64,000 nt of DNA from Escherichia coli (lineage in GTDB: Bacteria; Pseudomonadota; Gammaproteobacteria; Enterobacterales; Enterobacteriaceae). This document shows positions 1 through 64,000 of the stretch, one piece after another (within the stretch, counting starts at the first letter, position 1; every line of letters starts with the position of its first letter). The notes beneath the pieces are model-generated. The model had not been told where the DNA came from. It was given only the letters and a program-made list of their open reading frames with translations, and did no database searches. A program made the translations under genes and the position numbers. The DNA lies in the NCBI RefSeq assembly GCF_013122565.1, contig NZ_CP053258.1; one strand, written 5' to 3'.

Positions 1-11000: not shown

Positions 11001-11329
11001 TGGGACCCCCTTTTGATTTCTTGTTTGACACTTGCAGTTGCCAGACCGCAAGGTGTTTTAACAAATCAAAAGGGGTTTTAATAACTGGCTCAAAGCTGAA
11101 AGCTTTCCGGAACCCCCAGTCTAGCTGGGGGTTTTCTGTGCACAAGAAGAGCCCGTACGAAAGTACGGGCTTTTTTTTCGTATATTGCACACACCGGGTG
11201 CCCCCGCCCACGTCTGTTAGGGCGAGGGGAAATCGTACACATCAACTGTCTGATTGCTCAGTCAACAATCAAAATGCGCAAGAGAGTACAGAACATATAT
11301 GCGCTATCTGGTCACTTCCTGTAACTTCC

Positions 11330-12316
11330 TCACTTATTAAAATGCCCCCAACGGAAATACATGTCACATGCCATCATAAAATCGTTATGCCAGAGGAACC
11401 GACAATGGAAAAAATAGTAAATTAAGCACGGTACATAGCAGAGTAAAAAATAGGCTTCAAACCAAATCCGCCATTCCACAAGCGTTGCCAATACCGACAC
11501 CAGCGTAATCCACATCACTTCAATAACCAGCAATATGAATAACCGAAGCCAAAGCGGCTTGGCAAAAAAGGTCGACAACGCATTTTCACTGGAGAAAAAC
11601 AGATCGATTTCCTGCAAAAAAAGCCTGCCCAGAAAAGCGTACCGCTTGGAGAAGCGCAGAAAAAACAGATTAATCGCCAACACTACGCCACAAAGAATGA
11701 GCAATGCAATTATCGATTTAAACGTTAACCACTGCCCCTCTGTCACAAAAGAGTTACTGTTACGCAACGGGCTGATAGTAAGCAGGTTAACAACCGTTGA
11801 GATACACACCGAAAGCAGCACATAGCGAGTCAGACTTTTATATTTTACTTTTTTCGCTACTGAAATAGCGACCTGCTTGACATAACTGGTGCGGATCATC
11901 CGAAACAACAGAAAGATGACCAACGGCCCAAGTAACGAAATCAGGAACAGCGCATATAACGAGGGTAGAAGCTGGTATAGCCCCCAACTCATTGCACTCA
12001 ACATGATTAACGACAGAAATCCTGCCACCAGAGGTTGTGTAAGAAATAATTCTATTTTGTGGTTCTGCTTTTTCTTAAACCACGAAAAATCGATATTCTT
12101 CGTGACGCATTTATAAGCCCAGTACGCCTTGAGATCAAAAATAAAATTATACAGCACCAGGACCAGAATCCCACTAACTACACCAATATCCTCTGATGGA
12201 AAAGTAAACCCTGCATTTTTCCAATAAAAGCCTATCAGAATAAGTCCAATAGCATAAATGTATATCAGATTTCGTTTATCCTGAAAGCGAATAAAAGTTA
12301 AATAATCAGGAATCAT
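11330..12316 (-). CDS. ycdU: Polytopic inner-membrane protein, 328 aa (YcdU-like), last gene of the 17-gene array
   Basis: Hydrophobic multi-helix ORF; start overlaps stop of upstream FabD-like gene by 4 bp; size matches E. coli YcdU. Confidence 0.55.
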
Positions 12317-13257
12317 TTGAATACCTTCGCATCACTAAATGCTTTACGACAATGCATAACTCGTTGCTGATCCACGCCAGCAAAATCATTTAACATATTC
12401 CCCAAATAGGGCTTATTACTTATTTCAAGGAAAGCTACCGGGGTTGGCATATTCAGAAATGTATCGAGAGATTCAGTCCATTTCACCGTATGAGTTAAGT
12501 GTAATGAGAGATTTTCTTTGATAATTGACGGAGCGACCTCGCTTTTTGCTGTTACGTTCATCAGAACCTGATGCTCTGGCGAAGCGATATCCAGTCCGGC
12601 AAGATAATCGCGCATTGCCTGAACGCCGTCTTCCATCAAACGCGTGTGCCAGGCACCGCTCACACCGAGTTTAACCGGTTCGTACCCAGCGGCCATCAGC
12701 AGCGTGGCAAATTCATTCAACGCAGTCTGCGTTCCCCCAATAACCTGCTGGCGCGGCGTGTTATCACAGCTAATATCCAGCGCAATGCCTGATTCCGTAA
12801 TCATCGTCTGCAGTTGTTCGCGGTTGATGCCTTTAACCGCCAGCATTGCGCCTTTATTTCTCTGGCTTTCGTCATGCATCAGGCTGGCTCTGAAGTGAAT
12901 CATGCCAAATAGCGTCTCAAGAGAAATAGCTCCAGCGGCGTAGAGCGCACTGTATTCACCAACGCTGTGTCCGCAGGAGCCCACAACCGTTAAATTCTCA
13001 AGACGCTCGCGGCACAGGGTATAGAGCGTTACATTAATTGCGGTCACCGCCAGTTGTTGTACCGTCGTTTGAATAAGGCGATTCATCGGCCCTTTCTGAC
13101 ACAGGCGACGCAGGTTCAGTCCGGAAATATCGCTGGCACAATCCCAGATATGTTTTGTACTGGCGTTGAGATCCCAAAGATCGCTGCCCATACCAATAAC
13201 CGGATTACCCTGACCGGCAAAAAGCAGTACTGTCGGTTGTGAAGCATTATTCATCAT
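12313..13257 (-). CDS. Malonyl-CoA:ACP transacylase-like acyltransferase (FabD family)
   Basis: FAGQG N-terminal motif and GHSVGE active-site serine motif. Confidence 0.8.
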
Positions 13258-13267
13258 CTCTTTATCC

Positions 13268-14656
13268 TTATAGATAGTATTTAAAGCCCAAATAAAGGCC
13301 TAACGTGTCGCCAAAAAGCGCAAATTCAGAATACCGACTTCCCAGCGCGCTATAGCCACCGGCATAGGCTTCAAGCTGGTTACTGATAGCGCTGAGCGGC
13401 GTGGAATAATGCAGGCCCAGCAACGTACTGCCATCAATGAGATTGACCACCAGCGAAGGCTGCAGCGTCGACTCTCCCGCCAGCGGCAGACTGGCCCAGG
13501 CGTTCAGATAGTGCTTACCCTGCAGCATCCCCTGATTGGCGGTATTGCTGATTTCTGAAGCCATCAGGTATTTGTAAGAATCAAATGCCTGATCCAGTGG
13601 CGCATAGCCGGTTGTGGTATTGAGGAAGTCAATTAACTCGCGCTGCTGACGCTGTTCAGCGCGCGAATAACCCTCGCTCTGAAAGTAATACTCAACGCCA
13701 AACACGCTGAAATTATCACTGGTGTACTGCCCACCCAGCGCCAGCTCCACGCCGCTTTCATCTTTCGTTTCATAGAGCGAATCCGGAAACTGATATTCCT
13801 CGACCTGCGCCGTCTCACGGTGGGAAAGATGCCGCCATTGCTGGGAGCGGTGGTAGGCTGCGTCGACATTCAGCGTAAGCTGCGGGGTGTAGTGATAACT
13901 GTCAGACAGCGCGAGTGACGGCGATGGTCCGAGCCGCACATTGACTGTCGGCGTGTGCTCACCAAAGCGATGATCGCTGAAGCTCAGCAGATAGGCTTCG
14001 TCGCTGTTTCCCTGCTGATTAGCCGACCAGTTGCCAGACGTCACATAGCGTTTGTCGATGGTGGCTAACTTCGGTATGACACTCGCCGAAAACGCATAAT
14101 CGCGTGTATCCACGCTCATTTTTGCGCCCCACGATGACGCCTGATACGCCGATGTCATTTTGGGATCGTGCAAACGCGTCGACTGGAATCCAGTGTAATA
14201 ATGCGTTTGCAAATCAGAAGGCGAACGCAAAAAGAACATTCCTGACGGCGCGGCAAATTTGCCTGCTTCAAATTGAACGCTGTCCGAGGCACTATAGACC
14301 AGACTGAAGCGGTTAATTAACGCACGCGTGCGGCTATCATCCGTTTCGAATTTCCCTGCAGGTTTAAGCGCATATTCGTTTATTCCATACAGATTGAGCT
14401 TAAGGTCCAGCGTATTGTCGATTATTGAACAACCACTATTGATGCCAATCCCCGCCTCCTGATAACCGTTGTGACGTGTGTAGGGATTTTTGCCTGCAAT
14501 CTGCCAGGCCGAAGCCTGTTTATTGACATAAGACACCTGCTCGTAGAGCGTCACATCGCTGTTTTGTGCCACCTCGTCACCTGACAGGCAATCCGCCTGT
14601 ACCGTCAACGGCAGCGCAACACACAGCAACGAAGAGATCTTCAGCGTGCGTTTCAT
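13268..14656 (-). CDS. Predicted outer-membrane beta-barrel protein, 462 aa
   Basis: Signal peptide MKRTLKISSLLCVALPLTVQA; Gly/Tyr/Ser-rich alternating pattern; function unknown. Confidence 0.45.
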   Translation of the reverse strand: MKRTLKISSLLCVALPLTVQADCLSGDEVAQNSDVTLYEQVSYVNKQASAWQIAGKNPYTRHNGYQEAGIGINSGCSIIDNTLDLKLNLYGINEYALKPAGKFETDDSRTRALINRFSLVYSASDSVQFEAGKFAAPSGMFFLRSPSDLQTHYYTGFQSTRLHDPKMTSAYQASSWGAKMSVDTRDYAFSASVIPKLATIDKRYVTSGNWSANQQGNSDEAYLLSFSDHRFGEHTPTVNVRLGPSPSLALSDSYHYTPQLTLNVDAAYHRSQQWRHLSHRETAQVEEYQFPDSLYETKDESGVELALGGQYTSDNFSVFGVEYYFQSEGYSRAEQRQQRELIDFLNTTTGYAPLDQAFDSYKYLMASEISNTANQGMLQGKHYLNAWASLPLAGESTLQPSLVVNLIDGSTLLGLHYSTPLSAISNQLEAYAGGYSALGSRYSEFALFGDTLGLYLGFKYYL

Positions 14657-15441
14657 TTCGCACCTCGCTGAATATACTCTTTGGTGAAATGAAACTCTGG
14701 CAGCGATTCCAGACGAACATCGCTGTACTCCATCACTGAATAGTTATTGCCGTGACGGACATCGGTAACGGTTATTTTCATGGGTCGCGTTTTCCCCAGC
14801 ACCGGCTGGAAATCCTGATACAACACTTCTTTTATTAACTGGTCATCCTGCGAGTAATAGGCCGCCTTCCACGGGCGATTATCACCGTCTTTTTCAACGT
14901 AATAGATAACCTTCGGCCAGGTGATATCCGCCGATTTACGCACAAGCGCCAGCTTGTAACACTGCTTTTCAGCACAAGAGACTTCCCCCACAAGGGTCGA
15001 GTCATAGGCATATTCAAAGTTAGTGACAATGACATCGCCGTTAGAGATTTGCCCAATTAATCTTTGTTGCCGTGAAATAGGCATCGGACGTCGCAGTTCC
15101 GGCGTGTAAAACCATAAATCGTACCAGTCGGAAAGCATGACTTTTCCTTTATCTCGCGGCGGATAAATAAAACGCACCAGCGAGCGCGCATCCGCTTTTT
15201 CATTACCCAGCGGTTTCATAAAACGCATGGAAATATCGAGGACCTGTTTATTCTCTGGCTGGGTTACGCCCGCTTTATATTCCGTTACCGTCAGCGTGTA
15301 ACGAAACGGTTTATTCGGCGAACGAATTTCGTCAGCGCGACGAATTATATCCAGCGCCTTATTATCTGTGCTCGCCGCCTGAACGCACGACGTAGCGAGC
15401 CACAGGCAAGCAAACCACTTGCCGTAAAAAGCCATATTCAT
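14653..15441 (-). CDS. Secreted LolA-like / lipoprotein-sorting-like protein (tentative), 262 aa
   Basis: Signal peptide; size and context next to FtsX-type permease and OMP; assignment by context and recollection of similar clusters. Confidence 0.4.
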   Translation of the reverse strand: MNMAFYGKWFACLWLATSCVQAASTDNKALDIIRRADEIRSPNKPFRYTLTVTEYKAGVTQPENKQVLDISMRFMKPLGNEKADARSLVRFIYPPRDKGKVMLSDWYDLWFYTPELRRPMPISRQQRLIGQISNGDVIVTNFEYAYDSTLVGEVSCAEKQCYKLALVRKSADITWPKVIYYVEKDGDNRPWKAAYYSQDDQLIKEVLYQDFQPVLGKTRPMKITVTDVRHGNNYSVMEYSDVRLESLPEFHFTKEYIQRGAK

Positions 15442-15449
15442 AATCAGTC

Positions 15450-16760
15450 CTACGAGAATTTAAATGCGTCAGAAATATTCAGCCGGGAAGCACGTAAAGC
15501 CGGTAACACAGAGGCACCTGTTGCTGTCAAAATAGGTAATACCACCGTCACCCAAATCAATTCCGGGTTACTGGTTTTTATAAAGGCGGTATAGCCGATG
15601 GTTTGTCCCGGCGATGGCGGCATCGCAATACCATAAAGATTAATAATCCAGGCTAGCGCCCCCCCCACCAGTAGGCTACCGACTGCGCCAATCACACCAA
15701 TAAAAATGCCTTCCGTCAGAAACAAGCGCGTGACGTGAAGCGGCTTCAGGCCTATGGCACGCAGAGTGGTAATTTCACGGGTGCGTTCAGCAATGTTCAT
15801 TGCCATCGAATTGCTGATCATGAAGATGACAATCAGCGCAACAATCAGCTTGATGAAGAAATAGATCCCCGACAGTAACCCCTCAACCTGTTGATAAAAG
15901 AGTGAAACATCACGCCAGTCTTTGACCACCAGCGGCAAATGATTGCGTTCAATAAACTGACGCAGCTTAGCGCTAAACGCCGCGGTGTCATCCTCTTTTA
16001 GCAGGATAAGCACTTTGCTGACGCCATCCGTACCCATCATGCGCTGCGCGGTGTCCAGCGGGATCTTCATCGCGACATCGTCATAATCTTTAATGCCTGA
16101 CTCAAAAATGCCACGCAGTTTTAGCGACAATGCGCCCTGCCCGCCCGCCGTGTTGACGACCATCACATCCAGCCAGTCGTCATATTTCGCATTCAACGTT
16201 TTCGCCAGACCGCTGCCCAGGGTGATTTCATCACCTTTTACCCGGGAAAGATCGCTCCCCGCGATAATCTTATCGAACGAGCCCAGCTTTAAAGCGGGTA
16301 ACGGCTCCACCCCTAGCGCGGAGAAATAGCTGGAGGTTTCGCTCTCGTAATGTGAAATTACGCCAGTAAACTCCAGTTGCCCGGAGAGCGTGGAAATATC
16401 CGCCGCCAGCGTCGGGTCCGACAAAATAGCTTTCTTTAACGCCGCATAATCGGCAATCAGGCTCTTATTTTTATTCGACGTTTCAAAATAGTGCTGATTG
16501 TAAATCTGTACATGACCAATATTGGTACGAATCGTCTGCTCTTTCAGGATCCAGAAAGAGTAATCAATAAATCCGCCATATAAAAAAATTGCCACGCCAC
16601 CCAATACAATGGCGGTTATAGTAGAAAAAGAGCGACGCTTGTGGCGAAAGAGATTCAAAAATGCAAATTTGACATCTCGTGAATAAAACAGAAGCTGATA
16701 AAACACAAAAAACAGAATCAGCAGCAGAACGCAATTAACAGCTAAAATTTCCCCGGACAT
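15450..16760 (-). CDS. ABC transporter permease, FtsX/MacB/LolCE family (N-terminal TM, large periplasmic domain, C-terminal 3-TM bundle)
   Basis: Topology and C-terminal FtsX-like segment; start codon abuts stop of upstream gene. Confidence 0.65.
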   Translation of the reverse strand: MSGEILAVNCVLLLILFFVFYQLLFYSRDVKFAFLNLFRHKRRSFSTITAIVLGGVAIFLYGGFIDYSFWILKEQTIRTNIGHVQIYNQHYFETSNKNKSLIADYAALKKAILSDPTLAADISTLSGQLEFTGVISHYESETSSYFSALGVEPLPALKLGSFDKIIAGSDLSRVKGDEITLGSGLAKTLNAKYDDWLDVMVVNTAGGQGALSLKLRGIFESGIKDYDDVAMKIPLDTAQRMMGTDGVSKVLILLKEDDTAAFSAKLRQFIERNHLPLVVKDWRDVSLFYQQVEGLLSGIYFFIKLIVALIVIFMISNSMAMNIAERTREITTLRAIGLKPLHVTRLFLTEGIFIGVIGAVGSLLVGGALAWIINLYGIAMPPSPGQTIGYTAFIKTSNPELIWVTVVLPILTATGASVLPALRASRLNISDAFKFS

Positions 16761-17417
16761 TTACTCACCTTTCATCAGCGGCAGCAGTACCTGGGTTAAC
16801 TCTTCACTATCCCATTCTGGTACAACATTAAAATCATGCGTCAGCGACTGCGCTAGCGCGGTGTTTTGCCCTTTAATTTGCGCCAACAACGCATTCGCGC
16901 GGGTGGTGTCCTTGCAGTGACGTAATGCGCGATAACGCATCGCCAGAATATGGTCGCGGATCGTTGTCGTCCATATCGCCGGGTCAGCCAGCATGTGTTC
17001 GGTATCTTTGACTGTCACCACGCAACGCCCTGAATCTGCGGGTAAATAGGCATCTACGCGGGCACGTAAATACCGTACGCGTTGATTTTTCTCCTGCAAA
17101 TCCACCGCTTCATCCAGCCAGAAAAAGCCGCTTTTGGCGTATTCTGAGGCATGGATAAAATCGTTTGTTGCCGCATAACTGTCTGCCTGACGCAGTAAGC
17201 CATAGGCATAAAAAACCAGCGCCACCACATTGTGCCTGGCGTCATACTCTTTCTTTAACGCCTCGGTCAGCATCGCCAGCGCGGCAGGCTGCGCCGGGAG
17301 CCCCTGTTGCAGAACCTGGTTAACGGCGTCGGGTGTTGCCGCGTAAATCTTCGGGGCCAAAAACGCCGCGTACAAAAAGACGCCGATGAGCAAAAATCCT
17401 TTATGCATCTGAGTCAT
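16761..17417 (-). CDS. Secreted hypothetical protein, 218 aa
   Basis: Signal peptide [26 protein letters not shown]; overlaps ABC ATPase gene end. Confidence 0.4.
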   Translation of the reverse strand: MTQMHKGFLLIGVFLYAAFLAPKIYAATPDAVNQVLQQGLPAQPAALAMLTEALKKEYDARHNVVALVFYAYGLLRQADSYAATNDFIHASEYAKSGFFWLDEAVDLQEKNQRVRYLRARVDAYLPADSGRCVVTVKDTEHMLADPAIWTTTIRDHILAMRYRALRHCKDTTRANALLAQIKGQNTALAQSLTHDFNVVPEWDSEELTQVLLPLMKGE

Positions 17418-18108
17418 GAATCAATACTCCATCCTGAATTTCAACCACTCGCCGTGCCCGCGCTTTTAATTCGCTGGAGTGCGTGGAAATAACAAATGTG
17501 GTGCCTGTCTGCTGATTAATCGTCAACAGCAGGTCCAAAATAGCCTCGCCGGTTGACAGGTCTAAATTTCCCGTCGGTTCATCGGCAATGACCACCATCG
17601 GTTCGTGTGCCAGTGCCCGGGCGATGGCGACACGCTGTTGTTGACCGCCCGATAGTTGCCCAGGTTTGCGATCGCCAAAACCGCTTAATCCGACGCTATC
17701 GAGATAATGCAGCGTCCGTTCAGTGGCTTCTTTTTTACTGAACTGGCCATTAAGCACCAATGGGAAATAAACGTTATCGAAAACATTTAATACCGGCATA
17801 AGATTAAAAAACTGAAAAATAAAACCCAGATGTTTTCCACGAATCACAGCTAACTGCTCTTCCGGCAGTTGGTTCAGTAATTTATTTAAAAATATCACCG
17901 TTCCGCTGGTCGGTTTATCAATACCCGAGAGAATATTCAACAGAGTACTTTTACCACTGCCTGATGGCCCACACAGTGCGAGAAATTCGCCTTTATTGAT
18001 ATCAAGATTAATGCTTTTAAGCGCATCAACCTTTCCTGCCCCGGCACCATAACACTTGTAAATGTTGCTAAGCGAAATAGCGGGCAACGATTTAATAGTA
18101 GATTGCAT
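17401..18108 (-). CDS. ABC transporter ATP-binding protein (LolD/MacB-type), ~235 aa from ATG 18108
   Basis: Walker [10 protein letters not shown], signature [15 protein letters not shown], Walker B VVIADEPT; start chosen downstream of the 317-aa gene stop with AGGA upstream. Confidence 0.85.
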
Positions 18109-18118
18109 ACGACTGTCG

Positions 18119-19072
18119 TTATCCTTCAAGGTATTCAAGGTCAAAGTAGTGATAACCAAACTGTTTATCGGCAATGACCGTACGCATTTTTCCACCGGGC
18201 TGAATATGACGGGTTAAATAATCCATACTCAGCGCGGGCGTCAGACAACCGCTTTCTCCGTAATGGGCTACCAGGTCGATAACGCCAGCAGCAGGCCGGG
18301 ACGGCATTTGTCGCCGTTCGCTGAAGGCCATGACATCAATATCCGTAGCATGCTGTGGCGCAGTGCCGGAATGATATTCCCCGCATTGCAGCCTGATGGC
18401 GCTCTCACGCTGGCTGAGAATAAAACAACCCACGCGTTCAACAGATAAATTCACCTCATCAGCACGACGGGGGAATAAACGCTTAGGCGGTTTACCCACA
18501 TCCTCTTCAGAGAATACCAGTACCGGAATTGCCCGATAGGCAGCGCAAATCACCACGTTATCGAATACATCCCAGGCGAGATAATCCTGCGCCATACGCA
18601 GCGCCTGAACGAATGCCTGTTTTTCGCCACGAATTTTGCAAGTCGGCTCAGTTATCGAAAACTTCTTAAGTAAATTCTTGGGAAGCGTATCAATAGTGGC
18701 GATATGCAGCGCACTGGAAATTTTTTCAAACGGACCGGATTCGCCCCAGGAATCGGCATAAATAAATGCCGTGCGCGATTTCATTAACTTCATGCGTTCT
18801 TTAGTCGGCATTTGTTGTAATGCAGAATCGGTCACCTGCTCCATCGCCTCAAGGTAAGGCATATATTGCGGATTACGGATCCGTTCCGGCGCATAAATAT
18901 CGTTCTCAACGCCAAAGCGCTTCAGCCCCCAGCCATTAGCACGGGTGCCATATAATCCTCTTTCGTACATATGTGCTTCCCAGGCGTTGAGCCAGGTCGG
19001 CTGATAAAAATAAAAAATGTCGTCCGGTTCCGTAAGCGCCCAGGAAGACAGGTAGATACTCTTTTCCGTCAT
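18119..19072 (-). CDS. Hypothetical protein, 317 aa, unknown function
   Basis: ORF in operon context, 4-bp overlap with upstream KS gene; no motif recognised. Confidence 0.5.
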   Translation of the reverse strand: MTEKSIYLSSWALTEPDDIFYFYQPTWLNAWEAHMYERGLYGTRANGWGLKRFGVENDIYAPERIRNPQYMPYLEAMEQVTDSALQQMPTKERMKLMKSRTAFIYADSWGESGPFEKISSALHIATIDTLPKNLLKKFSITEPTCKIRGEKQAFVQALRMAQDYLAWDVFDNVVICAAYRAIPVLVFSEEDVGKPPKRLFPRRADEVNLSVERVGCFILSQRESAIRLQCGEYHSGTAPQHATDIDVMAFSERRQMPSRPAAGVIDLVAHYGESGCLTPALSMDYLTRHIQPGGKMRTVIADKQFGYHYFDLEYLEG

Positions 19073-20292
19073 TTCGCGCGCCCCGCTTGCATATTTGACA
19101 TAACAACGCCAATAACCGAACCATCGACACCCACACCAACCTTCAGCAAATGGCGTTTGCTATGGTTTGTCACGCTGCCGTCCGTAAGTACCAGCGAAGC
19201 CATGCTGTCGATAATGACGTCGTTACCAACAGGTGCGATCAGTTGATGATGCGTCAACGAATGGTGGCCAATGATCAGATCGACAACACCGGATCCGGTT
19301 GCGGTATAGCCGATCTGCCCTTTATAGGCGAGAACGGGGATCTGCCGCTCCCCTGCGAACATGGTGATGGCTTTGGCTTCCGCGTTATCGCTCACTGCCG
19401 AACCGTTGCCGTGTGGAAGAATGGCTGCAAGATCATCCAGCGCAATTTCAGCCTGCTTCATCGCGGCCTGCATGACCTTGTGCACGTTAGTGCTAAGCCA
19501 GGAGGCATCGTTGCTGCGGCCCGCGCTGATTTGGGTGTAAGTCGTTTGCACCCTTACGCCCTCACTTTGTTGACGCGCCCGGCGGTGATGAGCGCTTTCC
19601 AGTAGGAGCGCGCTAAAACCTTCTGCGAACGCCACACCTTTACTGTTTTCACCAAACGGCTGAACCTGTTCGCTGTCCAGCATCGATTGCGTTTCCAGGA
19701 ACCAGATATCCTGGGTTTTAATTTTCGAACAGTTCAGCACAATCGCGAGATCAATCCCGCCCTGCTCAATGCCCTGCGTCGCCAGATGCACCGCAGTCAG
19801 TGACGAGTTACTGGTGCAGTTCATGTTAGGCGGCAAATACTGCAAGCGATATTTGCGCGCAAGATGGCTTGAAATCGTGTCCTGCGACATCTTTGAGGCA
19901 TGCAGATTTGTGATGGATTGCGTTAAGTTGATATCTTCTACATCGTTGTAATTATAGAAAGATTTGTAATCCAGCCCGTCGATACGCGGCCCAATACCGG
20001 TCAGATAAACGCGAACGTTGCGCCCGGCCAGGCAATGCTTATCCAGCATTGCCTGTTCCAGGGCTTCGTCGATCAACTGAGACAGCAGGTCCAATGCGCT
20101 ATCGTCCACCTGTTTCAACGTCGCCACTGACGGATTACCCTTAAACCCGCATTTAATGGCTTCCTCGTTGGAGGTAAACCAGGGTGTACGCGCAACGCGT
20201 TTCCCCTGTTTCAGATTGTCAATTAACTGCGAACAGTCTTCGGCATACGGCATCCACACGCTGTAACCCGAAATAATAGCGGCATTGTCCAC
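19069..20292 (-). CDS. Beta-ketoacyl synthase-like protein (start uncertain; GTG 20292 proposed, longest ORF to 20358)
   Basis: Active-site-like NCTSNSS cysteine and HGNGS histidine motifs; thiolase-fold length. Confidence 0.7.
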   Translation of the reverse strand: MDNAAIISGYSVWMPYAEDCSQLIDNLKQGKRVARTPWFTSNEEAIKCGFKGNPSVATLKQVDDSALDLLSQLIDEALEQAMLDKHCLAGRNVRVYLTGIGPRIDGLDYKSFYNYNDVEDINLTQSITNLHASKMSQDTISSHLARKYRLQYLPPNMNCTSNSSLTAVHLATQGIEQGGIDLAIVLNCSKIKTQDIWFLETQSMLDSEQVQPFGENSKGVAFAEGFSALLLESAHHRRARQQSEGVRVQTTYTQISAGRSNDASWLSTNVHKVMQAAMKQAEIALDDLAAILPHGNGSAVSDNAEAKAITMFAGERQIPVLAYKGQIGYTATGSGVVDLIIGHHSLTHHQLIAPVGNDVIIDSMASLVLTDGSVTNHSKRHLLKVGVGVDGSVIGVVMSNMQAGRAK

Positions 20293-20296
20293 AGTC

Positions 20297-22855
20297 TTAT
20301 CCCTTAATGACGAACGCGTAGTAGTTGCCGCCTTCCGTTGCGCCAACAAGCAGGACATGGTTCAGCGCAAGTTTCATCGACTGGCGTACAAAATTCACAC
20401 GCTCATCAAAGAATTCCACCGTATTTGGAATCGCAGGTACTGCCTGCTTCTTAATGCAGTCAGTAATCACGGCGAGGTTAAGCAAACCAGCGGCAGAGGC
20501 GACAAAACCAAAGCAAGCGTTGTAGTTCACTACCGGCACCGCCGGGTTTTGCGCAGCGAAGGTGTTGTAAATGGCGTCAATTTCGATACGAGAATGGTCA
20601 TCGCTGCCGTTGCTGGTACCACAGACCAAATCAATATCGCCAGCAGAGATGCCCGCATGCGTAAGGGCGCGTTCAATGGCCAGCGCCATCGACGCGGATT
20701 TTTCTTCCAACAATGAGGCGTCGAAGTAGGTATTACTACATGACTTACCGTAGCCCACCACTTCCGCGAGAACCTCAGCGCCACGCGCCGCAGCCAACTG
20801 TGGATCTTCCAGCAGCAGCATGCAGGCACCCTCGCCCGGAACATAACCCTGCGGATCTTTACCGTAAATTTGATAGTCGCTCGCCTCAGCCGTCATGTGG
20901 ATCTTTTGCGTCACCGCATCCATATACAGCGACATAGACGGGAAGTACTCATCCGCGCCGCCAACCAATACCTGCGGTTGCAGGTTCTGCCGGACGATTT
21001 CATAACCGTAGGTCAGCGCGCCCAGCGCCGAGTTTTCCCCTGTCGCAAGCGTAGTGGTATACCCTTTGATCCCTTCAGAGATCCCGCAGAACGTTGGGAT
21101 CGCATTCATCAGCGAGCCAGGAAATTCCGACGTACGTACTTTGCGTGGATCGGGTTTCAGACTTTGCAGATATTTGTAGGTGGTTTCCTGCGGACCGCGG
21201 GACATCCCCATGATCATGCCCAGCTCATCGCCATCGCGTTTGATTTTACGCTTCGCCTGTTCCAGCGCTTCGGTGAGTGCGATCAGGGCAAACGTGCCGC
21301 CACGGGTCGCTTTACGCTGATCGAAACGACGCAGGTGTTTACGCGGCTCCAGCCCGGAAACCTGGAACGTTTTAAAGTTGCTTGCCGTTTCCGGAAGCGT
21401 AGCGTCGCTGAAGCTGTACTCTTCATCAAACAGCTCGGCAAACTGGTTTGATTCATCCAGCACGGCCAGCAGCTCTTTGGCTTCTTCCAGTGTATCGTCC
21501 GGGAAGGTTACGCTACCCAGTTCAACGTGGTGGTCCTGCGCCCAGATGTTTTCCAGAACCTGGTTGAGCGTGTGGCCTATTGCGGATACTGCACCGACGC
21601 CCGAGATAGCCACACGCTTCGAATCATAGGTACTGACCGGAATGGACGCGGGCTCCATGCTCAGGATCATGCAGCAATTGTTGCCGCCGAAGGCATAGTT
21701 ATTCTTCATGAAGATGTTCACTTTGCGATCGCGAAATTCATTCGGCACATAGTCCAGATCGCAATTCGGGCGTGCCTGGCTGAAATTCAGCGTCGGCAGT
21801 ACGCGGTTGTCCGGCAGTGTTGCCAGACAGGCAATCAGTTCCACAATCCCCGCTGCGCCAATGTTGTGGCCAAAGTAAGATTTGGTGGAGCTCACCAGCA
21901 GTTTATCGTGGTTAGCGAAGACCTTTTTCATTGCCAGCGTTTCGATACGGTCATTGGCTTCGGTACCCGTACCGTGCGCGTTGACGTAATCGATTTGCTC
22001 CGGGGTTACGCCCGCATTTGCCATTGCCTTGTTCATGACCTGCACCGCTCCGCTGGCACGCGGATCTGGCCCGGTTTCATGGAAAGCATCGCAGGAAGTG
22101 GCGTAAGAGAGGATCTCACCATAAATGGTCGCCCCGCGTGCTACGGCGTGCTCATACTCTTCCAGCACGATAGCGCCAGCGCCTTCACCAATCGACATAC
22201 CGGACTGACCCGAGAACGGCGTACAAGTGTCTGGATGCATGACATTCAGTGCGTAGAATCCGGCAAAGGTCGGCAGATAGATGGGCTCGGTACCTACTGC
22301 CAGCATGGTTTTGCTTTTACCATTCTGGATGTAGTCAAAGGCCATCCCCACGGCGTTCGGGCTGGCGGTACACGCGGTCGCCACCAGTTCAACCCCGCCC
22401 TGTAAGCCCAGCAGCGTTGAAACGCTGGAACAACATGATGAGAACGCGCCGGAAAAAAGTGCTTTGCGCAGCGAGAAATCTTCCATGCGCTGTTCGAACA
22501 GCGGTAAAAAGGCCTCTGTACCCGCGGAGGAAACACCGACGATCATGCCTGTTTCTTTGAGAGTGTCACGGCTATCCATCAGGCCGGCCTGACTCAGCGC
22601 ATCTTTACCCACTTTGTAGGCCCAGAGCGCTGCGTTATCCAGTGAATCGATAACATCTTCGTTCAGATCGGAGTATTCAATGTCATGCAACACTTCTGCC
22701 GCACGCGCATTTTCAAACCATTTTGCAAAGCGTTCGCTATCCTTAACGCCATTTTTTTTATTTAATAATGCTTCCCGGAAATCCTGAATATTTTCCGCCA
22801 GTGAGGACAAAATCCCCAGCCCGGTAATAACAACTCTTTTCCTGTTCGTTTTCAT
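20297..22855 (-). CDS. Fused ketosynthase / chain-length-factor-like protein (KS-CLF), 852 aa
   Basis: N-terminal half has TACTAS Cys, HGTGT and GHNIGAAG motifs; C-terminal half is KS-like but lacks the active-site Cys. Confidence 0.8.
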   Translation of the reverse strand: MKTNRKRVVITGLGILSSLAENIQDFREALLNKKNGVKDSERFAKWFENARAAEVLHDIEYSDLNEDVIDSLDNAALWAYKVGKDALSQAGLMDSRDTLKETGMIVGVSSAGTEAFLPLFEQRMEDFSLRKALFSGAFSSCCSSVSTLLGLQGGVELVATACTASPNAVGMAFDYIQNGKSKTMLAVGTEPIYLPTFAGFYALNVMHPDTCTPFSGQSGMSIGEGAGAIVLEEYEHAVARGATIYGEILSYATSCDAFHETGPDPRASGAVQVMNKAMANAGVTPEQIDYVNAHGTGTEANDRIETLAMKKVFANHDKLLVSSTKSYFGHNIGAAGIVELIACLATLPDNRVLPTLNFSQARPNCDLDYVPNEFRDRKVNIFMKNNYAFGGNNCCMILSMEPASIPVSTYDSKRVAISGVGAVSAIGHTLNQVLENIWAQDHHVELGSVTFPDDTLEEAKELLAVLDESNQFAELFDEEYSFSDATLPETASNFKTFQVSGLEPRKHLRRFDQRKATRGGTFALIALTEALEQAKRKIKRDGDELGMIMGMSRGPQETTYKYLQSLKPDPRKVRTSEFPGSLMNAIPTFCGISEGIKGYTTTLATGENSALGALTYGYEIVRQNLQPQVLVGGADEYFPSMSLYMDAVTQKIHMTAEASDYQIYGKDPQGYVPGEGACMLLLEDPQLAAARGAEVLAEVVGYGKSCSNTYFDASLLEEKSASMALAIERALTHAGISAGDIDLVCGTSNGSDDHSRIEIDAIYNTFAAQNPAVPVVNYNACFGFVASAAGLLNLAVITDCIKKQAVPAIPNTVEFFDERVNFVRQSMKLALNHVLLVGATEGGNYYAFVIKG

Positions 22856-22928
22856 GAATAATACCTGTCAATCCCGCCTATTGGGGTTAATTTAAGCCGC
22901 GTAAGCTATAGTCACGCGGCGATATTCA

Positions 22929-24089
22929 TTACGCAGCGCTTTTATTTTTTGACGCGTCGATATAACTGTGCTCAGTTGGGCTAACCAACATGCTCAGGTT
23001 ATAAATAAACGGCATACATTTTGATTGCGCCGGAATAATTCCGTGAGCAGTTTGAATTTCGTAGCCGCTGATGTCAGACCAGGCGTAATCATTATCCAGC
23101 AGAGTCAGGGCAATGAAACGCTGCAACGCTGGGGAAAAGAGTGCCTTCACGATATAGCCCACGTCTTGACCTTCCACCAGCACACGATCGCCAGCCTCAA
23201 TGCCTTCGCATTCTTCCTGAGCGATCATGCCGATGAGTTTATTACCGGTATACTCCTGGGAGAGCTCTGTCACCGCGTCCTTGCCAATAAAATCATCTTT
23301 GTCGTACTGCACCGCCCACTGCATCTGCAACTGAACCGGATTCACTGCCTGACCTTCCCAGAGGCTGGCATCCCAGCACGGATTTTCGAGGCGTACGATT
23401 TTTTGATAATCCAGGCCGCCGGTCTGCATCAGGTATTTCTCGCCGACGGTTAACAGTTTTTCCCACTGCTCCGCCAGTTTCGCCTGCTCACCGATGGTCA
23501 TGTACGCATACTCACCGTGTTTACCACAGCGGAAGATCAGCAGATCCTCCTCGGTATTCATGTATTCGTAGTAAGGCAGGCCAATAACGTCAAAGCCATG
23601 AATTTCAGACATGATCTCCCAGGAGTATGGGCCTTCGAGCAGGATTGCCCCCCAGTTGTTTTCCCGCATATCCTGAATTTCAGGCATCGATTGAATATCC
23701 AGTTCTTCCGCTTTTTCGAGAATGGTATTCATGCTGGCGATCAATTCGGCAGCCGAAATATCTTCTGAAAGCAGGTAATAACCGTCAATGCTGCACAGCA
23801 CATAGACGTCTCCGCGAATGGTGCCCTCTTCATTCAACACCAGTGAGTAGATTGCCTGCTCATCACGAATGATGGAGACATCTGCGGAAACCAGCTGGTT
23901 GATCAGCGCCCAGGCATCATCGCCCATGACGCTAACAATAGAGAGGTGAGAATAGTCCACCAGCAGCGCGTTTTCACGAACGGCTTTATATTCGGTCATA
24001 GCATCGTGATAAGAAGAAGGTAGGGTACGGTTGTTATATACCCCCATTACCGCATTATTTTTCAAGTGAAATTCAGCAAGAGATTTCAT
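22929..24089 (-). CDS. GcvT-like aminomethyltransferase-family (folate-binding) protein, 386 aa
   Basis: Overall resemblance to glycine-cleavage T family N-terminus; assignment tentative. Confidence 0.5.
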   Translation of the reverse strand: MKSLAEFHLKNNAVMGVYNNRTLPSSYHDAMTEYKAVRENALLVDYSHLSIVSVMGDDAWALINQLVSADVSIIRDEQAIYSLVLNEEGTIRGDVYVLCSIDGYYLLSEDISAAELIASMNTILEKAEELDIQSMPEIQDMRENNWGAILLEGPYSWEIMSEIHGFDVIGLPYYEYMNTEEDLLIFRCGKHGEYAYMTIGEQAKLAEQWEKLLTVGEKYLMQTGGLDYQKIVRLENPCWDASLWEGQAVNPVQLQMQWAVQYDKDDFIGKDAVTELSQEYTGNKLIGMIAQEECEGIEAGDRVLVEGQDVGYIVKALFSPALQRFIALTLLDNDYAWSDISGYEIQTAHGIIPAQSKCMPFIYNLSMLVSPTEHSYIDASKNKSAA

Positions 24090-24124
24090 AAACGTGTCCT
24101 GATAATTAATTCTTTAATAAGTAG

Positions 24125-24406
24125 TTAATCGTTGTTCTTTTGAATAACGAAGGTGGCCAGACTATTGATACTGCGCATATAGGACGGGTCGTCACTTTCG
24201 CTGATCTTGATATCAAATACTTTATCCAGCAGAACGACAATTTCCGTTGCATCGACGGAGTCCAGTTTAAAACCATTACCAAACAGCGCAGTATCATCAT
24301 CAATTTGCGCTTCATCGCGTTGAATATTCAGTCGCTGGATGATCTCAGTTTTAATGGTCATCAGAACTTCTTTACGCTGTTCAATAGCGTCATTCATGGT
24401 AGACAT
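24125..24406 (-). CDS. Acyl carrier protein
   Basis: FKLDSVDATEIVVLLD phosphopantetheine-attachment motif; small acidic protein. Confidence 0.75.
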   Translation of the reverse strand: MSTMNDAIEQRKEVLMTIKTEIIQRLNIQRDEAQIDDDTALFGNGFKLDSVDATEIVVLLDKVFDIKISESDDPSYMRSINSLATFVIQKNND

Positions 24407-24427
24407 AATATTTACTCTCTTATTGGA

Positions 24428-24976
24428 TTACTTGGTTTCACGGAAATTGATAATGGTGCCCTGACTAATCAGCTTTTTACCGACGTACGCGGTCACGGAA
24501 TAGTGTTTAAAGCCACTGGCATCCGAAAAAGCCAATTTGCTGACAACATCAATAGAATCACCCGGATAGGCGATATCTTTAAATTTCAGGTTCTGAGCAG
24601 CCAGCACGCCGCGTACCTGGCTGCGCCGGGTACGGATAATCTCCAGCATTTCAGGGCGGTGAATGCGTGCGTGAATATCACGTAACGACTTCAGCTCTTC
24701 CTCAAAACGTTCGCGCCAGATATCGCAAATGTCGGTCAGGAAAGAGAGATACTCGCTGGCCTGGCCGAAGATTTCCGAAATAATCACCCCGGGCATAATC
24801 GGATCTTCCGGGAAATGCCCCAGTAGATACGGTTCGTTATAGGTGACGTGCTTCACGACACTGACAAAGCCATTTTCACCGTATTTATAATCTGCAATTT
24901 TATCGACCATCAGCAGCGGCTGACGCCAGCCGCCCATTTCGAGGAAGATTTTCGAAGGAATCGTGTATTTGGACAT
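24428..24976 (-). CDS. FabA/FabZ-like hot-dog beta-hydroxyacyl-ACP dehydratase
   Basis: HFPEDPIMPGVIISEIFGQA matches the FabZ catalytic His region. Confidence 0.65.
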   Translation of the reverse strand: MSKYTIPSKIFLEMGGWRQPLLMVDKIADYKYGENGFVSVVKHVTYNEPYLLGHFPEDPIMPGVIISEIFGQASEYLSFLTDICDIWRERFEEELKSLRDIHARIHRPEMLEIIRTRRSQVRGVLAAQNLKFKDIAYPGDSIDVVSKLAFSDASGFKHYSVTAYVGKKLISQGTIINFRETK

Positions 24977-24979
24977 AAA

Positions 24980-25744
24980 TCACCGCATGACCAGGCCGCC
25001 ATCGATAACGATGGTCTGGCCGACAATGTAGCTGGAGGCAGAGGAACTTAAGAAGACGATGGTGTTCGCCACTTCTTCACATTTACCCAGACGGCGTAAC
25101 GGGATGGTACTGGTTACCGCACGGACCACTGCGCGGGATACTTTTTTCACCATTTTCGATTCAATCATTCCCGGTGCGACCGCGTTGACGCGCACGCCCC
25201 AGGGTGCCATTTCTGCTGCCAGCGTGCGGGTGAAGCCTAGGATCGCCCCTTTTGACGCGCTGTAATTCGCCTGACCGACGCTTGGGATCAGCGCTGCAAT
25301 AGAGGCAACGTTAATAATGGCGGGATTTTCTGCCGCACGAAGCAACATCAGCGCGTCTTTCGTCAGACGGAAAATGCTGAACATGTTGGTTTCGATAACT
25401 TGGGTGAAATCCTCATAGCTCATCGAGGCAAACAGGCTGTCTTTAACGATGCCCGCGTTATTCACCAGCACATCAATCTTGCCAGCTTCGCGCTCTATCT
25501 GTTCGCACAATGCGCTCACACTCTGGGGGCAGGCGAGATCGCACTGCACAATATGCAGTTTATCGCCTGCAGGATGGCTTGCTTTCAGCGCCGTTAATTG
25601 CACGTCGTTGGATTTATAGAGCGCATAAACATCGCAGTTCTGCTCCAGATATTTTTCACAAATACCCAGTCCAATATCACCACTGGCTCCTGTCACCAGT
25701 ACGGTTTTTTCATTTAAATCATTATATTTGTACATATTCATCAT
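24980..25744 (-). CDS. 3-oxoacyl-ACP reductase-like SDR (FabG family)
   Basis: TVLVTGASGDIG Rossmann motif, NNAG, YSASK catalytic Tyr-Lys; start set at internal Met to avoid overlap with PPTase. Confidence 0.85.
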   Translation of the reverse strand: MMNMYKYNDLNEKTVLVTGASGDIGLGICEKYLEQNCDVYALYKSNDVQLTALKASHPAGDKLHIVQCDLACPQSVSALCEQIEREAGKIDVLVNNAGIVKDSLFASMSYEDFTQVIETNMFSIFRLTKDALMLLRAAENPAIINVASIAALIPSVGQANYSASKGAILGFTRTLAAEMAPWGVRVNAVAPGMIESKMVKKVSRAVVRAVTSTIPLRRLGKCEEVANTIVFLSSSASSYIVGQTIVIDGGLVMR

Positions 25745-25754
25745 ATATGTTGAG

Positions 25755-26123
25755 TTAATAAACGATGACAGTCGCAATGGCGTGGGTACGGCAATGCGAA
25801 ATACTCAGGGAGTTATTTTGCAACCCCTGCCCGAGAAAAATTTCTTGTAGTCTTCCGGAAATAACGAAATAAGGTGCTTTGGCCGCATCATGCTTTATTT
25901 CAATATCCTGGAAACGTACGCCATCACGAAAACCACAACCAATCGCTTTAACTAACGCTTCTTTCGCCGCCCAGAATCCAGAGGCCCGTTCATAATCAGG
26001 TTCTGCAGGATTAATGAGTAAGCGCTCATGAGCAGTATAAACACGCTCATAAAAAGCCATCTCTCCATTAATAATGGCTTTGGTTATTCTGGCAATTTCA
26101 ACAATATCTGTTCCTATTCTCAT
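25755..26123 (-). CDS. AcpS-type 4'-phosphopantetheinyl transferase (holo-ACP synthase)
   Basis: [14 protein letters not shown]-terminus and [11 protein letters not shown], both AcpS-like; 15 nt after tpsB stop with AAGGA SD. Confidence 0.8.
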
Positions 26124-26138
26124 TAGTCTCGTTATCCT

Positions 26139-27758
26139 TTACATTTGGTACGAAAAATTAAAATTTATATTCACCCGATCAATATCTAATGTCGCCGGGT
26201 ACTTTAATGGGGTAGAAACGGAAAAGTTATACTCAAGACTTTTTATGTTTCCATCAATACCAACTGCCGCGCCCACCAGTGATTCATCGCCATAAGAAGC
26301 GTCCTGATACACTTGCCCAAAATCAAGACCGGCATAATAATTAGCTTTCATTCCAGGCAAAGGAAATGCCAGCGTATTTTTTATATAAAAACCATCATTC
26401 CCTGACAAACCTACGCTATTTTCAAACCCGCGAATACTCCAACGATCGCCAACTGTAATTTGATCTTGCAAAGTCAGTTCACACGGTGCGTACTGGGCAA
26501 AAAAAGCGGTATTGTAATATCCATTATCTATTTGTCGGGTATAGTTACCCTCAAAATTAAAGATATTGCTTACCGGGCTAACGTCGCCATATTGCATATT
26601 CGGCGTTTTTTCACCACCGAACCAAGTTAAAAAGCGTTGCCACGAGAGGGTTGAATCCCAGAACGCGCCGGGTAACTGTTGCTTATAATTTAGCCCCAGC
26701 TTGATATTTCCCATATCCCGCGCCTGTAATGTCAGCTCCTCACCATTAAGCGTGTAATTCGACTTTCGTCGAATGAGTTCTGCACTCCCGGCGAATTTTT
26801 TTGTTTTATCGCGATAAACGGTACGCGTCGCCTTTGCGCTCAAGTATTCGCTGGTGCCAACATAATCCAGCGAGATGTACGAAAGCGGAATCACCTGCTG
26901 CGATTTACTTTTGCTATAGAAAAAGCCGTACTCCCAGTACCCCACCGGAATGGAATAATAGCTACTGACGTTTTCGTACTGTCCAGTAGTACTACGCGTA
27001 CCGGCGAGATAAAACAGATCCCCCATTTTCGCTGGATTAAACAGATAACCCACCGCGGTTGTCTGGTAACGGCCCGTTTCTTCATCGCCCCAATTGTTGT
27101 AACTTGCCCGAACGCTCCAGTTTTTGCCCCGGTGTGTATCAATATGAACGATGCTGTAACCATCCCGTGTTCCCGGTTCAATATTAATTTTCACATCAAC
27201 GTCAGGTACTCGCTGAAGATTTTCCAGCCCCTGTTCAATATCGCGAATATTGAGAATATCGTTACGCTGAAAAGGTAACATCCATTCACTGATATCATTA
27301 CCTTCCACAATCGTTTTTTCTATCTTCCCGGCATTAACCTGGAAACGTAGCTTGCCTTTAGAAATATCCTGCGAAGGGATACTAATTCGCGTTGTGATAT
27401 ATCCGGCATTAATATAATAATCCTGCAAGGCAGCAGCAATTTTTTGCACACCAGCACTACCGACACAACGTCCGGCAATCGCTTTTTGCACTTCAGAAAT
27501 AAACTGACCATCCAGAAAGTTATCTTCCAGTTCAATCCGATTAATGATAAAGCAATTCTTTTCCTGCGGTAGATCACTCAGAGTAAACGCATTACGTTGT
27601 GCATTTGAGTAAACATCTTTTTTTTCTAATTTATGCGCGCGTAACGTGCTTTCATCTGCATTTTTTTGCTGCTTGATCAAATTATCAATACTGTCTTTCG
27701 CTGCAACCTGAAAACAACAAAGAATGAGCAGCAAACCAAAATTAAATCGTAATTGCAT
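26139..27758 (-). CDS. TpsB outer-membrane transporter (ShlB/FhaC/HecB family)
   Basis: Signal peptide, POTRA-region length, loop-6 SIRGFE (VRGY/F) motif. Confidence 0.8.
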   Translation of the reverse strand: MQLRFNFGLLLILCCFQVAAKDSIDNLIKQQKNADESTLRAHKLEKKDVYSNAQRNAFTLSDLPQEKNCFIINRIELEDNFLDGQFISEVQKAIAGRCVGSAGVQKIAAALQDYYINAGYITTRISIPSQDISKGKLRFQVNAGKIEKTIVEGNDISEWMLPFQRNDILNIRDIEQGLENLQRVPDVDVKINIEPGTRDGYSIVHIDTHRGKNWSVRASYNNWGDEETGRYQTTAVGYLFNPAKMGDLFYLAGTRSTTGQYENVSSYYSIPVGYWEYGFFYSKSKSQQVIPLSYISLDYVGTSEYLSAKATRTVYRDKTKKFAGSAELIRRKSNYTLNGEELTLQARDMGNIKLGLNYKQQLPGAFWDSTLSWQRFLTWFGGEKTPNMQYGDVSPVSNIFNFEGNYTRQIDNGYYNTAFFAQYAPCELTLQDQITVGDRWSIRGFENSVGLSGNDGFYIKNTLAFPLPGMKANYYAGLDFGQVYQDASYGDESLVGAAVGIDGNIKSLEYNFSVSTPLKYPATLDIDRVNINFNFSYQM

Positions 27759-27846
27759 TATCTTCTCAAACTAAATAAAGACAGCAGCAACCCCTGCGTG
27801 ACATGACGCATTAATATTAAATGCCACTGCTGTCTTTGGTTACATC

Positions 27847-30800
27847 TTACATGCCGACAATAGTACCGGTGTTGTCAGTTTCGTTTGCTTCTAACGCTAA
27901 ACCGTAGAAGCCACCGAGAACAGCGTCTTTACCGCTATTCGTAACCTTATTTGCCGATACGCCAGCGACACCATAACTCAGCATATTGAGGTAGTTATAA
28001 ATATTACCGGTGGTTTTAACACCCAGAGAATAATCACCCACAATATTTCCACGGTTATTAATGTCATTCACGGCATTGATCGCGATGGTTTGTCCCAACA
28101 TATTACTGTTGCTGTTGTTGGTAACATACTTCTGCGTATCAATAGTCAGCGCAGTTCCCGCCACAATGTCTTTAAAGTTCTCAACACCGTTCAGGGCATT
28201 AATGGTCAGCGCGTTGTCCGCTGCGATGGCATTACGGTTATACAGCGTGCCTTTCAGAACATTGAAATGCACATCCCCTTTACCGCTGATCCAACCATAG
28301 TTAGTGACGCTGTTATCAACGTTCAGATCTAGGTTTTTGTCAGACGCAATCACGCCCGTGGCGGTATTGTCTTCCAGACGACCATCACTGGCGTTACTCA
28401 ACGACGCCGCATAAACATCGAGATTACCGGCGCTGTAAGTGGTGGCATAGTTGTTGTAGAACATACCAGCCGCACGGATGATGGCATCAGCCCCACTGCT
28501 AAGAAGCGCGCGGGTATTATCCAGCGTTCCCCTGGACAGCAGATTAAGCGGACCATTTTCAGCGATGATGCTGCTGTTATTGTTGTAGACGTTCTGAGCA
28601 GAAAGCGTGACACCTTCTTTACCCACAATGCCACCAACGTTGTCAGTAATACCGAAAACTTCACCGTTATAACGCAGGAAGTTATTCCCGTCGCGGTTTT
28701 CGAGGTTGCCGCCAGCGTTAATAACCAGCTTTTTATTCGCCGCGATCAGCGCAGTGTTGTTGTAAATCGTCGATTTAGCATCGACAGAAACATTCTCACC
28801 GGCAATCAAACCATAGGCGTTGTCTACAATGTTCGCCGTCAGAGTCACGTCGCCCGTTTCAGAGGTCAGCGAGCCCTTAAAACTGTCGTAGTTGCCCGTC
28901 AGTGCCAGCGTGACGTCGTCATAACCACGAATTTCACCGTAGTCGTTGTTCAGATTGCTGCCTTTTACAGACAACACGCCGTTCAACGCATGCAGCTTAC
29001 CGCGGTTGTTACCCACGTTGCCCTTCGAATCGATAATCAGATCGCCTGTCGCTTCGATGGTCGCGTTATTGTTGGCCACGCTATTTGCCGTTAATGCGAC
29101 ATCCCCATAACCCACCATATAGAGATAGTTATACAGGTTGCCTTTGGTTGTCACGTTCAGGTCAACATCACTGACAATGTTGCCACGGTTGTTGATATCG
29201 TTAACCGCGTTAATAACGATATTCTGCCCCACCATATTGCTGTTGGAGTTGTTGGTCACATGGCGATTGGTGTTCATCGTCAGGTCGCCGCCAGCAGAAA
29301 TATCCTTCCAGTTTTCAATACCGTTCAGTGCTGCAATGTCCAACCCCTTTTCAGCCGCAATAGTATTGCGGTTGTACAGGTTGCCATTTTTCACCGTGAC
29401 ATCAACATCACCTTTACCGCTGATCCAGCCGTAGTTGGTAAGGCTATTCACCACTTCCAGTGACAGATTTTTGTCAGATGCAATGAACCCGGTCGCATTG
29501 TTATCGATCATCGTACCGCTGCTGCTGTTTTGCAGCGTGGTCGCGTCGATATCCAGGTTGCCCGCACTCCAGGTGGTAGCGTAGTTGTTGTAATACGTTC
29601 CGCCAACCTGAATAGATGCATCCGCCCCGCTGATGACCAGAGCTCGCGTGTTGTCGAACGTGTTCTGCGCCTGCAGAGTCAGAGGACCATCCTCAGCGAT
29701 AATACGGCTGTTGTTGTTATAGATGTTCTGCCCGGAAAGCTCGATGCCTTCCTTGCCGACCATTCCACCCGTTTGCTGAGGCATGCCGAAGTACTGACCA
29801 TAAGCATTACCGAAGTTATTGCCATCGCGGTTTTCGATACTGCCGCGCGCATTTATCTTCAGTTTTTTGCTGGCCACGATCAGCGCTGTGTTGTTATTGA
29901 CGCCAGACATCGACTCCATCGTGATGTTCTGCCCCATCATGAAGCCGCCGTGGTTATCCACGGAGTTGGCTAACAGGGAGATATCACCCTCTTCAGAGCT
30001 GATCACGCCAATATTATTGGTCAGGCTGCCGCCAACGGCGACTTCAATACCCTGCTTACCGCTGATCCCCCCGGTATCGTTACGCAGAGAGCTTCCCTTG
30101 ATAATCACTTTGCTGTTGGACAGAATTTTGCCCGCATAGTCGTCGATCGTGCTGTAACTTGACAGGGAGACGTTGCCATTAGACGCAATCTGTCCGCCAT
30201 TGTTATTGATGTTGTTCGCACCAATTTCTACGCCGGTATCTGCAATAATGCCCAGAGAGTCAGAACTGCCGGTATCGGCGGTTTTGGTTGAACCATTATT
30301 TACGCTACCTGCCGCACCAATAACGATATGCCCGGTGGACGAACGGATCAGACCTTTGTTGTTATCCACATTACCGTTACTGATAATGGCGATATCGCCA
30401 GTGGTCTGGATATCACCGCTGTTGTTATTCAACGCGCCTGATTCAAGCCCCACATAACCGCCGCGAATCTGACCATTGCTGTTGTTGAGCGTTCCGGTTT
30501 TCAGCGCCACGAGCCCCGCTTCAATCCCGACAGAACTCCCTTTACCAGAGTTAATCAGCGTGGCGTTATTGGTATCAACCGCCAGCATACCTGCTGCGGC
30601 GAGCTTGCCGTTGGTGTTATCAATCGTGCCACTGTTAACGTAGATATCGCCCATCGTAGAGATGTTACCCGCACGGGTATTCACGATAGTATTCTTGTTG
30701 GTATTAAGCGAGATAGTGCCTACAGATGTCACCGTACCGGTGGTGTTATCCAGAGTACCATTTGTTGTCAGGTTGATCGTGCTTGCAGACTGAATCTGGG

Positions 30801-31659
30801 CGTTACTGTTTAACAGGTTACCTTTGGAATCGATGCTGACACCATTAACCCCCCCAGCAATAACGCCGAGGTTGCGAACCCCCACACCTTTCTCGGTGCT
30901 GACCAGACTGATTTTGTTCGCATACATTCCGCCCAGTTTGGCAACATCTACGCTGTAACCGTTACGGGACCCCGTGGCGGATACGCTACCGGTCACCTGG
31001 CCTGCGGCATTAACATAGTTATTGCCAGCAACAACGTTCAGCTCATCGGCAGACACTTTGCCGTTAACTACCACGTTACGGGACAGAATTTCTGTCGGGC
31101 TGGCGTTATCCAGTTTACCGAGCGTAATGGTACCGCCGTTCACGGAGTAACCGGCCAGCTTGTCATCCTGGATATCCGGCGTCCCGGTGGTTAAGGTAAG
31201 TTTACCTGTATTGATTGAACCGCCACCGTTTACAGTAATACCATTCGGGTTGGCAATAATCAGATCCGCTTTATCCCCTGCAACTTCCATCATCCCATTA
31301 ATGGTTGAAGGATTTTTGGAAGTAACCTCATTCAGGATCACCTTCGCCGACCCGGAGGTCAGATTACTGTTTCCCTGAATATTTCCGGCAAGTGAAGTAC
31401 TGGATTCATTAGCGCTGTTATTGAAAACGACACCATTTTTATCAACGTTTAGGTTATCCCAGATATTATGAGATAAACCGCTACCGTTAGGTTTGTTGAT
31501 GTCAACGACTGGCACACCATTGGCGTTATATACCGTTCCATTTTTTATGACTAATCCCGCCGCTTGAGAAGCTACAGGAAAAGACAACATCATAAGTATA
31601 GCAATAGGGGTTAATGCTTTACCCACCGTTGCTTCCTTACTTAAATTTATCATCGCCAC
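27847..31659 (-). CDS. TpsA exoprotein (filamentous haemagglutinin/haemolysin-like), 1270 aa, with internal tandem duplication
   Basis: N-terminal TPS domain with ANPNGI motif; Asn/Gly/Thr-rich beta-helix repeats; no recognisable C-terminal toxin domain. Confidence 0.85.
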   Translation of the reverse strand: MAMINLSKEATVGKALTPIAILMMLSFPVASQAAGLVIKNGTVYNANGVPVVDINKPNGSGLSHNIWDNLNVDKNGVVFNNSANESSTSLAGNIQGNSNLTSGSAKVILNEVTSKNPSTINGMMEVAGDKADLIIANPNGITVNGGGSINTGKLTLTTGTPDIQDDKLAGYSVNGGTITLGKLDNASPTEILSRNVVVNGKVSADELNVVAGNNYVNAAGQVTGSVSATGSRNGYSVDVAKLGGMYANKISLVSTEKGVGVRNLGVIAGGVNGVSIDSKGNLLNSNAQIQSASTINLTTNGTLDNTTGTVTSVGTISLNTNKNTIVNTRAGNISTMGDIYVNSGTIDNTNGKLAAAGMLAVDTNNATLINSGKGSSVGIEAGLVALKTGTLNNSNGQIRGGYVGLESGALNNNSGDIQTTGDIAIISNGNVDNNKGLIRSSTGHIVIGAAGSVNNGSTKTADTGSSDSLGIIADTGVEIGANNINNNGGQIASNGNVSLSSYSTIDDYAGKILSNSKVIIKGSSLRNDTGGISGKQGIEVAVGGSLTNNIGVISSEEGDISLLANSVDNHGGFMMGQNITMESMSGVNNNTALIVASKKLKINARGSIENRDGNNFGNAYGQYFGMPQQTGGMVGKEGIELSGQNIYNNNSRIIAEDGPLTLQAQNTFDNTRALVISGADASIQVGGTYYNNYATTWSAGNLDIDATTLQNSSSGTMIDNNATGFIASDKNLSLEVVNSLTNYGWISGKGDVDVTVKNGNLYNRNTIAAEKGLDIAALNGIENWKDISAGGDLTMNTNRHVTNNSNSNMVGQNIVINAVNDINNRGNIVSDVDLNVTTKGNLYNYLYMVGYGDVALTANSVANNNATIEATGDLIIDSKGNVGNNRGKLHALNGVLSVKGSNLNNDYGEIRGYDDVTLALTGNYDSFKGSLTSETGDVTLTANIVDNAYGLIAGENVSVDAKSTIYNNTALIAANKKLVINAGGNLENRDGNNFLRYNGEVFGITDNVGGIVGKEGVTLSAQNVYNNNSSIIAENGPLNLLSRGTLDNTRALLSSGADAIIRAAGMFYNNYATTYSAGNLDVYAASLSNASDGRLEDNTATGVIASDKNLDLNVDNSVTNYGWISGKGDVHFNVLKGTLYNRNAIAADNALTINALNGVENFKDIVAGTALTIDTQKYVTNNSNSNMLGQTIAINAVNDINNRGNIVGDYSLGVKTTGNIYNYLNMLSYGVAGVSANKVTNSGKDAVLGGFYGLALEANETDNTGTIVGM
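27972..30240. repeat. Two tandem ~1134-bp repeat units inside tpsA (approximate bounds)
   Basis: Antisense ORFs at 28061-28300 and 29138-29434 end in the same SPLPLIQP peptide 1134 bp apart; corresponding TpsA segments (~370 aa each) align with high identity. Confidence 0.7.
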
Positions 31660-31922
31660 TAACGTTTTCCTTATTGATGCTATTCATTTTGGACATGCAG
31701 ATCACTTTTGATGACTCACGGAATATCAGCAAAAATGATTGCGGCAAATCCTATCACCTGGCGCAATAAAAAATCACGAAAAATAAGCTGAAATAAGGAT
31801 TCAAAAAAACAACTAAGAGTTATTGTTTTTTCATCGAACGGCGAAGAACCTAACTTACTAAAACACAATAATTTAAAAGTCCCCCATCCTTGCTCCTTGG
31901 GTGATAAAAAATCCAATTTAGA

Positions 31923-31973
31923 GGATGTCTGAAATGATATGTAGTTTTCTGTACGACATCATTTCAGACATCC
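31923..31973. repeat. Perfect 16-bp inverted repeat ggatgtctgaaatgat / atcatttcagacatcc, 19-nt spacer
   Basis: Read directly; ~265-315 bp upstream of tpsA start within a 1.4-kb AT-rich intergenic region. Confidence 0.9.
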
Positions 31974-33051
31974 GAATAAAACAACAAAGTTGGTGAGTTA
32001 CAATTAATTTAAATCTTATTATTTGATTAACAAAGCATCATCATTACTGCATCTTATTCTCTATATCTTTTACGTCGGGGTAGATTCTTTATGGTCATTA
32101 CGGGCAGGCGACATTTCATTATATTACCATTTGCATTCACGCTTGTAACCCTTAAGAGTTATATAAAAAGGAAAGAGTTCTTGCTCATGGTATTACTGAG
32201 ATCGGATTAACCATGAGGTTAGCTATATAGAGAGCTTTGGCTTTGCGACAATTGGCTTAAGCAGCCACATTATGCCTGGCTTATCGTTGAAAGGGAGAAA
32301 GAAGAGCAAAACGGTTTGGCAAGCTTTCATTCCCATCTAATAGCAATCACCGCTATACATCATCCCTTAACGTATTCTGGTCTTCATAAAAATGTTATTC
32401 TAAATTAAAGATTGTAATGATTTTAATAATGTTGTTATTATTTTGCAACAAATCAATATAACACAATGATTATTCGCGATTTTTTATTAGTTAAGAGGAA
32501 TTGTTTTTACAGATTGCGCTACAATTCCGCTCATTTCTCACCACAGGAAAAGCTGAAGTAATCTTAAATGACTGTATTAACCCTTTTCTCCGCTGCCAGC
32601 ACTCTTAAATATCGTTGTTTTATTCTTATAAAAACGGCTTTTTTGACATAAAAAGTAATAGGTTCAGCCATTATGCAGAATTTACAACCTGAGAAAATCG
32701 CAAAAAACACTCTTATTCAGAATAAAACTCTGTTTATCATCTTTCGGTAAGCATTAAATTACTATATTACCGTTCAACATGAGTATGAATGAAAATTCAG
32801 TTGTTATACATGTGATGAATGTCATATATTGTGCTCATCGATTGCAGGACATCGCTATTCTTTTAGAGATACAGATATCACGCTGTTACTCTCTAATATA
32901 AAGAACACGCAAAGATTAGTTGTGTTACTGCAGTTGTTATGTCGCATATGGAATGCCCATTGTTACATCTTTAGTAAAAAGCTTTATTCACTTTCAAAAT
33001 TTTTACTCCATGAAGATAGGCTGTTTTGCTGCAAGCAATTGAGTTAGTGCA

Positions 33052-33675
33052 ATGAACAAGAACTTACTAACAAGGGTAATTATCATTTCGGATGATCTAT
33101 ATTACCTTCAGGGATTAAGTGCAAAACTAGGTCACCATTATCGTTTTTTTATTGAGTGTTTTTTTTGTTCTCAAAATGCATGCAATAATGACCTAAGTAC
33201 ACTTAGATTTGACAACCGCTTTACAAAAAACGTACTTCTTGTCGCAGTGGATGACGTAAGTATACTTGCAAAACTGCCAGATTTGGCCAGGTTTTTAATG
33301 ATTGTTTCACTAAGAAAGATGAAAAACAGAAATATCTTCTTTTCACTTTCAGAGCAAACATTCATTAGCCGATATATAAAATTGAATAAACTCATTACTT
33401 TGATTAAAAGTACTGATAAAGACCAGCAAGTCAGGCAGGTGACTCTGACAAGGTATGAGTGGGATATCTATTACTTATTTTTTAAGATAGATAACAAAAG
33501 AATATTGCACACCCTGCTAAAAAAGGATGTCAAGTATATTAGTCACTATAAAATATCAGTTTTTAATAAGTTTGAAATTGCTTGTGATAGTGATGGCTTT
33601 TACATTTTCAAGGCACTTATACAGTTAAGGAGATTTACCCGTTTTAAAAACGTCAGATTGTATCAATTGCATTAA
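33052..33675 (+). CDS. Putative transcriptional regulator (LuxR-type C-terminus, tentative), 207 aa
   Basis: AT-rich ORF directly upstream of fimbrial major subunit; weak LuxR-HTH-like C-terminal segment. Confidence 0.35.
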   Translation: MNKNLLTRVIIISDDLYYLQGLSAKLGHHYRFFIECFFCSQNACNNDLSTLRFDNRFTKNVLLVAVDDVSILAKLPDLARFLMIVSLRKMKNRNIFFSLSEQTFISRYIKLNKLITLIKSTDKDQQVRQVTLTRYEWDIYYLFFKIDNKRILHTLLKKDVKYISHYKISVFNKFEIACDSDGFYIFKALIQLRRFTRFKNVRLYQLH

Positions 33676-33717
33676 TTAACTCGTTCTATATTAACTCTAA
33701 ATTTCAAGGATATTAAT

Positions 33718-34278
33718 ATGTTTTCTACTTTCAAAAAAGCAGCTCTGCTGGCAGCTATTGCATTACCTTTTTCAACTATGGCTGCGCCTACAGTCACTTT
33801 TCAGGGTGAAGTAACCGATCAGACCTGTTCCGTAAATATCAACGGTCAAACCAATTCAGTAGTATTGATGCCGACCGTAGCCATGGCTGACTTCGGTGCA
33901 ACTTTAGCTGATGGTCAGAGCGCAGGCCTGACGCCGTTTACGGTTTCTGTGTCTAACTGCCAGGCTCCAACTGGTACAGATCAGGCAATCAACACCACCT
34001 TCCTGGGCTACGACGTTGACGCTAGCACGGGTGTTATGGGAAACCGTGATACCAGCAGCGATGCGGCGAAAGGCTTTGGCATTCAGTTAATGGATTCCAG
34101 CACTTCTGGTAACCCAATAACTCTGGCTGGCGCGACTAACGTACCGGGTCTGACCCTGAAAGTTGGCGATACCGAAGCCAGCTACGACTTCGGTGCGCGT
34201 TACTTCGTTATCGATAGCGCTGCTGCCACTGCCGGTAAAATTACCGCTGTCGCAGAATACACCCTGAGCTACCTCTAA
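33718..34278 (+). CDS. Fimbrial major subunit (FimA-like)
   Basis: Signal peptide, TVTFQGEVTDQTCSV N-terminal motif, ~19 kDa. Confidence 0.8.
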   Translation: MFSTFKKAALLAAIALPFSTMAAPTVTFQGEVTDQTCSVNINGQTNSVVLMPTVAMADFGATLADGQSAGLTPFTVSVSNCQAPTGTDQAINTTFLGYDVDASTGVMGNRDTSSDAAKGFGIQLMDSSTSGNPITLAGATNVPGLTLKVGDTEASYDFGARYFVIDSAAATAGKITAVAEYTLSYL

Positions 34279-34342
34279 TTAATCTACTGGCTGGCAGTAA
34301 ATGTCAGCCAGTATTTCTTTGCACAATTAATAGTGATTTTTC

Positions 34343-35065
34343 ATGGACATGGAAAAGATAAGAATGAACATTTTTGCATATTTACTGGTACTTGTATTTT
34401 CCATGAGCATGAGCAGCAGCGCGTTTGCCAGCGTGGTAATGACCGGAACCCGTATTATTTTCCCTGGTGACGCAAAGGAAAAAACCATCCAGTTGCGAAA
34501 TACCAGCGATCAGCCCTATATCATTAATATCCATGTTGAGGATGAACGTGGTTCTGACAAGAATATACCGTTTATGCCAACCCCGCAGACATTTCGCATG
34601 GAAGCTGCCGCAGGTCAGGCGTTACGCCTGCTCTACACTGGTGATAATTTACCGCAGGATCGCGAGTCTGTTTTCTGGTTTAGTTTCAGTCAACTACCTT
34701 ATCTGAATAAGAACGATAAAAGTCAGAACCAGCTCATCCTGGCCCTGACTAATCGAGTCAAAATTTTCTATCGTCCCAGCTCAATTGTCGGTAAATCCAG
34801 TGACGCGCCAAAAAACCTGACTTACCAAGTAAAACAGAACCGCATTGAAGTGACGAATCCCACGGGCTATTACGTCGTGATTCGCGCCGCTGAACTGCTT
34901 AATAACGGTAAAAAAGTCCCCCTCGCGAATTCCGTCATGATTGCTCCTCAAGGCAAAACTGAATGGACACTACGCACTGGCATCAGCGTCGCTCCCGGTG
35001 CGCAGATTCATTTAGTGACCGTCAATGACTATGGCGTAAATGTCACGTCTGAGCATGCCTTATAA
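34343..35065 (+). CDS. Periplasmic fimbrial chaperone (PapD-like)
   Basis: Signal peptide and typical chaperone N-domain pattern. Confidence 0.8.
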   Translation: MDMEKIRMNIFAYLLVLVFSMSMSSSAFASVVMTGTRIIFPGDAKEKTIQLRNTSDQPYIINIHVEDERGSDKNIPFMPTPQTFRMEAAAGQALRLLYTGDNLPQDRESVFWFSFSQLPYLNKNDKSQNQLILALTNRVKIFYRPSSIVGKSSDAPKNLTYQVKQNRIEVTNPTGYYVVIRAAELLNNGKKVPLANSVMIAPQGKTEWTLRTGISVAPGAQIHLVTVNDYGVNVTSEHAL

Positions 35066-35117
35066 GCTCTTTCCCCTTTTTTGAGCGGTATCCTTTTTCA
35101 CGCACGAGTATGTCGAG

Positions 35118-37640
35118 ATGAATAAATCCGTTGTGTCAATTTCTGCGGCAATATTGGTTTTACTCTGCCAGCCGGTTATGGGGAAAGAAATCTCACCCGC
35201 TACACCGTCAGATGAAGATAACTACACCTTTGACCCGCAACTCTTTCGCGGCAGCAGATTTAGTCAGTCGTCATTGGCAAAACTGACAACTCGTGAGTCT
35301 GTTGCACCGGGTAATTATAAAATGGATATCTACACCAATAATAAGTTGTCAGGCAGTTGGAATGTCACGTTCAAAGAAGCCGCTGATGGTCGCGTTCTGC
35401 CCTGCCTGACGCCTGAAGTCGCGGACGCGATAGGCCTCAAAACAGGGGAAGATAAGGGTGAAAAAGATCCGGTCTGTACCTTTGCTCAGGAACTCGCTCC
35501 CGGCATCACCAGCCAGACACAGTTGTCACAACTACGCCTTGACTTGTCGGTGCCTCAGAGTCAAATGATTAGTCGCCCTCGCGGCTATGTCCCCCCCAGC
35601 GAGCTGGATACCGGAGCATCGCTGGCGTTCATGAATTATATTGCCAACTATTACAACGTTGCCTATTCAGGGCAGAATGCTCATAGCCAGCGTTCGCTAT
35701 GGGCATCATTTAATGGTGGCATCAACCTTGGTGCCTGGCAATATCGTCAGTTATCCAACATGACCTGGGATAATGACAAAGGGAATCAGTGGAACAATAT
35801 TCGTAGCTATTTGCAACGCCCGCTGCCCGCCATAAATAGCCAGTTAATGATGGGGCAGCTTATCACCAGCGGAAGATTTTTCTCTGGACTCAGTTATCAC
35901 GGCGTTAGTCTCGCGACCGATGAACGTATGCTGCCGGACTCCATGCGCGGCTATGCGCCGACTATTCGCGGCGTGGCCGCAACAAACGCCAGAGTCTCGG
36001 TAATGCAAAACGGTCATGAAATATATCAGACCACCGTGGCTCCTGGCCCTTTCGAGATAAACGACCTATACCCCACCAGCTACAGCGGCGATCTGGATGT
36101 CACCGTTACGGAAGCTAACGGCGCAGTCAGTCGTTTCAGTGTCCCCTTTTCAGCCGTACCAGAATCGATGCGTCCAGGAACTTCCCGTTATAACGTGGAA
36201 GTAGGTAAAACGCAGGATAGTGGTGATGACTCGATGTTTGGTGACCTTACCTGGCAGCACGGGATGACTAATACGCTGACATTTAACAGTGGTTCGCGTA
36301 TCGCTGATGGCTACCAGGCGCTGATGCTGGGCGGAGTCTATGGCAGTTCGCTGGGGGCATTTGGGGCAAACCTCACTTGGTCCCATGCGCGTGTTCCCGA
36401 AAGCGAAGCGCAGAGTGGTTGGATGTCGCAATTAACCTGGAGTAAAACTTTCCAGCCTACTTCAACCACCGTCTCCCTGGCAGGTTATCGATACTCTACC
36501 AGCGGCTATCGTGATCTGGCTGATGTGCTGGGAGAGCGTCATGCTGCCAGCAATAAACAGTCATGGGACTCCAGCCAGTGGCGTCAACAGTCGCGCTTCG
36601 ATCTTACGTTAAGTCAGAGCCTTGCGAATTACGGCAACCTGTTTGTGTCAGGTTCAACACAGAACTACCGTGGCGGCAAAAGCCGTGATACACAGCTTCA
36701 GTTAGGTTACAGCAATAGCTTTAGCCATGGCATCAGTATGAACCTTTCCGTCGGACGCCAAAGAATGGGCGGCTATAAAGACAATTCTGATGATATGCAG
36801 ACGGTAACATCCCTTTCATTCTCATTCCCACTTGGCGGCAATGGACCTCGTGTACCAAGTCTTAGCAACAGCTGGACCCATTCAACTGACGGTAGCTCGC
36901 AATTACAAAGCTCGCTAACCGGAATGCTTGATGAAGCACAGACCACCAACTACAGCCTGAACGTCATGCGCGATCAACAATATAAGCAGACGACGCTTAG
37001 CGGAAACATGCAAAAACGTTTTTCACAAACTACCGTCGGATTGAACGCATCGAAGGGCCAGGATTACTGGCAGGCTTCAGGTAACGTACAAGGCGCGATG
37101 GCTGTGCATGGTGGCGGCATTACTTTCGGACCTTATCTGGGTGAAACGTTCGCCCTGGTCGAAGCTAAAGGCGCAGAAGGTGCAAAAGTCTATAACTCCA
37201 GTCAGCTGGAAATTAATGACAGTGGCTATGCGCTTGTTCCGGCAGTAACGCCCTATCGATACAACCGTATATCTCTCGATCCACAAGGAATGGATGGCGA
37301 TGCCGAGTTGGTCGACAGTGAAAGACAGGTAGCACCGGTTGCAGGTGCGGCGGTGAAAGTAATTTTCCGTACCCGTCCTGGTAAAGCGTTGCTGATTAAA
37401 TCCCGCATGGCAGATGGTTCGGAACTGCCAATGGGAGCCGATGTGCTGGATGAGAATAATACAGTCGTCGGTATAGCCGGTCAGGGGGGGCAAATTTACC
37501 TCCGCACAGAACAGACAAAAGGCCACTTGTCAGTTCGCTGGGGTGAAGGTGCTAACGATAGCTGCCAATTGCCCTTTGATATCAGCGGGAAGGACAGCAA
37601 TAGCCCTATCATCCGCCTGAATGAAACCTGTCAGTCTTGA
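35118..37640 (+). CDS. Fimbrial usher, 840 aa
   Basis: Size, signal peptide, usher-typical composition. Confidence 0.85.
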   Translation: MNKSVVSISAAILVLLCQPVMGKEISPATPSDEDNYTFDPQLFRGSRFSQSSLAKLTTRESVAPGNYKMDIYTNNKLSGSWNVTFKEAADGRVLPCLTPEVADAIGLKTGEDKGEKDPVCTFAQELAPGITSQTQLSQLRLDLSVPQSQMISRPRGYVPPSELDTGASLAFMNYIANYYNVAYSGQNAHSQRSLWASFNGGINLGAWQYRQLSNMTWDNDKGNQWNNIRSYLQRPLPAINSQLMMGQLITSGRFFSGLSYHGVSLATDERMLPDSMRGYAPTIRGVAATNARVSVMQNGHEIYQTTVAPGPFEINDLYPTSYSGDLDVTVTEANGAVSRFSVPFSAVPESMRPGTSRYNVEVGKTQDSGDDSMFGDLTWQHGMTNTLTFNSGSRIADGYQALMLGGVYGSSLGAFGANLTWSHARVPESEAQSGWMSQLTWSKTFQPTSTTVSLAGYRYSTSGYRDLADVLGERHAASNKQSWDSSQWRQQSRFDLTLSQSLANYGNLFVSGSTQNYRGGKSRDTQLQLGYSNSFSHGISMNLSVGRQRMGGYKDNSDDMQTVTSLSFSFPLGGNGPRVPSLSNSWTHSTDGSSQLQSSLTGMLDEAQTTNYSLNVMRDQQYKQTTLSGNMQKRFSQTTVGLNASKGQDYWQASGNVQGAMAVHGGGITFGPYLGETFALVEAKGAEGAKVYNSSQLEINDSGYALVPAVTPYRYNRISLDPQGMDGDAELVDSERQVAPVAGAAVKVIFRTRPGKALLIKSRMADGSELPMGADVLDENNTVVGIAGQGGQIYLRTEQTKGHLSVRWGEGANDSCQLPFDISGKDSNSPIIRLNETCQS

Positions 37641-37655
37641 TACAGAGAAAACCCG

Positions 37656-38990
37656 ATGTCTAAATCGACTTTATTACACATTCTGATTAGCTCCATCATA
37701 TTGGTGGCACTAATACAATCATCCGCTTGGGCTAACTGTACAAACACACAGATAGGTCAAACTGAAGATGGTCGGACAGCGCTTATTGAGTTCGGAAAAA
37801 TTAATATGACCGACACCTATTTTGCGCCAGCAGGTTCACTCCTCGCGACAACGGTCGTACCTCCCACTAACTACACATCAGGTGGCGCGACAGGAAGCTC
37901 AGTATTGTGGGAATGTGATGCAACAGATTTGCCAAACATCTATTTTCTGGTCGCTACCAATGGCGACGACCGCGTGGGGGGCTTTTACGATGCAGGCGGG
38001 CCTGATGGTCTGAGTGATGTCTATGCCACCTGGTTCGCTTTTGTCGGTCTCAAGCAGACCATGGCGGGCGTGACGCTTGGTCGTTACTGGAAGAAAGTGC
38101 CCATCACCAGTTATGCCACTCAGGGAACTAAAATCCAGATTCGCTTACAGGATATCCCTCCTCTTCATGCTGAGCTTTATCGCATCAGTACGCTACCTGA
38201 TACATCAGCAACAACAAGTTGGTGCGGTAATAATAATACAGATGGTAGTGGAGTCGGATTCGCAAAACCTTCCGGTACAATCTATAACTGTGTTCAGCCC
38301 AATGCCTATATTCAGCTTTCCGGTACCAGCGGCATTTTATTTGGTCATGATGAGCCCGGCGAAGATAGTTCTGTTCATTGGGATTTCTGGGGTGCTGATA
38401 ATGGTTTTGGTTACGGAATGCGTTCGGCCAATCGACTCTACAACAATGCCACCTGCGTTGCCCGCAGCGCCACGCCGTTAGTATTGCTGCCGACAATTGC
38501 AGAAGCACAACTGAATGCGGGCATGGAAAGTACCGGTAATTTTAATGTCCGCGTCGAGTGTAGTAACTCGGTTCAATCAGGGATTAGCGATACTCAGACA
38601 GCATTAGGAATCCAGGTGTCTGAAGGTGCATATACAGCGGCGCAAAAACTGGGGATTATCAATAGCAACGGCGGCGTCAGCGCCCTGGTCTCTGATAATT
38701 ATGACGCAGCAGAGATGGCAAAGGGCGTTGGGATCTACATTTCTAACAGTGCTCACCCCGATACGGCGATGACGCTGGTTGGTCAACCGGGCATCGCGAA
38801 GTTAACCCCCGGAGGAAATGCAGCGGGGTGGTATCCTGTATTTGAAGGGGCAACATTAGAAGGTGCGACTCACCCCGGATACTCCAGCTATAGTTACTCT
38901 TTTATCGCCCGGTTGAAGAAACTGCCAAATCAGACAGTCAGTGCGGGAAAAGTGCGGGCAACGGCTTATATATTGGTGAAAATGCAATGA
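37656..38990 (+). CDS. Large fimbrial subunit / putative tip adhesin, 444 aa
   Basis: Signal peptide; position after usher; unusually long for a pilin. Confidence 0.5.
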   Translation: MSKSTLLHILISSIILVALIQSSAWANCTNTQIGQTEDGRTALIEFGKINMTDTYFAPAGSLLATTVVPPTNYTSGGATGSSVLWECDATDLPNIYFLVATNGDDRVGGFYDAGGPDGLSDVYATWFAFVGLKQTMAGVTLGRYWKKVPITSYATQGTKIQIRLQDIPPLHAELYRISTLPDTSATTSWCGNNNTDGSGVGFAKPSGTIYNCVQPNAYIQLSGTSGILFGHDEPGEDSSVHWDFWGADNGFGYGMRSANRLYNNATCVARSATPLVLLPTIAEAQLNAGMESTGNFNVRVECSNSVQSGISDTQTALGIQVSEGAYTAAQKLGIINSNGGVSALVSDNYDAAEMAKGVGIYISNSAHPDTAMTLVGQPGIAKLTPGGNAAGWYPVFEGATLEGATHPGYSSYSYSFIARLKKLPNQTVSAGKVRATAYILVKMQ

Positions 38991-39676
38991 AATCCGTTTT
39001 GCTCCTCTTAACCGTCTTGTTCGTACAGTCAGTGGAAGCCGGCATCATGCCGGCTTCTTCACGGATTATTTATCGCGATGGCGATCGGGAAAAGACACTG
39101 ATGCTGGTCAATACCAATGACTATCCGGTACTGGTGCAAAGTTGGGTAGATAATGGTGAAGGTTCCCCAGAATCTGCTTCTCCCCCCTTTGTGGTGCTGC
39201 CACCGGTTTTCCGCCTGGCTGCGAGACGAACCCAGGGGTTGCGGATTATCTATAATCATGACCCACTTCCCCAGGATCGCGAATCTGCATTCTGGTTAAA
39301 TCTTTATGAAATGCCGCCAGAAACTCCCCATCAAGATCCCACACATTTAACGCTGGCAATGAATACGCAACTTAAAATCTTTTACAGGCCAAAATCTGTA
39401 ACTATGACGCCCCAAGAAGCTATGCGTAAAATAAGTTGGCATCTGGGTAACGACGGCAGCAGTAGCTATATTGAGCTTAATAACCCAACACCACTGAATA
39501 TCTCTTTCACCTCCATCAGCATTGGGGCTACAAAGGTGCAGCAAGAAAGCGATATGATGATAAAACCCTTCAGTCAACGACGGTACTGGTTAGCAAGTAA
39601 TAACGTTAGTGGTGTGGTTGCGGCGACATATCTCGATGATAATGGTGCACAGATAAAACAACAATTAGCGCAATAA
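38987..39676 (+). CDS. Second PapD-like fimbrial chaperone
   Basis: Signal peptide, chaperone-like motifs, 4-bp overlap with preceding gene. Confidence 0.7.
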   Translation: MKSVLLLLTVLFVQSVEAGIMPASSRIIYRDGDREKTLMLVNTNDYPVLVQSWVDNGEGSPESASPPFVVLPPVFRLAARRTQGLRIIYNHDPLPQDRESAFWLNLYEMPPETPHQDPTHLTLAMNTQLKIFYRPKSVTMTPQEAMRKISWHLGNDGSSSYIELNNPTPLNISFTSISIGATKVQQESDMMIKPFSQRRYWLASNNVSGVVAATYLDDNGAQIKQQLAQ

Positions 39677-39821
39677 TGCTCTGAGTGGTATGTAAACTCA
39701 TCGCGATGGTTCAACGCTAACGAATAACCACTATACCCACCTGAAGTACCGGAAGTGGAGAAATGACAACATCTCTCCACTCCATTTTCCAGTCAAAACA
39801 CCTCAACGCAGCCAAAAATCG

Positions 39822-50805: not shown

Positions 50806-52123
50806 TCGCATCGTATCGTTTTTTATATTATGTCTGGTGTTATGCATACCCCTATGCGTAGCGTACTTTCACTCTGGTGAACTGATGATGAGGTTCGTTT
50901 TCTTCTGGCCGTTTTTTATGTCCATTATGTGGATTGTTGGCGGCGTCTATTTCTGGGTCTATCGTGAACGCCACTGGCCGTGGGGAGAAAACGCACCAGC
51001 TCCCCTGTTGAAAGATAATCCGTCTATCTCCATTATCATTCCCTGTTTTAATGAGGAGAAAAACGTTGAGGAAACCATACACGCCGCTTTAGCACAGCGT
51101 TATGAGAACATTGAAGTTATTGCCGTAAATGACGGTTCAACAGATAAAACCCGTGCCATCCTGGATCGCATGGCTGCACAAATTCCCCATTTGCGGGTCA
51201 TTCATCTGGCGCAAAACCAGGGGAAAGCCATTGCGCTTAAAACCGGAGCTGCCGCGGCGAAAAGTGAATATCTGGTGTGCATTGATGGCGACGCGTTATT
51301 AGACCGCGATGCGGCGGCATATATTGTGGAACCGATGTTGTACAACCCGCGTGTGGGTGCCGTAACCGGTAATCCTCGTATTCGCACACGTTCTACCCTG
51401 GTGGGTAAAATTCAGGTTGGCGAGTATTCCTCAATTATTGGTTTGATCAAGCGAACCCAGCGTATCTATGGAAACGTATTTACCGTTTCCGGTGTTATTG
51501 CCGCATTTCGTCGCAGCGCCCTGGCAGAGGTGGGTTACTGGAGTGACGATATGATCACCGAAGATATTGATATTAGCTGGAAGCTGCAGTTGAATCAGTG
51601 GACGATTTTTTACGAGCCTCGGGCGCTGTGCTGGATATTAATGCCTGAAACGTTAAAAGGGCTGTGGAAACAGCGCCTGCGCTGGGCTCAGGGCGGTGCA
51701 GAAGTATTCCTCAAAAATATGACAAGGCTATGGCGCAAAGAAAACTTTCGAATGTGGCCACTGTTTTTTGAATACTGCCTGACAACAATATGGGCCTTCA
51801 CCTGCCTGGTCGGTTTCATTATTTACGCAGTCCAACTTGCCGGTGTACCGTTAAATATTGAATTGACACATATCGCTGCGACACATACTGCCGGAATATT
51901 ATTGTGTACGTTATGTTTACTGCAATTTATTGTCAGCCTGATGATCGAGAATCGCTATGAGCATAATCTGACTTCATCGCTTTTCTGGATTATTTGGTTC
52001 CCGGTTATTTTCTGGATGCTGAGCCTGGCAACGACATTGGTATCATTTACACGAGTCATGTTGATGCCTAAAAAGCAACGCGCCCGTTGGGTAAGTCCTG
52101 ATCGCGGGATTCTGAGAGGTTAA
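50798..52123 (+). CDS. pgaC: PgaC, PGA synthase glycosyltransferase (GT2)
   Basis: 441 aa, GT2 motifs, multi-TM. Confidence 0.9.
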
Positions 52124-52124
52124 T

Positions 52125-52538
52125 ATGAACAATTTAATTATTACGACCCGACAATCGCCAGTACGTTTACTGGTTGATTATGTTGCCACAACCATCTTGT
52201 GGACATTATTTGCTTTGTTCATATTCTTATTCGCCATGGATCTGCTGACGGGTTATTACTGGCAAAGCGAGGCCCGAAGCCGACTTCAGTTCTATTTTTT
52301 GCTGGCAGTGGCGAATGCCGTCGTGTTAATTGTCTGGGCGCTGTACAATAAGCTGCGTTTTCAAAAACAGCAGCATCATGCAGCCTACCAATATACGCCG
52401 CAAGAATATGCAGAGAGCTTAGCAATACCTGATGAGCTCTATCAGCAACTACAAAAAAGCCACAGGATGAGCGTACACTTCACCAGCCAGGGGCAAATAA
52501 AAATGGTGGTTTCAGAAAAAGCGCTAGTCCGGGCATAA
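52125..52538 (+). CDS. pgaD: PgaD, PGA synthesis accessory protein
   Basis: 137 aa two-TM protein directly after pgaC. Confidence 0.85.
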
Positions 52539-52549
52539 ACACCCAAAAC

Positions 52550-52572
52550 AAAGCCCGGTTCGCCCGGGCTCT
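52550..52572. terminator. Bidirectional hairpin (agcccgg-ttcg-cccgggct) between convergent pgaD and phoH
   Basis: Read directly. Confidence 0.55.
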
Positions 52573-52587
52573 GCACCGATAATACAC

Positions 52588-53652
52588 TTAACTGTATGCA
52601 TGTAGCGTACGTTGGCAAAGTGCCGAACGTACGCAATCCTCTTTACCGAATCGGACGATCCCGACCATTTCATCTTCTTCGAAACGTTCCAGTGCGTCAC
52701 TTAATCCGGAGCGCACGCCGCGAGGTAAATCGCATTGCGTGATATCACCGTTAACGATAACCGTCACGTTCTCCCCGAGGCGGGTTAAAAACATTTTCAT
52801 TTGCGCGGCAGTCACATTCTGCGCCTCGTCAAGAATGACAACTGCATTTTCAAAGGTACGTCCACGCATATAGGCGAACGGCGCAATTTCCACCTTCCCT
52901 ATTTCCGGTCGCAGGCAGTACTGCATAAAGGAAGCCCCTAAGCGCCGGACCAGCACGTCGTATACCGGGCGAAAATAGGGAGCAAACTTTTCTGCGATAT
53001 CTCCAGGTAAGAAGCCAAGATCTTCATCGGCTTGCAGAACTGGACGGGTGACGATAATCCTGTCGACATCCTTATGTATCAGGGCCTCTGCCGCTTTTGC
53101 TGCGCTGATCCAGGTTTTTCCGCACCCGGCTTCGCCCGTAGCGAATATCAGCTGCTTACTCTCAATAGCCTTCAGATAGTGCAATTGCGCTTCATTTCGC
53201 GCGAGGATGGGCGAAGTATCGCGACTGTCGCGGGCCATACCAATGGCTTCTACGCCGCTCATCTGCACAAGCGAGGTGACCGATTCTTCTTCACGCTGCT
53301 TATGGCTGCGCGAATCCCGTCTCAGCACACGTTTTGCCTCGCGACGAGCTTTGATCACTGCTTTTTGTCTTCCCATGGAGAGCACCTTGAGTTGTTTGTA
53401 TTCATCACACGCGCCGTTGGCAGCGCGATTATGCGCACGAACATCAGAGGGTTGGCTTCCTTGTAAGCCATAGTTTGCTTTTGGATAAAATGCCGAAAAA
53501 CGGCTACGCGCACCGTTTACGGCGTCGGTAACACATGAAAAGAAAGGATGAGGTTGAAAATGCAAAGTGACGAGATGACTACCGGAGGAGAAAACTCCGC
53601 GAGTGGTGGCGCGTTGATTATCTAAAACATGTCCAGTACAGGACGTTACCAT
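52588..53652 (-). CDS. phoH: PhoH, phosphate-starvation-inducible ATPase
   Basis: 354 aa; Walker A GEAGCGKT; PhoH-like domain. Confidence 0.9.
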   Translation of the reverse strand: MVTSCTGHVLDNQRATTRGVFSSGSHLVTLHFQPHPFFSCVTDAVNGARSRFSAFYPKANYGLQGSQPSDVRAHNRAANGACDEYKQLKVLSMGRQKAVIKARREAKRVLRRDSRSHKQREEESVTSLVQMSGVEAIGMARDSRDTSPILARNEAQLHYLKAIESKQLIFATGEAGCGKTWISAAKAAEALIHKDVDRIIVTRPVLQADEDLGFLPGDIAEKFAPYFRPVYDVLVRRLGASFMQYCLRPEIGKVEIAPFAYMRGRTFENAVVILDEAQNVTAAQMKMFLTRLGENVTVIVNGDITQCDLPRGVRSGLSDALERFEEDEMVGIVRFGKEDCVRSALCQRTLHAYS

Positions 53653-53801
53653 CCGCGATCTCCATAGTGACTGACTATCACTGCCGGGAACTTCCGCTGC
53701 TACTTAATAAGTACAACAGATCTCGCATTCATTGCAACAATATATTCACTTATATTTAACTATAAAACACCATTTTAGTGACATTAGTTTCTACTGGAAA
53801 G

Positions 53802-53819
53802 ATGACAGAGTGATGACAG
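53802..53819 (-). promoter_or_regulatory. Pho box (two CTGTCAT half-sites 11 bp apart) upstream of phoH
   Basis: Minus-strand reading CTGTCATCACTCTGTCAT; ~150 bp upstream of phoH start. Confidence 0.6.
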
Positions 53820-53876
53820 AGATGAAAAAAGCTGTGTGCTTTCAGCAGGATTCACATCAGGCATCAGTGCACGATC

Positions 53877-53985
53877 GCCGGATGCGGCGTGAACGCCTGA
53901 TCCAGCCTACCGACCCCGCACCGATTGTGGGCATGATAAGCAGCGCAAGCGCCACATCAGGCATCTGCGCACAAATGCCTTATCC
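53877..53985. repeat. REP/BIME-type palindromic elements between efeB and the phoH promoter
   Basis: gccggatgcggcgtgaacgcctgatccagcctac and a second REP-like palindrome ~53945-53985. Confidence 0.55.
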
Positions 53986-53996
53986 GCCTAAAAACA

Positions 53997-55268
53997 TTAA
54001 ACCCGCAATAACGCGCTTCCGAGATAATCATTCGCGTCCTTCACTCCCGGCAGCGCAAAAAAATAGCCGCCGCCGATAGGTTTAACGTATTCCTCCAGCG
54101 CTTCGCCATTGAGCCTTTTTTGTACTGTCAGGAAGCCTTTTTCCAGATCGTGCTGGTAGCAGACAAACAGCAACCCCATATCCAGTTGTCCGGAGTTGGT
54201 GACGCCCAGTGAATAACTGTAGCCACGACGCAGCATCAGGCTGGACTCACTCTCCGCCGTGCGGGGATTCGCCAGCCGGATATGGCTGTCCAACGCAATC
54301 ACCTTCCCTTCCGGGTCGCTGGCGTAATCAGGCACATCATGCTCATGCTGCATTCCCAGCGGCGCACCGGTTTGCTTATCACGGCCAAAAATCGTCTGCT
54401 GTTCTTTCAGCGGCGTTCTGTCCCAAAATTCCACTCGAAACTGAATCAAGCGTACTGCCTGATAGCTGCCACCGATTGTCCACGCAGGCTCCTGCTGATC
54501 TGCCGTTACCCACACCACTTTTTGCATCAACTTATCATTCTGGCTATCGGGATTGGCAGTGCCGTCTTTGAAACCCAGCAAATTAATCGGCGTCTCTTTG
54601 CCTTTACTACGCGCCGCGTGATCGGAAATAAACCCTTCCCGCTTCCAGCGCACACTGAGCAAATCCGGCGTGTGTTTGATGATATCGCGCAGCGCATGGA
54701 TAACCGTGTCCTGGGTGTTGGCGCAAATCTGTAGCAACACATCACCATGACATAACGCCGCATCCAGCGAGTCGTTGGGGAAACGCGTCATCTTCTGCAG
54801 CTTTTTTGGCATCTGTGGCGCAAGGCCAAAGCGCTCATCAAACAATGAGTGACCCACCGATAACGTGATGGTGAGATTATCGGGCGCAATGTAGCCGCCA
54901 AGAATGCCGGAATCGAGTGGTGGCAGGCGCGGATTTGGCGTTTCTGGTGCTGCTCCGCCCTGAGTCAGAAAAGCAAAACGCTGAGTCAACAAGCGAAACA
55001 ACCGCTCAAGATCGGCTTTATCGCTGGCAAGCACATCAAACGCCACCAGCATCATTGCGGCCTGTTGTGGCGTCAGGATCCCTGCCTGATGCTCACCATA
55101 AAACGGCTGTTTCTCATTGCGAGCATCCGGTGAAAGCGTACCCGGCGCACTTTGCGTTTTTTGTGCATGAGCGACCGGACAACTTCCCGCCAGCGCCAGT
55201 GCACCTATCACTTTCAGTAAACGTCGGCGTGACGGTTCATTCACGCCGTTTTCATCTTTATACTGCAT
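53997..55268 (-). CDS. efeB: EfeB, Tat-exported DyP-type haem peroxidase
   Basis: 423 aa; twin-arginine signal [16 protein letters not shown]. Confidence 0.9.
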
Positions 55269-55273
55269 AACGC

Positions 55274-56401
55274 TTAATCCAGTCCCAGCACACCGCGAAG
55301 TTGCGCCAGATCTTCCGCCAGCGCAGTAATCGGTCCTTTCAGTGCATTCCGGTCGGCATCGGTCAATTTGTCGTAGGTTTCAAAACCGTCTTTAGTACGG
55401 TATTTCGCCAGAATGGTATCGACCTTTTTAAAGTTGGCATCGACTTTTGCCAGCAGTTCCGGGTTGGCTTTTTGCAGTTGTGGACGCAGCAAATCGACAA
55501 TTTTCTGCGAGCCTTCAACGTTAGCCTGGAAATCCCACAGATCGGTGTGGCTGTAGCGATCTTCTTCACCGCTAATTTTGCTGGCTGCCACTTCCTCAAT
55601 CAGTCCGGCTGCGCCGCCGACCACTTTTGAAGGTGGGAAAGCCAGTTCACTGATGCGTTTTTGCAAATCGACCACATCGGTATAAAGCTGCTCAGCGTAC
55701 TGATCCATCCCTTTGGTGGTGTTGTCGCCAAACAATGCTTTTTCCAGACGGTGGAAACCAGTGAATTTTGGGTCGGCGGCTTTTTGCTCGTAATCATCTT
55801 CACGGGCGTCAATGCTGCCATCCAGATCGGAGAACAGTTCAGCAATCGGTTCAATACGCTCATAGTGCTGGCGCGTCGGTGCATACAGTGCTTTCGCTTT
55901 TTCGATATCGCCTGCTTTAATCGCGTCGGTAAAGGCTTTGGTGTCGGTCACCAGCTGCGTGGTTTCCGCCATGACATACGCTTTATATGCAGTAATTGCA
56001 CCACCAAGACTTAACAGCGCATCACTTTGCGCCGCATCCGCCGTTGCCTCACCTTTGACGATCAACTTCCCTTTCGGGTTAGTCAGCAGACCGCAGGTCA
56101 TATCGTATTCGCCAGGCTGTAAATTCGCCGTCATTTTCTGGCTAAAGCCAGGGGCGATATTTTCCCGCTCTTCCACCACCATCACGCCTTTGAGGATCTC
56201 CCACTCCAGCGCCTTCTGGCTGTGGTTCTGAATAATGAACTGTGTTTTCCCGGCGTTAACCGTAATGGTCATCGGTTCGCACTGCTTATCCGTCACGGTC
56301 ACTTTGACCTGCGGCACATCAGCGGCGTTAGCCATAAAAGCAGAAGAAAACAGCGCAGCCACGCTCAACTGCAATGCGTTACGGCGGAAGTTAATGGTCA
56401 T
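55274..56401 (-). CDS. efeO: EfeO, periplasmic iron-uptake component
   Basis: 375 aa, signal peptide, operon position. Confidence 0.9.
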
Positions 56402-56458
56402 GACGAGACTATCCCTTTAAAGTATGTTGTAACTAAGCAAGAGTTTGCGTCGTATTTG

Positions 56459-57289
56459 TTACGCGGAGCGAGACGCTGTCGCCCCTGCGCGTGGTGGCAG
56501 AGCAAATGCCACCAGCGCCGGGATGAGATAAATAAACCAGACGGCGACTTCGCTGACGCTCGGCGCTTCCTGATAGCCAAAAATCCCTTCCATCAGCGTG
56601 CCAAACAGCGAGTGAGTTGAGAGCACCGCACTCATATCGAAGGCGATTTCCTGAAAGTGGTTCCACAATCCGGCTTCATGAAATGCGCGAATGGCACCAG
56701 CTGCCAGCCCTGCGGCGACGAAGAGAATAAACAGGCTGGTCCATTTAAAAAATGCACCAAGATTGAGGCGAATACCGCCCCAGTAGAGCAGGAAGCCTAG
56801 CACCACGGCAGTAGCAAGACCGAGCATTGCACCCAGCGGCGGCCAGATCCCGACATCTTGTTGAAATGCCGCCAGCAGGAAAAAGACCGACTCCAGCCCT
56901 TCCCTTGCAACGGCAAAAAAGACCATCATCACCAGCGCCCAGCCATGATGATTTCCACGCTGCAATGCGCTATCGACTGCCTGTTCCAGTTGCACTTTGA
57001 CGTTGCGCGACACTTTGCGCATCCAGAAAACCATCCAGGTAAGGATCACCACGGCGATCACCGCCACGATACCTTCAAACAGTTCCTGTTCTTTTTGCGG
57101 AAATTCGCCGGTGGTTTCGTTAATGAAGATACCCAAGCCCAGGCACAACGCAGCGGCAAGCAACACGCCAATCCACATCACACCAATCCATCGGCCTCGC
57201 TGGGTACGCTTAAGATAGCTGGCAATCAAACTGACAATCAGCGCGGCTTCAAGTCCTTCGCGCAACATAATGAGAAACGGAACAAACAT
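56459..57289 (-). CDS. efeU: EfeU, FTR1-type ferrous iron permease, intact reading frame
   Basis: Two REGLE motifs (REGLEAAL, REGLESVF); uninterrupted ~276 codons. Confidence 0.85.
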   Translation of the reverse strand: MFVPFLIMLREGLEAALIVSLIASYLKRTQRGRWIGVMWIGVLLAAALCLGLGIFINETTGEFPQKEQELFEGIVAVIAVVILTWMVFWMRKVSRNVKVQLEQAVDSALQRGNHHGWALVMMVFFAVAREGLESVFFLLAAFQQDVGIWPPLGAMLGLATAVVLGFLLYWGGIRLNLGAFFKWTSLFILFVAAGLAAGAIRAFHEAGLWNHFQEIAFDMSAVLSTHSLFGTLMEGIFGYQEAPSVSEVAVWFIYLIPALVAFALPPRAGATASRSA

Positions 57290-57346
57290 GCCACCCACCC
57301 TTAAACGTTTTTCTGAGTCAATCTATGCAAAGAAAAGTAAATCGCA

Positions 57347-57365
57347 GTGATAGCGATTATCATTA
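57347..57365. promoter_or_regulatory. Fur-box-like sequence (tgatagcgattatcattac) upstream of efeU
   Basis: Resemblance to GATAATGATAATCATTATC consensus, ~60 bp upstream of efeU start. Confidence 0.4.
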
Positions 57366-57831
57366 CGGCAAAGAAAAACACAAGCGGAATGTTTATAAAA
57401 TGATGTTGGAATGTAAACAAAGAGAGGTAATGCCAGGGGATATAAACGATTATTCCAGGGTAGAAAGATGGGATTGTTTGCAAAGAACCATGTGTTCTTG
57501 CCGGATGCCGCGTAAACGCCATATCCAGCCGACAAAACTGTCCAGACTCAATGCATCAGAGCTTCCATGTAAAACTGATAAGCGGGTGTATCAAGCAATT
57601 TCGTCCATCCGCGATTATCAAATCTAACTTTTTGCCCGGAACATAATAACAGCTCGGGTGTTGGTGGCGTCAAAATCGCTGAAGCGTTCCCCGAAGGCCG
57701 GGACAGCAGGGGGCGGCGGCGATTGGCCGCCCCCTGCGCGCTCCCTGCACCATTCAATTTATATGGCGAGGCACATTAAGGGAGCGCAACCCGCTGCTGA
57801 AGCCAAACAAAACCGCCGCAGGCTAAGTCCC

Positions 57832-59340
<1,509 letters not shown>

Positions 59341-59528
59341 CTAAAGTCTCCAAAAAATTATTATCGGCAATGTCGAAACTTGCCGTTATATCTGCCACCG
59401 GAACGGGGTAACAGAGTTTATGTTTTACCAGGGCGACCGTATCCTGCCGGAAGCGCTGGTTATTCACAATCGATTTAACACACCATTTACATTAAATTTT
59501 AGTGCTCAGCGACACTATTTTTCATCAG

Positions 59529-59735
59529 GTTGCACTCTCTCACATTTTTTGCGGTTGCACCTTTCAAAAATGTTAACTGTCGCAGAGAAAAAGTCTGAGT
59601 TATTTTTTTAATCCCTGTCATATCGATTTCTTTTATTAACATTTCATTCATTTTTAAGCTTGCTACGCAAGTCACATTTAACATGGTTGCACAAAGTTGC
59701 AACATCGTGGATATTTCACGATAACGTTAAGTTGC
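59529..59735. promoter_or_regulatory. putP-putA control region with five GTTGCA PutA-operator motifs (59529, 59554, 59685, 59695, 59730)
   Basis: Motifs read directly; number and arrangement fit the described put operators. Confidence 0.6.
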
Positions 59736-59762
59736 ACCTTTCAGAACAACAGGAGTAATGGC

Positions 59763-62700
59763 ATGGGAACCACCACCATGGGGGTTAAGCTGGACGACGC
59801 GACGCGTGAGCGTATTAAGTCTGCCGCGACACGTATCGATCGCACGCCACACTGGTTAATTAAGCAGGCGATTTTTTCTTATCTCGAACAACTGGAAAAC
59901 AGCGATACTCTGCCGGAGCTACCTGCGCTGCTTTCTGGCGCTGCCAATGAGAGCGATGAAGCACCGACTCCGGCAGAGGAACCACACCAGCCATTCCTCG
60001 ACTTTGCCGAGCAAATTTTGCCCCAGTCGGTTTCCCGCGCCGCGATCACCGCGGCCTATCGCCGCCCGGAAACCGAAGCGGTTTCTATGCTGCTGGAACA
60101 AGCCCGCCTGCCGCAGCCAGTTGCTGAACAGGCGCACAAACTGGCGTATCAACTGGCCGATAAACTGCGTAATCAAAAAAATGCCAGTGGTCGTGCAGGA
60201 ATGGTCCAGGGGTTATTGCAGGAGTTTTCGCTGTCATCGCAGGAAGGCGTGGCGCTGATGTGTCTGGCAGAAGCGTTGTTGCGTATTCCCGACAAAGCCA
60301 CCCGCGACGCGTTAATTCGCGACAAAATCAGCAACGGTAACTGGCAGTCACACATTGGTCGTAGCCCGTCACTGTTTGTTAATGCCGCTACCTGGGGGCT
60401 GCTGTTTACTGGCAAACTGGTTTCCACCCATAACGAAGCCAGCCTCTCCCGCTCGCTGAACCGCATTATCGGTAAAAGCGGTGAACCGCTGATCCGCAAA
60501 GGTGTGGATATGGCGATGCGCCTGATGGGCGAGCAGTTCGTCACGGGCGAAACCATCGCGGAAGCGTTAGCCAATGCCCGCAAGCTGGAAGAGAAAGGTT
60601 TCCGTTACTCTTACGATATGCTGGGCGAAGCCGCGCTGACCGCCGCAGATGCACAGGCGTATATGGTTTCCTATCAGCAGGCGATTCACGCCATCGGTAA
60701 AGCGTCTAACGGTCGTGGCATCTATGAAGGTCCGGGCATTTCAATCAAGCTGTCGGCGCTGCATCCGCGTTACAGCCGCGCCCAGTATGACCGGGTAATG
60801 GAAGAGCTTTACCCACGTCTGAAATCACTCACCCTGCTGGCGCGTCAGTACGATATTGGTATTAACATCGATGCCGAAGAGGCCGATCGTCTGGAGATCT
60901 CCCTCGATCTGCTGGAAAAACTCTGTTTCGAGCCGGAACTGGCAGGCTGGAACGGCATCGGTTTTGTTATTCAGGCTTATCAAAAACGCTGCCCGTTGGT
61001 GATTGATTACCTGATTGATCTCGCCACCCGCAGCCGTCGCCGTCTGATGATTCGTCTGGTGAAAGGCGCGTACTGGGATAGTGAAATCAAGCGTGCGCAG
61101 ATGGACGGCCTTGAAGGTTATCCGGTTTATACTCGCAAGGTGTATACCGACGTTTCTTATCTTGCCTGTGCGAAAAAGCTGCTAGCGGTGCCAAATCTAA
61201 TCTACCCGCAGTTCGCGACGCACAACGCCCATACGCTGGCGGCAATTTATCAACTGGCAGGTCAGAACTACTATCCGGGTCAGTACGAGTTCCAGTGCCT
61301 GCATGGTATGGGCGAGCCACTGTATGAGCAGGTCACCGGGAAAGTTGCCGACGGCAAACTTAACCGTCCGTGTCGTATTTATGCTCCGGTCGGTACACAT
61401 GAAACGCTGCTGGCGTATCTGGTGCGTCGCCTGCTGGAAAACGGTGCTAACACCTCGTTTGTTAACCGTATTGCCGACACCTCTTTGCCACTGGATGAAC
61501 TGGTCGCCGATCCGGTCACTGCTGTAGAAACACTGGCGCAACAGGAAGGGCAAACTGGATTACCGCATCCGAAAATTCCCCTGCCGCGCGATCTTTACGG
61601 TCACGGGCGCGACAACTCGGCAGGGCTGGATCTCGCTAACGAACACCGTCTGGCCTCGCTCTCTTCTGCCCTGCTCAATAGTGCACTGCAAAAATGGCAG
61701 GCCTTGCCCATGCTGGAACAACCGGTAGCGGCTGGTGAGATGTCGCCCGTTATTAACCCTGCGGAACCGAAAGATATTGTGGGCTATGTGCGTGAAGCCA
61801 CGCCGCGTGAAGTAGAACAGGCGCTGGAAAGTGCGGTTAATAACGCGCCAATCTGGTTTGCCACTCCTCCGGCTGAACGCGCGGCAATTTTACATCGCGC
61901 TGCCGTGCTAATGGAAAGCCAGATGCAGCAACTGATTGGTATTCTGGTGCGTGAAGCCGGAAAAACCTTCAGTAACGCCATTGCCGAAGTGCGCGAAGCG
62001 GTCGATTTTCTCCACTACTACGCCGGACAGGTGCGGGATGATTTCGCTAACGAAACCCACCGTCCATTAGGGCCTGTGGTGTGTATCAGTCCGTGGAACT
62101 TCCCGCTGGCTATTTTTACCGGGCAGATCGCTGCCGCACTGGCGGCAGGTAACAGCGTGCTGGCAAAACCGGCAGAACAAACGCCGCTGATTGCCGCGCA
62201 AGGGATCGCCATTTTGCTGGAGGCGGGTGTACCGCCAGGCGTGGTGCAATTGCTGCCAGGTCGGGGTGAAACCGTGGGCGCGCAACTGACGGGTGATGAT
62301 CGCGTGCGCGGGGTGATGTTTACCGGTTCAACCGAAGTCGCTACGTTACTGCAACGCAATATCGCCAGCCGCCTGGACGCTCAGGGTCGCCCTATTCCGC
62401 TCATCGCTGAAACCGGCGGCATGAACGCGATGATTGTCGATTCTTCAGCACTGACCGAACAAGTCGTAATAGATGTGCTGGCCTCGGCGTTCGACAGTGC
62501 GGGTCAGCGTTGTTCGGCGCTGCGCGTGCTGTGCCTGCAAGATGAGATTGCCGACCACACGTTGAAAATGCTACGCGGCGCAATGGCCGAATGCCGGATG
62601 GGTAATCCGGGTCGCCTGACCACCGATATCGGTCCGGTGATTGATAGCGAAGCGAAAGCCAATATCGAGCGTCATATTCAGACCATGCGTAGCAAAGGCC

Positions 62701-63725
62701 GTCCGGTGTTCCAGGCGGTGCGGGAAAACAGCGAAGATGCCCGTGAATGGCAAAGCGGCACCTTTGTCGCCCCGACGCTGATCGAACTGGATGACTTTGC
62801 CGAATTGCAAAAAGAGGTTTTTGGTCCGGTGCTGCATGTGGTGCGTTACAACCGTAACCAGCTGCCGGAGCTGATCGAGCAGATTAACGCTTCCGGTTAT
62901 GGTCTGACGCTTGGCGTCCATACGCGCATTGATGAAACCATCGCCCAGGTCACTGGCTCGGCCCATGTTGGTAACCTGTATGTTAACCGTAATATGGTGG
63001 GCGCAGTGGTTGGTGTGCAGCCGTTCGGCGGCGAAGGGTTGTCCGGTACCGGGCCGAAAGCAGGCGGTCCGCTCTATCTCTACCGTCTGCTGGCGAATCG
63101 CCCGGAAAGTGCGCTGGCAGTAACGCTCTCGCGTCAGGATGCAGAGTATCCGGTCGATGCGCAGTTGAAAGCCGCATTGACTCAGCCGCTAAATGCACTG
63201 CGGGAATGGGCAGCAAATCGTCCAGAATTGCAGGCGTTATGTACGCAATATGGCGAGCTGGCGCAGGCAGGAACACAACGATTGCTGCCAGGGCCGACGG
63301 GTGAACGCAACACCTGGACACTGCTGCCGCGTGAGCGCGTATTGTGTATCGCGGATGATGAGCAGGATGCGCTGACTCAGCTCGCCGCCGTGCTGGCGGT
63401 GGGCAGCCAGGTACTGTGGCCGGATGACGCGCTGCATCGTCAGTTAGTAAAGGCATTGCCATCGGCAGTCAGCGAACGTATTCAACTGGCGAAAGTGGAA
63501 AATATAACCGCTCAACCCTTTGATGCGGTGATCTTCCACGGTGATTCGGATCAGCTTCGCGCATTGTGTGAAGCCGTTGCCGCGCGGGATGGCGCAATTG
63601 TTTCGGTGCAGGGTTTTGCCCGTGGCGAAAGCAATATCCTTCTGGAACGGCTGTATATCGAACGTTCGCTGAGTGTGAATACCGCTGCCGCTGGCGGTAA
63701 CGCCAGCTTAATGACGATCGGTTAA
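59763..63725 (+). CDS. putA: PutA, trifunctional proline dehydrogenase / P5C dehydrogenase / repressor
   Basis: Start at ATG 59763 (MGTTTMGVKLDDATRERIK, RHH N-terminus), 1320 aa; track ORF from 59697 is an upstream over-extension. Confidence 0.9.
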   Translation: MGTTTMGVKLDDATRERIKSAATRIDRTPHWLIKQAIFSYLEQLENSDTLPELPALLSGAANESDEAPTPAEEPHQPFLDFAEQILPQSVSRAAITAAYRRPETEAVSMLLEQARLPQPVAEQAHKLAYQLADKLRNQKNASGRAGMVQGLLQEFSLSSQEGVALMCLAEALLRIPDKATRDALIRDKISNGNWQSHIGRSPSLFVNAATWGLLFTGKLVSTHNEASLSRSLNRIIGKSGEPLIRKGVDMAMRLMGEQFVTGETIAEALANARKLEEKGFRYSYDMLGEAALTAADAQAYMVSYQQAIHAIGKASNGRGIYEGPGISIKLSALHPRYSRAQYDRVMEELYPRLKSLTLLARQYDIGINIDAEEADRLEISLDLLEKLCFEPELAGWNGIGFVIQAYQKRCPLVIDYLIDLATRSRRRLMIRLVKGAYWDSEIKRAQMDGLEGYPVYTRKVYTDVSYLACAKKLLAVPNLIYPQFATHNAHTLAAIYQLAGQNYYPGQYEFQCLHGMGEPLYEQVTGKVADGKLNRPCRIYAPVGTHETLLAYLVRRLLENGANTSFVNRIADTSLPLDELVADPVTAVETLAQQEGQTGLPHPKIPLPRDLYGHGRDNSAGLDLANEHRLASLSSALLNSALQKWQALPMLEQPVAAGEMSPVINPAEPKDIVGYVREATPREVEQALESAVNNAPIWFATPPAERAAILHRAAVLMESQMQQLIGILVREAGKTFSNAIAEVREAVDFLHYYAGQVRDDFANETHRPLGPVVCISPWNFPLAIFTGQIAAALAAGNSVLAKPAEQTPLIAAQGIAILLEAGVPPGVVQLLPGRGETVGAQLTGDDRVRGVMFTGSTEVATLLQRNIASRLDAQGRPIPLIAETGGMNAMIVDSSALTEQVVIDVLASAFDSAGQRCSALRVLCLQDEIADHTLKMLRGAMAECRMGNPGRLTTDIGPVIDSEAKANIERHIQTMRSKGRPVFQAVRENSEDAREWQSGTFVAPTLIELDDFAELQKEVFGPVLHVVRYNRNQLPELIEQINASGYGLTLGVHTRIDETIAQVTGSAHVGNLYVNRNMVGAVVGVQPFGGEGLSGTGPKAGGPLYLYRLLANRPESALAVTLSRQDAEYPVDAQLKAALTQPLNALREWAANRPELQALCTQYGELAQAGTQRLLPGPTGERNTWTLLPRERVLCIADDEQDALTQLAAVLAVGSQVLWPDDALHRQLVKALPSAVSERIQLAKVENITAQPFDAVIFHGDSDQLRALCEAVAARDGAIVSVQGFARGESNILLERLYIERSLSVNTAAAGGNASLMTIG

Positions 63726-63730
63726 ACAGG

Positions 63731-63760
63731 TAGCCGGAGGATGTTACAACCTCCTCCGGC
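63731..63760. terminator. Bidirectional hairpin (gccggagg-atgttacaac-cctccggc) after putA
   Basis: Read directly. Confidence 0.5.
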
Positions 63761-63764
63761 ATCT

Positions 63765-64000
63765 TTAACGTGGTCGAATCCCCTCAATAATAATCCGCTG
63801 CACGTTTTCAACCGTTTGAGTGAAAAATATCTCATCGCGCAACGTCGCGCCTGTCACCGCCTCCACCTGAGGGGCGAAATCGGCGTAATGTTGAGTGGAA
63901 GCCCAAATCATAAAAATCAAATGCTGCGGATCAATCGGCGCGAGTTTGCCGCTTTTGACCCAACCGGCAATCAGCGCCGATTTCTCATCAATTAATGCCT
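63765..64000 (-). CDS. rutR: 3' portion of a TetR-family regulator (RutR-like), truncated by window edge
   Basis: Hand translation of minus strand gives ...TGATLRDEIFFTQTVENVQRIIIEGIRPR-stop; convergent with putA as in E. coli. Confidence 0.55.
   Translation of the reverse strand, partial: ALIDEKSALIAGWVKSGKLAPIDPQHLIFMIWASTQHYADFAPQVEAVTGATLRDEIFFTQTVENVQRIIIEGIRPR

What the first reader, a model, noticed from the sequence alone, without database searches (positions are those of the whole stretch)
27972..30240. Internal ~1.1-kb tandem duplication within tpsA
Two consecutive ~370-aa segments of TpsA are near-copies (for example NNTALIVASKKLKINARGSIENRDGNNFG versus NNTALIAANKKLVINAGGNLENRDGNNFL). 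Antisense ORFs ending in an identical peptide 1134 bp apart show the repeat at DNA level. Such repeats allow length variation by recombination and may vary between isolates.
Basis: seen in the sequence. Interest (0 to 1): 0.5.

Follow-up and report, generated by a model that had tools for sequence, protein, structure and literature searches.

The report
Old tandem duplication inside OtpA exoprotein
The secreted E. coli protein OtpA carries two diverged head-to-tail copies of its last 378 amino acids, an old and stably inherited duplication that a few isolates have lost again; this is an ordinary way for such fibre-like proteins to change length.

Summary
The gene at 27847-31659 (minus strand, 1270 aa) is the E. 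coli orthologue of otpA (O157:H7 Sakai ECs_1282), with otpB just downstream. Its C-terminal 756 residues are two ungapped tandem units of 378 aa (1134 nt): aa 515-892 and 893-1270. The diagonal score is 1054, against 76 or less in shuffles.

The units are not near-copies: 56% aa and 61% nt identity, synonymous sites saturated, and no shared exact run longer than 17 nt.

Most homologues in other Enterobacterales have one unit. A unit tree places one duplication before the split of the E. coli, Pseudocitrobacter, Kosakonia, Enterobacter and Aeromonas forms. Both units are under purifying selection. AlphaFold models them as one continuous beta-solenoid (pLDDT 96).

Length variation exists but is rare. 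Of 381 complete E. coli genomes carrying the gene, 379 keep the 3.8-kb form and two are IS-truncated. Three 892/893-aa forms from draft or metagenome assemblies are clean copy1-to-copy2 chimeras with three different crossover points. For the two checked at DNA level, these are exact 1134-nt in-register deletions at 5-13-nt microhomologies.

This is an ordinary feature of a known protein class.

The parts
27847..31659 (-). otpA coding sequence (1270 aa plus stop; GTG start), a TpsA exoprotein and the orthologue of O157:H7 Sakai ECs_1282
   Evidence: ORF list. It is 97.7% nt and 98.4% aa identical to ECs_1282, with the same length and gene order. ECs1282-1283 are named otpAB in bioRxiv 10.1101/2020.04.13.038984.
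31177..31470 (-). Core of the TPS secretion domain (aa 64-161), including the NPNGI motif
   Evidence: TIGR01901 adhes_NPXG, E=7.9e-22, 77 bits against a cutoff of 29.1. PF05860 is precomputed on the 98%-identical P0001.
30118..30879 (-). Non-duplicated beta-helical shaft (aa 261-514) between the TPS domain and unit 1
   Evidence: AlphaFold model is all-beta solenoid with pLDDT above 90. There is no offset-378 similarity here.
28984..30117 (-). Repeat unit 1 (aa 515-892). Its last ~30 residues, at the inter-unit junction, have diverged from the family's C-terminal tail.
   Evidence: Diagonal segment; HMM domain 515-892; u1 clade in the unit tree; tail comparison.
27850..28983 (-). Repeat unit 2 (aa 893-1270). 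It ends at the stop codon and keeps the conserved C-terminal tail seen in single-unit homologues.
29825..29837 (-). 13-nt run TCGAAAACCGCGA (ENRD codons) that is identical in register in both units. This is the unit-1 side of the deletion junction of the single-unit allele P0007.
   Evidence: In-register exact runs and the breakpoint interval at gene nt 1822-1835.
28691..28703 (-). Unit-2 partner of the 13-nt microhomology used in the P0007 deletion
29624..29628 (-). Unit-1 side of the deletion junction of the single-unit allele P0008 (within the GGGGC.GATGC / SGAD codons). The partner lies at 28490-28494.
   Evidence: Breakpoint interval at gene nt 2031-2036.
26139..27758 (-). otpB, the cognate TpsB outer-membrane transporter (539 aa), 88 nt downstream of otpA
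   Evidence: ORF. RefSeq annotates a ShlB/FhaC/HecB family protein in the 99.9%-identical locus. POTRA_2, POTRA_3 and ShlB Pfam hits are recorded on the 539-aa orthologue.
28061..28300 (+). Spurious antisense ORF ending in TSPLPLIQP. Its twin is at 29138-29434.
   Evidence: It mirrors the conserved GWISGKG codons of both units (D2 repeat).

Best explanation
The feature is an old, fixed, in-frame tandem duplication of the C-terminal 378-residue module of OtpA, the exoprotein of the E. coli OtpAB two-partner secretion system.

The ancestral protein, still the common form in Klebsiella, Leclercia, Pantoea, Mixta and most Kosakonia, has about 890 aa: signal peptide, TPS domain, beta-helical shaft and one terminal module. 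One duplication doubled that module. It happened before the split of the forms now found in E. coli, Pseudocitrobacter, Kosakonia sacchari, Enterobacter and Aeromonas veronii.

Both copies fold as consecutive stretches of one right-handed beta-solenoid. The protein therefore became a longer rod that displays the module's surface features twice. I infer about 18 extra coils, or roughly 8-9 nm, from the 20-21-residue coil period. Both copies have been kept by purifying selection.

The copies now share only 61% of their nucleotides, so they are a poor substrate for ordinary homologous recombination and the two-unit gene is stable. Rarely, an in-register exchange or slippage at a short identical run removes exactly one unit and leaves a chimeric single-unit protein that should still fold.

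Shown here: the duplication, its age, selection on both copies, the solenoid model, and the chimeric deletion alleles. Inferred: the functional gain (a longer or bivalent fibre) and the molecular route of the deletions.
For: - **Repeat.** There is a single sharp diagonal at offset 378 aa, with score 1054 against 76 or less in shuffles, and no gaps.
- **Age.** Identity is 61% at nt level and 41% at third codon positions. Between the copies dN is 0.36 and dS is 1.6-2.8, which is saturated.
- **Family architecture.** Most homologues are 885-935 aa with one unit that ends at the C-terminus. Two-unit forms are 1270 aa (period 378) or about 1290 aa (period 399-401, one extra 21-aa coil).
- **One duplication.** In an NJ tree of units, all first units form one clade and all second units form another. 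Remote single-unit proteins branch outside both. These outgroups are equally similar to u1 and u2 in the core, but match only u2 in the last 42 residues.
- **Selection.** dN/dS between alleles is 0.08-0.11 for each unit and 0.03-0.07 for the N-terminal part.
- **Fold.** The AlphaFold model of aa 261-1270 has pLDDT 96.3 and is all beta-solenoid, with one short helical insert per unit, 378 residues apart. Coil periodicity is 20-21/41 residues. Fil_haemagg repeats lie at equivalent positions in both units.
- **Stability.** Of 381 complete E. coli genomes with the gene, 379 carry the full-length form; the sampled rows are 3812-3814 nt. The other two are truncated by IS1 and IS903B.
- **Rare unit loss.** P0007 and P0008 sit in the same otpA-otpB-acpS locus. 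At 474 informative nt sites they switch once from copy 1 to copy 2: 153:1 then 9:293 for P0007, and 198:14 then 10:230 for P0008. The junctions are at gene nt 1823-1835 and 2032-2036. P0035 switches at a third position.
- **Identity as OtpA.**
Against: - No function is known for OtpA. The review PMC5422565 lists it as 'Unknown', so the 'longer or bivalent fibre' benefit is an inference by analogy.
- The exact end points of the original duplication cannot be fixed. Similarity fades over about 30-40 residues on either side of the inter-unit junction.
- The single-unit chimeras come only from short-read or metagenome assemblies, and I could not inspect reads.
- Some single-unit proteins near the base of the u1/u2 clades (P0041, P0043, P0044, P0045) could be either ancestral forms or old chimeras, so the tree root is not fully secure.
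Confidence: 0.85

Rival explanations
1. The repeat is a contingency locus. Frequent RecA-dependent unequal recombination between near-identical units switches OtpA length within populations, giving antigenic or phase-like variation.
For: Three independent single-unit chimeras exist. Other length classes occur in relatives, at 1129, 1023, 1205 and 1231 aa.
Against: - The units are only 61% identical at nt level, and the longest shared exact run is 17 nt. From my own knowledge, this is below the roughly 20-30 nt of perfect homology that efficient RecA recombination needs in E. coli.
- None of 381 complete genomes carries a single-unit allele, and no three-unit form appears in either protein search.
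- In the protein collection, each single-unit cluster has 1 member sequence, against 1460 in the full-length E. coli cluster P0001.
Confidence: 0.05
2. The apparent duplication is only the generic periodic similarity of beta-helix coils (low complexity), or an assembly artefact that expanded one unit into two.
For: The whole passenger has a 20-21/41-residue periodicity and is rich in N and G. Tandem Repeats Finder reports nothing here.
Against: - Offset 378 stands alone, with 262 identities against 156 for the best coil-period offset. It extends ungapped over 375 residues.
- The two units differ at 39% of nucleotides, so they cannot be an assembler's copy of one another.
- The same 3.8-kb gene is present in 379 complete genomes.
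- TRF's silence is explained by its 500-nt period limit.
Confidence: 0.01
3. The 892-aa E. coli forms are the ancestral state or mis-assemblies, so there is no true unit-number variation within E. coli.
For: They are known only from short-read assemblies (Logan, an NCBI TPA assembly) and one metagenome contig. Single-unit proteins are the ancestral type in the wider family.
Against: - Each is 95-98% identical at nt level to copy 1 of the window allele on the left of one point and to copy 2 on the right. An ancestral form cannot show that pattern, because the copies are 39% diverged.
- The switch points differ among the three forms.
- The copies share no k-mer longer than 17 nt, so de Bruijn assemblers working at k=21-31 have no path to collapse them.
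- P0007 was recovered from two runs in different archives, ERR10491137 and SRR29490122. P0008 was recovered from SRR24033007 and GCA_031590855.1.
Confidence: 0.07

Closest known systems
OtpA/OtpB two-partner secretion system of E. coli O157:H7 (ECs_1282/ECs_1283, O-island 47; Choi, Dawson & Bernstein 2007, J Bacteriol 189:3452)
   Same: It is the same gene. Identity to Sakai ECs_1282 is 97.7% nt and 98.4% aa, the length is the same 3813 nt, and the neighbours are the same: the divergent loc6 fimbrial operon upstream, and otpB, acpS and fatty-acid-type genes downstream. The Sakai allele has the same two units. The closest genome is the non-O157 strain PapRG-04-4, at 99.9%.
   Different: Nothing structural differs. 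The window holds a non-O157 allele. I could not read the two primary OtpA papers, so I cannot say whether the internal duplication was already described. The papers I could read do not mention it.
EtpA, the TpsA adhesin of enterotoxigenic E. coli, with four C-terminal repeat modules (PMC11463764; PDB 8vbb)
   Same: Both have a TPS domain followed by a beta-helix whose C-terminal part is built of large tandem repeat modules. In EtpA the repeats act together in glycan binding, which is the model for 'more modules, more avidity or length'. EtpA is the best, though weak, structural match of the OtpA model.
   Different: There is no detectable sequence relationship between the repeats (13% identity; Foldseek E=0.033, TM 0.29). 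OtpA has two units of 378 aa rather than four modules. No EtpC-like glycosyltransferase is encoded next to otpAB, and the gene order is A-B rather than B-A-C. The ligand of OtpA is unknown.
Repeat-containing TpsA fibres in general (FHA/FhaB with its ~19-20-residue coil repeats; HMW1/HMW2)
   Same: The beta-solenoid passenger is made of about 20-residue coils (TIGR01731 and PF05594 hits; periodicity). Length evolves by gain and loss of whole coils or blocks of coils. For example, the Enterobacter orthologues have a 399-401-aa period, which is 378 plus one 21-aa coil.
   Different: The event here is a single block duplication of about 18 coils that has since diverged. It is not an array of short near-identical repeats. 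The comparison with FHA and HMW rests on my own knowledge and was not tested here.

Membership tests
TpsA exoprotein (type Vb / two-partner secretion) | N-terminal TPS secretion domain with the NPNG-type motif | tested here: met
   TIGR01901 adhes_NPXG at aa 64-161, 77 bits against a cutoff of 29.1. The NPNGI motif is visible in the translation. PF05860 is recorded on the 98%-identical P0001.
TpsA exoprotein (type Vb / two-partner secretion) | Adjacent cognate TpsB transporter (POTRA domains plus ShlB-type barrel) | tested here: met
   A 539-aa ORF lies 88 nt downstream on the same strand. RefSeq annotates it as ShlB/FhaC/HecB family in the 99.9%-identical locus. PF08479, PF17287 and PF03865 are recorded on the 539-aa orthologue. 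NCBIfam itself gave no hit.
TpsA exoprotein (type Vb / two-partner secretion) | Sec signal peptide | not tested
   The N-terminus MAMINLSKEATVGKALTPIAILMMLSFPVASQA/AG looks like an extended signal peptide (read). No predictor was run.
TpsA exoprotein (type Vb / two-partner secretion) | Beta-helical (solenoid) passenger | tested here: met
   The AlphaFold model of aa 261-1270 has pLDDT 96.3 and consists of short beta strands in a coil pattern throughout.
TpsA exoprotein (type Vb / two-partner secretion) | TpsB-dependent secretion across the outer membrane | not testable with these tools
   This is reported for O157:H7 OtpAB by Choi et al. 2007 and Choi & Bernstein 2009, as summarised in PMC5422565.
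OtpA orthologue (ECs_1282 of O-island 47) | High identity, the same length and conserved synteny with the named gene | tested here: met
   Identity is 97.7% nt and 98.4% aa, the length is 3813 nt, and the flanking genes are the same.
Discrete tandem intragenic duplication | One dominant, ungapped diagonal far above chance, with units that behave as separate lineages in a tree | tested here: met
   Score 1054 against 76 or less in shuffles. The u1 and u2 clades are separate.
Hypervariable (contingency) repeat locus | Near-identical repeat DNA that offers long perfect homology | tested here: not met
   The units are 61% identical at nt level, and the longest shared exact run is 17 nt.
Hypervariable (contingency) repeat locus | Frequent copy-number polymorphism among isolates | tested here: not met
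   None of the 381 complete genomes with the gene carries a unit-number variant. Only three chimeric single-unit forms were found in the large protein collection.
EtpA-type repeat-module adhesin | Homology of the repeat modules to EtpA, and a partner glycosyltransferase (EtpC) | tested here: not met
   Foldseek gives E=0.033 at 13% identity. No glycosyltransferase gene lies in the locus. The resemblance is architectural only.

The most novel reading that the evidence does not exclude
Unit number may be a selected trait and not a neutral relic. Under this reading the terminal 378-aa module is the working (ligand-binding) surface of OtpA. Doubling it would make a bivalent or longer fibre, and recurrent in-register loss of one unit would tune reach or avidity in particular hosts. 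The protein might act together with the product of the lipid/polyketide-type gene cluster, which is invariably linked to this TPS pair in E. coli, Enterobacter, Klebsiella and Aeromonas.
Probability: 0.15. Interest if true: 0.45.

Novelty: new member of a known kind. Interest (0 to 1): 0.25.

Why it matters
There are three modest consequences.

1. **Domain map.** OtpA is a model substrate for two-partner secretion studies whose function is still unknown. This work gives it a clear map: a 514-aa N-terminal part plus two 378-aa modules. It also provides natural single-module variants that could be used to ask what the module does.

2. **How these fibres change length.** The case shows how beta-helical secreted fibres change length. 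They gain a block of about 18 coils once, and later lose it in register at short microhomologies. The repeat is otherwise stable, so it should not confound typing or assembly.

3. **A possible lead to function.** The side observation that the TPS pair always heads a conserved lipid/polyketide-type cluster may be a better lead to OtpA's function than the repeat itself.

Tried and rejected
- **Tandem Repeats Finder** found nothing relevant, because its longest period is 500 nt.
- **Pfam** could not be run on the full protein because of the 1200-aa limit. I re-ran it on aa 261-1270.
- **PDB sequence search** with the two units gave no hit at E of 0.01 or below.
- **Foldseek against PDB** gave only a weak EtpA match. 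Long solenoids superpose poorly, so I did not pursue fold searches further.
- **The primary OtpA papers** (PMC1855909, PMC3107007) are not held. A literature search for OtpA/OtpB returned mostly zebrafish orthopedia papers. Whether the duplication has been published therefore remains unchecked.
- **Junction-spanning queries** from the two deletion alleles found no matching complete genome.
- **The two complete genomes lacking a full-length gene** turned out to be IS1 and IS903B truncations, not unit losses.
Diagonal scores are negative upstream of aa 515. In the Enterobacter and Kosakonia orthologues, similarity does start somewhat earlier, at aa 451-503, with the 399-401 period.
- **Forms with three or more units** were looked for in both protein searches, and none was found.
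- **The promoter and terminator scan** around otpAB was at chance level.
Full report
**What is there**

The finding lies inside one long ORF on the minus strand, 27847-31659 (1270 aa, GTG start). It is followed 88 nt downstream by a 539-aa ORF at 26139-27758.

A scan of every self-diagonal of the protein shows one outstanding offset: 378 aa (1134 nt) with 262 identities. The runners-up are offsets 41, 21 and 20, with 156 identities or fewer, and these reflect the coil periodicity of the beta-helix. The best ungapped segment aligns aa 515-889 with 893-1267. It has 209/375 identities (56%), 71% positives and a BLOSUM62 score of 1054, against 51-76 for the best diagonal in ten shuffled proteins.

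At DNA level repeat finder reports two families with 1134-nt spacing. The two antisense ORFs 28061-28300 and 29138-29434 both end in TSPLPLIQP, 1134 nt apart. Tandem Repeats Finder is silent only because its maximum period is 500 nt.

- The units are window 28984-30117 (aa 515-892) and 27850-28983 (aa 893-1270, ending at the stop). Upstream of aa 515 the offset-378 scores are negative.
- The units are not near-copies. DNA identity is 61%, and identity by codon position is 69%, 74% and 41%. Between the copies dN is 0.36 and dS is 1.6-2.8, which is saturated. The longest exact run shared between the copies is 17 nt.

**What gene it is**

The window is E. coli. The gene matches 381 of 5426 complete E. 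coli genomes. The best match is strain PapRG-04-4 at 99.9%, and O157:H7 strains match at 97.7%.

In O157:H7 Sakai the same 3813-nt gene is ECs_1282 and its neighbour is ECs_1283. These two are the otpAB two-partner secretion system, which lies in O-island 47. Choi et al. 2007 characterised the system, and its function is listed as unknown.

The protein has the TPS domain signature (TIGR01901 at aa 64-161) and Fil_haemagg repeats at equivalent places in both units. Its partner is a POTRA/ShlB transporter.

**What the unit is structurally**

An AlphaFold model of aa 261-1270, built on a 76-sequence alignment, has a mean pLDDT of 96.3. It is a continuous beta-solenoid, with one short helical insert in each unit at positions 378 residues apart (aa 613-624 and 991-1002). 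There is no separate globular C-terminal domain.

The duplication therefore lengthens the rod. I infer about 18 coils, roughly 8-9 nm, from the 20-21-residue coil period. It also presents the module's surface twice.

No solved structure is related by sequence. The best fold match is weak: the ETEC TpsA adhesin EtpA.

**History of the duplication**

Among homologues, the common architecture is about 885-935 aa: a 514-aa N-terminal part plus one unit ending at the C-terminus. This form occurs in Klebsiella, Leclercia, Kosakonia, Pantoea, Mixta and others.

Two-unit proteins occur in several groups:
- E. coli and Pseudocitrobacter (1270 aa, period 378);
- Kosakonia sacchari, Enterobacter species and Aeromonas veronii (about 1290 aa, period 399-401, one extra 21-residue coil).

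Forms with a partial second unit also exist, at 1129, 1023, 1205 and 1231 aa.

In a neighbour-joining tree of the units, all first units form one clade and all second units another. Remote single-unit proteins fall outside both. These outgroups resemble u1 and u2 equally in the core. In the last 42 residues they resemble only u2, and in the first 42 they mainly resemble u1. Unit 2 thus kept the ancestral C-terminal tail, while the sequence around the new inter-unit junction diverged.

This pattern fits one old duplication that is now shared by several genera, some of it probably through horizontal transfer. A scan of 1.84 billion representative proteins found only a handful of clusters with a full unit, and none with three.

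Between alleles, dN/dS is 0.08-0.11 in each unit, against 0.03-0.07 in the N-terminal part. Both copies are therefore maintained by selection.

**Does the length vary?**

In complete genomes it does not. Of the 381 genomes, 379 carry the full-length two-unit gene. The other two are truncations, one by IS1 (strain SCU-316) and one by IS903B (strain A16).

The large protein collection, however, holds three proteins of 892 or 893 aa (1270 minus 378 is 892). Two of them, P0007 and P0008, are E. coli alleles in the same locus: fimbrial operon, otpA, otpB, acpS and so on.

At 474 nucleotide sites that distinguish copy 1 from copy 2, each allele switches cleanly once.
- P0007 reads 153:1 (copy-1-like to copy-2-like sites) before gene nt 1822 and 9:293 after nt 1836.
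- P0008 reads 198:14 before nt 2031 and 10:230 after nt 2037.

Each is an exact 1134-nt in-register deletion. The P0008 junction lies in about 5 nt of identity within GGGGC.GATGC.

P0035 (893 aa, from a metagenome) switches at a third position, unit residues 219-223.

These forms cannot be ancestral, because each half is 95-98% identical to the corresponding copy while the copies themselves differ by 39%. Assembly collapse is also unlikely. The copies share no k-mer above 17 nt, and each E. coli variant was recovered from at least two data sets.

The events are rare and use microhomology, which fits the low DNA identity. In the P0007 lineage otpB and a downstream gene are also split, so that copy of the locus may be decaying.

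**Comparison with what is known**

This is a known protein (OtpA) in a known class (TpsA beta-helical exoproteins). Large C-terminal repeat modules are established in EtpA, where four modules cooperate in glycan binding (PMC11463764). Coil-level repeats are typical of the FHA family (own knowledge; TIGR01731 and PF05594 hits).

OtpA's units show no detectable sequence relationship to EtpA's repeats, and no glycosyltransferase gene accompanies otpAB. The resemblance is architectural. I could not read the primary OtpA papers, so I cannot say whether the duplication has been noted before.

**Verdict**

The finding is a real, discrete, ancient and stable tandem duplication of the terminal beta-solenoid module of OtpA, with rare in-register unit loss. 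It is ordinary for this protein class and of low-to-moderate interest. It is useful mainly as a domain map and as a source of natural single-module variants for a secretion-model protein whose function is still unknown.

Noticed in passing
window about 20297-27758 (minus strand) and further downstream; also L011, L012, L013 and L014: otpA-otpB heads a tightly packed same-strand cluster: acpS, SDR/ketoreductase, FabZ/FabA-like dehydratase, ACP, a GCV_T-like aminomethyltransferase, a double ketosynthase (852 aa), a second ketosynthase, a hypothetical protein, and ABC transporter genes. The same TPS-plus-lipid/polyketide-type cluster recurs in Enterobacter mori, Klebsiella aerogenes (with a single-unit TpsA) and Aeromonas veronii, each in a different chromosomal neighbourhood. 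This suggests a mobile module with a functional link that has not been explored.
   Followed up: partly
L002 (strain SCU-316) and L015 (strain A16): The only two complete E. coli genomes carrying the gene without an intact copy have IS-mediated truncations. IS1 leaves only the last 594 nt of otpA. IS903B removes the C-terminus of otpA together with otpB and most of the downstream cluster.
   Followed up: yes
L005 and L006 (P0007 lineage): In the lineage with the single-unit allele P0007, otpB is split into 378-aa and 152-aa ORFs, and the GCV_T-like gene into 167-aa and 227-aa ORFs. The whole locus may be decaying there. The P0008 lineage has all genes intact.
   Followed up: no
window 31660-33051: A 1.39-kb AT-rich intergenic region (33-42% GC, against about 50% in the flanking genes) separates otpA from the divergently transcribed fimbrial (loc6) operon. 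The promoter-like matches there are not above chance. The regulation of both operons was not examined.
   Followed up: no
homologues P0009-P0042: Two-unit orthologues in Enterobacter, Kosakonia and Aeromonas have a period of 399-401 aa, which is the E. coli unit plus one 21-residue coil at the junction. Other relatives carry only part of the second unit: 1129 aa (unit positions about 129-378) and 1023 aa (about 209-377). Others have internal deletions (1205 and 1231 aa). This indicates repeated gain and loss of coil blocks in this family.
   Followed up: partly
window 27850-27945 (aa 1239-1270) and alignment A1: The C-terminal tail, including the glycine at the second-to-last residue, is conserved across single-unit and two-unit family members (G1009 is nearly invariant in A1). 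The equivalent stretch at the end of unit 1 has diverged. A role for the tail, such as capping or retention, is untested.
   Followed up: no
cluster of P0002: Many E. coli draft-genome entries of the divergent P0002-type allele are 'partial' proteins of about 803-812 aa on contigs of about 30.3 kb. Assemblies therefore break repeatedly at the same place inside the gene, and the cause was not examined. The full-length P0002-type allele also occurs in Pseudocitrobacter.
   Followed up: no
L013 1-8049 (Aeromonas veronii): A second, unrelated TPS pair lies divergently next to the OtpAB-like pair in Aeromonas veronii. It consists of a 2939-aa TpsA with DUF637 (CdiA-like) and its TpsB.
   Followed up: no

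What the first reader, a model, noticed from the sequence alone, without database searches (positions are those of the whole stretch)
31660..33051. 1.4-kb AT-rich divergent control region containing a perfect 16-bp inverted repeat
There is no credible ORF between tpsA and the fimbrial regulator gene. The region is strongly AT-rich (typical of xenogeneic silencing targets) and carries a perfect inverted repeat (31923-31938 / 31958-31973) roughly 270-310 bp upstream of tpsA. It is a candidate operator, RNA structure or site-specific recombination site controlling the 20-kb array and/or the fimbrial operon.
Basis: seen in the sequence. Interest (0 to 1): 0.45.

Follow-up and report, generated by a model that had tools for sequence, protein, structure and literature searches.

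The report
Conserved stem-loop upstream of otpA
The inverted repeat is real: it is a single-copy hairpin-forming element kept at the same spot upstream of the otpAB secretion operon in E. coli island OI-47 and in a related island of a second enterobacterial species, so it is probably a small uncharacterised control element, though its mechanism is not shown.

Summary
The window is E. coli genomic island OI-47 (Sakai S-loop 71). The 1,392-bp gap lies between otpA (TpsA; ECs1282) and an orphan 207-aa gene (ECs1281) that heads the loc6 fimbrial operon. It is non-coding as far as I can tell and AT-rich (30-39% GC against about 50% in the flanks).

The 16-bp inverted repeat is exactly where stated. 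No arm of 16 bp or more arose in 2,000 simulations. It occurs once per genome, in 380 of 5,426 complete E. coli genomes.

It is perfect only in some alleles. O157:H7 has a single-sided change. A divergent E. coli clade has two stem pairs changed on both sides (G-C to A-T).

A syntenic island in a second species (genes 79-84% identical) has an otherwise almost unalignable spacer. It keeps the hairpin at the same distance from otpA, with identical 9-bp inner arms and the same 19-nt spacer length. The spacer sequence differs but is again self-complementary.

All four single-sided substitutions give G·U on the otpA-sense strand. I favour a cis-acting RNA stem-loop on that strand (about 0.4) over a DNA palindrome or operator (about 0.25). 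No transcript, terminator, recombinase, inversion or Rfam family supports a more specific claim. Interest is modest.

The parts
31923..31973 (-). Stem-loop element. It has a 16-bp stem in this strain, a 19-nt spacer that itself forms a 3-5 bp apical helix, and an 8-nt terminal loop. The strand is given as otpA-sense because that strand is favoured, not proven.
   Evidence: existence, energy, chance; pair counts; conservation in a second species.
31930..31938 (.). Left inner arm TGAAATGAT, part of the sequence-invariant core.
   Evidence: Invariant in 15 E. coli alleles and identical in species-2 loci L124-L127, L129-L133 and L135-L138.
31958..31966 (.). Right inner arm ATCATTTCA, part of the sequence-invariant core.
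   Evidence: Same calls as the left inner arm.
31941..31954 (.). Apical helix (31941-31943 pairs with 31952-31954) around an 8-nt loop.
   Evidence: Predicted. In species 2 the spacer sequence differs but again pairs (GUGUG/CACAC), with one pair changed A-U to G-C. Allele L132 has G·U here on the otpA-sense strand.
31923..31929 (.). Outer 7 bp of the stem, paired with 31967-31973. This extension is specific to E. coli and evolves fast. It holds all stem polymorphism within E. coli.
   Evidence: The outer pairs are not conserved in species 2.
31860..31909 (.). Hypervariable stretch between the hairpin and the otpA-proximal block. It includes a variable C/G run and a 1-nt A insertion unique to this strain.
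   Evidence: 15 variable columns per 50; alignments; unalignable with species 2.
31660..31800 (-). Conserved otpA-proximal block, the presumed otpA promoter and 5' leader. It includes an invariant TTATTTTTCGTGATTTTTTATTG and a candidate extended -10, TGaTAGGAT (hexamer 31753-31748).
   Evidence: 1-5 variable columns per 50 within E. coli. 76% identity to species 2 over the first 170 nt, while the rest of the gap does not align. The promoter assignment is inference only.
32801..32830 (+). Candidate sigma-70 promoter of the 207-aa gene and loc6 operon: TTGTTA, 18 nt, TATATT.
   Evidence: Found by the consensus scan. Both hexamers are conserved while the spacer varies in three lineages (E. coli, L124, L128). 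It lies in the most conserved block of the gap.
31974..32037 (-). Partly conserved sequence 5' of the hairpin on the otpA-sense strand (TTTGTTAA..CA.ATAA.. and a U-rich run).
   Evidence: alignment; the blast segment window 31928-32034 matches species 2 at 67.5%. No conserved promoter could be derived from it.
27847..31659 (-). otpA (TpsA exoprotein, 1270 aa), first gene of the roughly 20-kb leftward array.
   Evidence: It corresponds to ECs_1282 in Sakai. It is named otpAB in bioRxiv 10.1101/2020.04.13.038984 and PMC5422565.
33052..33675 (+). 207-aa orphan gene (ECs_1281 equivalent) heading the loc6 chaperone-usher operon. It is a putative regulator.
   Evidence: The only homologues among 5.8 billion proteins are the syntenic ones at 54-56% identity. 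There are many invariant columns.

Best explanation
The inverted repeat is a conserved, single-copy, hairpin-forming element that belongs to the divergent otpA / ECs1281-loc6 control region.

Its functional core is the inner 9-11 bp of the stem (TGAAATGAT / ATCATTTCA) plus a short apical helix and an 8-nt loop. The outer 5-7 bp that make it 'perfect' in this strain are a fast-evolving extension.

Most likely it acts as an RNA stem-loop on the otpA-sense (window minus) strand. That means it sits in a long leader or upstream transcript that runs towards otpA. There it would set the yield of the roughly 20-kb otpAB/fatty-acid-like operon, as a stabilising or processing structure (for example a double-strand RNase site) or as a docking site for a factor.

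Shown: the element exists, is non-random, is conserved in position, keeps its arm sequence and keeps its pairing.

Inferred: that it is transcribed, which strand matters, and what it does.
For: 1. Non-random: no arm of 16 or more in 2,000 simulations, z about -5 to -8.

2. Pairing is maintained.
- Within E. coli, two stem pairs changed on both sides (G-C to A-U) in the divergent clade. The inner 11 bp are invariant.
- With species 2 added: 96.2% of cells paired, 3 pairs changed on both sides, and 0 of 500 shuffles reach the observed covariation score. Slid controls give 26-46% paired.

3. A syntenic island in another enterobacterial species has otpA 84%, otpB 79% and usher 79.5% nucleotide identity, and lysS 89% identical to E. 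coli. Its 1,293-nt gap aligns with the window's only at three places: the 170 nt next to otpA, a 59-nt block at the regulator promoter, and the hairpin. The hairpin starts 268 nt into that gap, against 264 nt for the full E. coli stem (271 nt for the matching inner arm). Its 9-bp arms are identical and its spacer is also 19 nt. The spacer has a different sequence that is again self-complementary.

4. Strand: all four single-sided substitutions seen are G·U on the otpA-sense strand and A·C on the other. These are in O157 pair 4, O145 pair 5, L097 pair 1 and species-2 allele L132 in the apical helix. Paired cells are 99.1% on minus against 96.5% on plus. Minus-strand stability stays at -22 to -29 kcal/mol in all E. 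coli alleles.

5. Sequence on the 5' side (otpA sense) is partly conserved, while the 3' side is hypervariable.
Against: - No transcript is known to cover it. EDL933 Cappable-seq supplements, which are partly truncated as held, list no start site in the gap and only an internal otpA start 72 nt inside the gene. There is no Hfq-bound RNA in the held Sakai tables.
- I found no promoter upstream of the hairpin on the otpA-sense strand that is conserved between the two species. The best-conserved candidate otpA promoter lies downstream of the hairpin, which would leave it untranscribed.
- The strand signal is weak: 4 of 4 gives two-sided p = 0.125, and I chose the strand after seeing the first cases.
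- One E. coli haplotype (L006/L094) has a true mismatch on both strands.
- Double changes in a DNA palindrome can also arise by replication template-switching, without selection on RNA.
- There is no Rfam match.
- There is no counterpart upstream of otpA orthologues in other genera.
Confidence: 0.4

Rival explanations
1. It is a DNA-level element: a palindromic operator or cruciform-prone site about 180-230 bp upstream of the real otpA promoter. It would be bound by an island regulator (the orphan 207-aa protein or the ToxR-like GrvA) or by a nucleoid protein, to counter or nucleate silencing of the AT-rich region.
For: - The arm sequence is 100% conserved (9+9 bp) and the spacer length is fixed at 19, while the surroundings are unalignable. 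That is the classic signature of a binding site.
- The element co-occurs strictly with the orphan 207-aa gene: the same 380 E. coli genomes, plus species 2. It is absent upstream of otpA orthologues that lack that gene.
- The best-conserved promoter-like sequence for otpA lies downstream of the hairpin.
- No start site is reported in the gap.
- From established knowledge, not tested here: in Bordetella, BvgA activates the TpsA gene fhaB from an upstream inverted repeat.
Against: - A homodimer operator predicts conserved half-sites. It does not predict symmetric covariation in positions that do vary, nor a spacer that stays self-complementary with a different sequence.
- The centre-to-centre distance of the conserved arms is 28 bp, about 2.7 helical turns, which is unusual for a dimer.
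- No further copies of the arm motif mark other promoters of the island in either species.
- The G·U bias on one strand has no explanation at the DNA level.
Confidence: 0.25
2. It marks the 3' end of an unannotated short transcript on the otpA-sense strand (a small RNA), or it is an insulator that stops upstream or spurious transcription from running into otpA.
For: - Conserved sequence lies only on the 5' side of the hairpin on that strand.
- U-rich sequence follows it in both species: GGAUUUUUU 12 nt downstream in E. coli and CUGUUUUGU in species 2.
- There is the same strand-specific G·U pattern.
Against: - It fails the intrinsic-terminator scan: no U run directly after the stem, and the stem is AT-rich.
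- The held Sakai Hfq table reports no bound RNA here, the EDL933 table reports no start site in the gap, and the Sakai ribosome-profiling supplements report no novel small gene here.
- No promoter is conserved between the two species.
Confidence: 0.15
3. It is a functionless quasi-palindrome. It would have been created, and kept symmetric, by replication template-switching between the arms, a known mutational mechanism in E. coli, in fast-evolving AT-rich spacer DNA.
For: - All E. coli stem polymorphism is in the outer pairs.
- The hairpin as a whole is no more conserved than the gap: 8 variable columns in 51, against about 7 per 50.
- Template-switching would produce 'compensatory' double changes without selection. 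This point rests on established knowledge, not on a test here.
Against: It cannot explain several things between species whose spacer is otherwise unalignable: the identity of 18 of 18 inner-arm bases, the unchanged position, and the unchanged spacer length. It also cannot explain invariance of the inner 11 bp across E. coli clades that differ by 9% in the gap.
Confidence: 0.1
4. It is a site-specific recombination site, an invertible-switch boundary, or a remnant of a mobile element (MITE or IS ends).
For: It has a long perfect inverted repeat and lies next to a fimbrial operon, a class of operon that often has invertible promoters. Other imperfect long-range inverted repeats exist in the gap.
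Against: - It is single-copy in every genome.
- There is no recombinase or transposase in the island.
- The gap is colinear, with no inverted segment, in all listed matches, and at least 80% is covered in 380 of 380 genomes.
- A metagenome scan found the arms only in this locus, plus unrelated chance hairpins.
- A 19-nt spacer is too short to carry a promoter.
Confidence: 0.03
5. On the + strand, a 20-codon ORF (31934-31996, MICSFLYDIISDIRIKQQSW) has its Shine-Dalgarno sequence and start codon buried in the left arm. The hairpin would control its translation.
For: An AGAGGA sequence sits 8 nt before the ATG. The two right-arm changes in the divergent clade are synonymous in this frame (my reading).
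Against: - The Shine-Dalgarno sequence is destroyed in the divergent E. coli clade (AGCGAA) and is absent in species 2. The peptide is not conserved in species 2.
- No ribosome-profiling gene is reported here in Sakai.
- The G·U pattern points to the other strand.
Confidence: 0.03

Closest known systems
cis-acting 5'-leader stem-loops of E. coli mRNAs (for example the RNase III-cleaved leader hairpins of pnp and rnc, or stabilising 5' hairpins such as that of ompA). Recalled from knowledge, not tested.
   Same: It is a long, near-perfect helix of about 16-21 bp upstream of a coding region. Pairing is maintained by compensatory and G·U changes on the sense strand.
   Different: No transcript has been shown to contain it. 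It lies 264 nt or more from the start codon. It has no sequence or Rfam relationship to any known leader. It is restricted to one island type.
BvgA-dependent upstream inverted repeat of the Bordetella fhaB (TpsA) promoter, and palindromic operators of LuxR/NarL-type regulators in general. Recalled from knowledge.
   Same: It is an inverted repeat upstream of a two-partner-secretion exoprotein gene. A roughly 207-aa putative receiver/HTH-like protein is encoded next to it. The arm sequence is conserved.
   Different: The arms are 19 bp apart, not adjacent heptads. Variable positions covary symmetrically and the spacer is self-complementary. The neighbouring protein cannot be assigned to the LuxR/NarL family by any search run here.
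Rho-independent terminators and 3' hairpins of small RNAs.
   Same: It is a stable hairpin with U-rich sequence downstream on the favoured strand.
   Different: There is no U tract directly after the stem, the stem is AT-rich and the loop region is large. It fails the scan.
fimS-type invertible fimbrial promoter switches.
   Same: It is an inverted repeat in the control region of a chaperone-usher fimbrial operon.
   Different: Only 19 nt lie between the arms, there is no recombinase, and no inverted alleles are seen among 380 genomes.

Membership tests
Intrinsic (Rho-independent) terminator | A G+C-rich stem with a short loop, followed immediately by a U tract | tested here: not met
   The scan found 0 terminator-like sites in 31400-33300. 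The stem has 5 G-C pairs of 16. The first 8 nt after the stem hold 4 U on the minus strand and 1 on the plus strand.
Any described RNA family (Rfam 15) | A match at or above the family's gathering score | tested here: not met
   The best hits over the hairpin are eukaryotic miRNA or snoRNA models at 17-26 bits, against thresholds of 50 or more. The whole-window gathering search finds only STnc490 and Ysr251, both elsewhere.
Structured cis-regulatory RNA (generic) | Base pairs maintained through compensatory change in related sequences | tested here: met
   3 pairs changed on both sides, 96.2% of cells paired, 0 of 500 shuffles reach the score, and slid controls give 26-46%. Caveat: there are only 7 haplotypes from 2 species, and palindromic DNA can covary through template-switching.
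Structured cis-regulatory RNA (generic) | The element is transcribed on the proposed strand | not testable with these tools
   The only published start-site and Hfq tables available are partly truncated, and none lists an RNA here.
Invertible promoter switch / site-specific recombination site | A cognate recombinase nearby and both orientations present in populations | tested here: not met
   No recombinase is annotated in the island. Matches are single colinear pieces in all listed genomes, and coverage is at least 80% in 380 of 380.
Dispersed palindromic repeats (REP/BIME, ERIC, MITEs, IS ends) | Multiple copies per genome | tested here: not met
   There is one place per genome in all 380 genomes that have it. 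There is no other copy in the window with 3 or fewer mismatches apart from one chance-level hit. The metagenome scan found only this locus plus unrelated hairpins.
RfaH ops / JUMPStart leader of long horizontally acquired operons | The ops motif GGCGGTAGnnTG in the leader | tested here: not met
   No match with 2 or fewer mismatches inside 31660-33051. The window-wide count is at the chance level.
Fur box | At least about 13 of 19 matches to GATAATGATAATCATTATC | tested here: not met
   The hairpin does not score. Matches of 12/19 or better in the region number 6 counted over both strands, against a shuffle mean of 3.7 (maximum 9) counted on one strand only, so there is no enrichment.
LuxR/NarL-type response regulator (the label given to the 207-aa neighbour) | Recognisable receiver and GerE/LuxR HTH domains | tested here: inconclusive
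   There is no Pfam, NCBIfam or PDB hit for the single sequence or the profile. The AlphaFold model has pLDDT 37 and is unusable. Only a by-eye resemblance of residues about 131-176 to a LuxR-type HTH remains.
H-NS-silenced (xenogeneic) AT-rich regulatory region | H-NS occupancy and derepression in an hns mutant | not testable with these tools
   Only the composition is shown: GC 0.30-0.39, and 0.36-0.37 in species 2. No start site appears in the held EDL933 tables.

The most novel reading that the evidence does not exclude
The hairpin and the orphan 207-aa protein form a private regulatory pair. The protein belongs to a family found only in this island type: three lineages among 5.8 billion proteins. 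It would recognise the conserved TGAAATGAT/ATCATTTCA stem-loop, as RNA or as extruded DNA, and so couple expression of the otpAB/fatty-acid-like operon to that of the loc6 fimbriae. That would be a new regulator-hairpin system with no described relatives.
Probability: 0.1. Interest if true: 0.55.

Novelty: new member of a known kind. Interest (0 to 1): 0.3.

Why it matters
OI-47 is carried by nearly all E. coli O157:H7 strains. It holds the virulence regulator GrvA, the loc6 fimbriae and the otpAB secretion system, whose function and regulation are unknown and which appears silent in the laboratory.

A conserved, structure-dependent element in the control region gives a concrete, mutable handle for asking how the 20-kb operon is switched on. 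The accompanying footprints (a candidate promoter for ECs1281/loc6 and a conserved otpA-proximal block) narrow a 1.4-kb unannotated spacer down to three short testable sites.

It is not a new principle. Small conserved hairpins and palindromes in control regions are common.

Tried and rejected
- **Rfam.** An E-value search of the gap and a gathering search of the window found nothing relevant.
- **Terminator and promoter scan.** No terminator was found. Promoter-like hits were at the chance level overall. One of them was later supported by conservation.
- **Pseudogene of the neighbouring regulator in the gap.** tblastn found nothing.
- **Small ORFs.** They have no family hits, their starts or frames are not conserved, and none is in the Sakai ribosome-profiling supplements.
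- **Fur box** and **RfaH ops**: absent.
- **A regulon-like spread of the arm motif** over other island promoters: not seen.
- **Similarity of the gap to plasmids.** Only two mislabelled chromosomal records matched.
- **Upstream regions of otpA orthologues** in Enterobacter, Kosakonia, Mixta, Rahnella and others. There is no DNA similarity, no comparable inverted repeat, and no covariance-model hit.
- **Metagenome pattern scan.** It found only known E. coli alleles plus unrelated hairpins.
- **Literature.**
  - The OI-47 reviews mention GrvA only, and no small RNA.
  - The Tree 2014 Hfq tables and the EDL933 Cappable-seq tables report nothing in the gap.
  - The original otpAB paper is not held.
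- **Structure prediction of the 207-aa protein.** It failed at pLDDT 37, so no fold search was run.
- **An outer 7-bp helix enclosing the hairpin on the + strand**. It is not conserved between alleles.
- **A third protein search with OtpA.** It returned only fragments.
Full report
**Where we are.** The 1,392-bp region matches 380 of 5,426 complete E. coli genomes, always once and always in full. The closest match is strain PapRG-04-4.

The annotated context is ycdU, a roughly 20-kb leftward array, the gap, a 207-aa hypothetical gene, a chaperone-usher operon, an SDR gene, a ToxR-like gene with a FidL-like gene, an EAL gene, dgcT and pgaABCD. The leftward array holds ACP, ketosynthase and ABC-transporter genes plus a ShlB-family transporter and a TpsA.

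This is O-island 47 of O157:H7, also called Sakai S-loop 71:
- The TpsA/TpsB pair is otpAB (ECs1282-1283).
- The fimbrial cluster is loc6 (ECs1276-1280).
- The ToxR-like gene is grvA.

In Sakai the gap is 1348686-1350075. In EDL933 (CP008957) it is 1434971-1436360.

The arms are at 31923-31938 and 31958-31973, perfectly complementary, with 19 nt between them.
- No arm of 16 or more arose in 2,000 composition-matched simulations of the gap. P(arm >=12) is already 0.0095.
- Either strand folds to about -30 kcal/mol, with z = -5.4 and -6.2.
- It is the only strong structural outlier in the gap.
- The region is AT-rich (GC 0.30-0.39), and the AT-rich block continues through the 207-aa gene to about 33850.
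- No credible ORF exists. None is annotated in any allele. The small ORFs have no family hits, are not paralogues of the regulator, and have unstable starts or frames. None appears in the Sakai ribosome-profiling supplements.

**Variation within E. coli.** Fifteen alleles spanning 0-9% divergence in the gap give six hairpin haplotypes.
- The inner 11 bp of the stem and most of the loop never vary.
- All stem polymorphism is in the outer five pairs.
- The divergent clade (L007-9, L095-97) has GGATG/CATCC replaced by GAATA/TATTC. That is two pairs changed on both sides.
- O157:H7 (pair 4), O145:H28 (pair 5) and L097 (pair 1) each carry one single-sided transition.
- L006/L094 carry a true mismatch.

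So the 'perfect' repeat is a property of this strain and a few others. The great majority of carriers, the O157:H7 strains, have 15 of 16 pairs.

Counted formally, the minus (otpA-sense) strand has 99.1% of cells paired and the plus strand 96.5%. The difference arises because the three single-sided changes are G·U on minus and A·C on plus.

**A second species settles that the element is conserved.** The 207-aa protein has only two distant relatives among 5.8 billion proteins, at 56% and 54% identity.

The first relative sits in a syntenic island with the order otpB, otpA, gap, regulator, fimbrial operon, SDR, ToxR-like gene. This island was found in gut-metagenome contigs and several isolate assemblies.
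- Its genes are 79-84% identical to the window's.
- A neighbouring lysS is 89% identical to E. coli lysS, so the host is another enterobacterial species.
- Its 1,293-nt gap (GC 0.37) aligns with the window's in only three places: the 170 nt next to otpA (76%), a 59-nt block at window 32794-32852 (75%), and the hairpin area.
- Its hairpin starts 268 nt into the gap, against 264 nt for the full E. coli stem (271 nt for the matching inner arm).
- It reads TGAAATGAT-gtgtgattccagacacaca-ATCATTTCA. The inner arms are identical, the spacer is also 19 nt, and the unrelated spacer sequence again pairs with itself (GUGUG/CACAC around an 8-nt loop).
- The outer seven E. coli pairs are not kept.

With this sequence added:
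- 96.2% of cells pair.
- Three pairs have changes on both sides.
- None of 500 shuffles reaches the covariation score.
- Sliding the partner by 1-3 columns gives 26-46% paired.

Among nine further species-2 contigs that retain this gap (a tenth, L134, lacks the otpA side of the island), one (L132) has a C-to-U change in the apical helix. This is again G·U on the otpA-sense strand.

**Distribution.** The element is restricted to this island type.
- It is single-copy.
- A covariance model built from the seven haplotypes finds it only in the window and the species-2 loci. It finds nothing upstream of otpA orthologues (55-76% amino-acid identity) in Enterobacter, Kosakonia, Mixta, Rahnella, Pantoea and others, whose upstream regions are short and unrelated.
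- A metagenome scan for the inner arms recovered only known E. coli alleles and unrelated hairpins.
- otpA, the gap and the 207-aa gene occur in exactly the same 380 E. coli genomes.

**What else is in the gap.** Phylogenetic footprinting gives two better-supported control sites.
1. On the + strand, TTGTTA-18 nt-TATATT (32801-32830) was picked by the consensus scan. Both hexamers are conserved while the spacer varies in three lineages. This is the expected signature of the ECs1281/loc6 promoter and implies a leader of about 215 nt.
2. On the - strand, the 140 nt next to otpA are nearly invariant within E. coli and well conserved in species 2. They include an invariant T-rich 23-mer and TGaTAGGAT, a candidate extended -10 at 31753-31748.

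If that second site is the otpA promoter, the hairpin lies about 180-230 bp upstream of the start site. About 800 nt between the hairpin and the ECs1281 promoter are poorly conserved AT-rich spacer.

**Mechanism.** Three facts must be explained together:
- the arm sequence is conserved;
- pairing is conserved through change, both in the E. coli outer stem and in the apical helix between species;
- position and spacer length are fixed.

Pairing through change argues for a nucleic-acid hairpin rather than a plain duplex operator. The four-out-of-four G·U pattern points to RNA of the otpA-sense strand. That signal is weak (two-sided p = 0.125), and the strand was chosen after the first cases were seen.

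I therefore favour a cis-acting RNA stem-loop in a leader or upstream transcript running towards otpA (0.4).

The main rival is a DNA palindrome bound by an island regulator or nucleoid protein (0.25). Three things favour it: no transcript is known, no promoter upstream of the hairpin is conserved, and the element co-occurs strictly with the orphan regulator.

The other rivals rank as follows:
- A 3'-terminal hairpin of an unannotated short RNA, or an insulator, is possible (0.15). The element is not a canonical terminator.
- A purely neutral quasi-palindrome homogenised by template-switching (0.1) would explain the covariation. It would not explain 18 of 18 identical arm bases and an unchanged position in an otherwise unalignable spacer.
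- Recombination or invertible-switch readings, and a 20-codon ORF on the + strand, are essentially excluded (0.03 each).

**Experimental record.** The held supplements of an EDL933 Cappable-seq study list no start site in the gap and only an internal otpA start 72 nt inside the gene, in a minority of the conditions tabulated. The Sakai Hfq-crosslinking tables list nothing here. These files are partly truncated as stored, so absence is weak evidence. It fits a locus that is silent in the laboratory. H-NS binding was not testable.

**The neighbouring 'regulator'.** The 207-aa protein is real. Many columns are invariant across three lineages at 53-55% identity. No sequence or profile search assigns it to a family, and its AlphaFold model is unusable. 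The label 'LuxR-like' is only a visual impression.

**Verdict.** The element is a real, conserved, lineage-restricted stem-loop of unknown mechanism. It is a new member of a familiar kind, and of modest interest.

Noticed in passing
window 33052-33675; proteins P0004, P0005; loci L124-L138: The 207-aa gene heading the loc6 operon belongs to an extremely narrow orphan family. Among 5.8 billion proteins there are only the E. coli cluster and two lineages at 54-56% identity, all in the same synteny. No Pfam, NCBIfam or PDB relative was found, and AlphaFold gives pLDDT 37.
   Followed up: partly
L129-L138, positions about 7741-7879 in locus coordinates: In the second species, the island's end beyond the YqeJ/FidL-like gene abuts different neighbours in different assemblies: ygeR/lysS-side genes, a PTS/sugar cluster, or phage-type integrases with phage genes. 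This suggests an integration hot spot or a mobile island. In L134 the usher-to-otpA part is replaced by unrelated genes.
   Followed up: no
window 7580-7621: This is the longest short-range perfect inverted repeat in the window: 19-bp G+C-rich arms with a 4-nt loop. It starts 19 nt after the stop of the 616-aa ORF at 5711-7561 and is probably its terminator.
   Followed up: no
window 27777-27837: An 11-bp perfect inverted repeat with a 39-nt spacer lies inside the 88-nt gap between otpA and otpB.
   Followed up: no
window 11010-11133 (-) and 52593-52786 (+): These are the only Rfam matches above gathering score: STnc490, an Hfq-binding small RNA (140.8 bits), and Ysr251, an antisense RNA (188.5 bits) that overlaps the 5'-proximal coding part of the minus-strand phoH gene (52588-53652).
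   Followed up: no
window 31880-31892 and 31905: A C/G run just downstream of the hairpin on the otpA-sense strand varies between alleles: C5AUCC, C4AC4, and a run of about 8 C in L007. This strain alone has one extra A in the A run at about 31905. On the minus strand the run overlaps a mini-ORF (AAGGAG-N5-ATG GGG GAC TTT TAA) that is not conserved.
   Followed up: partly
L008 (E. coli YZMc3-1), equivalent of window 33052-33675: The 207-aa gene is annotated as a frameshifted pseudogene in this strain. Some carriers may therefore have lost it while keeping the gap and hairpin.
   Followed up: no
window 41292-42600; L129 7879-9181: The GrvA/FidL-like pair has Pfam Trans_reg_C plus YqeJ_C/FidL_like hits in the species-2 copies. 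It therefore resembles the K-12 yqeI-yqeJ pair. The two genes overlap by 8 nt in species 2.
   Followed up: no
window 31660-33051 compared with its flanks: Across the 380 genomes the gap diverges to 90.6% identity. The adjacent 1 kb of otpA stays at 97.2% or above among the listed hits (at least 95% in all 380 genomes), and the 207-aa gene plus fimA at 95% or above. Alleles such as L005 look mosaic (window-like on the left, divergent-clade-like on the right), which suggests recombination inside the gap.
   Followed up: partly

What the first reader, a model, noticed from the sequence alone, without database searches (positions are those of the whole stretch)
33052..39676. Chaperone-usher fimbrial operon with two chaperones and an unusually large terminal subunit
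The operon encodes major subunit, chaperone, usher, a 444-aa subunit and a second chaperone, preceded by a 207-aa AT-rich ORF that may be a dedicated regulator. The 444-aa protein is large for a pilin and may be a two-domain tip adhesin with novel receptor specificity.
Basis: partly seen in the sequence, partly recalled or inferred. Interest (0 to 1): 0.4.

Follow-up and report, generated by a model that had tools for sequence, protein, structure and literature searches.

The report
Known loc6 (Type 3-like) fimbrial operon
This is the already catalogued 'loc6 / Type 3-like' chaperone-usher pilus operon of the E. coli O157:H7-type genomic island OI-47. Its 444-residue subunit is predicted to be a conserved two-domain tip adhesin, and the small AT-rich gene in front looks like a LuxR-type regulator, so the locus is ordinary in kind although its ligand is still unknown.

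Summary
The locus is not new. It is 99% identical to ECs_1276-1281 of O157:H7 Sakai, inside island OI-47. It is published as 'loc6' and as the gamma4 'Type 3-like' type, and it occurs in about 400 of 5426 complete E. coli genomes.

The 444-aa ORF is not a fusion artefact. More than 300 protein clusters of 415-483 aa exist across many genera. In the five distant loci inspected, the gene sits in the same order: pilin, chaperone, usher, large subunit, chaperone.

A high-confidence AlphaFold model (pLDDT 92) matches two-domain tip adhesins, the receptor-binding domains of Abp1D and MrkD, and FimA/FimF-type pilins.

The two chaperones form separate, anciently diverged orthologous groups. The adhesin gene overlaps the second chaperone gene (ATGA), which suggests a dedicated adhesin chaperone.

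The 207-aa ORF is a real, fast-evolving gene. Its model resembles RcsB/EvgA-type regulators (receiver-like domain plus LuxR helix-turn-helix). Remote homologues sit next to EAL genes and other fimbrial operons.

Function, ligand and regulation remain untested. Interest is low.

The parts
31660..33051 (.). AT-rich (33.6% GC) non-coding spacer between the divergent otpA (TpsA) gene and the 207-aa ORF; presumed regulatory region
   Evidence: Composition. It holds no ORF with a family hit. Promoter-like hexamers are not more frequent than in shuffles. Several imperfect inverted repeats and one perfect 16-nt palindrome (31923-31973) are present. tblastn found no EAL gene remnant.
33052..33675 (+). 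207-aa ORF (= ECs_1281, 'hypothetical protein'): predicted degenerate receiver-like domain plus C-terminal LuxR-type four-helix DNA-binding domain; candidate local regulator
   Evidence: It has no Pfam or NCBIfam hit itself. An ungapped 207-aa orthologue at 55% identity lies in a syntenic island, with pN 0.26 against pS 0.79. Eight remote homologues at 24-33% identity were found. Three of 11 family members weakly hit GerE, and the family profile weakly hits the RcsB C-terminus. RcsA and FimZ give weak hits. The AF2 model has pLDDT 81.5. Foldseek matches full-length RcsB, EvgA, FixJ, NarL and VpsT. Homologues lie next to EAL genes and upstream of chaperone-usher operons.
33718..34278 (+). Major pilin (186 aa; = ECs_1280)
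   Evidence: Pfam Fimbrial 7.9e-14. NCBIfam gives FimF/LpfA-type hits below cutoff. Sakai annotates it as 'major pilin protein'. The signal peptide and the N-terminal strand APTVTFQGEV were read from the sequence.
34285..34313 (+). Strong RNA hairpin with a T-rich tail just after the pilin gene; likely attenuator or mRNA-stabilising element that sets the pilin:assembly-protein ratio
   Evidence: Terminator-like site. Fold gives dG -20.5 kcal/mol and z -6.4, with 0 of 200 shuffles as stable. The function is inferred.
34364..35065 (+). Chaperone 1 (233 aa from the RefSeq start; an alternative ATG at 34343 gives 240 aa; = ECs_1279)
   Evidence: PapD_N 3e-35 + PapD_C 1e-13. It belongs to the 'first-position' orthologous chaperone clade. 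It is split by IS1203 in a few O157:H7 strains.
35118..37640 (+). [not shown]
   Evidence: PapC_N, Usher (4.5e-152) and PapC_C. The best NCBIfam match is PRK15248 at 701 bits. It is 33% identical to MrkC over the full length and shows no BLASTP similarity to EcpC. It differs by 4 aa from the Sakai usher, which is catalogued as gamma4 'Type 3-like'.
37656..38990 (+). 444-aa two-domain subunit (= ECs_1277): signal peptide (residues 1-26), N-terminal putative receptor-binding domain (residues 27-262, nt 37734-38441), C-terminal pilin domain (residues 263-444, nt 38442-38987)
38987..39676 (+). Chaperone 2 (229 aa; = ECs_1276). Its start overlaps the adhesin stop (ATGA)
   Evidence: PapD_N 1e-37 + PapD_C 6e-11. 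It belongs to the 'second-position' orthologous clade: about 41% identity within the clade across genera, but only 28% to chaperone 1 of the same operon. The overlap was read. The same overlap occurs in L003, L004 and L011.
39751..39783 (+). Possible end-of-operon hairpin between chaperone 2 and the convergent SDR gene (weak evidence)
   Evidence: Fold z-score -2.6, with 4 of 200 shuffles as stable. The terminator scan did not call it.

Best explanation
This is a classical (gamma4-clade) chaperone-usher pilus operon, the loc6 / 'Type 3-like' locus of island OI-47. Shown by homology: the 186-aa pilin, two PapD-like chaperones, the 840-aa usher, and a 444-aa subunit with a C-terminal pilin domain. 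Predicted from structure: the 444-aa protein is a two-domain tip adhesin, with an N-terminal beta-sandwich receptor-binding domain of about 235 residues (MrkD/Abp1D-like fold, no sequence relative of known structure) in front of an incomplete pilin domain. Inferred from the established donor-strand-exchange mechanism: the protein appears to have a folded domain where a donor strand would be. It should therefore enter the usher first as a chaperone-adhesin complex and end up at the distal tip. The 186-aa pilin then polymerises beneath it. Inferred from the ancient split of the chaperones into two orthologous, position-specific groups and from the ATGA overlap of the adhesin and chaperone 2 genes: chaperone 2 is dedicated to the large adhesin and chaperone 1 serves the pilin. 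The strong hairpin after the pilin gene probably raises the pilin:machinery ratio. The AT-rich 207-aa first gene encodes a degenerate receiver domain plus a LuxR-type helix-turn-helix. It most likely acts as a local activator or anti-silencer of the H-NS-prone AT-rich promoter region, in the way MatA/EcpR does for the ecp operon, possibly linked to c-di-GMP or Rcs signalling. The ligand is unknown. The high conservation of the N-domain across orders points to a widely available target, such as biofilm matrix, abiotic surfaces or a common glycan or protein, rather than a strain-specific host receptor.
For: ORFs and domains.

Identity to the published locus. Literature on the locus.

The five-gene order is conserved in Pseudomonas, Acinetobacter, Dyella, Proteus and Aeromonas.

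Adhesin model and fold matches.

The structural genes are under purifying selection (dN/dS 0.04-0.11) against a syntenic copy whose proteins are 72-89% identical.

The chaperones form two clades, about 40% identical within a clade and 30% between. Both appear by eye in the alignment to keep the subunit-anchoring Arg (T/S-R-V/I-I) and Lys (K-I/L-F-Y-R-P) motifs.

Gene overlap. Hairpin.

Regulator fold and genomic associations.

Literature parallels: cupA1-5 have the same gene roles, plus an EAL gene and MvaT repression. The K-12 annotation of matA-ecpABCDE shows the same six-gene layout. MatA is an H-NS-repressed LuxR-type partner of RcsB.
Against: There is no experimental evidence of pilus production. 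A loc6 deletion in Sakai did not change binding to spinach roots.

Chaperone specificity is inferred only.

The 207-aa ORF itself hits no HTH family. Profile comparisons to YqeH and MatA are insignificant. Its model comes from 11 sequences.

The finding that the adhesin is better conserved than the usher could be inflated, because the distant loci were chosen by similarity to the adhesin. In the locus found through the 207-aa ORF, adhesin (87%) and usher (89%) are about equal.
Confidence: 0.8

Rival explanations
1. The operon is a cryptic, silenced or decaying locus that makes no pilus in present-day strains. The domain architecture is ancestral baggage.
For: A loc6 deletion in Sakai gave no phenotype on spinach roots. 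The first chaperone is split by IS1203 in a few O157:H7 strains. The locus is only partly present in O145:H28. The AT-rich upstream region is typical of H-NS-silenced horizontally acquired DNA.
Confidence: 0.15
2. The 444-aa protein is not a tip adhesin. It is instead a second polymerising fibre subunit, an assembly terminator or anchor, or an usher-associated factor, as some database names suggest ('fimbrial usher protein StbD', 'outer membrane protein').
For: NCBIfam labels the StbD model 'fimbrial usher protein'. Sakai annotates ECs_1277 as 'outer membrane protein'. One paper lists cupA1 and cupA4 together as 'major fimbrial subunits'. In ECP, the large subunit EcpD is also reported to polymerise (my recollection).
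Confidence: 0.1
3. The 207-aa ORF does not regulate this operon. It may control other targets (for example the divergent otpAB two-partner secretion genes, or genes elsewhere through RcsB), or it may be a non-DNA-binding remnant.
For: It lies between otpA and the pilin gene, so either could be its target. One remote homologue (L007) has an EAL gene but no fimbrial operon next to it. Sequence-level support for an HTH is weak. It evolves 4-5 times faster than its neighbours.
Against: It lies 42 nt upstream of the pilin gene on the same strand. The 207-aa gene keeps this position in the divergent island. In two independent, different fimbrial operons a remote homologue lies directly upstream of the pilin gene (L006, L008). 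Its length and reading frame are conserved.
Confidence: 0.25

Closest known systems
[not shown]
   Same: It is the same locus. DNA identity is 99.0-99.9%. The 444-aa protein differs by 2 aa and the usher by 4 aa from Sakai. Neighbours are the same: otpAB, SDR, grvA, the EAL gene, dgcT and pgaABCD. The catalogue entry is in Table S2.
   Different: The window carries a slightly different allele mosaic: chaperone 1 differs by 3% and grvA by 5.4% at the nucleotide level. The published descriptions searched do not mention ECs_1281 (the 207-aa ORF) as part of the locus or as a regulator.
Salmonella Stb fimbriae (stbABCDE, gamma4) and Pseudomonas aeruginosa CupA fimbriae (cupA1-cupA5 + EAL gene PA2133)
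   Same: The five-gene order is the same: pilin, chaperone, usher, large second subunit, second chaperone (CupA gene roles). The 444-aa protein is homologous to StbD over its whole length. StbC is a gamma4 usher. A Pseudomonas citronellolis locus with 45-62% identical proteins has the same order. CupA is linked to an EAL phosphodiesterase and repressed by the H-NS-like protein MvaT.
   Different: The StbD model score (113 bits) is far below its equivalog cutoff (363), so this is a relative, not Stb itself. P. aeruginosa CupA4 did not appear among the 120 best relatives of the Pseudomonas orthologue. Direct orthology to CupA4 is therefore untested.
Klebsiella type 3 fimbriae (mrkABCDF) and adhesin MrkD; Acinetobacter Abp1D
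   Different: MrkD is 331 aa, against 444 aa here. The solved receptor-binding domains are 163-187 residues, against about 235 here. The mrk operon has one chaperone and a minor subunit, MrkF. The N-domain here has no significant sequence similarity to them.
E. coli common pilus / Mat operon (matA(ecpR)-ecpA-ecpB-ecpC-ecpD-ecpE)
   Same: The six-gene layout is identical: small LuxR-type regulator, major pilin, chaperone, usher, large adhesin (EcpD, 547 aa), second chaperone. MatA is H-NS-repressed and works with RcsB. It is the best functional analogue for how the 207-aa ORF and the second chaperone may work.
   Different: ECP belongs to a different chaperone-usher clade (alpha). The two ushers show no BLASTP similarity. 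The profile comparison of the 207-aa family with MatA is not significant. The resemblance is one of organisation, not membership.
NarL/FixJ-type regulators and RcsB auxiliary partners (RcsB, EvgA, RcsA, FimZ, MatA)
   Same: The predicted fold of the 207-aa ORF is a receiver-like alpha/beta domain plus a four-helix LuxR-type C-terminus. Its best structural matches are RcsB and EvgA. Weak family hits go to GerE, RcsA and FimZ. It has the same length class (about 200 aa).
   Different: The ORF itself has no significant sequence hit. The conserved receiver Lys is replaced by an invariant Arg, and the putative acceptor position is Asp or Glu. It is therefore probably not a phosphorylatable response regulator.

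Membership tests
Classical chaperone-usher pilus operon | Outer-membrane usher with PapC_N, Usher and PapC_C domains | tested here: met
   Pfam 5.6e-31, 4.5e-152 and 1.8e-21
Classical chaperone-usher pilus operon | PapD-like periplasmic chaperone with both domains and the conserved subunit-anchoring Arg and Lys | tested here: met
   Both chaperones have PapD_N and PapD_C. By eye in the alignment, the R of 'TRIIF'/'SRIIY' and the K of 'KIFYRP' appear present in both and in the orthologues.
Classical chaperone-usher pilus operon | Secreted pilin with a Fimbrial domain and an N-terminal donor strand | tested here: met
   Pfam Fimbrial 7.9e-14 covers residues 27-185. The signal peptide and the strand APTVTFQGEV were read from the translation. 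Donor-strand function was not tested.
[not shown]
   The usher differs by 4 of 840 aa from ECs_1278. It has the same flanks: pgaA, dgcT and OI-47 genes. Table S2 lists these ushers as gamma4 'Type 3-like'. I built no usher tree of my own.
Two-domain tip adhesin (FimH/PapG/MrkD class) | C-terminal incomplete-Ig pilin domain | tested here: met
   [not shown]
Two-domain tip adhesin (FimH/PapG/MrkD class) | N-terminal discrete beta-sandwich receptor-binding domain in place of a donor strand | tested here: inconclusive
   [not shown]
Two-domain tip adhesin (FimH/PapG/MrkD class) | Location at the fibre tip and binding of a defined receptor | not testable with these tools
   This needs immuno-EM and binding assays.
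Salmonella Stb fimbriae (equivalog) | Scores above the NCBIfam equivalog cutoffs for StbD and the adjacent usher model | tested here: not met
   PRK15247 (StbD): 113.5 bits against a cutoff of 363. PRK15248 (unnamed usher model numbered next to StbD and StbB; taken to be the Stb usher): 701 bits against a cutoff of 996. The locus is a homologue with the same architecture, not Stb itself.
CupA-type five-gene module | Gene order pilin, chaperone, usher, large subunit, chaperone | tested here: met
   Window and five distant loci. cupA1-5 gene roles come from the literature.
CupA-type five-gene module | Orthology of the large subunit to P. aeruginosa CupA4 (PA2131) | not tested
It is absent from the top 120 relatives of the P. 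citronellolis orthologue.
LuxR/FixJ (NarL-family) transcription regulators (207-aa ORF) | C-terminal GerE/LuxR-type helix-turn-helix detectable by sequence | tested here: inconclusive
   The ORF itself has no hit. Three of 11 family members hit GerE, best E 0.0031. The family profile hits the RcsB C-terminus at E 0.29. RcsA and FimZ hits are weak.
LuxR/FixJ (NarL-family) transcription regulators (207-aa ORF) | Two-domain fold: receiver-like domain plus a four-helix DNA-binding domain | tested here: met
   The AF2 model has pLDDT 81.5 and four C-terminal helices. Foldseek matches full-length RcsB, EvgA, StyR, FixJ, NarL and VpsT with probability 0.9-1.0. The model rests on a shallow alignment.
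LuxR/FixJ (NarL-family) transcription regulators (207-aa ORF) | Canonical phospho-acceptor pocket (DD, D, T/S, K) | tested here: not met
   D14 and D15 are conserved. Residue 66 is Asp or Glu. S86 is conserved. An invariant Arg107 stands where the Lys is expected (with positions assigned from the model).
E. coli common pilus (ECP/Mat) | Homologous usher (EcpC) of the alternate clade | tested here: not met
   BLASTP of the usher against EcpC gives E 1.4. Only the operon layout is alike.

The most novel reading that the evidence does not exclude
The N-terminal domain of about 235 residues in the 444-aa subunit is a new sequence class of pilus receptor-binding domain. It has no Pfam or PDB sequence relative. 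It is at least as conserved as the usher across Enterobacterales, Pseudomonas, Acinetobacter, Aeromonas, Xanthomonadales and Burkholderiales. It would recognise a ubiquitous non-host target (biofilm matrix polysaccharide, abiotic surface, or another bacterial surface), making this five-gene module a general 'matrix/biofilm' pilus. In addition, the ECs_1281 family would be an undescribed class of degenerate-receiver LuxR-type regulators that, paired with EAL phosphodiesterases, couple c-di-GMP or Rcs signalling to fimbrial operons.
Probability: 0.2. Interest if true: 0.5.

Novelty: already known. Interest (0 to 1): 0.2.

Why it matters
The locus lies in a pathogen-associated island (OI-47) of E. 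coli O157:H7 and O55:H7, and no function has been assigned to it.

This analysis yields concrete, testable reagents:
- A defined putative binding domain (residues 27-262) for ligand screens.
- A predicted pairing of the adhesin with the second chaperone.
- A candidate regulator (ECs_1281) that the OI-regulator review read here and the literature searches do not mention.

If the conserved N-domain binds a common matrix or surface component, this would explain why the same five-gene module is kept across very different Gammaproteobacteria. It would also bear on the environmental and plant persistence of EHEC. As it stands, the finding is a correct reading of a known, ordinary type of operon.

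Tried and rejected
1. Fusion artefact for the 444-aa ORF: rejected. Relatives of 415-483 aa are found in more than 300 clusters, five distant loci are syntenic, and a single confident model was obtained.

2. IS disruption as a general feature of O157:H7: rejected. An IS1203 insertion in chaperone 1 was seen in strain ECP19-798 and is flagged in the rows for three more O157:H7 strains, but 376 of 379 genomes, including EDL933 and Sakai, have an intact chaperone 1 gene.

3. Sequence-level identification of the N-domain: nothing significant from phmmer or profile searches of PDB, or from Pfam.

4. Sequence-level identification of the 207-aa ORF: nothing significant from Pfam or NCBIfam on the ORF itself. 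hhalign against K-12 YqeH (E 0.012, probability 3.5%) and MatA (E 0.044, probability 1.2%) was not significant.

5. EAL-gene remnant upstream of the 207-aa ORF, as in its relatives: none. The only EAL homologue is the vmpA-like gene at 42701-44311.

6. Invertible promoter switch: the inverted repeats in 31600-33800 are imperfect, or have an arm inside the ORF. No recombinase gene lies within the region inspected (about 27.8-48.8 kb). I did not pursue this further.

7. Promoter and terminator scans were no richer than shuffles, apart from the post-pilin hairpin.

9. Looking for P. aeruginosa CupA4 among relatives of the Pseudomonas orthologue: not in the top 120.

10. The Nuccio & Baumler 2007 review could not be read.


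Full report
**Observation.**
- Pfam identifies the 186-aa product as a fimbrial pilin.
- The 240-aa and 229-aa products are PapD-type chaperones with both domains.
- The 840-aa product is a complete usher (PapC_N, Usher at 4.5e-152, PapC_C).
- The 444-aa product has a Fimbrial domain only at residues 263-444.
- The 207-aa product has no hit.
- The 207-aa ORF (31.7% GC) and the 1.4-kb spacer before it (33.6% GC) are much more AT-rich than the structural genes (46-51% GC).
- RefSeq starts the first chaperone at 34364 (233 aa), not at the first ATG at 34343.

**Identity of the locus.** The 7.1-kb stretch matches 401 of 5426 complete E. coli genomes at 95-99.9% identity. Most are O157:H7 and O55:H7, with scattered animal and human isolates. 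The neighbours are:
- a divergent two-partner secretion pair and a fatty-acid/polyketide-like cluster on one side;
- an SDR gene, grvA, a FidL-like gene, an EAL gene, dgcT and pgaABCD on the other.

This is O-island 47. In Sakai the genes are:

| Sakai gene | Product |
|---|---|
| ECs_1281 | 207-aa hypothetical protein |
| ECs_1280 | major pilin |
| ECs_1279 | chaperone |
| ECs_1278 | usher |
| ECs_1277 | 444-aa protein, annotated 'outer membrane protein' |
| ECs_1276 | chaperone |

The window differs from Sakai by 2 aa in the 444-aa protein and 4 aa in the usher.

The literature already names the cluster:
- It is 'F18 (OI-47)' in an O145 comparative study.

One O157:H7 strain I inspected has IS1203 inside the first chaperone gene, and three more are flagged. 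This is rare: 376 of 379 genomes carrying that gene have it in one piece, EDL933 and Sakai included.

**The 444-aa subunit.**
- *It is not a fusion artefact.* A database search gave 311 relatives. The 120 listed are almost all 415-483 aa and 51-92% identical. They come from Enterobacterales, Pseudomonas, Acinetobacter, Aeromonas, Dyella and Burkholderiales.
- *Homology.* NCBIfam aligns the whole protein with Salmonella StbD (9.5e-33), but far below the equivalog cutoff. The usher's best model is the one numbered next to StbD.
- *Model.* An AlphaFold model built from a 57-sequence alignment is confident throughout (pLDDT 92, pTM 0.83).
- *Foldseek.* The best full-length hits in the PDB are two-domain tip adhesins (CupB6, LpfD, CsuE, PapG). 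These are followed by many FimF, FimG, FimA and PapA pilins that match about 185 columns.
- *N-terminal part.* The part before the pilin domain (residues 27-262) is about 50-70 residues longer than those solved binding domains (163-187 residues). As a profile it has no sequence hit in PDB or Pfam. A profile comparison with MrkD from pOLA52 aligns only the N-terminal 150 residues, and weakly (E 0.0017, probability 15%).

I therefore accept 'two-domain tip adhesin' as the best reading. The assignment of the N-domain to the MrkD/Abp1D fold class is a prediction, because the tools returned no residue mapping.

Conserved Cys pairs fit the usual disulfide pattern (C28/C87, C190/C212, C267/C302). So does the absence of an alternating hydrophobic N-terminal strand. 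They imply that the protein can accept a donor strand but cannot give one, which by the donor-strand-exchange mechanism places it at the tip.

**A conserved five-gene module.** In five distant genomes the relatives of the 444-aa protein sit in the same order: pilin (176-185 aa), chaperone, usher, large subunit (429-462 aa), chaperone. The genomes are Pseudomonas citronellolis, Acinetobacter ihumii, Dyella sp., Proteus mirabilis and Aeromonas veronii. The literature gives the same roles for P. aeruginosa cupA1-cupA5, followed by an EAL phosphodiesterase gene and repressed by the H-NS-like MvaT. Stb is a gamma4 system. I could not compare directly with CupA4. It is not among the 120 best relatives of the Pseudomonas orthologue, so the E. 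coli locus may belong to a sister subfamily.

**Two chaperones.** An alignment and NJ tree of the twelve chaperones from six loci split them cleanly into a first-position clade and a second-position clade. Mean identity is 40-41% within each clade and 30% between them. The two E. coli chaperones are only 28% identical to each other. By eye in that alignment, both clades appear to keep the Arg and Lys that anchor a subunit's C-terminus. The duplication is therefore old and both copies have been retained, which argues against redundancy. The adhesin stop codon overlaps the start of the second chaperone (ATGA), as it does in L003, L004 and L011. My inference is that the second chaperone is dedicated to the large adhesin.

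**Conservation pattern.**

| Protein | Identity to the five distant loci |
|---|---|
| 444-aa protein | 56-65% |
| Usher | 49-59% |
| Pilin | 45-62% |
| Chaperones | 32-50% |

Within the 444-aa family, the N-domain (63% mean pairwise identity) is better conserved than the pilin domain (57%). This is unusual, since ushers are normally held to be the most conserved component (statement quoted).

The distant loci were chosen by similarity to this very protein, which could bias the comparison. In a syntenic island from a gut metagenome, whose proteins are 55-89% identical to the window's and which was found through the 207-aa ORF, the usher (89%) and adhesin (87%) are about equal. There, changes in the N-domain cluster at residues 27-43 and 186-213, while residues 121-185 are invariant. 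Either way, the binding domain is not hypervariable. That speaks against a strain-specific 'novel receptor' and for a common target.

**Other operon features.** A 12-bp-stem hairpin with a T-rich tail follows the pilin gene (34285-34313). Its dG is -20.5 kcal/mol and z is -6.4. This is the position where chaperone-usher operons commonly place an attenuator. dN/dS against the divergent island is 0.04-0.11 for the five structural genes, with no indels beyond a single-residue gap in the pilin. The operon is therefore maintained by selection.

**The 207-aa ORF.**
- *It is a real gene.* The divergent island has an ungapped 207-aa orthologue at 55% identity, with pN 0.26 against a saturated pS of 0.79.
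- *Remote homologues.* An exhaustive HMMER search found eight more proteins of 195-223 aa at 24-33% identity.
- *Sequence evidence for a DNA-binding domain is weak but consistent.* Three of 11 members hit GerE (best E 0.0031). The family profile aligns its residues 126-178 with the RcsB helix-turn-helix. A few members hit RcsA, FimZ or MalT models.
- *Model.* AlphaFold (pLDDT 81.5) predicts an alpha/beta receiver-like N-domain and four C-terminal helices. Foldseek matches full-length RcsB, EvgA, StyR, FixJ, NarL, VraR and VpsT.
- *Receiver pocket.* The pocket is degenerate, with DD conserved, Asp/Glu at the acceptor position, and an invariant Arg in place of Lys. Phosphorylation is therefore unlikely.
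- *Context is informative.* In four loci a stand-alone EAL gene lies immediately upstream of the homologue. In two loci a different chaperone-usher operon lies immediately downstream. In two loci a GrvA-like/FidL-like gene pair lies divergently alongside. The window contains the same four components, rearranged.
- *Position.* The ORF ends 42 nt before the pilin start codon.

I conclude that it is probably a local LuxR-type regulator. The closest working analogue is MatA/EcpR, the first gene of the ecp operon. MatA is an H-NS-repressed partner of RcsB, and the ecp operon has the same six-gene layout. It is not a family member by any test I could run, and the ECP usher is unrelated by BLASTP. 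I found no paper mentioning ECs1281. A review of O-island regulators lists only GrvA for OI-47.

**Verdict.** The locus is a known, catalogued chaperone-usher operon of a known architectural type. What this analysis adds is at the annotation level:
- domain boundaries and a fold class for the large adhesin;
- evidence for position-specific chaperone orthology;
- a post-pilin hairpin;
- a candidate regulator family.

Nothing here is categorically new. Ligand, expression conditions and regulation remain open and need experiments.

Noticed in passing
window 41292-42104 (+) and 42109-42600 (+); L007 5377-6724; L008 5435-6767: grvA (ToxR-like winged-helix regulator) and the following FidL/YqeJ-like gene form a pair that is 33% identical to K-12 YqeI (with YqeJ). 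GrvA-like/FidL-like pairs lie divergently next to the EAL-plus-LuxR-like cassette in unrelated genomes. This suggests a conserved four-gene regulatory neighbourhood around some fimbrial operons.
   Followed up: partly
window 42701-44311 (-), 44409-45839 (-), 46355-48778 (+): A 536-aa EAL-domain gene (vmpA-like, ECs_1272), the diguanylate cyclase dgcT/ycdT and pgaA lie just beyond the operon. The fimbrial island therefore sits in a c-di-GMP and PNAG biofilm neighbourhood.
   Followed up: partly
window 27847-31659 (-) and upstream (L001 1-10860): A 1270-aa filamentous-haemagglutinin-type TpsA (OtpA) with its ShlB/FhaC-type partner, followed by an ACP/KS/FabZ/SDR/aminomethyltransferase cluster, is transcribed divergently from the fimbrial operon. 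One paper relays the suggestion that OtpA may be accessory to loc6.
   Followed up: no
window 33052-42600 versus Sakai L016: Divergence from O157:H7 Sakai is mosaic: grvA 5.4%, the FidL-like gene 3.5%, chaperone 1 3.0%, otpA 2.3% and the usher 1.1%, but only 0.2-0.5% in the pilin, adhesin, chaperone 2, 207-aa ORF and SDR genes. This suggests recombination patches within OI-47.
   Followed up: no
L002 4564-6578 (O157:H7 strain ECP19-798): An IS1203 (IS3 family) insertion splits the first chaperone gene in a few O157:H7 strains. O145:H28 RM13516 carries only 69% of that gene.
   Followed up: partly
window 31923-31973: A perfect 16-nt inverted repeat (GGATGTCTGAAATGAT, 19-nt spacer, ATCATTTCAGACATCC) lies in the AT-rich spacer, about 260-310 nt upstream of otpA. 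The exact sequence is present in the 99.9% identical strain, but no exact match was found in any of the other 16 loci held.
   Followed up: partly
L015 1-7600: One remote homologue of the 207-aa ORF lies on a contig with a TraI relaxase and a phage-type integrase, so the regulator family also travels on mobile elements.
   Followed up: no

What the first reader, a model, noticed from the sequence alone, without database searches (positions are those of the whole stretch)
53802..53985. Pho box and REP elements in the efeB-phoH interval
Two CTGTCAT half-sites 11 bp apart sit ~150 bp upstream of phoH, and two REP-type palindromes fill the interval downstream of efeB. These are standard core-genome regulatory and structural elements, and they confirm the right-hand part of the window is ordinary backbone.
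Basis: partly seen in the sequence, partly recalled or inferred. Interest (0 to 1): 0.2.

Follow-up and report, generated by a model that had tools for sequence, protein, structure and literature searches.

The report
Known phoH Pho box and REPs
The stretch between efeB and phoH holds the well-known PhoB binding site of the phoH promoter and an ordinary cluster of E. coli REP repeats, so it is standard chromosomal backbone and not a new feature.

Summary
On the minus strand, CTGTCATCACTCTGTCAT lies at 53819-53802. It has two exact CTGTCAT heptamers 11 bp start-to-start, 149 bp upstream of the K-12-type phoH ATG at 53652. About 0.0005 exact matches are expected by chance in the window.

The 18-mer is identical in K-12 MG1655. 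There, published ChIP-seq puts a strong PhoB peak centre 2 bp from its edge, and phoH RNA is 2.8-fold lower in a phoB deletion strain.

Between the efeB stop codon (53999-53997) and the box lies a REP cluster (BIME), 53989-53851:
- a Y-type REP at 53877-53910
- a Z2-type REP at 53927-53962, in inverted orientation
- a 16-bp linker between them
- two truncated REP remnants on the flanks

This segment has a median of 40 copies per genome, a capped count, in 5425 of 5426 complete E. coli genomes.

The interval is 344 bp, as in K-12, and collinear with it. Across strains the REP part varies in content and diverges about 7%. The Pho box and promoter are nearly invariant.

The feature is already known and of low interest. 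One side observation: the 5' part of the 354-aa K-12 phoH reading frame is dimorphic and frameshifted in about 37% of E. coli genomes.

The parts
53997..55268 (-). efeB coding sequence (423 aa), last gene of efeUOB; stop codon TAA at 53999-53997
   Evidence: ORF list; annotated efeB in K-12 and PapM-32-1 at the aligned position; 8 differences in 1272 nt from K-12
53963..53989 (-). Truncated, degenerate REP remnant (AGGCGGATAAGGCATTTGTGCGCAGAT), starting 7 nt after the efeB stop; left edge of the BIME
   Evidence: Sequence; strain EC958 carries a full Y-like REP at this place; part of the sub-threshold Rfam naRNA4 (REP325-derived) hit 53930-53988; shares the 13-nt repeat CACATCAGGCATC with 53853-53865
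53927..53962 (-). Z2-type REP (GCCTGATGTGGCGCTTGCGCTGCTTATCATGCCCAC on the - strand); its foot tetranucleotide reads GTGG on the + strand, not GTAG
   Evidence: 7 mismatches in 36 to the Z2 consensus recalled from memory; the K-12 orthologue GCCTGATGCGACGCTTGCGCGTCTTATCATGCCTAC is closer and keeps GTAG; folds as an imperfect hairpin
53911..53926 (.). 16-bp linker between the GTAG-side ends of the two inverted REPs (AATCGGTGCGGGGTCG on the - strand)
   Evidence: Sequence
53877..53910 (+). Y-type REP (GCCGGATGCGGCGTGAACGCCTGATCCAGCCTAC on the + strand; starts with GTAG when read on the - strand)
   Evidence: 2 mismatches in 34 to the Y consensus recalled from memory; 28 of 32 positions match the crystallised MG1655 y REP GTAGGACGGATAAGGCGTTTACGCCGCATCCG (PMC3479197); hairpin; Rfam naRNA4 hit 53848-53907, 34.8 bits, E 0.0003, below the gathering score
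53851..53872 (-). Truncated start of a further Z-type REP (GTGCACTGATGCCTGATGTGAA); right edge of the BIME
   Evidence: Direct repeat D1 with 53953-53986; sequence
53822..53852 (-). Conserved unique block AATCCTGCTGAAAGCACACAGCTTTTTTCAT between the BIME and the Pho box; it has a weak 4-5 bp hairpin plus a T6 run, and TTTTCAT is a possible weak third half-site at 10-bp spacing
   Evidence: Conserved in 7 of 8 strains even where the REP content differs; no terminator called by the scan; the local hairpin is not significant, z -1.1
53802..53819 (-). Pho box (PhoB binding site) of phoH promoter P1: CTGTCAT-CACT-CTGTCAT
   Evidence: Exact match; identical in K-12 at NC_000913.3 1084825-1084842; ChIP-seq peak centre 1084845, score 11, motif TGTCATCACTCTGTCATC (PMC10294691); 40-nt segment around it has at most 1 mismatch in 5234 of 5426 genomes
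53786..53791 (-). Candidate -10 hexamer of P1 (GAAACT), 10 bp downstream of the box; this assignment is inferred, not shown
   Evidence: Sequence; the 10-bp spacing is that of the phoA and pstS promoters (own knowledge); only 3 of 6 match TATAAT; the paper that mapped the start site (Kim 1993) could not be read
53708..53761 (-). Three TGTTA-like direct repeats at 11-bp spacing plus a distal one (AGTTAAATATA AGTGAATATAT TGTTGCAATGA ... TGTTGTACTTA); probable ArcA-P binding region overlapping constitutive promoter P2
   Evidence: Sequence; Park et al. 2013 footprinted 60 bp at phoH P2 with exactly this arrangement of three consecutive repeats plus a distal one (PMC3798270); promoter-like TTTATA-16-TATATT at 53766-53739
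52588..53652 (-). phoH, 354-aa K-12-type reading frame; the alternative conserved start ATG is at 53376 (262 aa)
   Evidence: ORF list; the K-12 annotation uses 354 aa, PGAP uses 262 aa

Best explanation
The interval is the ordinary efeB-phoH intergenic region of E. coli and contains two unrelated, well-known kinds of element.

(1) A Pho box. Under phosphate limitation, phosphorylated PhoB binds as a head-to-tail dimer to the two CTGTCAT direct repeats, which sit one helical turn apart. It recruits sigma-70 RNA polymerase to the phosphate-starvation promoter P1 of phoH, taking the place of a -35 element. A second, PhoB-independent promoter (P2) lies downstream and is overlapped by ArcA repeats.

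(2) A bacterial interspersed mosaic element (BIME). It consists of two inverted REP palindromes (Z2-type and Y-type) and two truncated REPs in the 3' untranslated region of efeUOB. Transcribed with efeB, the REPs fold into a long stable hairpin. This most likely protects the efeUOB mRNA from 3'-to-5' exonucleases and attenuates read-through into phoH. As DNA the cluster is a member of the dispersed REP family that the REP-associated transposase spreads.

Shown here: the sequences, their positions, their identity with K-12, their copy number and their conservation pattern. Taken from published K-12 experiments: PhoB binding and PhoB-dependent expression. Inferred: the position of the P1 -10 hexamer and the role of the REPs in efeUOB mRNA.
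For: Pho box. There is an exact match with 0.0005 expected by chance. The 18-mer is identical in K-12 at 1084825-1084842. The published PhoB ChIP-seq peak centre is 1084845, with score 11; for comparison phoA scores 20, phoE 14 and phoB 11. phoH RNA is 37,076 in wild type against 13,375 in the phoB deletion. Sigma-70 occupancy is more than 2-fold lower without PhoB (PMC10294691). Both half-sites are invariant in all 12 aligned Escherichia sequences, including cryptic clades and E. whittamii; only the spacer changes. The 40 nt around the box carry at most 1 mismatch in 5234 of 5426 genomes. The distance from box to ATG is 149 bp in every sequence examined.

REPs. The elements are extragenic and in inverted orientation with a 16-bp linker. 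The 175-nt efeB 3' region folds to -78.5 kcal/mol, z = -4.1, by pairing the inverted REPs. There are sub-threshold Rfam hits to the REP-derived naRNA4 family. Compared with K-12, the BIME differs at 7.3% of positions, against 2% for the promoter part, 0.6% for efeB and 1.2% for phoH. REP number differs between strains. Both are typical of REP clusters. The general REP roles of mRNA stabilisation and attenuation are summarised in PMC12306157.
Against: PhoB binding and regulation were measured in K-12, not in this strain. The spacer CACT is not the A/T-rich spacer of the textbook consensus. The hexamer 10 bp downstream of the box (GAAACT) is a poor -10, and I could not read the paper that mapped P1. 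PhoB dependence of phoH is modest, at 2.8-fold. No 3'-end or half-life data for efeUOB mRNA were available, so the REP function is inferred from the family. The single REP hairpins are not more stable than shuffled sequence (z -1.45 and -0.14). The Z2 REP in this window has GTGG instead of the GTAG needed for recognition by the REP transposase.
Confidence: 0.92

Rival explanations
1. The CTGTCAT pair is bound by PhoB but is transcriptionally inert, or it is a chance consensus match with no role at phoH.
For: Fitzgerald et al. found that most PhoB sites in E. coli have no detectable effect on transcription (PMC10294691). The effect at phoH is only 2.8-fold. The candidate -10 is weak.
Against: Those inert sites are mostly intragenic. 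This one is intergenic, upstream of a gene that is significantly PhoB-activated, and sigma-70 occupancy there depends on PhoB. An exact double heptamer is expected 0.0005 times per window. The half-sites are invariant across Escherichia while the neighbouring sequence varies.
Confidence: 0.04
2. The palindromes are a dedicated intrinsic (Rho-independent) terminator of efeUOB, not members of the REP family.
For: They lie directly after the last gene of the operon and form a very stable hairpin. A T6 run lies 25-30 nt downstream, at 53830-53825.
Against: The terminator scan found none. No T run follows the REP stems directly. The sequence is multi-copy in every E. coli genome and matches REP consensus sequences, including the GTAG foot of the Y REP. 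A terminator-like or attenuating effect of a REP is compatible with the main explanation.
Confidence: 0.03
3. The REP cluster is a currently mobile REPIN-type element, and its variation between strains reflects ongoing transposition by the REP-associated transposase and not decay or recombination.
For: REP number and type at this site differ between strains, from one REP to three or more. The two REPs are inverted with a short linker, which is the REPIN/BIME arrangement (PMC3479197).
Against: In this window the Z2 REP has GTGG instead of GTAG. Each base of GTAG is reported as needed for cleavage and binding. The flanking REPs are truncated. Both suggest decay. No transposition event can be demonstrated from these data.
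Confidence: 0.1

Closest known systems
phoH P1 Pho box of E. coli K-12 (Kim et al. 1993 J Bacteriol 175:1316, cited from memory and through PMC3798270; PhoB ChIP-seq in Fitzgerald et al. 2023, PMC10294691)
   Same: The 18-bp sequence, its orientation and its 149-bp distance to the ATG are identical. The whole 344-bp interval is collinear.
   Different: One substitution lies directly 5' of the box (T in the window, A in K-12, at 53820). One lies in a promoter-like hexamer downstream (TAAAAT against TGAAAT, at 53776). Binding has not been tested in this strain.
E. coli REP / BIME family (Y and Z2 palindromic units; BIME-2 type by my recollection of the Gilson/Bachellier classification)
   Same: It has extragenic imperfect palindromes of 34-36 nt in alternating orientation with a short linker, it is multi-copy, and the Y unit has the GTAG foot.
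   Different: The Z2 unit in this window has diverged at 4 stem positions and in the GTAG foot (GTGG) compared with K-12. Only 2 of 5487 records have this 143-bp version at 99% identity or more. The BIME-2 subtype assignment and gyrase binding were not tested.
naRNA4 / REP325 (Rfam RF02564)
   Same: It is a REP-derived hairpin. Both REPs give partial matches, at 34.8 and 22 bits.
   Different: Both scores are well below the family's gathering score of 59.5. This is resemblance through shared REP sequence, not membership in that RNA family.

Membership tests
Pho box (PhoB binding site) | Two 7-bp direct repeats close to CTGTCAT with 11-bp periodicity | tested here: met
   Both heptamers are exact, at 53819-53813 and 53808-53802
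Pho box (PhoB binding site) | A/T-rich 4-bp spacer between the repeats (a consensus preference, not an absolute requirement) | tested here: inconclusive
   The spacer is CACT, with 2 of 4 positions A/T. It is the same in the PhoB-bound K-12 site, and bound sites in PMC10294691 Table 1 show varied spacers
Pho box (PhoB binding site) | Located about 10 bp upstream of a -10 hexamer, replacing the -35 element | tested here: inconclusive
   GAAACT lies 10 bp downstream and matches TATAAT at 3 of 6 positions.
Pho box (PhoB binding site) | Bound by PhoB in vivo or in vitro, with PhoB-dependent expression of the downstream gene | not testable with these tools
   Published for the identical K-12 sequence: ChIP-seq peak centre 2 bp from the site edge, 2.8-fold lower phoH RNA in the phoB deletion
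REP (repetitive extragenic palindrome); criteria i-v of PMC12306157 | Extragenic location, transcribed with a flanking gene | tested here: met
   The REPs lie between the efeB stop (53997) and the phoH promoter. Transcription was not tested
REP (repetitive extragenic palindrome) | Short (14-40 nt) imperfect palindrome that forms a stem-loop | tested here: met
   The 34- and 36-nt units fold as bulged hairpins. The pair forms a long hairpin at -78.5 kcal/mol, z -4.1
REP (repetitive extragenic palindrome) | Shares the family consensus motif | tested here: met
   Y unit: 32 of 34 to the consensus and 28 of 32 to the crystallised MG1655 REP. Z2 unit: 29 of 36. The consensus sequences were recalled from memory
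REP (repetitive extragenic palindrome) | Many copies per genome | tested here: met
A further Y-type copy is at 57500-57533 in the window
REP (repetitive extragenic palindrome) | Conserved GTAG tetranucleotide at the foot of the hairpin (needed by the REP-associated transposase) | tested here: met
   Met for the Y unit (GTAG at 53910-53907, - strand). Not met for the Z2 unit in this window (GTGG at 53927-53930, + strand), which is GTAG in K-12
BIME (bacterial interspersed mosaic element) | Two or more REPs in alternating orientation separated by linker motifs | tested here: met
   The order is remnant, Z2 (-), 16-bp linker, Y (+), remnant
BIME (bacterial interspersed mosaic element) | Subtype-specific protein binding (IHF for BIME-1, DNA gyrase for BIME-2) | not testable with these tools
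   By eye there is no IHF-like consensus in the 16-bp linker. Nothing else could be tested

The most novel reading that the evidence does not exclude
The evidence does not exclude that natural variation around this fixed Pho box has regulatory consequences. Two kinds of variation could matter. First, the strain-specific REP content between efeB and the box could set how much iron- and acid-controlled efeUOB transcription reads through into phoH. Second, the two haplotypes of the phoH 5' region determine whether PhoB-driven P1 transcripts encode a 354-aa protein or carry a roughly 400-nt leader with a conserved 38-codon upstream ORF before a 262-aa PhoH. The first haplotype, the K-12 type present here, has an open 354-aa frame. 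The second is frameshifted and is seen in about 37% of genomes.
Probability: 0.12. Interest if true: 0.3.

Novelty: already known. Interest (0 to 1): 0.07.

Why it matters
It matters mainly as a negative result. This part of the window is ordinary, conserved E. coli backbone with textbook elements, so attention can go to the accessory islands in the left 44 kb of the window. It also serves as a positive control for the scan.

Tried and rejected
- **Intrinsic terminator.** The scan of 53500-54100 found none. The small GCTG...CAGC-T6 hairpin at 53822-53850 is not significant. I therefore rejected a dedicated terminator.
- **Known RNA families.** An Rfam search at a permissive threshold gave only sub-threshold REP-derived naRNA4 hits and a meaningless BSnc120 hit. 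There is no known sRNA or riboswitch.
- **P1/P2 mapping paper.** Kim et al. 1993 (PMC193217) is not held, so the P1 -10 and start site remain inferred.
- **Cross-genus conservation.** I scanned 100,044 species genomes for CTGTCATNNNNCTGTCATCTTT. Of 33 loci, only the four Escherichia loci carry phoH or efeB next to the match. The Pantoea, Enterobacter and Siccibacter matches are other sites. Cross-genus conservation of this exact box was therefore not shown, and I rely on the motif-based analysis of Fitzgerald et al.
- **Source strain.** I assumed at first that the window was strain PapM-32-1, which is 100% identical over 53600-54050. This was wrong. Overall identity is 98.4% over 11144-57424, and the first 11 kb differ.
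- **Compensatory changes in the Z2 stem.** The four substitutions against K-12 shift the pairing register and do not preserve pairs, so no case for selection on structure can be made.

Full report
**What is there**

The finding lies in the 344-bp interval between two minus-strand genes. efeB occupies 53997-55268, with its stop TAA at 53999-53997. phoH occupies 52588-53652. K-12 MG1655 has the same gene order and an interval of the same length. The two intervals align without gaps and differ at 15 positions.

**The Pho box**

On the gene strand the sequence CTGTCAT-CACT-CTGTCAT runs from 53819 to 53802. Both heptamers are exact and lie 11 bp apart start-to-start. It is the only exact match to CTGTCATNNNNCTGTCAT in the window. 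Base composition predicts 0.0005 such matches. Even with two mismatches allowed, only 0.37 are expected. Single CTGTCAT heptamers occur 12 times against about 8 expected, so it is the pairing that is significant and not the heptamer alone.

The box ends 149 bp upstream of the ATG at 53652. This distance was the same in all twelve Escherichia sequences examined.

The same 18-mer lies at NC_000913.3 1084825-1084842. Fitzgerald et al. 2023 (PMC10294691) report the following for K-12:
- The PhoB ChIP-seq peak centre is at 1084845, 2 bp beyond the site.
- The enrichment score is 11; for comparison phoA scores 20, phoE 14 and phoB 11.
- The motif call is TGTCATCACTCTGTCATC.
- phoH RNA is 37,076 in wild type against 13,375 in a phoB deletion, a significant difference.
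- Sigma-70 occupancy is more than 2-fold lower without PhoB.

This is therefore the established PhoB site of the phoH P1 promoter.

In eight aligned strains the two half-sites never vary. One divergent strain changes only a spacer base. The same holds in cryptic-clade Escherichia and E. whittamii. A 40-nt query around the box finds 5234 of 5426 complete genomes with at most one mismatch.

**How the box most likely works**

This follows established knowledge of PhoB. A phosphorylated PhoB dimer binds head-to-tail to the two repeats and contacts sigma-70 in place of a -35 element.

The step I could not verify is the promoter geometry. The hexamer 10 bp downstream is GAAACT, a weak -10. I could not read the paper that mapped P1 and P2.

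Further downstream, at 53761-53708, lie three TGTTA-like repeats at 11-bp spacing and a fourth about two turns away. Park et al. 2013 footprinted exactly this arrangement with ArcA-P at phoH P2 (PMC3798270). A promoter-like TTTATA-16-TATATT overlaps it.

**The REPs**

Between the efeB stop and the box, 53989-53851 is a REP cluster with these parts:
- **Y-type REP, 53877-53910.** It has 2 mismatches in 34 to the Y consensus as I recall it. It matches the crystallised MG1655 y REP (PMC3479197) at 28 of 32 positions, including its GTAG foot.
- **Z2-type REP, 53927-53962.** It is in the opposite orientation and has 7 mismatches in 36.
- **Linker.** Sixteen base pairs separate the GTAG-side ends of the two REPs.
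- **Truncated REP remnants on both flanks.** They share a 13-nt repeat. In strain EC958 the left remnant is a full REP.

Evidence that these belong to the dispersed REP family:
- The 143-bp segment matches 24 to 78 places per genome in 5425 of 5426 genomes.
- Rfam gives sub-threshold matches to naRNA4, a REP-derived family.
- The 175-nt RNA after efeB folds into one long hairpin by pairing the inverted REPs, at -78.5 kcal/mol and z = -4.1. The single REPs are ordinary bulged hairpins.
- No intrinsic terminator is predicted.

All five REP criteria listed in PMC12306157 are met, except that transcription was not tested.

**Evolutionary pattern**

| Segment | Difference from K-12 |
|---|---|
| BIME | 7.3% |
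| Box and promoter part | about 2% |
| efeB | 0.6% |
| phoH | 1.2% |

REP content at this site ranges from one REP (strain 2013C-4974) to three or more (EC958, EC596), and strain 98203 has a different set altogether. Only 2 of 5487 records carry this window's 143-bp version at 99% identity or more.

In this window the Z2 REP has GTGG where K-12 has GTAG. Each base of GTAG is reported as necessary for the REP-associated transposase, so this copy is probably decaying.

The likely function of the cluster is inferred from the family and was not tested. It would protect the efeUOB mRNA 3' end and attenuate read-through into phoH.

**Backbone claim**

- The junction is found in 5417 of 5426 genomes.
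- 56400-64000 (efeU, putP, putA, rutR) is found in 5418 genomes at 80% coverage or more.
- By contrast, 1-12000 is covered at 80% or more in only 3 genomes and carries an integrase, IS elements and a YfjI-family gene.
- From annotation of the 98.4%-identical strain PapM-32-1, about 11-44 kb holds accessory clusters next to a tRNA-Ser gene.

**Verdict**

Both elements are already known, and interest is low.

The one thing worth recording lies outside the finding. The first 183 nt of the 354-aa K-12 phoH frame exist in two haplotypes. About 37% of complete genomes (1991 of 5417) have a version that is 80-90% identical and one base shorter. This stops the long frame after 98 codons. PGAP starts phoH at the internal ATG (53376, 262 aa) in all three PGAP-annotated genomes inspected. 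The roughly 110 nt before that ATG are invariant across Escherichia.

Noticed in passing
window 53376-53652 (- strand), phoH 5' part: The N-terminal 92 codons of the K-12-type 354-aa phoH frame are not conserved as coding sequence. 1991 of 5417 E. coli genomes carry a haplotype that is 80-90% identical and 1 nt shorter, and the long frame then stops after 98 codons, out of frame with the PhoH core. PGAP starts phoH at the internal ATG (53376, 262 aa) in all three PGAP-annotated genomes inspected. The window carries the K-12 type.
   Followed up: partly
window 53376-53490 (- strand): The roughly 110 nt just upstream of the internal phoH ATG are identical in E. coli, cryptic clades and E. whittamii, while the sequence before them varies. 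In another frame they hold a 38-codon ORF (MAYKEANPLMFVRIIALPTARVMNTNNSRCSPWEDKKQ) whose end overlaps the internal ATG. This could be a leader peptide or a leader RNA element.
   Followed up: no
window 53708-53761 (- strand): Three TGTTA-like direct repeats at 11-bp spacing and a fourth about two turns away lie between the Pho box and the ATG. This matches the ArcA-P footprint architecture published for phoH P2 (PMC3798270). Two substitutions against K-12 fall inside the repeats, at 53747 and 53730.
   Followed up: partly
window 57500-57533 (+ strand): Another Y-type REP (GCCGGATGCCGCGTAAACGCCATATCCAGCCGAC, 5 mismatches to the consensus) lies upstream of efeU.
   Followed up: no
window 57424-57831: The efeU-putP spacer is variable. 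The otherwise 98%-identical strain PapM-32-1 has about 2.1 kb more here, including a 442-aa hypothetical gene.
   Followed up: no
window 1-11143: This is a rare accessory island with an integrase, ISL3, IS3 and IS256 transposases and a YfjI-family gene. Only 3 of 5426 complete E. coli genomes cover 80% or more of it, two of them from baboons. It is absent from PapM-32-1 at this position.
   Followed up: partly
window about 11300-44000: Accessory clusters lie next to a tRNA-Ser gene, judged from annotation of the 98.4%-identical PapM-32-1: a fatty-acid/polyketide-like cluster (ketoacyl synthases, ACP, FabZ-like dehydratase, ABC transporter, LolA-like protein) that resembles an aryl-polyene cluster by my recollection, a two-partner secretion pair (filamentous haemagglutinin-like protein and ShlB-type transporter), a chaperone-usher fimbrial operon, and EAL and GGDEF genes.
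   Followed up: no
L009 (strain EC596), downstream of the phoH ATG: In this divergent strain an IS3-family transposase is inserted in the 5' part of the long phoH frame, and the efeB-phoH interval holds an extra REP.
   Followed up: no

What the first reader, a model, noticed from the sequence alone, without database searches (positions are those of the whole stretch)
56459..57365. efeU is intact here, with a Fur-box-like site upstream
The EfeU ORF is uninterrupted and has both REGLE iron-binding motifs, whereas K-12 is known to carry a frameshifted efeU; the efeUOB ferrous-iron system is therefore predicted functional. A Fur-box-like 19-mer lies in the promoter region.
Basis: partly seen in the sequence, partly recalled or inferred. 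Interest (0 to 1): 0.3.

Follow-up and report, generated by a model that had tools for sequence, protein, structure and literature searches.

The report
Ordinary intact efeU with Fur box
This E. coli window carries the normal, uninterrupted iron-permease gene efeU with its known Fur repressor site, which is the usual state in E. coli; only the K-12 laboratory lineage has the broken copy.

Summary
efeU lies on the minus strand, with ATG at 57289 and its stop codon at 56459-56461. It encodes an uninterrupted 276-aa protein that matches Pfam FTR1 over its full length and scores above the NCBIfam EfeU cut-off. REGLE motifs sit at residues 10-14 and 129-133.

Across the putP-efeU-efeO interval, K-12 MG1655 differs from the window by two intergenic SNPs and one deleted G in codon 36 (GGT, 57182-57184). 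That is the published K-12 lesion.

The exact K-12 allele occurs in 368 of 5417 complete E. coli genomes. All 60 top-ranked carriers listed appear to be K-12-lineage or laboratory strains. The window's exact 82-mer occurs in 3584 genomes.

The window EfeU is identical to that of an O157:H7 genome. EfeO is identical to K-12's, and EfeB is full length.

The Fur-like 19-mer is CGTAATGATAATCGCTATC at 57349-57367, 60-78 nt upstream of the ATG. It matches the consensus at 15/19, the best match in the 64 kb. It is identical in K-12 and invariant in six divergent E. coli promoters. Published Fur ChIP-exo peaks in MG1655 and W3110 map to -63..-51 and overlap it.

Nothing here is new, so interest is low.

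The parts
56459..57289 (-). efeU CDS: ATG at 57289, stop codon at 56459-56461, 276 aa. It encodes an Ftr1-type inner-membrane iron permease.
   Evidence: Full-length FTR1 match, EfeU equivalog score above cut-off, and identity to WP_000497942.1 of five other E. coli genomes including O157:H7.
57248..57262 (-). First REGLE motif (aa 10-14, CGC GAA GGA CTT GAA), in the first hydrophobic segment.
   Evidence: and the sequence.
56891..56905 (-). Second REGLE motif (aa 129-133, AGG GAA GGG CTG GAG).
   Evidence: and the sequence.
57182..57184 (-). Codon 36 (GGT, Gly36). This is the site where K-12 lacks one G. In K-12 the frame then reads ...W34 I35 V36 followed by a stop. The window has both Gs.
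   Evidence: Alignment and K-12 translation. [quoted passage not shown] K-12 annotations mark the gene as a pseudogene or frameshifted.
57291..57300 (-). Purine-rich GGGTGGGTGG just upstream of the ATG, the likely Shine-Dalgarno region.
   Evidence: Sequence; inference only.
57349..57367 (-). Fur box, CGTAATGATAATCGCTATC, 15/19 to consensus, at -78 to -60 from the ATG.
   Evidence: for the match and shuffle statistics. One search shows it invariant in six divergent E. coli promoters plus K-12. Searches give the overlapping Fur ChIP-exo peaks.
57340..57352 (.). Window position equivalent to the published Fur ChIP-exo peak, at -63 to -51 from the efeU ATG in both MG1655 and W3110.
   Evidence: PMC10164565 supplement file 3. 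For MG1655, the offset assumes version-2 coordinates shifted by 777 bp.
57327..57341 (+). CpxR-like box GCAAAGAAAAGTAAA, 9/10 to GTAAA-N5-GTAAA, between the Fur box and the ATG. Candidate site for the reported CpxAR repression.
   Evidence: One search found only 3 sites with at most 1 mismatch in 64 kb. CpxR regulation of efeUOB is reported in PMC3852070. Binding at this site was not tested.
55274..56401 (-). efeO, 375 aa, a periplasmic protein with cupredoxin and M75/imelysin domains. It starts 57 nt after the efeU stop.
   Evidence: Identical to K-12 EfeO.
53997..55268 (-). efeB, 423 aa, a DyP-type haem peroxidase with a twin-arginine signal (SRRRLLK). It starts 5 nt after the efeO stop.
   Evidence: TIGR01412, 619 bits against a 428 cut-off. 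One substitution against K-12 (window L416, K-12 F).

Best explanation
This is the ordinary wild-type efeUOB operon of E. coli, a Fur-repressed, acid-induced iron uptake system.

The three products are EfeU, EfeO and EfeB. EfeU is a 276-aa Ftr1-like inner-membrane permease with two REGLE motifs. EfeO is a periplasmic cupredoxin/M75 protein. EfeB is a Tat-exported DyP peroxidase.

Under iron-replete conditions Fe2+-Fur binds the 19-bp box 60-78 nt upstream of the efeU ATG. It blocks the promoter by overlapping or abutting the -10 region. Iron limitation releases Fur and the operon is transcribed. A CpxR-like box just downstream is a plausible site for the published high-pH repression.

Because efeU lacks the K-12 one-base deletion in codon 36, the permease is made at full length and the system is expected to work.

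Shown here: gene integrity, family membership, the exact K-12 lesion, allele frequencies, the Fur-box match with its conservation, and its coincidence with published ChIP-exo peaks. Inferred: actual transport activity, the exact promoter position, and CpxR binding.
For: Integrity and family.

K-12 comparison: MG1655 differs in the whole putP-efeU-efeO interval by two intergenic SNPs (57521, 57436) and the single-G deletion in codon 36. This truncates the K-12 product after residue 36. [quoted passage not shown]

Allele frequencies: the exact K-12 allele is in 368 of 5417 genomes. All 60 top-ranked carriers listed appear to be K-12-lineage or laboratory strains. The window's exact 82-mer is in 3584 genomes, and the rows sampled from the remainder show SNP variants without a gap.

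Function: EfeU is identical to that of an O157:H7 genome. Cao et al. 2007, by its title, reports the system as functional in O157:H7 and cryptic in K-12.

Fur regulation: the box is 15/19, unique at that level in 64 kb, with p about 0.003 by shuffling. It is invariant across promoters whose upstream flanks have diverged or been replaced. [quoted passage not shown]
Against: The sigma-70 consensus scan found no promoter at its threshold in 57200-57900, so the geometry of Fur box relative to promoter rests on weak 8/12 hexamer candidates that I picked by eye.

The reported ChIP-exo interval overlaps only the 3' four bases of the 19-mer, and its centre lies about 23 nt downstream of the box centre.

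The whole 80 nt upstream of the ATG is nearly invariant in E. coli, so conservation is not specific to the box.

The MG1655 coordinate conversion assumes the older genome version. The W3110 mapping, checked directly, gives the same offset.
Confidence: 0.93

Rival explanations
1. efeU is intact by reading frame, but the system is nevertheless non-functional in this strain because of a missense change, a promoter lesion or a defect in efeO/efeB.
For: No assay was possible. EfeB differs from K-12 at residue 416 (window L, K-12 F) and from the O157:H7 genome at four N-terminal positions. No terminator or promoter was confirmed by the scans.
Against: EfeU is identical in all 276 residues to the O157:H7 protein. 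EfeO is identical to K-12's. EfeB is full length and scores 619 bits against a 428 cut-off. The proximal 146 nt upstream of the ATG is base-for-base identical to K-12, and K-12 still shows Fur-regulated efeO/efeB expression.
Confidence: 0.04
2. The 19-mer is a chance AT-rich resemblance, and Fur acts through a neighbouring or overlapping site instead, for example sequence centred at about -57.
For: The published ChIP-exo interval (-63..-51) overlaps only 4 nt of the box. Four consensus positions are mismatched. The entire 80-nt leader is conserved, not just the box.
Against: It is the single best consensus match in 64 kb, and 15/19 or better arises in only 0.1-0.3% of shuffles. The central 11 bases TAATGATAATC match the consensus exactly. 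From my own knowledge, Fur footprints are typically about 30 bp, and such a footprint centred on the peak would reach into the box. The positions just 5' of the box vary between lineages while the box does not.
Confidence: 0.06
3. The apparent intactness is an assembly or sequencing artefact at a short G run.
For: The difference from K-12 is a single base in a GG dinucleotide.
Against: The identical 82-mer is present in 3584 independent complete genomes. GG is not an error-prone homopolymer. The frame yields a full-length family match.
Confidence: 0.01

Closest known systems
EfeUOB (YcdNOB) of E. coli O157:H7 and Nissle 1917 (Cao et al. 2007; Grosse et al. 2006)
   Same: Same gene order, efeU-efeO-efeB downstream of putP. 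EfeU is 100% identical to an O157:H7 genome's EfeU. EfeO differs by 1 aa and EfeB by 4 aa from O157:H7. The Fur box and proximal promoter are the same.
   Different: The distal putP-efeU spacer differs. O157:H7 carries a 1344-nt hypothetical gene there, whereas the window has the K-12-type spacer with the TRIP1b repeat.
efeU pseudogene of E. coli K-12 (b4490, formerly efeU_1/efeU_2, ycdN)
   Same: Nucleotide-identical CDS apart from one base. Identical Fur box, leader and EfeO.
   Different: K-12 lacks one G in codon 36, which truncates the product after 36 residues within the second hydrophobic segment. The window does not have this deletion.
Yeast Ftr1p / OFeT family permeases
   Same: Full-length FTR1 Pfam domain, two REXXE (REGLE) motifs, and a multi-pass membrane protein.
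   Different: The periplasmic partners are EfeO (cupredoxin-M75) and the DyP peroxidase EfeB rather than the multicopper oxidase Fet3p (PMC9174327).

Membership tests
EfeU / Ftr1 (OFeT) iron permease | Full-length match to the family profile, above the curated cut-off | tested here: met
   Pfam FTR1 over 1-275 of 276 residues, 300 bits against 25.3. NCBIfam EfeU equivalog NF041756, 331 bits against 255. TIGR00145, 352 bits against 304.
EfeU / Ftr1 (OFeT) iron permease | Two REXXE (REGLE) motifs in transmembrane segments | tested here: met
   REGLE at aa 10-14 and 129-133. The first lies in hydrophobic segment 1-24.
EfeU / Ftr1 (OFeT) iron permease | Seven transmembrane helices | tested here: inconclusive
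   A Kyte-Doolittle scan gives six clear segments (1-24, 32-60, 68-94, 146-173, 177-204, 242-266). The REGLE-bearing stretch around 117-142 falls below threshold. This is consistent with the seven reported (PMC9174327), but no dedicated topology predictor was run.
EfeU / Ftr1 (OFeT) iron permease | Operon context efeU-efeO-efeB | tested here: met
   efeO begins 57 nt and efeB 5 nt after the preceding stop codon. Both pass their equivalog cut-offs.
EfeU / Ftr1 (OFeT) iron permease | Iron transport activity | not testable with these tools
   Inferred only, from identity to the O157:H7 protein.
K-12-type cryptic efeU | One-base deletion in codon 36 | tested here: not met
   The window has GGT at 57182-57184 where K-12 has G-T. 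The window is therefore not the cryptic allele.
Fur box (Fur-Fe2+ operator) | Resemblance to the 19-bp consensus GATAATGATAATCATTATC beyond chance | tested here: met
   15/19, the only such site in 64 kb, with shuffle frequency 0.1-0.3%.
Fur box (Fur-Fe2+ operator) | Location in the promoter region of an iron-uptake operon | tested here: met
   At -78..-60 from the efeU ATG. The exact -10/-35 elements were not resolved.
Fur box (Fur-Fe2+ operator) | Fur occupancy in vivo | tested here: met
   This comes from published data mapped here, not from an experiment on this strain. ChIP-exo peaks at -63..-51 in MG1655 and W3110, whose sequence is identical over this region.
Fur box (Fur-Fe2+ operator) | Iron- and Fur-dependent expression of the downstream genes | not testable with these tools
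   Published for nine other E. coli strains (efeO/efeB in the core Fur regulon) and for CFT073.
CpxR box | Tandem GTAAA-N5-GTAAA near the promoter | tested here: inconclusive
   GCAAAGAAAAGTAAA at 57327-57341, 9/10, one of 3 such sites in 64 kb. The primary paper that mapped CpxR control was not available.

The most novel reading that the evidence does not exclude
The roughly 80-nt leader between the Fur box and the efeU ATG is almost invariant across E. coli lineages. It contains a small hairpin followed by a T-rich run (57340-57358, AATCGC-N7-GCGATT then TACTTTTCTTT) that overlaps the Fur and CpxR-like sites. It could be a cis-acting RNA element, such as an attenuator or an sRNA target, that adds a post-initiation layer of control to efeUOB. 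The one variant seen in the stem (C to T in strain PK5) would keep pairing as G-U.
Probability: 0.04. Interest if true: 0.3.

Novelty: already known. Interest (0 to 1): 0.06.

Why it matters
It matters little beyond annotation. It shows that this strain, unlike K-12 laboratory strains, should have a working low-pH Fe2+ uptake route (EfeUOB). That is relevant when K-12 iron physiology is extrapolated to natural isolates.

Two facts may be useful to others. The K-12 efeU CDS differs from this allele by exactly one base and carries no other change. The lesion also appears confined to the K-12 lineage, being present in 368 of 5417 complete genomes.

Tried and rejected
- The sigma-70 promoter scan of 57200-57900 found nothing at its threshold. 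My hand-picked candidates are only 8/12 each, so I do not claim a promoter position. They are TTGTGT-N16-GATAAT, with the -10 inside the Fur box, and TTGTTT-N17-TATAAA, further upstream and not conserved in strain HCM-27C-1.
- The one terminator-like hairpin in the leader is within chance expectation (1 found against 1.1 expected).
- Folding the 100-nt leader as RNA gave z = +1.14, less stable than shuffles.
- Rfam gave only sub-threshold hits: naRNA4 at 28.5 bits against 59.5, and a miRNA family.
- No terminator-like site was found after efeB.
- The primary paper, Cao et al. 2007, is not in the library. The mapped transcription start and CpxR sites could therefore not be checked against the sequence.
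- I chose not to spend a genome-contig scan on cross-genus footprinting of the Fur box. Published ChIP-exo and regulon data already settle the point.
- I considered whether the window could be a K-12 relative that had reverted the deletion. I rejected this because the flanking 25 kb is only about 98.5% identical to K-12 and carries a 31.7-kb island that K-12 lacks.

Full report
**What is in the sequence**

The window is E. coli chromosome, running in reverse orientation relative to K-12 through putA, putP, efeU, efeO, efeB, phoH and pgaD. On the minus strand an uninterrupted ORF spans 56459-57298. The start annotated in RefSeq genomes with identical DNA is the ATG at 57289, giving 276 aa.

The protein matches Pfam FTR1 end to end (residues 1-275, E 1.8e-89). 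It scores 331 bits on the NCBIfam EfeU equivalog against a cut-off of 255. REGLE occurs twice, at residues 10-14 and 129-133. A hydropathy scan gives six clear hydrophobic segments plus the charged REGLE-bearing stretch around 117-142. That is compatible with the seven helices reported for EfeU (PMC9174327).

efeO (55274-56401) and efeB (53997-55268) follow after gaps of 57 nt and 5 nt. Both pass their equivalog cut-offs.

**Locating the K-12 frameshift**

I fetched MG1655 (NC_000913.3), where efeU is annotated as pseudogene b4490. I aligned the whole putP-efeU-efeO interval with the window. There are three differences:
- an intergenic SNP at window 57521;
- an intergenic SNP at window 57436;
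- one missing G in K-12 at window 57183/57184.

The missing G falls in codon 36 (GGT, Gly36). The K-12 frame then reads ...W34-I35-V36-stop. [quoted passage not shown] W3110's RefSeq annotation also says 'frameshifted'. Apart from that one base, the K-12 CDS is nucleotide-identical to the window's.

**How unusual intactness is**

It is not unusual. An 81-mer carrying the K-12 deletion is matched exactly in 368 of 5417 complete E. coli genomes. All 60 top-ranked carriers listed appear to be K-12-lineage or laboratory strains, including MG1655, C600, J53, DH5alpha, DH1, RR1 and NCM3722.

The window's 82-mer is matched exactly in 3584 genomes. The rows sampled from the remainder show 82-base matches with one to three SNPs and no gap.

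The EfeU protein accession WP_000497942.1 is shared by all five genomes I sampled from different lineages, including an O157:H7 strain. All five translations are identical to the window's.

The O157:H7 system is the one reported as functional, and the K-12 system as cryptic (title of Cao et al. 2007, cited; Grosse et al. 2006, cited). The window's EfeO is identical to K-12's. Its EfeB differs from K-12 at one residue (window L416, K-12 F).

**The Fur box**

I scanned both strands of all 64 kb against GATAATGATAATCATTATC. The best site, and the only one with at least 15 matches, is 57349-57367. In the efeU sense it reads CGTAATGATAATCGCTATC and lies 60-78 nt upstream of the ATG.

A match of 15/19 or better arose in 0.27% of 3000 dinucleotide shuffles of the 542-nt spacer. 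It arose in 0.1% of shuffles of the AT-rich proximal 151 nt.

The site is identical in K-12. It is also invariant in six E. coli promoters whose sequence immediately 5' of the box varies and whose distal spacer is diverged or replaced. The entire 80 nt down to the ATG is nearly invariant too, so conservation alone does not single out the box.

Independent experimental support comes from the supplement of PMC10164565. It lists Fur ChIP-exo peaks at 1080516-1080528 in MG1655 (labelled efeU_1, intergenic, repressed) and 1081715-1081727 in W3110. The W3110 efeU start is 1081778, which places that peak at -63..-51. The MG1655 peak gives the same offset if the table uses version-2 coordinates, with efeU at 1080579. 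Those coordinates are implied by the 'intergenic' label and the b1016 name.

In window terms the peak is 57340-57352, overlapping the 3' end of the 19-mer. The same study lists efeO and efeB in the core Fur regulon of nine strains. [quoted passage not shown]

**Other regulatory anatomy**

A CpxR-like tandem, GCAAAGAAAAGTAAA at 57327-57341, matches GTAAA-N5-GTAAA at 9/10. It lies between the Fur box and the ATG. It fits the reported CpxR repression of efeUOB (PMC3852070), but I could not check it against the primary mapping.

The consensus promoter scan found no sigma-70 site at threshold, so the position of the box relative to -10/-35 is unresolved. The leader shows no significant RNA structure and no Rfam match at gathering score.

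**Mechanism**

The best-supported reading is the textbook one. Fe2+-Fur occupies the operator at about -78..-50 and represses efeUOB. Iron limitation, together with low pH acting through Cpx, derepresses it. Full-length EfeU then acts with periplasmic EfeO and Tat-exported EfeB to import iron.

Gene integrity, the site match and its coincidence with published binding data are shown here. Transport and regulation in this particular strain are inferred.

**Verdict**

Interest is low.

Noticed in passing
window 12657-44397: About 31.7 kb lies between ycdU and dgcT, where K-12 has only IS3D. Homologous annotated genomes show a FAS/PKS-like cluster there: ACP S-malonyltransferase, two beta-ketoacyl synthases, ACP, a FabZ-like protein, an SDR, AcpS, an ABC transporter and a LolA-like protein. 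They also show a two-partner secretion pair (ShlB/FhaC plus a 1270-aa haemagglutinin-like protein, 26139-31659), a chaperone-usher fimbrial operon (33052-39676) and an EAL-domain protein (42701-44311). At least 80% of 22001-45000 is present in only 377 of 5426 genomes, including O157:H7. From my own knowledge it resembles O-island 47 of O157:H7.
   Followed up: partly
window 1-11143: This stretch has no counterpart in the K-12 62-kb neighbourhood. Annotated homologues show a decayed integrative element: a YfjI family protein, an HTH regulator, a 616-aa hypothetical protein, tyrosine recombinase fragments, and ISL3, IS3 and IS256 transposase remnants. Only 2 complete genomes cover at least 80% of window 1-22000.
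   Followed up: partly
window 57392-57831 (putP-efeU spacer): The distal spacer is variable in the species. In about 1200 genomes homology to the window stops at roughly 57392 or 57454. O157:H7-type genomes carry a 1344-nt hypothetical gene (WP_001247490.1) between putP and efeU. The window has the K-12-type spacer. By the offsets in PMC10888264 (41 bp after the putP stop, 355 bp before efeU), this spacer holds the 146-bp TRIP1b repeat at about 57645-57790.
   Followed up: partly
window 39001-64000: No complete RefSeq E. coli genome matches this 25 kb at 99% or better overall; the best are 97.5-98.4%. The efeU segment alone is 100% identical to O19:H7 strain 730V1 and 99.8% identical to K-12. 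The region therefore looks mosaic, and the source strain is not in that collection.
   Followed up: no
window 52588-53652 (phoH): The longest phoH ORF is 354 aa, as in the K-12 annotation (1065 nt). PGAP annotates a 789-nt version in strain 730V1. This is an annotation start-site discrepancy, not a sequence difference that I examined.
   Followed up: no
NZ_CP043542.1 (strain F2_81), efeU: This pig isolate matches only the first 42-50 bases of the 81/82-mer spanning codon 36. That suggests efeU is disrupted there by a different event, so inactivation does occur occasionally outside K-12.
   Followed up: no

What the first reader, a model, noticed from the sequence alone, without database searches (positions are those of the whole stretch)
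59529..59735. Five GTTGCA PutA operator motifs in the put control region
The number and spacing fit PutA autorepression of the divergent putP/putA promoters; an ordinary core feature.
Basis: established knowledge. Interest (0 to 1): 0.2.

Follow-up and report, generated by a model that had tools for sequence, protein, structure and literature searches.

The report
Known PutA operators between putP and putA
The five GTTGCA motifs are real and are the already characterised binding sites through which the E. coli PutA enzyme-repressor shuts off the proline-utilisation genes putP and putA, so this is an ordinary, textbook feature.

Summary
Observation confirmed. GTTGCA occurs on the + strand at 59529, 59554, 59686, 59696 and 59731. 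The last copy ends at 59736, so the finding's end coordinate is one base short. A sixth, minus-strand hit at 59698-59703 arises because site 4 is the palindrome GTTGCAAC. All lie in the 422-bp gap between divergent putP (57832-59340, -) and putA (59763-63725, +). About 0.19 hits are expected there against 6 seen (P ~6e-8).

The region is 98-99.5% identical to the put control region of nearly all complete E. coli genomes. It differs from K-12 at four bases, none in a motif, and the motif offsets are identical. The adjacent PutA carries an N-terminal ribbon-helix-helix domain identical to PDB 2GPE/2RBF.

Across 80 put loci from Escherichia to Pseudomonas, GTTGCA is 19-fold denser in the intergenic region than in flanking genes. 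The O3/O4 pair is conserved throughout, O1/O2 in Enterobacteriaceae, and O5 only in E. coli.

Minor new points:
- O1/O2 lie 95-125 bp upstream of the dominant mapped putP start site.
- The 68-aa "hypothetical protein" annotated across the operators looks spurious.
- An undescribed covarying stem-loop sits in the putP leader.

The parts
59341..59762 (.). put control region: 422-bp, 38% G+C intergenic region between divergent putP and putA
   Evidence: ORFs, K-12 annotation, composition. 98-99.5% identical in 5412 of 5426 complete E. coli genomes.
59529..59534 (+). PutA operator O1 (caGGTTGCACtc)
   Evidence: Exact GTTGCA. AGGTTGCAC block conserved across Enterobacteriaceae genera. Same offset as K-12.
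59554..59559 (+). PutA operator O2 (gcGGTTGCACct), 25 bp from O1
   Evidence: Matches the cGGTTGCACc recognition sequence tabulated for PDB 2RBF. From my own knowledge, 59547-59567 (TTTGCGGTTGCACCTTTCAAA) is the 21-mer co-crystallised with PutA52; this was not checked here.
59686..59691 (+). PutA operator O3 (atGGTTGCACaa)
   Evidence: Part of GGTTGCACAAAGTTGCAAC, invariant in 15 of the 16 aligned Enterobacteriaceae (Shimwellia differs by one base just before O3 and carries a third GTTGCA repeat). The 10-bp pair is present out to Pseudomonas.
59696..59703 (+). PutA operator O4 (aaAGTTGCAAca), 10 bp from O3; the 8-bp palindrome GTTGCAAC also scores on the minus strand
   Evidence: I3 palindrome.
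59731..59736 (+). PutA operator O5 (taAGTTGCACct), 32 nt before the putA ATG; shares a 16-nt repeat with O2
   Evidence: D2, 94% identical to the O2 flank. Present in all 7 E. coli sequences examined. Absent from E. albertii and every other genus.
59763..63725 (+). putA, trifunctional PutA (1320 aa): RHH repressor domain, proline dehydrogenase and P5C dehydrogenase
   Evidence: Pfam PutA_1st (RHH), PRODH, Pro_dh-DNA_bdg, Pro_dh and Aldedh. Residues 1-52 identical to PDB 2GPE/2RBF.
57832..59340 (-). putP, Na+/proline symporter (502 aa)
   Evidence: Pfam SSF, E 1.5e-149. Annotation in K-12 and strain MEW.
59434..59434 (-). Dominant mapped putP transcription start (U00096.2 position 1078434), giving a 94-nt leader. 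Minor starts map to 59476 and 59420.
   Evidence: The TSS table of Kim et al. 2012 gives a 51-nt upstream sequence identical to window 59434-59484 on the minus strand. Cappable-seq scores are 43.9 for the major start and 3.0 and 2.1 for the minor ones.
59540..59547 (+). TCACATTT (CRP-like right half-site) 6 bp before GGTTGCAC of O2. Its 22-bp footprint would overlap O1.
   Evidence: 21-nt direct repeat D1 shared with the O3 module. CTCAC is conserved. The CRP assignment is inference from the consensus.
59672..59679 (+). TCACATTT (CRP-like right half-site; TGCTA-N6-TCACA at 59661-59676) 6 bp before GGTTGCAC of O3
   Evidence: GTCACA conserved in 15 of the 16 aligned Enterobacteriaceae. The CRP assignment is inference.
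59391..59415 (-). Covarying stem-loop in the putP leader (+20 to +44 of the major transcript): 9-bp stem, 7-nt loop CCGUUCC. It is a neighbour of the operators, not part of them.

Best explanation
These are the five PutA operators (O1-O5) of the Escherichia coli put control region.

Mechanism. [quoted passage not shown] As a dimer it inserts a two-stranded beta-sheet into the major groove at each GTTGCA, and flanking bases tune affinity (best form GGTTGCAC). When proline is scarce, cytosolic oxidised PutA occupies the sites. O3, O4 and O5 cover the putA core promoter and early transcribed region, so PutA represses its own gene. O1 and O2 on the putP side repress putP. When proline is abundant it reduces the FAD cofactor, PutA moves to the membrane to act as an enzyme, the operators empty and both genes are transcribed.

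Shown here: the motifs, their statistical excess, their exact positional identity with K-12, the identity of the RHH domain with the crystallised one, and deep evolutionary conservation of O1-O4.

Taken from established knowledge: actual PutA binding, the split of three sites for putA and two for putP, and the redox/membrane switch.

Inferred here: O3/O4 lie within the putA -35/spacer/-10 region. O1/O2 probably act on a minor upstream putP promoter that looks CRP-dependent, or by anti-activation. They do not appear to act by occluding the dominant putP start site at 59434.
For: Motifs and enrichment: five + strand GTTGCA in 208 bp against about 0.05 expected. 5 of the 8 RGTTGCAM matches in 64 kb are here.

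Location: between divergent putP (SSF family) and putA (RHH + PRODH + ALDH).

Identity with the characterised region: motif offsets are identical to K-12, with 4 substitutions, none in a motif. The region is present at >=95% identity in 5420 of 5426 E. coli genomes.

Repressor: PutA residues 1-52 are identical to PDB 2GPE and 2RBF.

Literature that could be read: PutA/2RBF recognition sequence cGGTTGCACc, citing Zhou 2008 (PMC4655474). The supplement row for the RegulonDB-derived PutA motif reads '10 | 5'; the column headers were not seen, and I read it as width 10 and 5 sites. The repress-then-relocate model is summarised in PMC5879082.

Phylogenetic footprint: in 80 put loci GTTGCA occurs at 10.6 per kb in the intergenic regions against 0.57 per kb in flanking genes. 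The O3/O4 pair with 10-bp spacing sits 60-90 nt before the putA ATG from Escherichia to Pseudomonas. The O1/O2 pair with 25-bp spacing is kept in Enterobacteriaceae. Flanking positions never show C at -1, nor G or T at +7 (<=2% each in Enterobacterales).
Against: No binding experiment can be done here, and the primary mapping paper could not be read.

O5 is absent outside E. coli, so conservation gives it no support.

O1/O2 sit at -95 to -125 relative to the dominant putP start site found in two genome-wide TSS datasets. That is too far for simple promoter occlusion at that start.

No putA start site was found in the data I could read, so placing O3-O5 relative to the putA promoter rests on weak consensus matches. 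The promoter scan found no strong sigma-70 match there.
Confidence: 0.95

Rival explanations
1. The five hexamers are chance occurrences in an AT-rich intergenic region and have no function.
For: GTTGCA is a short motif and is not enriched in the window overall (35 hits against 48 expected).
Against: 6 hits fall where 0.19 are expected (P ~6e-8), and no other 422-bp stretch has more than 2. Four of the five are conserved in position across many genera while the surrounding sequence diverges.
Confidence: 0.01
2. The motifs are promoter elements rather than repressor sites. They could be sigma-54 -12 boxes (TTGCA), or sigma-70 -35-like hexamers (TTGCAC resembles TTGACA) repeated because the region holds several promoters.
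For: TTGCA is the sigma-54 -12 core. TTGCAC of O3 lies 17 bp upstream of a conserved GATATT that could serve as a -10. Several putP start sites exist.
Against: None of the five has the GG of a -24 box 12 nt upstream; the bases there are TT, TT, TT, TT and TA (read). All five point in the putA direction, including the two on the putP side. The promoter scan found nothing at these hexamers. An overlap of O3 with a -35 is compatible with, and expected for, an operator.
Confidence: 0.03
3. The conservation reflects the 68-aa protein annotated on the minus strand across O1-O4 (59499-59705; 'hypothetical protein' in RefSeq), not DNA-binding sites.
For: PGAP annotates this CDS in E. coli genomes.
Against: The reading frame is interrupted by stop codons or frameshifts in E. 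albertii, Citrobacter, Kluyvera, Pseudocitrobacter and Pluralibacter. The only conserved 'peptide' stretches are those that overlie the operators, for example MLQLCAT, which is O4 plus O3 read backwards. There is no Pfam match. O5 lies outside the ORF.
Confidence: 0.01

Closest known systems
E. coli K-12 put control region with PutA operators O1-O5 (Zhou et al. 2008, J Mol Biol 381:174; PDB 2RBF is PutA52 bound to O2)
   Same: Same locus. Five GTTGCA sites at identical offsets from putA, 99.1% identical DNA, and an identical RHH domain.
   Different: Four point differences outside the operators (59580, 59670, 59707, 59743). The window comes from a non-K-12 lineage: efeU is intact, and the window is ~97.5% identical to the best complete genome over 25 kb.
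put control regions of other Enterobacterales, including the classically studied Salmonella typhimurium put operon (Hahn et al. 1988, cited)
   Same: Divergent putP-putA, an O3/O4 tandem GGTTGCACAAAGTTGCAAC, and an O1/O2 pair 25 bp apart.
   Different: They lack O5. The intergenic length varies from 366 to 700 bp. Some have operators elsewhere, for example next to the putP leader hairpin in Yersinia and Photorhabdus. No Salmonella locus was among the 80 retrieved.
Pseudomonas putida-type put region (PutA with RHH domain; PDB 2JXG-2JXI)
   Same: GTTGCA operators and a proximal 10-bp tandem pair 78/88 nt before putA. The RHH domain is related (E 2e-20).
   Different: The distal sites are arranged differently: + strand at ~311 and ~245, minus strand at ~268. 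Flanks are more strictly GGTTGCACC. The putP leader hairpin is absent.
Other ribbon-helix-helix repressors with arrays of short operators (Arc, MetJ, CopG, NikR, ParD)
   Same: A beta-sheet reads a 6-9 bp site in the major groove. Adjacent sites one helical turn apart (O3/O4) resemble tandem RHH operator subsites.
   Different: PutA's RHH domain is fused to a 1,270-residue enzyme. Release is by redox-driven membrane relocation, not by a small co-repressor. The sites are spread over 208 bp serving two promoters.

Membership tests
PutA operators of the E. coli put control region | GTTGCA core hexamer, five copies | tested here: met
   Five + strand copies at 59529, 59554, 59686, 59696 and 59731. 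All fit RGTTGCAM.
PutA operators of the E. coli put control region | Located in the intergenic region between divergently transcribed putP and putA | tested here: met
   putP 57832-59340 (-) and putA 59763-63725 (+).
PutA operators of the E. coli put control region | Cognate repressor present: trifunctional PutA with an N-terminal RHH domain | tested here: met
   Pfam PutA_1st (RHH), E 1.3e-21. Residues 1-52 identical to PDB 2GPE and 2RBF.
PutA operators of the E. coli put control region | Sites align with those of the characterised K-12 region | tested here: met
   Ungapped 422/422 alignment to K-12 with 4 mismatches, none in a motif, and identical offsets.
PutA operators of the E. coli put control region | Coincidence with the experimentally mapped PutA binding sites (gel shift, crystal structure, RegulonDB) | tested here: inconclusive
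   The primary paper is not held. Indirect support: PMC4655474 lists PutA/2RBF as cGGTTGCACc, and its supplement row for the RegulonDB-derived PutA motif reads '10 | 5', taken as width 10 and 5 sites. That the O2 21-mer equals window 59547-59567 comes from memory only.
PutA operators of the E. coli put control region | PutA binds the sites and represses putA and putP in a proline-reversible way | not testable with these tools
   Needs EMSA or footprinting and reporter assays. The model is summarised in PMC5879082.
PutA operators of the E. coli put control region | Evolutionary conservation expected of functional operators | tested here: met
   O1-O4 are conserved in position across genera, and GTTGCA density is 19-fold higher in the intergenic regions than in the flanks. 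Not met for O5, which is specific to E. coli.
Sigma-54 promoter -12/-24 elements (considered and rejected) | GG at -24, spaced 12 nt upstream of the GC of TTGCA | tested here: not met
   The bases at the required positions are TT, TT, TT, TT and TA for the five sites (read).

The most novel reading that the evidence does not exclude
The operators are textbook, but three details that the evidence does not exclude go beyond the textbook.

1. O5 is a recent gain of the E. coli lineage, so three-site control of putA is species-specific.

2. O1/O2 do not occlude the dominant putP promoter (start at 59434, 95-125 bp away). Instead they may act on a minor CRP-dependent upstream promoter (start at 59476) by overlapping its CRP-like site, that is, by anti-activation.

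3. The putP leader carries an undescribed stem-loop conserved across Enterobacterales (59391-59415, loop CCGUUCC) that adds a post-transcriptional layer, possibly linked to the sRNA GcvB.
Probability: 0.3. Interest if true: 0.35.

Novelty: already known. Interest (0 to 1): 0.1.

Why it matters
It matters little as a discovery. The put control region is a classic example of an enzyme that doubles as its own transcriptional repressor, and the five operators were mapped and one was crystallised with the RHH domain in 2008.

The check is useful mainly as a positive control for the scan: motif, coordinates and interpretation all hold.

The comparative data add small refinements. The core of the system is the O3/O4 tandem, conserved from Escherichia to Pseudomonas. 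O5 is specific to E. coli. RefSeq annotates a spurious ORF over the operators. The putP leader contains a covarying hairpin absent from Rfam that may deserve a separate look.

Tried and rejected
Primary literature. I tried to read Zhou 2008 by PubMed id and by PMC2665032, Zhou 2008b (PMC2666929), Tanner 2008 (PMC2664619), Zhu 2013 (PMC3731750) and a guessed id for Singh 2011. None is held.

Text searches. Combining PutA with GTTGCA mostly matched 'putative' or primer sequences. Only PMC4655474 was useful.

Start-site data. No putA start site could be found. Kim 2012 lists none, the stored Cappable-seq table has nothing at 10781xx, Thomason 2015 is not held, and the Conway 2014 supplements are not held.

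Promoter scan. The sigma-70 scan gave no more hits than shuffles and none at the putA side. Promoter placement is therefore inference.

Rfam. The scan of 59250-59850 at E<=1 found nothing.

Rejected readings. Sigma-54 was rejected because there is no -24 GG. The coding-ORF explanation was rejected because the frame is broken in other genera.

GcvB. Full-length RNAduplex against the putP leader was uninformative, with 37% of shuffles doing as well. Only the duplex restricted to the R1 seed region stood out. The 8-nt complementarity between the hairpin loop and GcvB nt 11-18 is probably coincidence, because by my own manual pairing of the sequence (no fold was computed) that GcvB segment appears to lie within stem-loop 1.

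Full report
**Observation.** Reading 59300-60000 and scanning the whole window confirms GTTGCA on the + strand at 59529, 59554, 59686, 59696 and 59731. The last copy ends at 59736, so the reported end (59735) is one base short. Site 4 is GTTGCAAC, a palindrome, which gives a sixth hit on the minus strand at 59698-59703.

The hexamer is not over-represented in the window: 35 hits against 48 +/- 6.6 in shuffles. Even so, 6 of the 35 fall inside 422 bp where about 0.19 are expected (Poisson P ~6e-8). Five same-strand copies in 208 bp give P ~2e-9. No other 422-bp stretch holds more than two. With one flanking base on each side (RGTTGCAM) only 8 matches exist in 64 kb, and 5 are these sites.

**Context.** The motifs lie in the 422-bp, 38% G+C gap between two genes.
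- On the minus strand is a 502-aa ORF (57832-59340). It is a sodium:solute symporter (Pfam SSF, E 1.5e-149) annotated putP in E. coli.
- On the + strand is a 1320-aa ORF starting at the ATG at 59763 (to 63725). It carries PutA_1st (RHH), PRODH, Pro_dh-DNA_bdg, Pro_dh and Aldedh domains, and is annotated putA.
- PutA residues 1-52 are identical to the crystallised DNA-binding domain, PDB 2GPE and 2RBF.

The intergenic region matches 5420 of 5426 complete E. coli genomes, 4608 of them at >=99% identity. Against K-12 it aligns without gaps, with four substitutions (59580, 59670, 59707, 59743). None is in a motif, and all five motifs have the same offsets from the putA ATG: 234, 209, 77, 67 and 32 nt. 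The same five sites are intact in E2348/69, WP7-S18-ESBL-09, MEW and SCPM-O-B-8794.

**Literature.** The primary paper (Zhou et al. 2008, J Mol Biol 381:174, PMC2665032) is not held. From my own knowledge it reports:
- five operators, each containing GTTGCA;
- three critical for putA repression and two for putP;
- a 2.25 A structure of PutA52 on the 21-bp operator 2;
- a 15-fold loss of affinity when operator-4 flanks are substituted into operator 2.

The window is consistent with this. O1-O3 read GGTTGCAC, O4 reads AGTTGCAA and O5 reads AGTTGCAC.

Readable support comes from three places. PMC4655474 tabulates PutA/2RBF as cGGTTGCACc, citing Zhou 2008. Its supplement row for the RegulonDB-derived PutA motif reads '10 | 5'; I did not see the column headers and read this as width 10 and five sites. 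PMC5879082 summarises the model: PutA binds operators between putA and putP at low proline and moves to the membrane at high proline.

**Independent evidence from comparison.** A scan of species-representative genomes with PutA residues 1-300 returned 80 loci from Escherichia to Pseudomonas. In 79 of them putP lies divergently upstream of putA.
- GTTGCA occurs at 10.6 per kb in these intergenic regions against 0.57 per kb in the flanking coding DNA, a 19-fold difference.
- The O3/O4 tandem (10-bp spacing, 60-90 nt before the putA ATG) is present in almost every locus, including Pseudomonas.
- In a 16-genus Enterobacteriaceae alignment, GGTTGCACAAAGTTGCAAC is invariant in 15 of 16 sequences (Shimwellia has one change and an extra repeat), and the O1 and O2 blocks (25-bp spacing) are conserved while the sequence between them diverges.
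- Flanking positions are constrained: C is essentially absent at -1, and G or T is essentially absent at +7 (<=2% each in Enterobacterales).
- O5 is the exception. An exact site exists only in E. coli. E. albertii has CGCTATACC at that position and other genera have unrelated sequence. O5 shares a 16-nt repeat with O2, GTTGCACCTTTCA(A/G)AA.

**How it most likely works.** Established knowledge gives the mechanism. One RHH dimer per PutA dimer reads each GTTGCA. Occupancy at low proline represses both genes. Proline reduces the FAD cofactor and drives PutA to the membrane, which clears the operators.

My inferences concern placement. On the putA side, O3 and O4 fall inside both plausible core promoters: TTGCAC-17-GATATT, and TTAACA-16-CAACAT. 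O5 would lie in the early transcribed region. Steric repression of putA is therefore straightforward whichever promoter is real. No putA start site could be found in the readable data.

On the putP side, two genome-wide datasets place the dominant start at U00096.2 position 1078434. This is window 59434, confirmed by a 51-nt exact sequence match. O1 and O2 are then at -95 to -125, too far for occlusion. A minor start at 59476 (Cappable-seq score 3.0 against 43.9) puts O1 at -53 to -58.

A 21-nt module, TCACATTT-N6-GGTTGCAC, is repeated at O2 and O3, and its TCACA is conserved. TCACATTT is a perfect CRP right half-site. The putP-side copy would centre a CRP site at -60.5 of the minor start and would overlap O1. 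A reasonable, untested model is that PutA at O1/O2 blocks CRP-dependent activation of an upstream putP promoter, while the dominant start is basal.

**Rivals.**
- Chance is excluded by the statistics and the footprint.
- Sigma-54 -12 boxes are excluded because none of the five has GG 12 nt upstream.
- The 68-aa 'hypothetical protein' that RefSeq annotates across O1-O4 (59499-59705, minus strand) does not explain the conservation. Its frame is broken by stops or frameshifts in E. albertii, Citrobacter, Kluyvera and others. Only the parts overlying operators are conserved, and it has no Pfam match. It is most likely a spurious gene call.

**Noticed in passing: a leader stem-loop.** Between the dominant putP start and the start codon lies a stem-loop at 59391-59415 on the minus strand, nt +20 to +44 of the leader. 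It reads UCUGUUACC-CCGUUCC-GGUGGCAGA.
- The loop core CGUUCC is invariant in 34 distinct sequences from Escherichia, Citrobacter, Kluyvera, Leclercia, Enterobacter, Cedecea, Serratia, Yersinia, Hafnia, Pantoea and Photorhabdus, while the stem changes by compensatory substitutions.
- On the ungapped alignment 80% of cells pair, against 31-43% when the partner is slid by 1-3 columns. Cells changed on both sides number 75, against 25 +/- 6.5 in shuffles (0 of 500 reach it).
- G-U pairs favour the putP-sense strand: 23 G.U against 11 A.C overall, and 17 against 5 in the inner five pairs.
- One E. coli polymorphism (59411, strain WP7-S18) converts a U.G pair to C-G.
- The minimum-free-energy fold contains the hairpin, although the leader as a whole is no more stable than shuffles (z -0.24).
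- Rfam has no match, and the hairpin is absent from the Pseudomonas loci.

Its function is unknown. An invariant loop suggests recognition by a trans-acting factor. A review notes that earlier microarrays suggested putP is regulated by the sRNA GcvB through its R1 seed region in Salmonella (PMC9299463). The R1 segment gives a predicted duplex of -27.3 kcal/mol with leader nt 39-70, reached by 2 of 1000 shuffles. This is a lead only. The loop's 8-nt complementarity to GcvB nt 11-18 is probably coincidental.

**Verdict.** The feature is already known and ordinary.

Noticed in passing
window 59391-59415 (minus strand): Covarying stem-loop in the putP 5' leader (+20 to +44 of the transcript starting at 59434). 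The loop core CGUUCC is invariant across 11 genera of Enterobacterales, while the stem varies by compensatory changes (80% paired against 31-43% in slid controls; 0 of 500 shuffles reach the covariation). There is no Rfam match, and it is absent in Pseudomonas. Function unknown.
   Followed up: partly
window 59365-59396 (minus strand; leader nt 39-70) and hairpin loop 59399-59406: The GU-rich R1 seed region of the sRNA GcvB gives a predicted duplex of -27.3 kcal/mol with the putP leader (2 of 1000 shuffles as good). PMC9299463 notes that microarrays suggested GcvB regulates putP via R1 in Salmonella. The loop CGUUCCGG is also complementary to GcvB nt 11-18, but by my own manual pairing (no fold computed) that segment appears to lie within GcvB stem-loop 1.
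   Followed up: partly
window 59731-59736; L003 and other loci: Operator O5 exists as GTTGCA only in E. coli (7 of 7 sequences examined). E. albertii has GCTATA at that position and all other genera have unrelated sequence. O5 and its 3' flank repeat the O2 sequence (16 nt, 94% identical).
   Followed up: partly
window 59499-59705 (minus strand): RefSeq/PGAP annotates a 68-aa 'hypothetical protein' spanning operators O1-O4 in E. coli genomes. The frame is broken in E. albertii, Citrobacter, Kluyvera and others, and there is no Pfam match. It is most likely a spurious gene call over a regulatory region.
   Followed up: yes
window 59540-59560 and 59672-59692: A 21-nt direct repeat, TCACATTT-N6-GGTTGCAC, precedes both O2 and O3, and its TCACA is conserved across genera. 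TCACATTT is a perfect CRP right half-site. The putP-side copy would overlap O1 and sit at -60.5 of the minor putP start at 59476.
   Followed up: partly
window 59434, 59476, 59420 (minus strand): Published TSS data place the dominant putP start 94 nt before the ATG. O1/O2 are then at -95 to -125, so they cannot occlude that promoter.
   Followed up: partly
window 56459-57298 (minus strand): efeU is an intact 279-aa ORF here, whereas it is a frameshifted pseudogene in K-12. The window is therefore not from K-12.
   Followed up: no
window 39001-64000: This 25-kb stretch is at best ~97.5% identical to any of 5,426 complete E. coli genomes, fairly evenly along its length (94.7-99.2% per kb), although gene order is standard (pdeT, dgcT, pgaABCD, phoH, efeBOU, putP, putA, rutR). 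This suggests a somewhat divergent Escherichia or Shigella lineage.
   Followed up: partly
L085 (E. coli EC22, NZ_CM169479.1): An IS1 sits directly upstream of the put region and everything from pgaB to the putP side of the control region is missing. O1/O2 and putP are lost, and O3-O5 remain in front of putA.
   Followed up: no
L025, L028, L030 (Yersinia); L043, L047 (Photorhabdus): In these genera a PutA operator (GTGCAAC or GTGCAAT in the putP sense) lies immediately 5' of the leader hairpin. The repressor site and the RNA element are adjacent there, unlike in E. coli.
   Followed up: no
window 59365-59385 (minus strand): A second predicted leader hairpin (GGCAAGU...AUUGCC) shows apparent compensatory changes in Leclercia and Enterobacter (GACAGCC/GGCTGTC) by eye. 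It is deleted in Pluralibacter and Superficieibacter.
   Followed up: no
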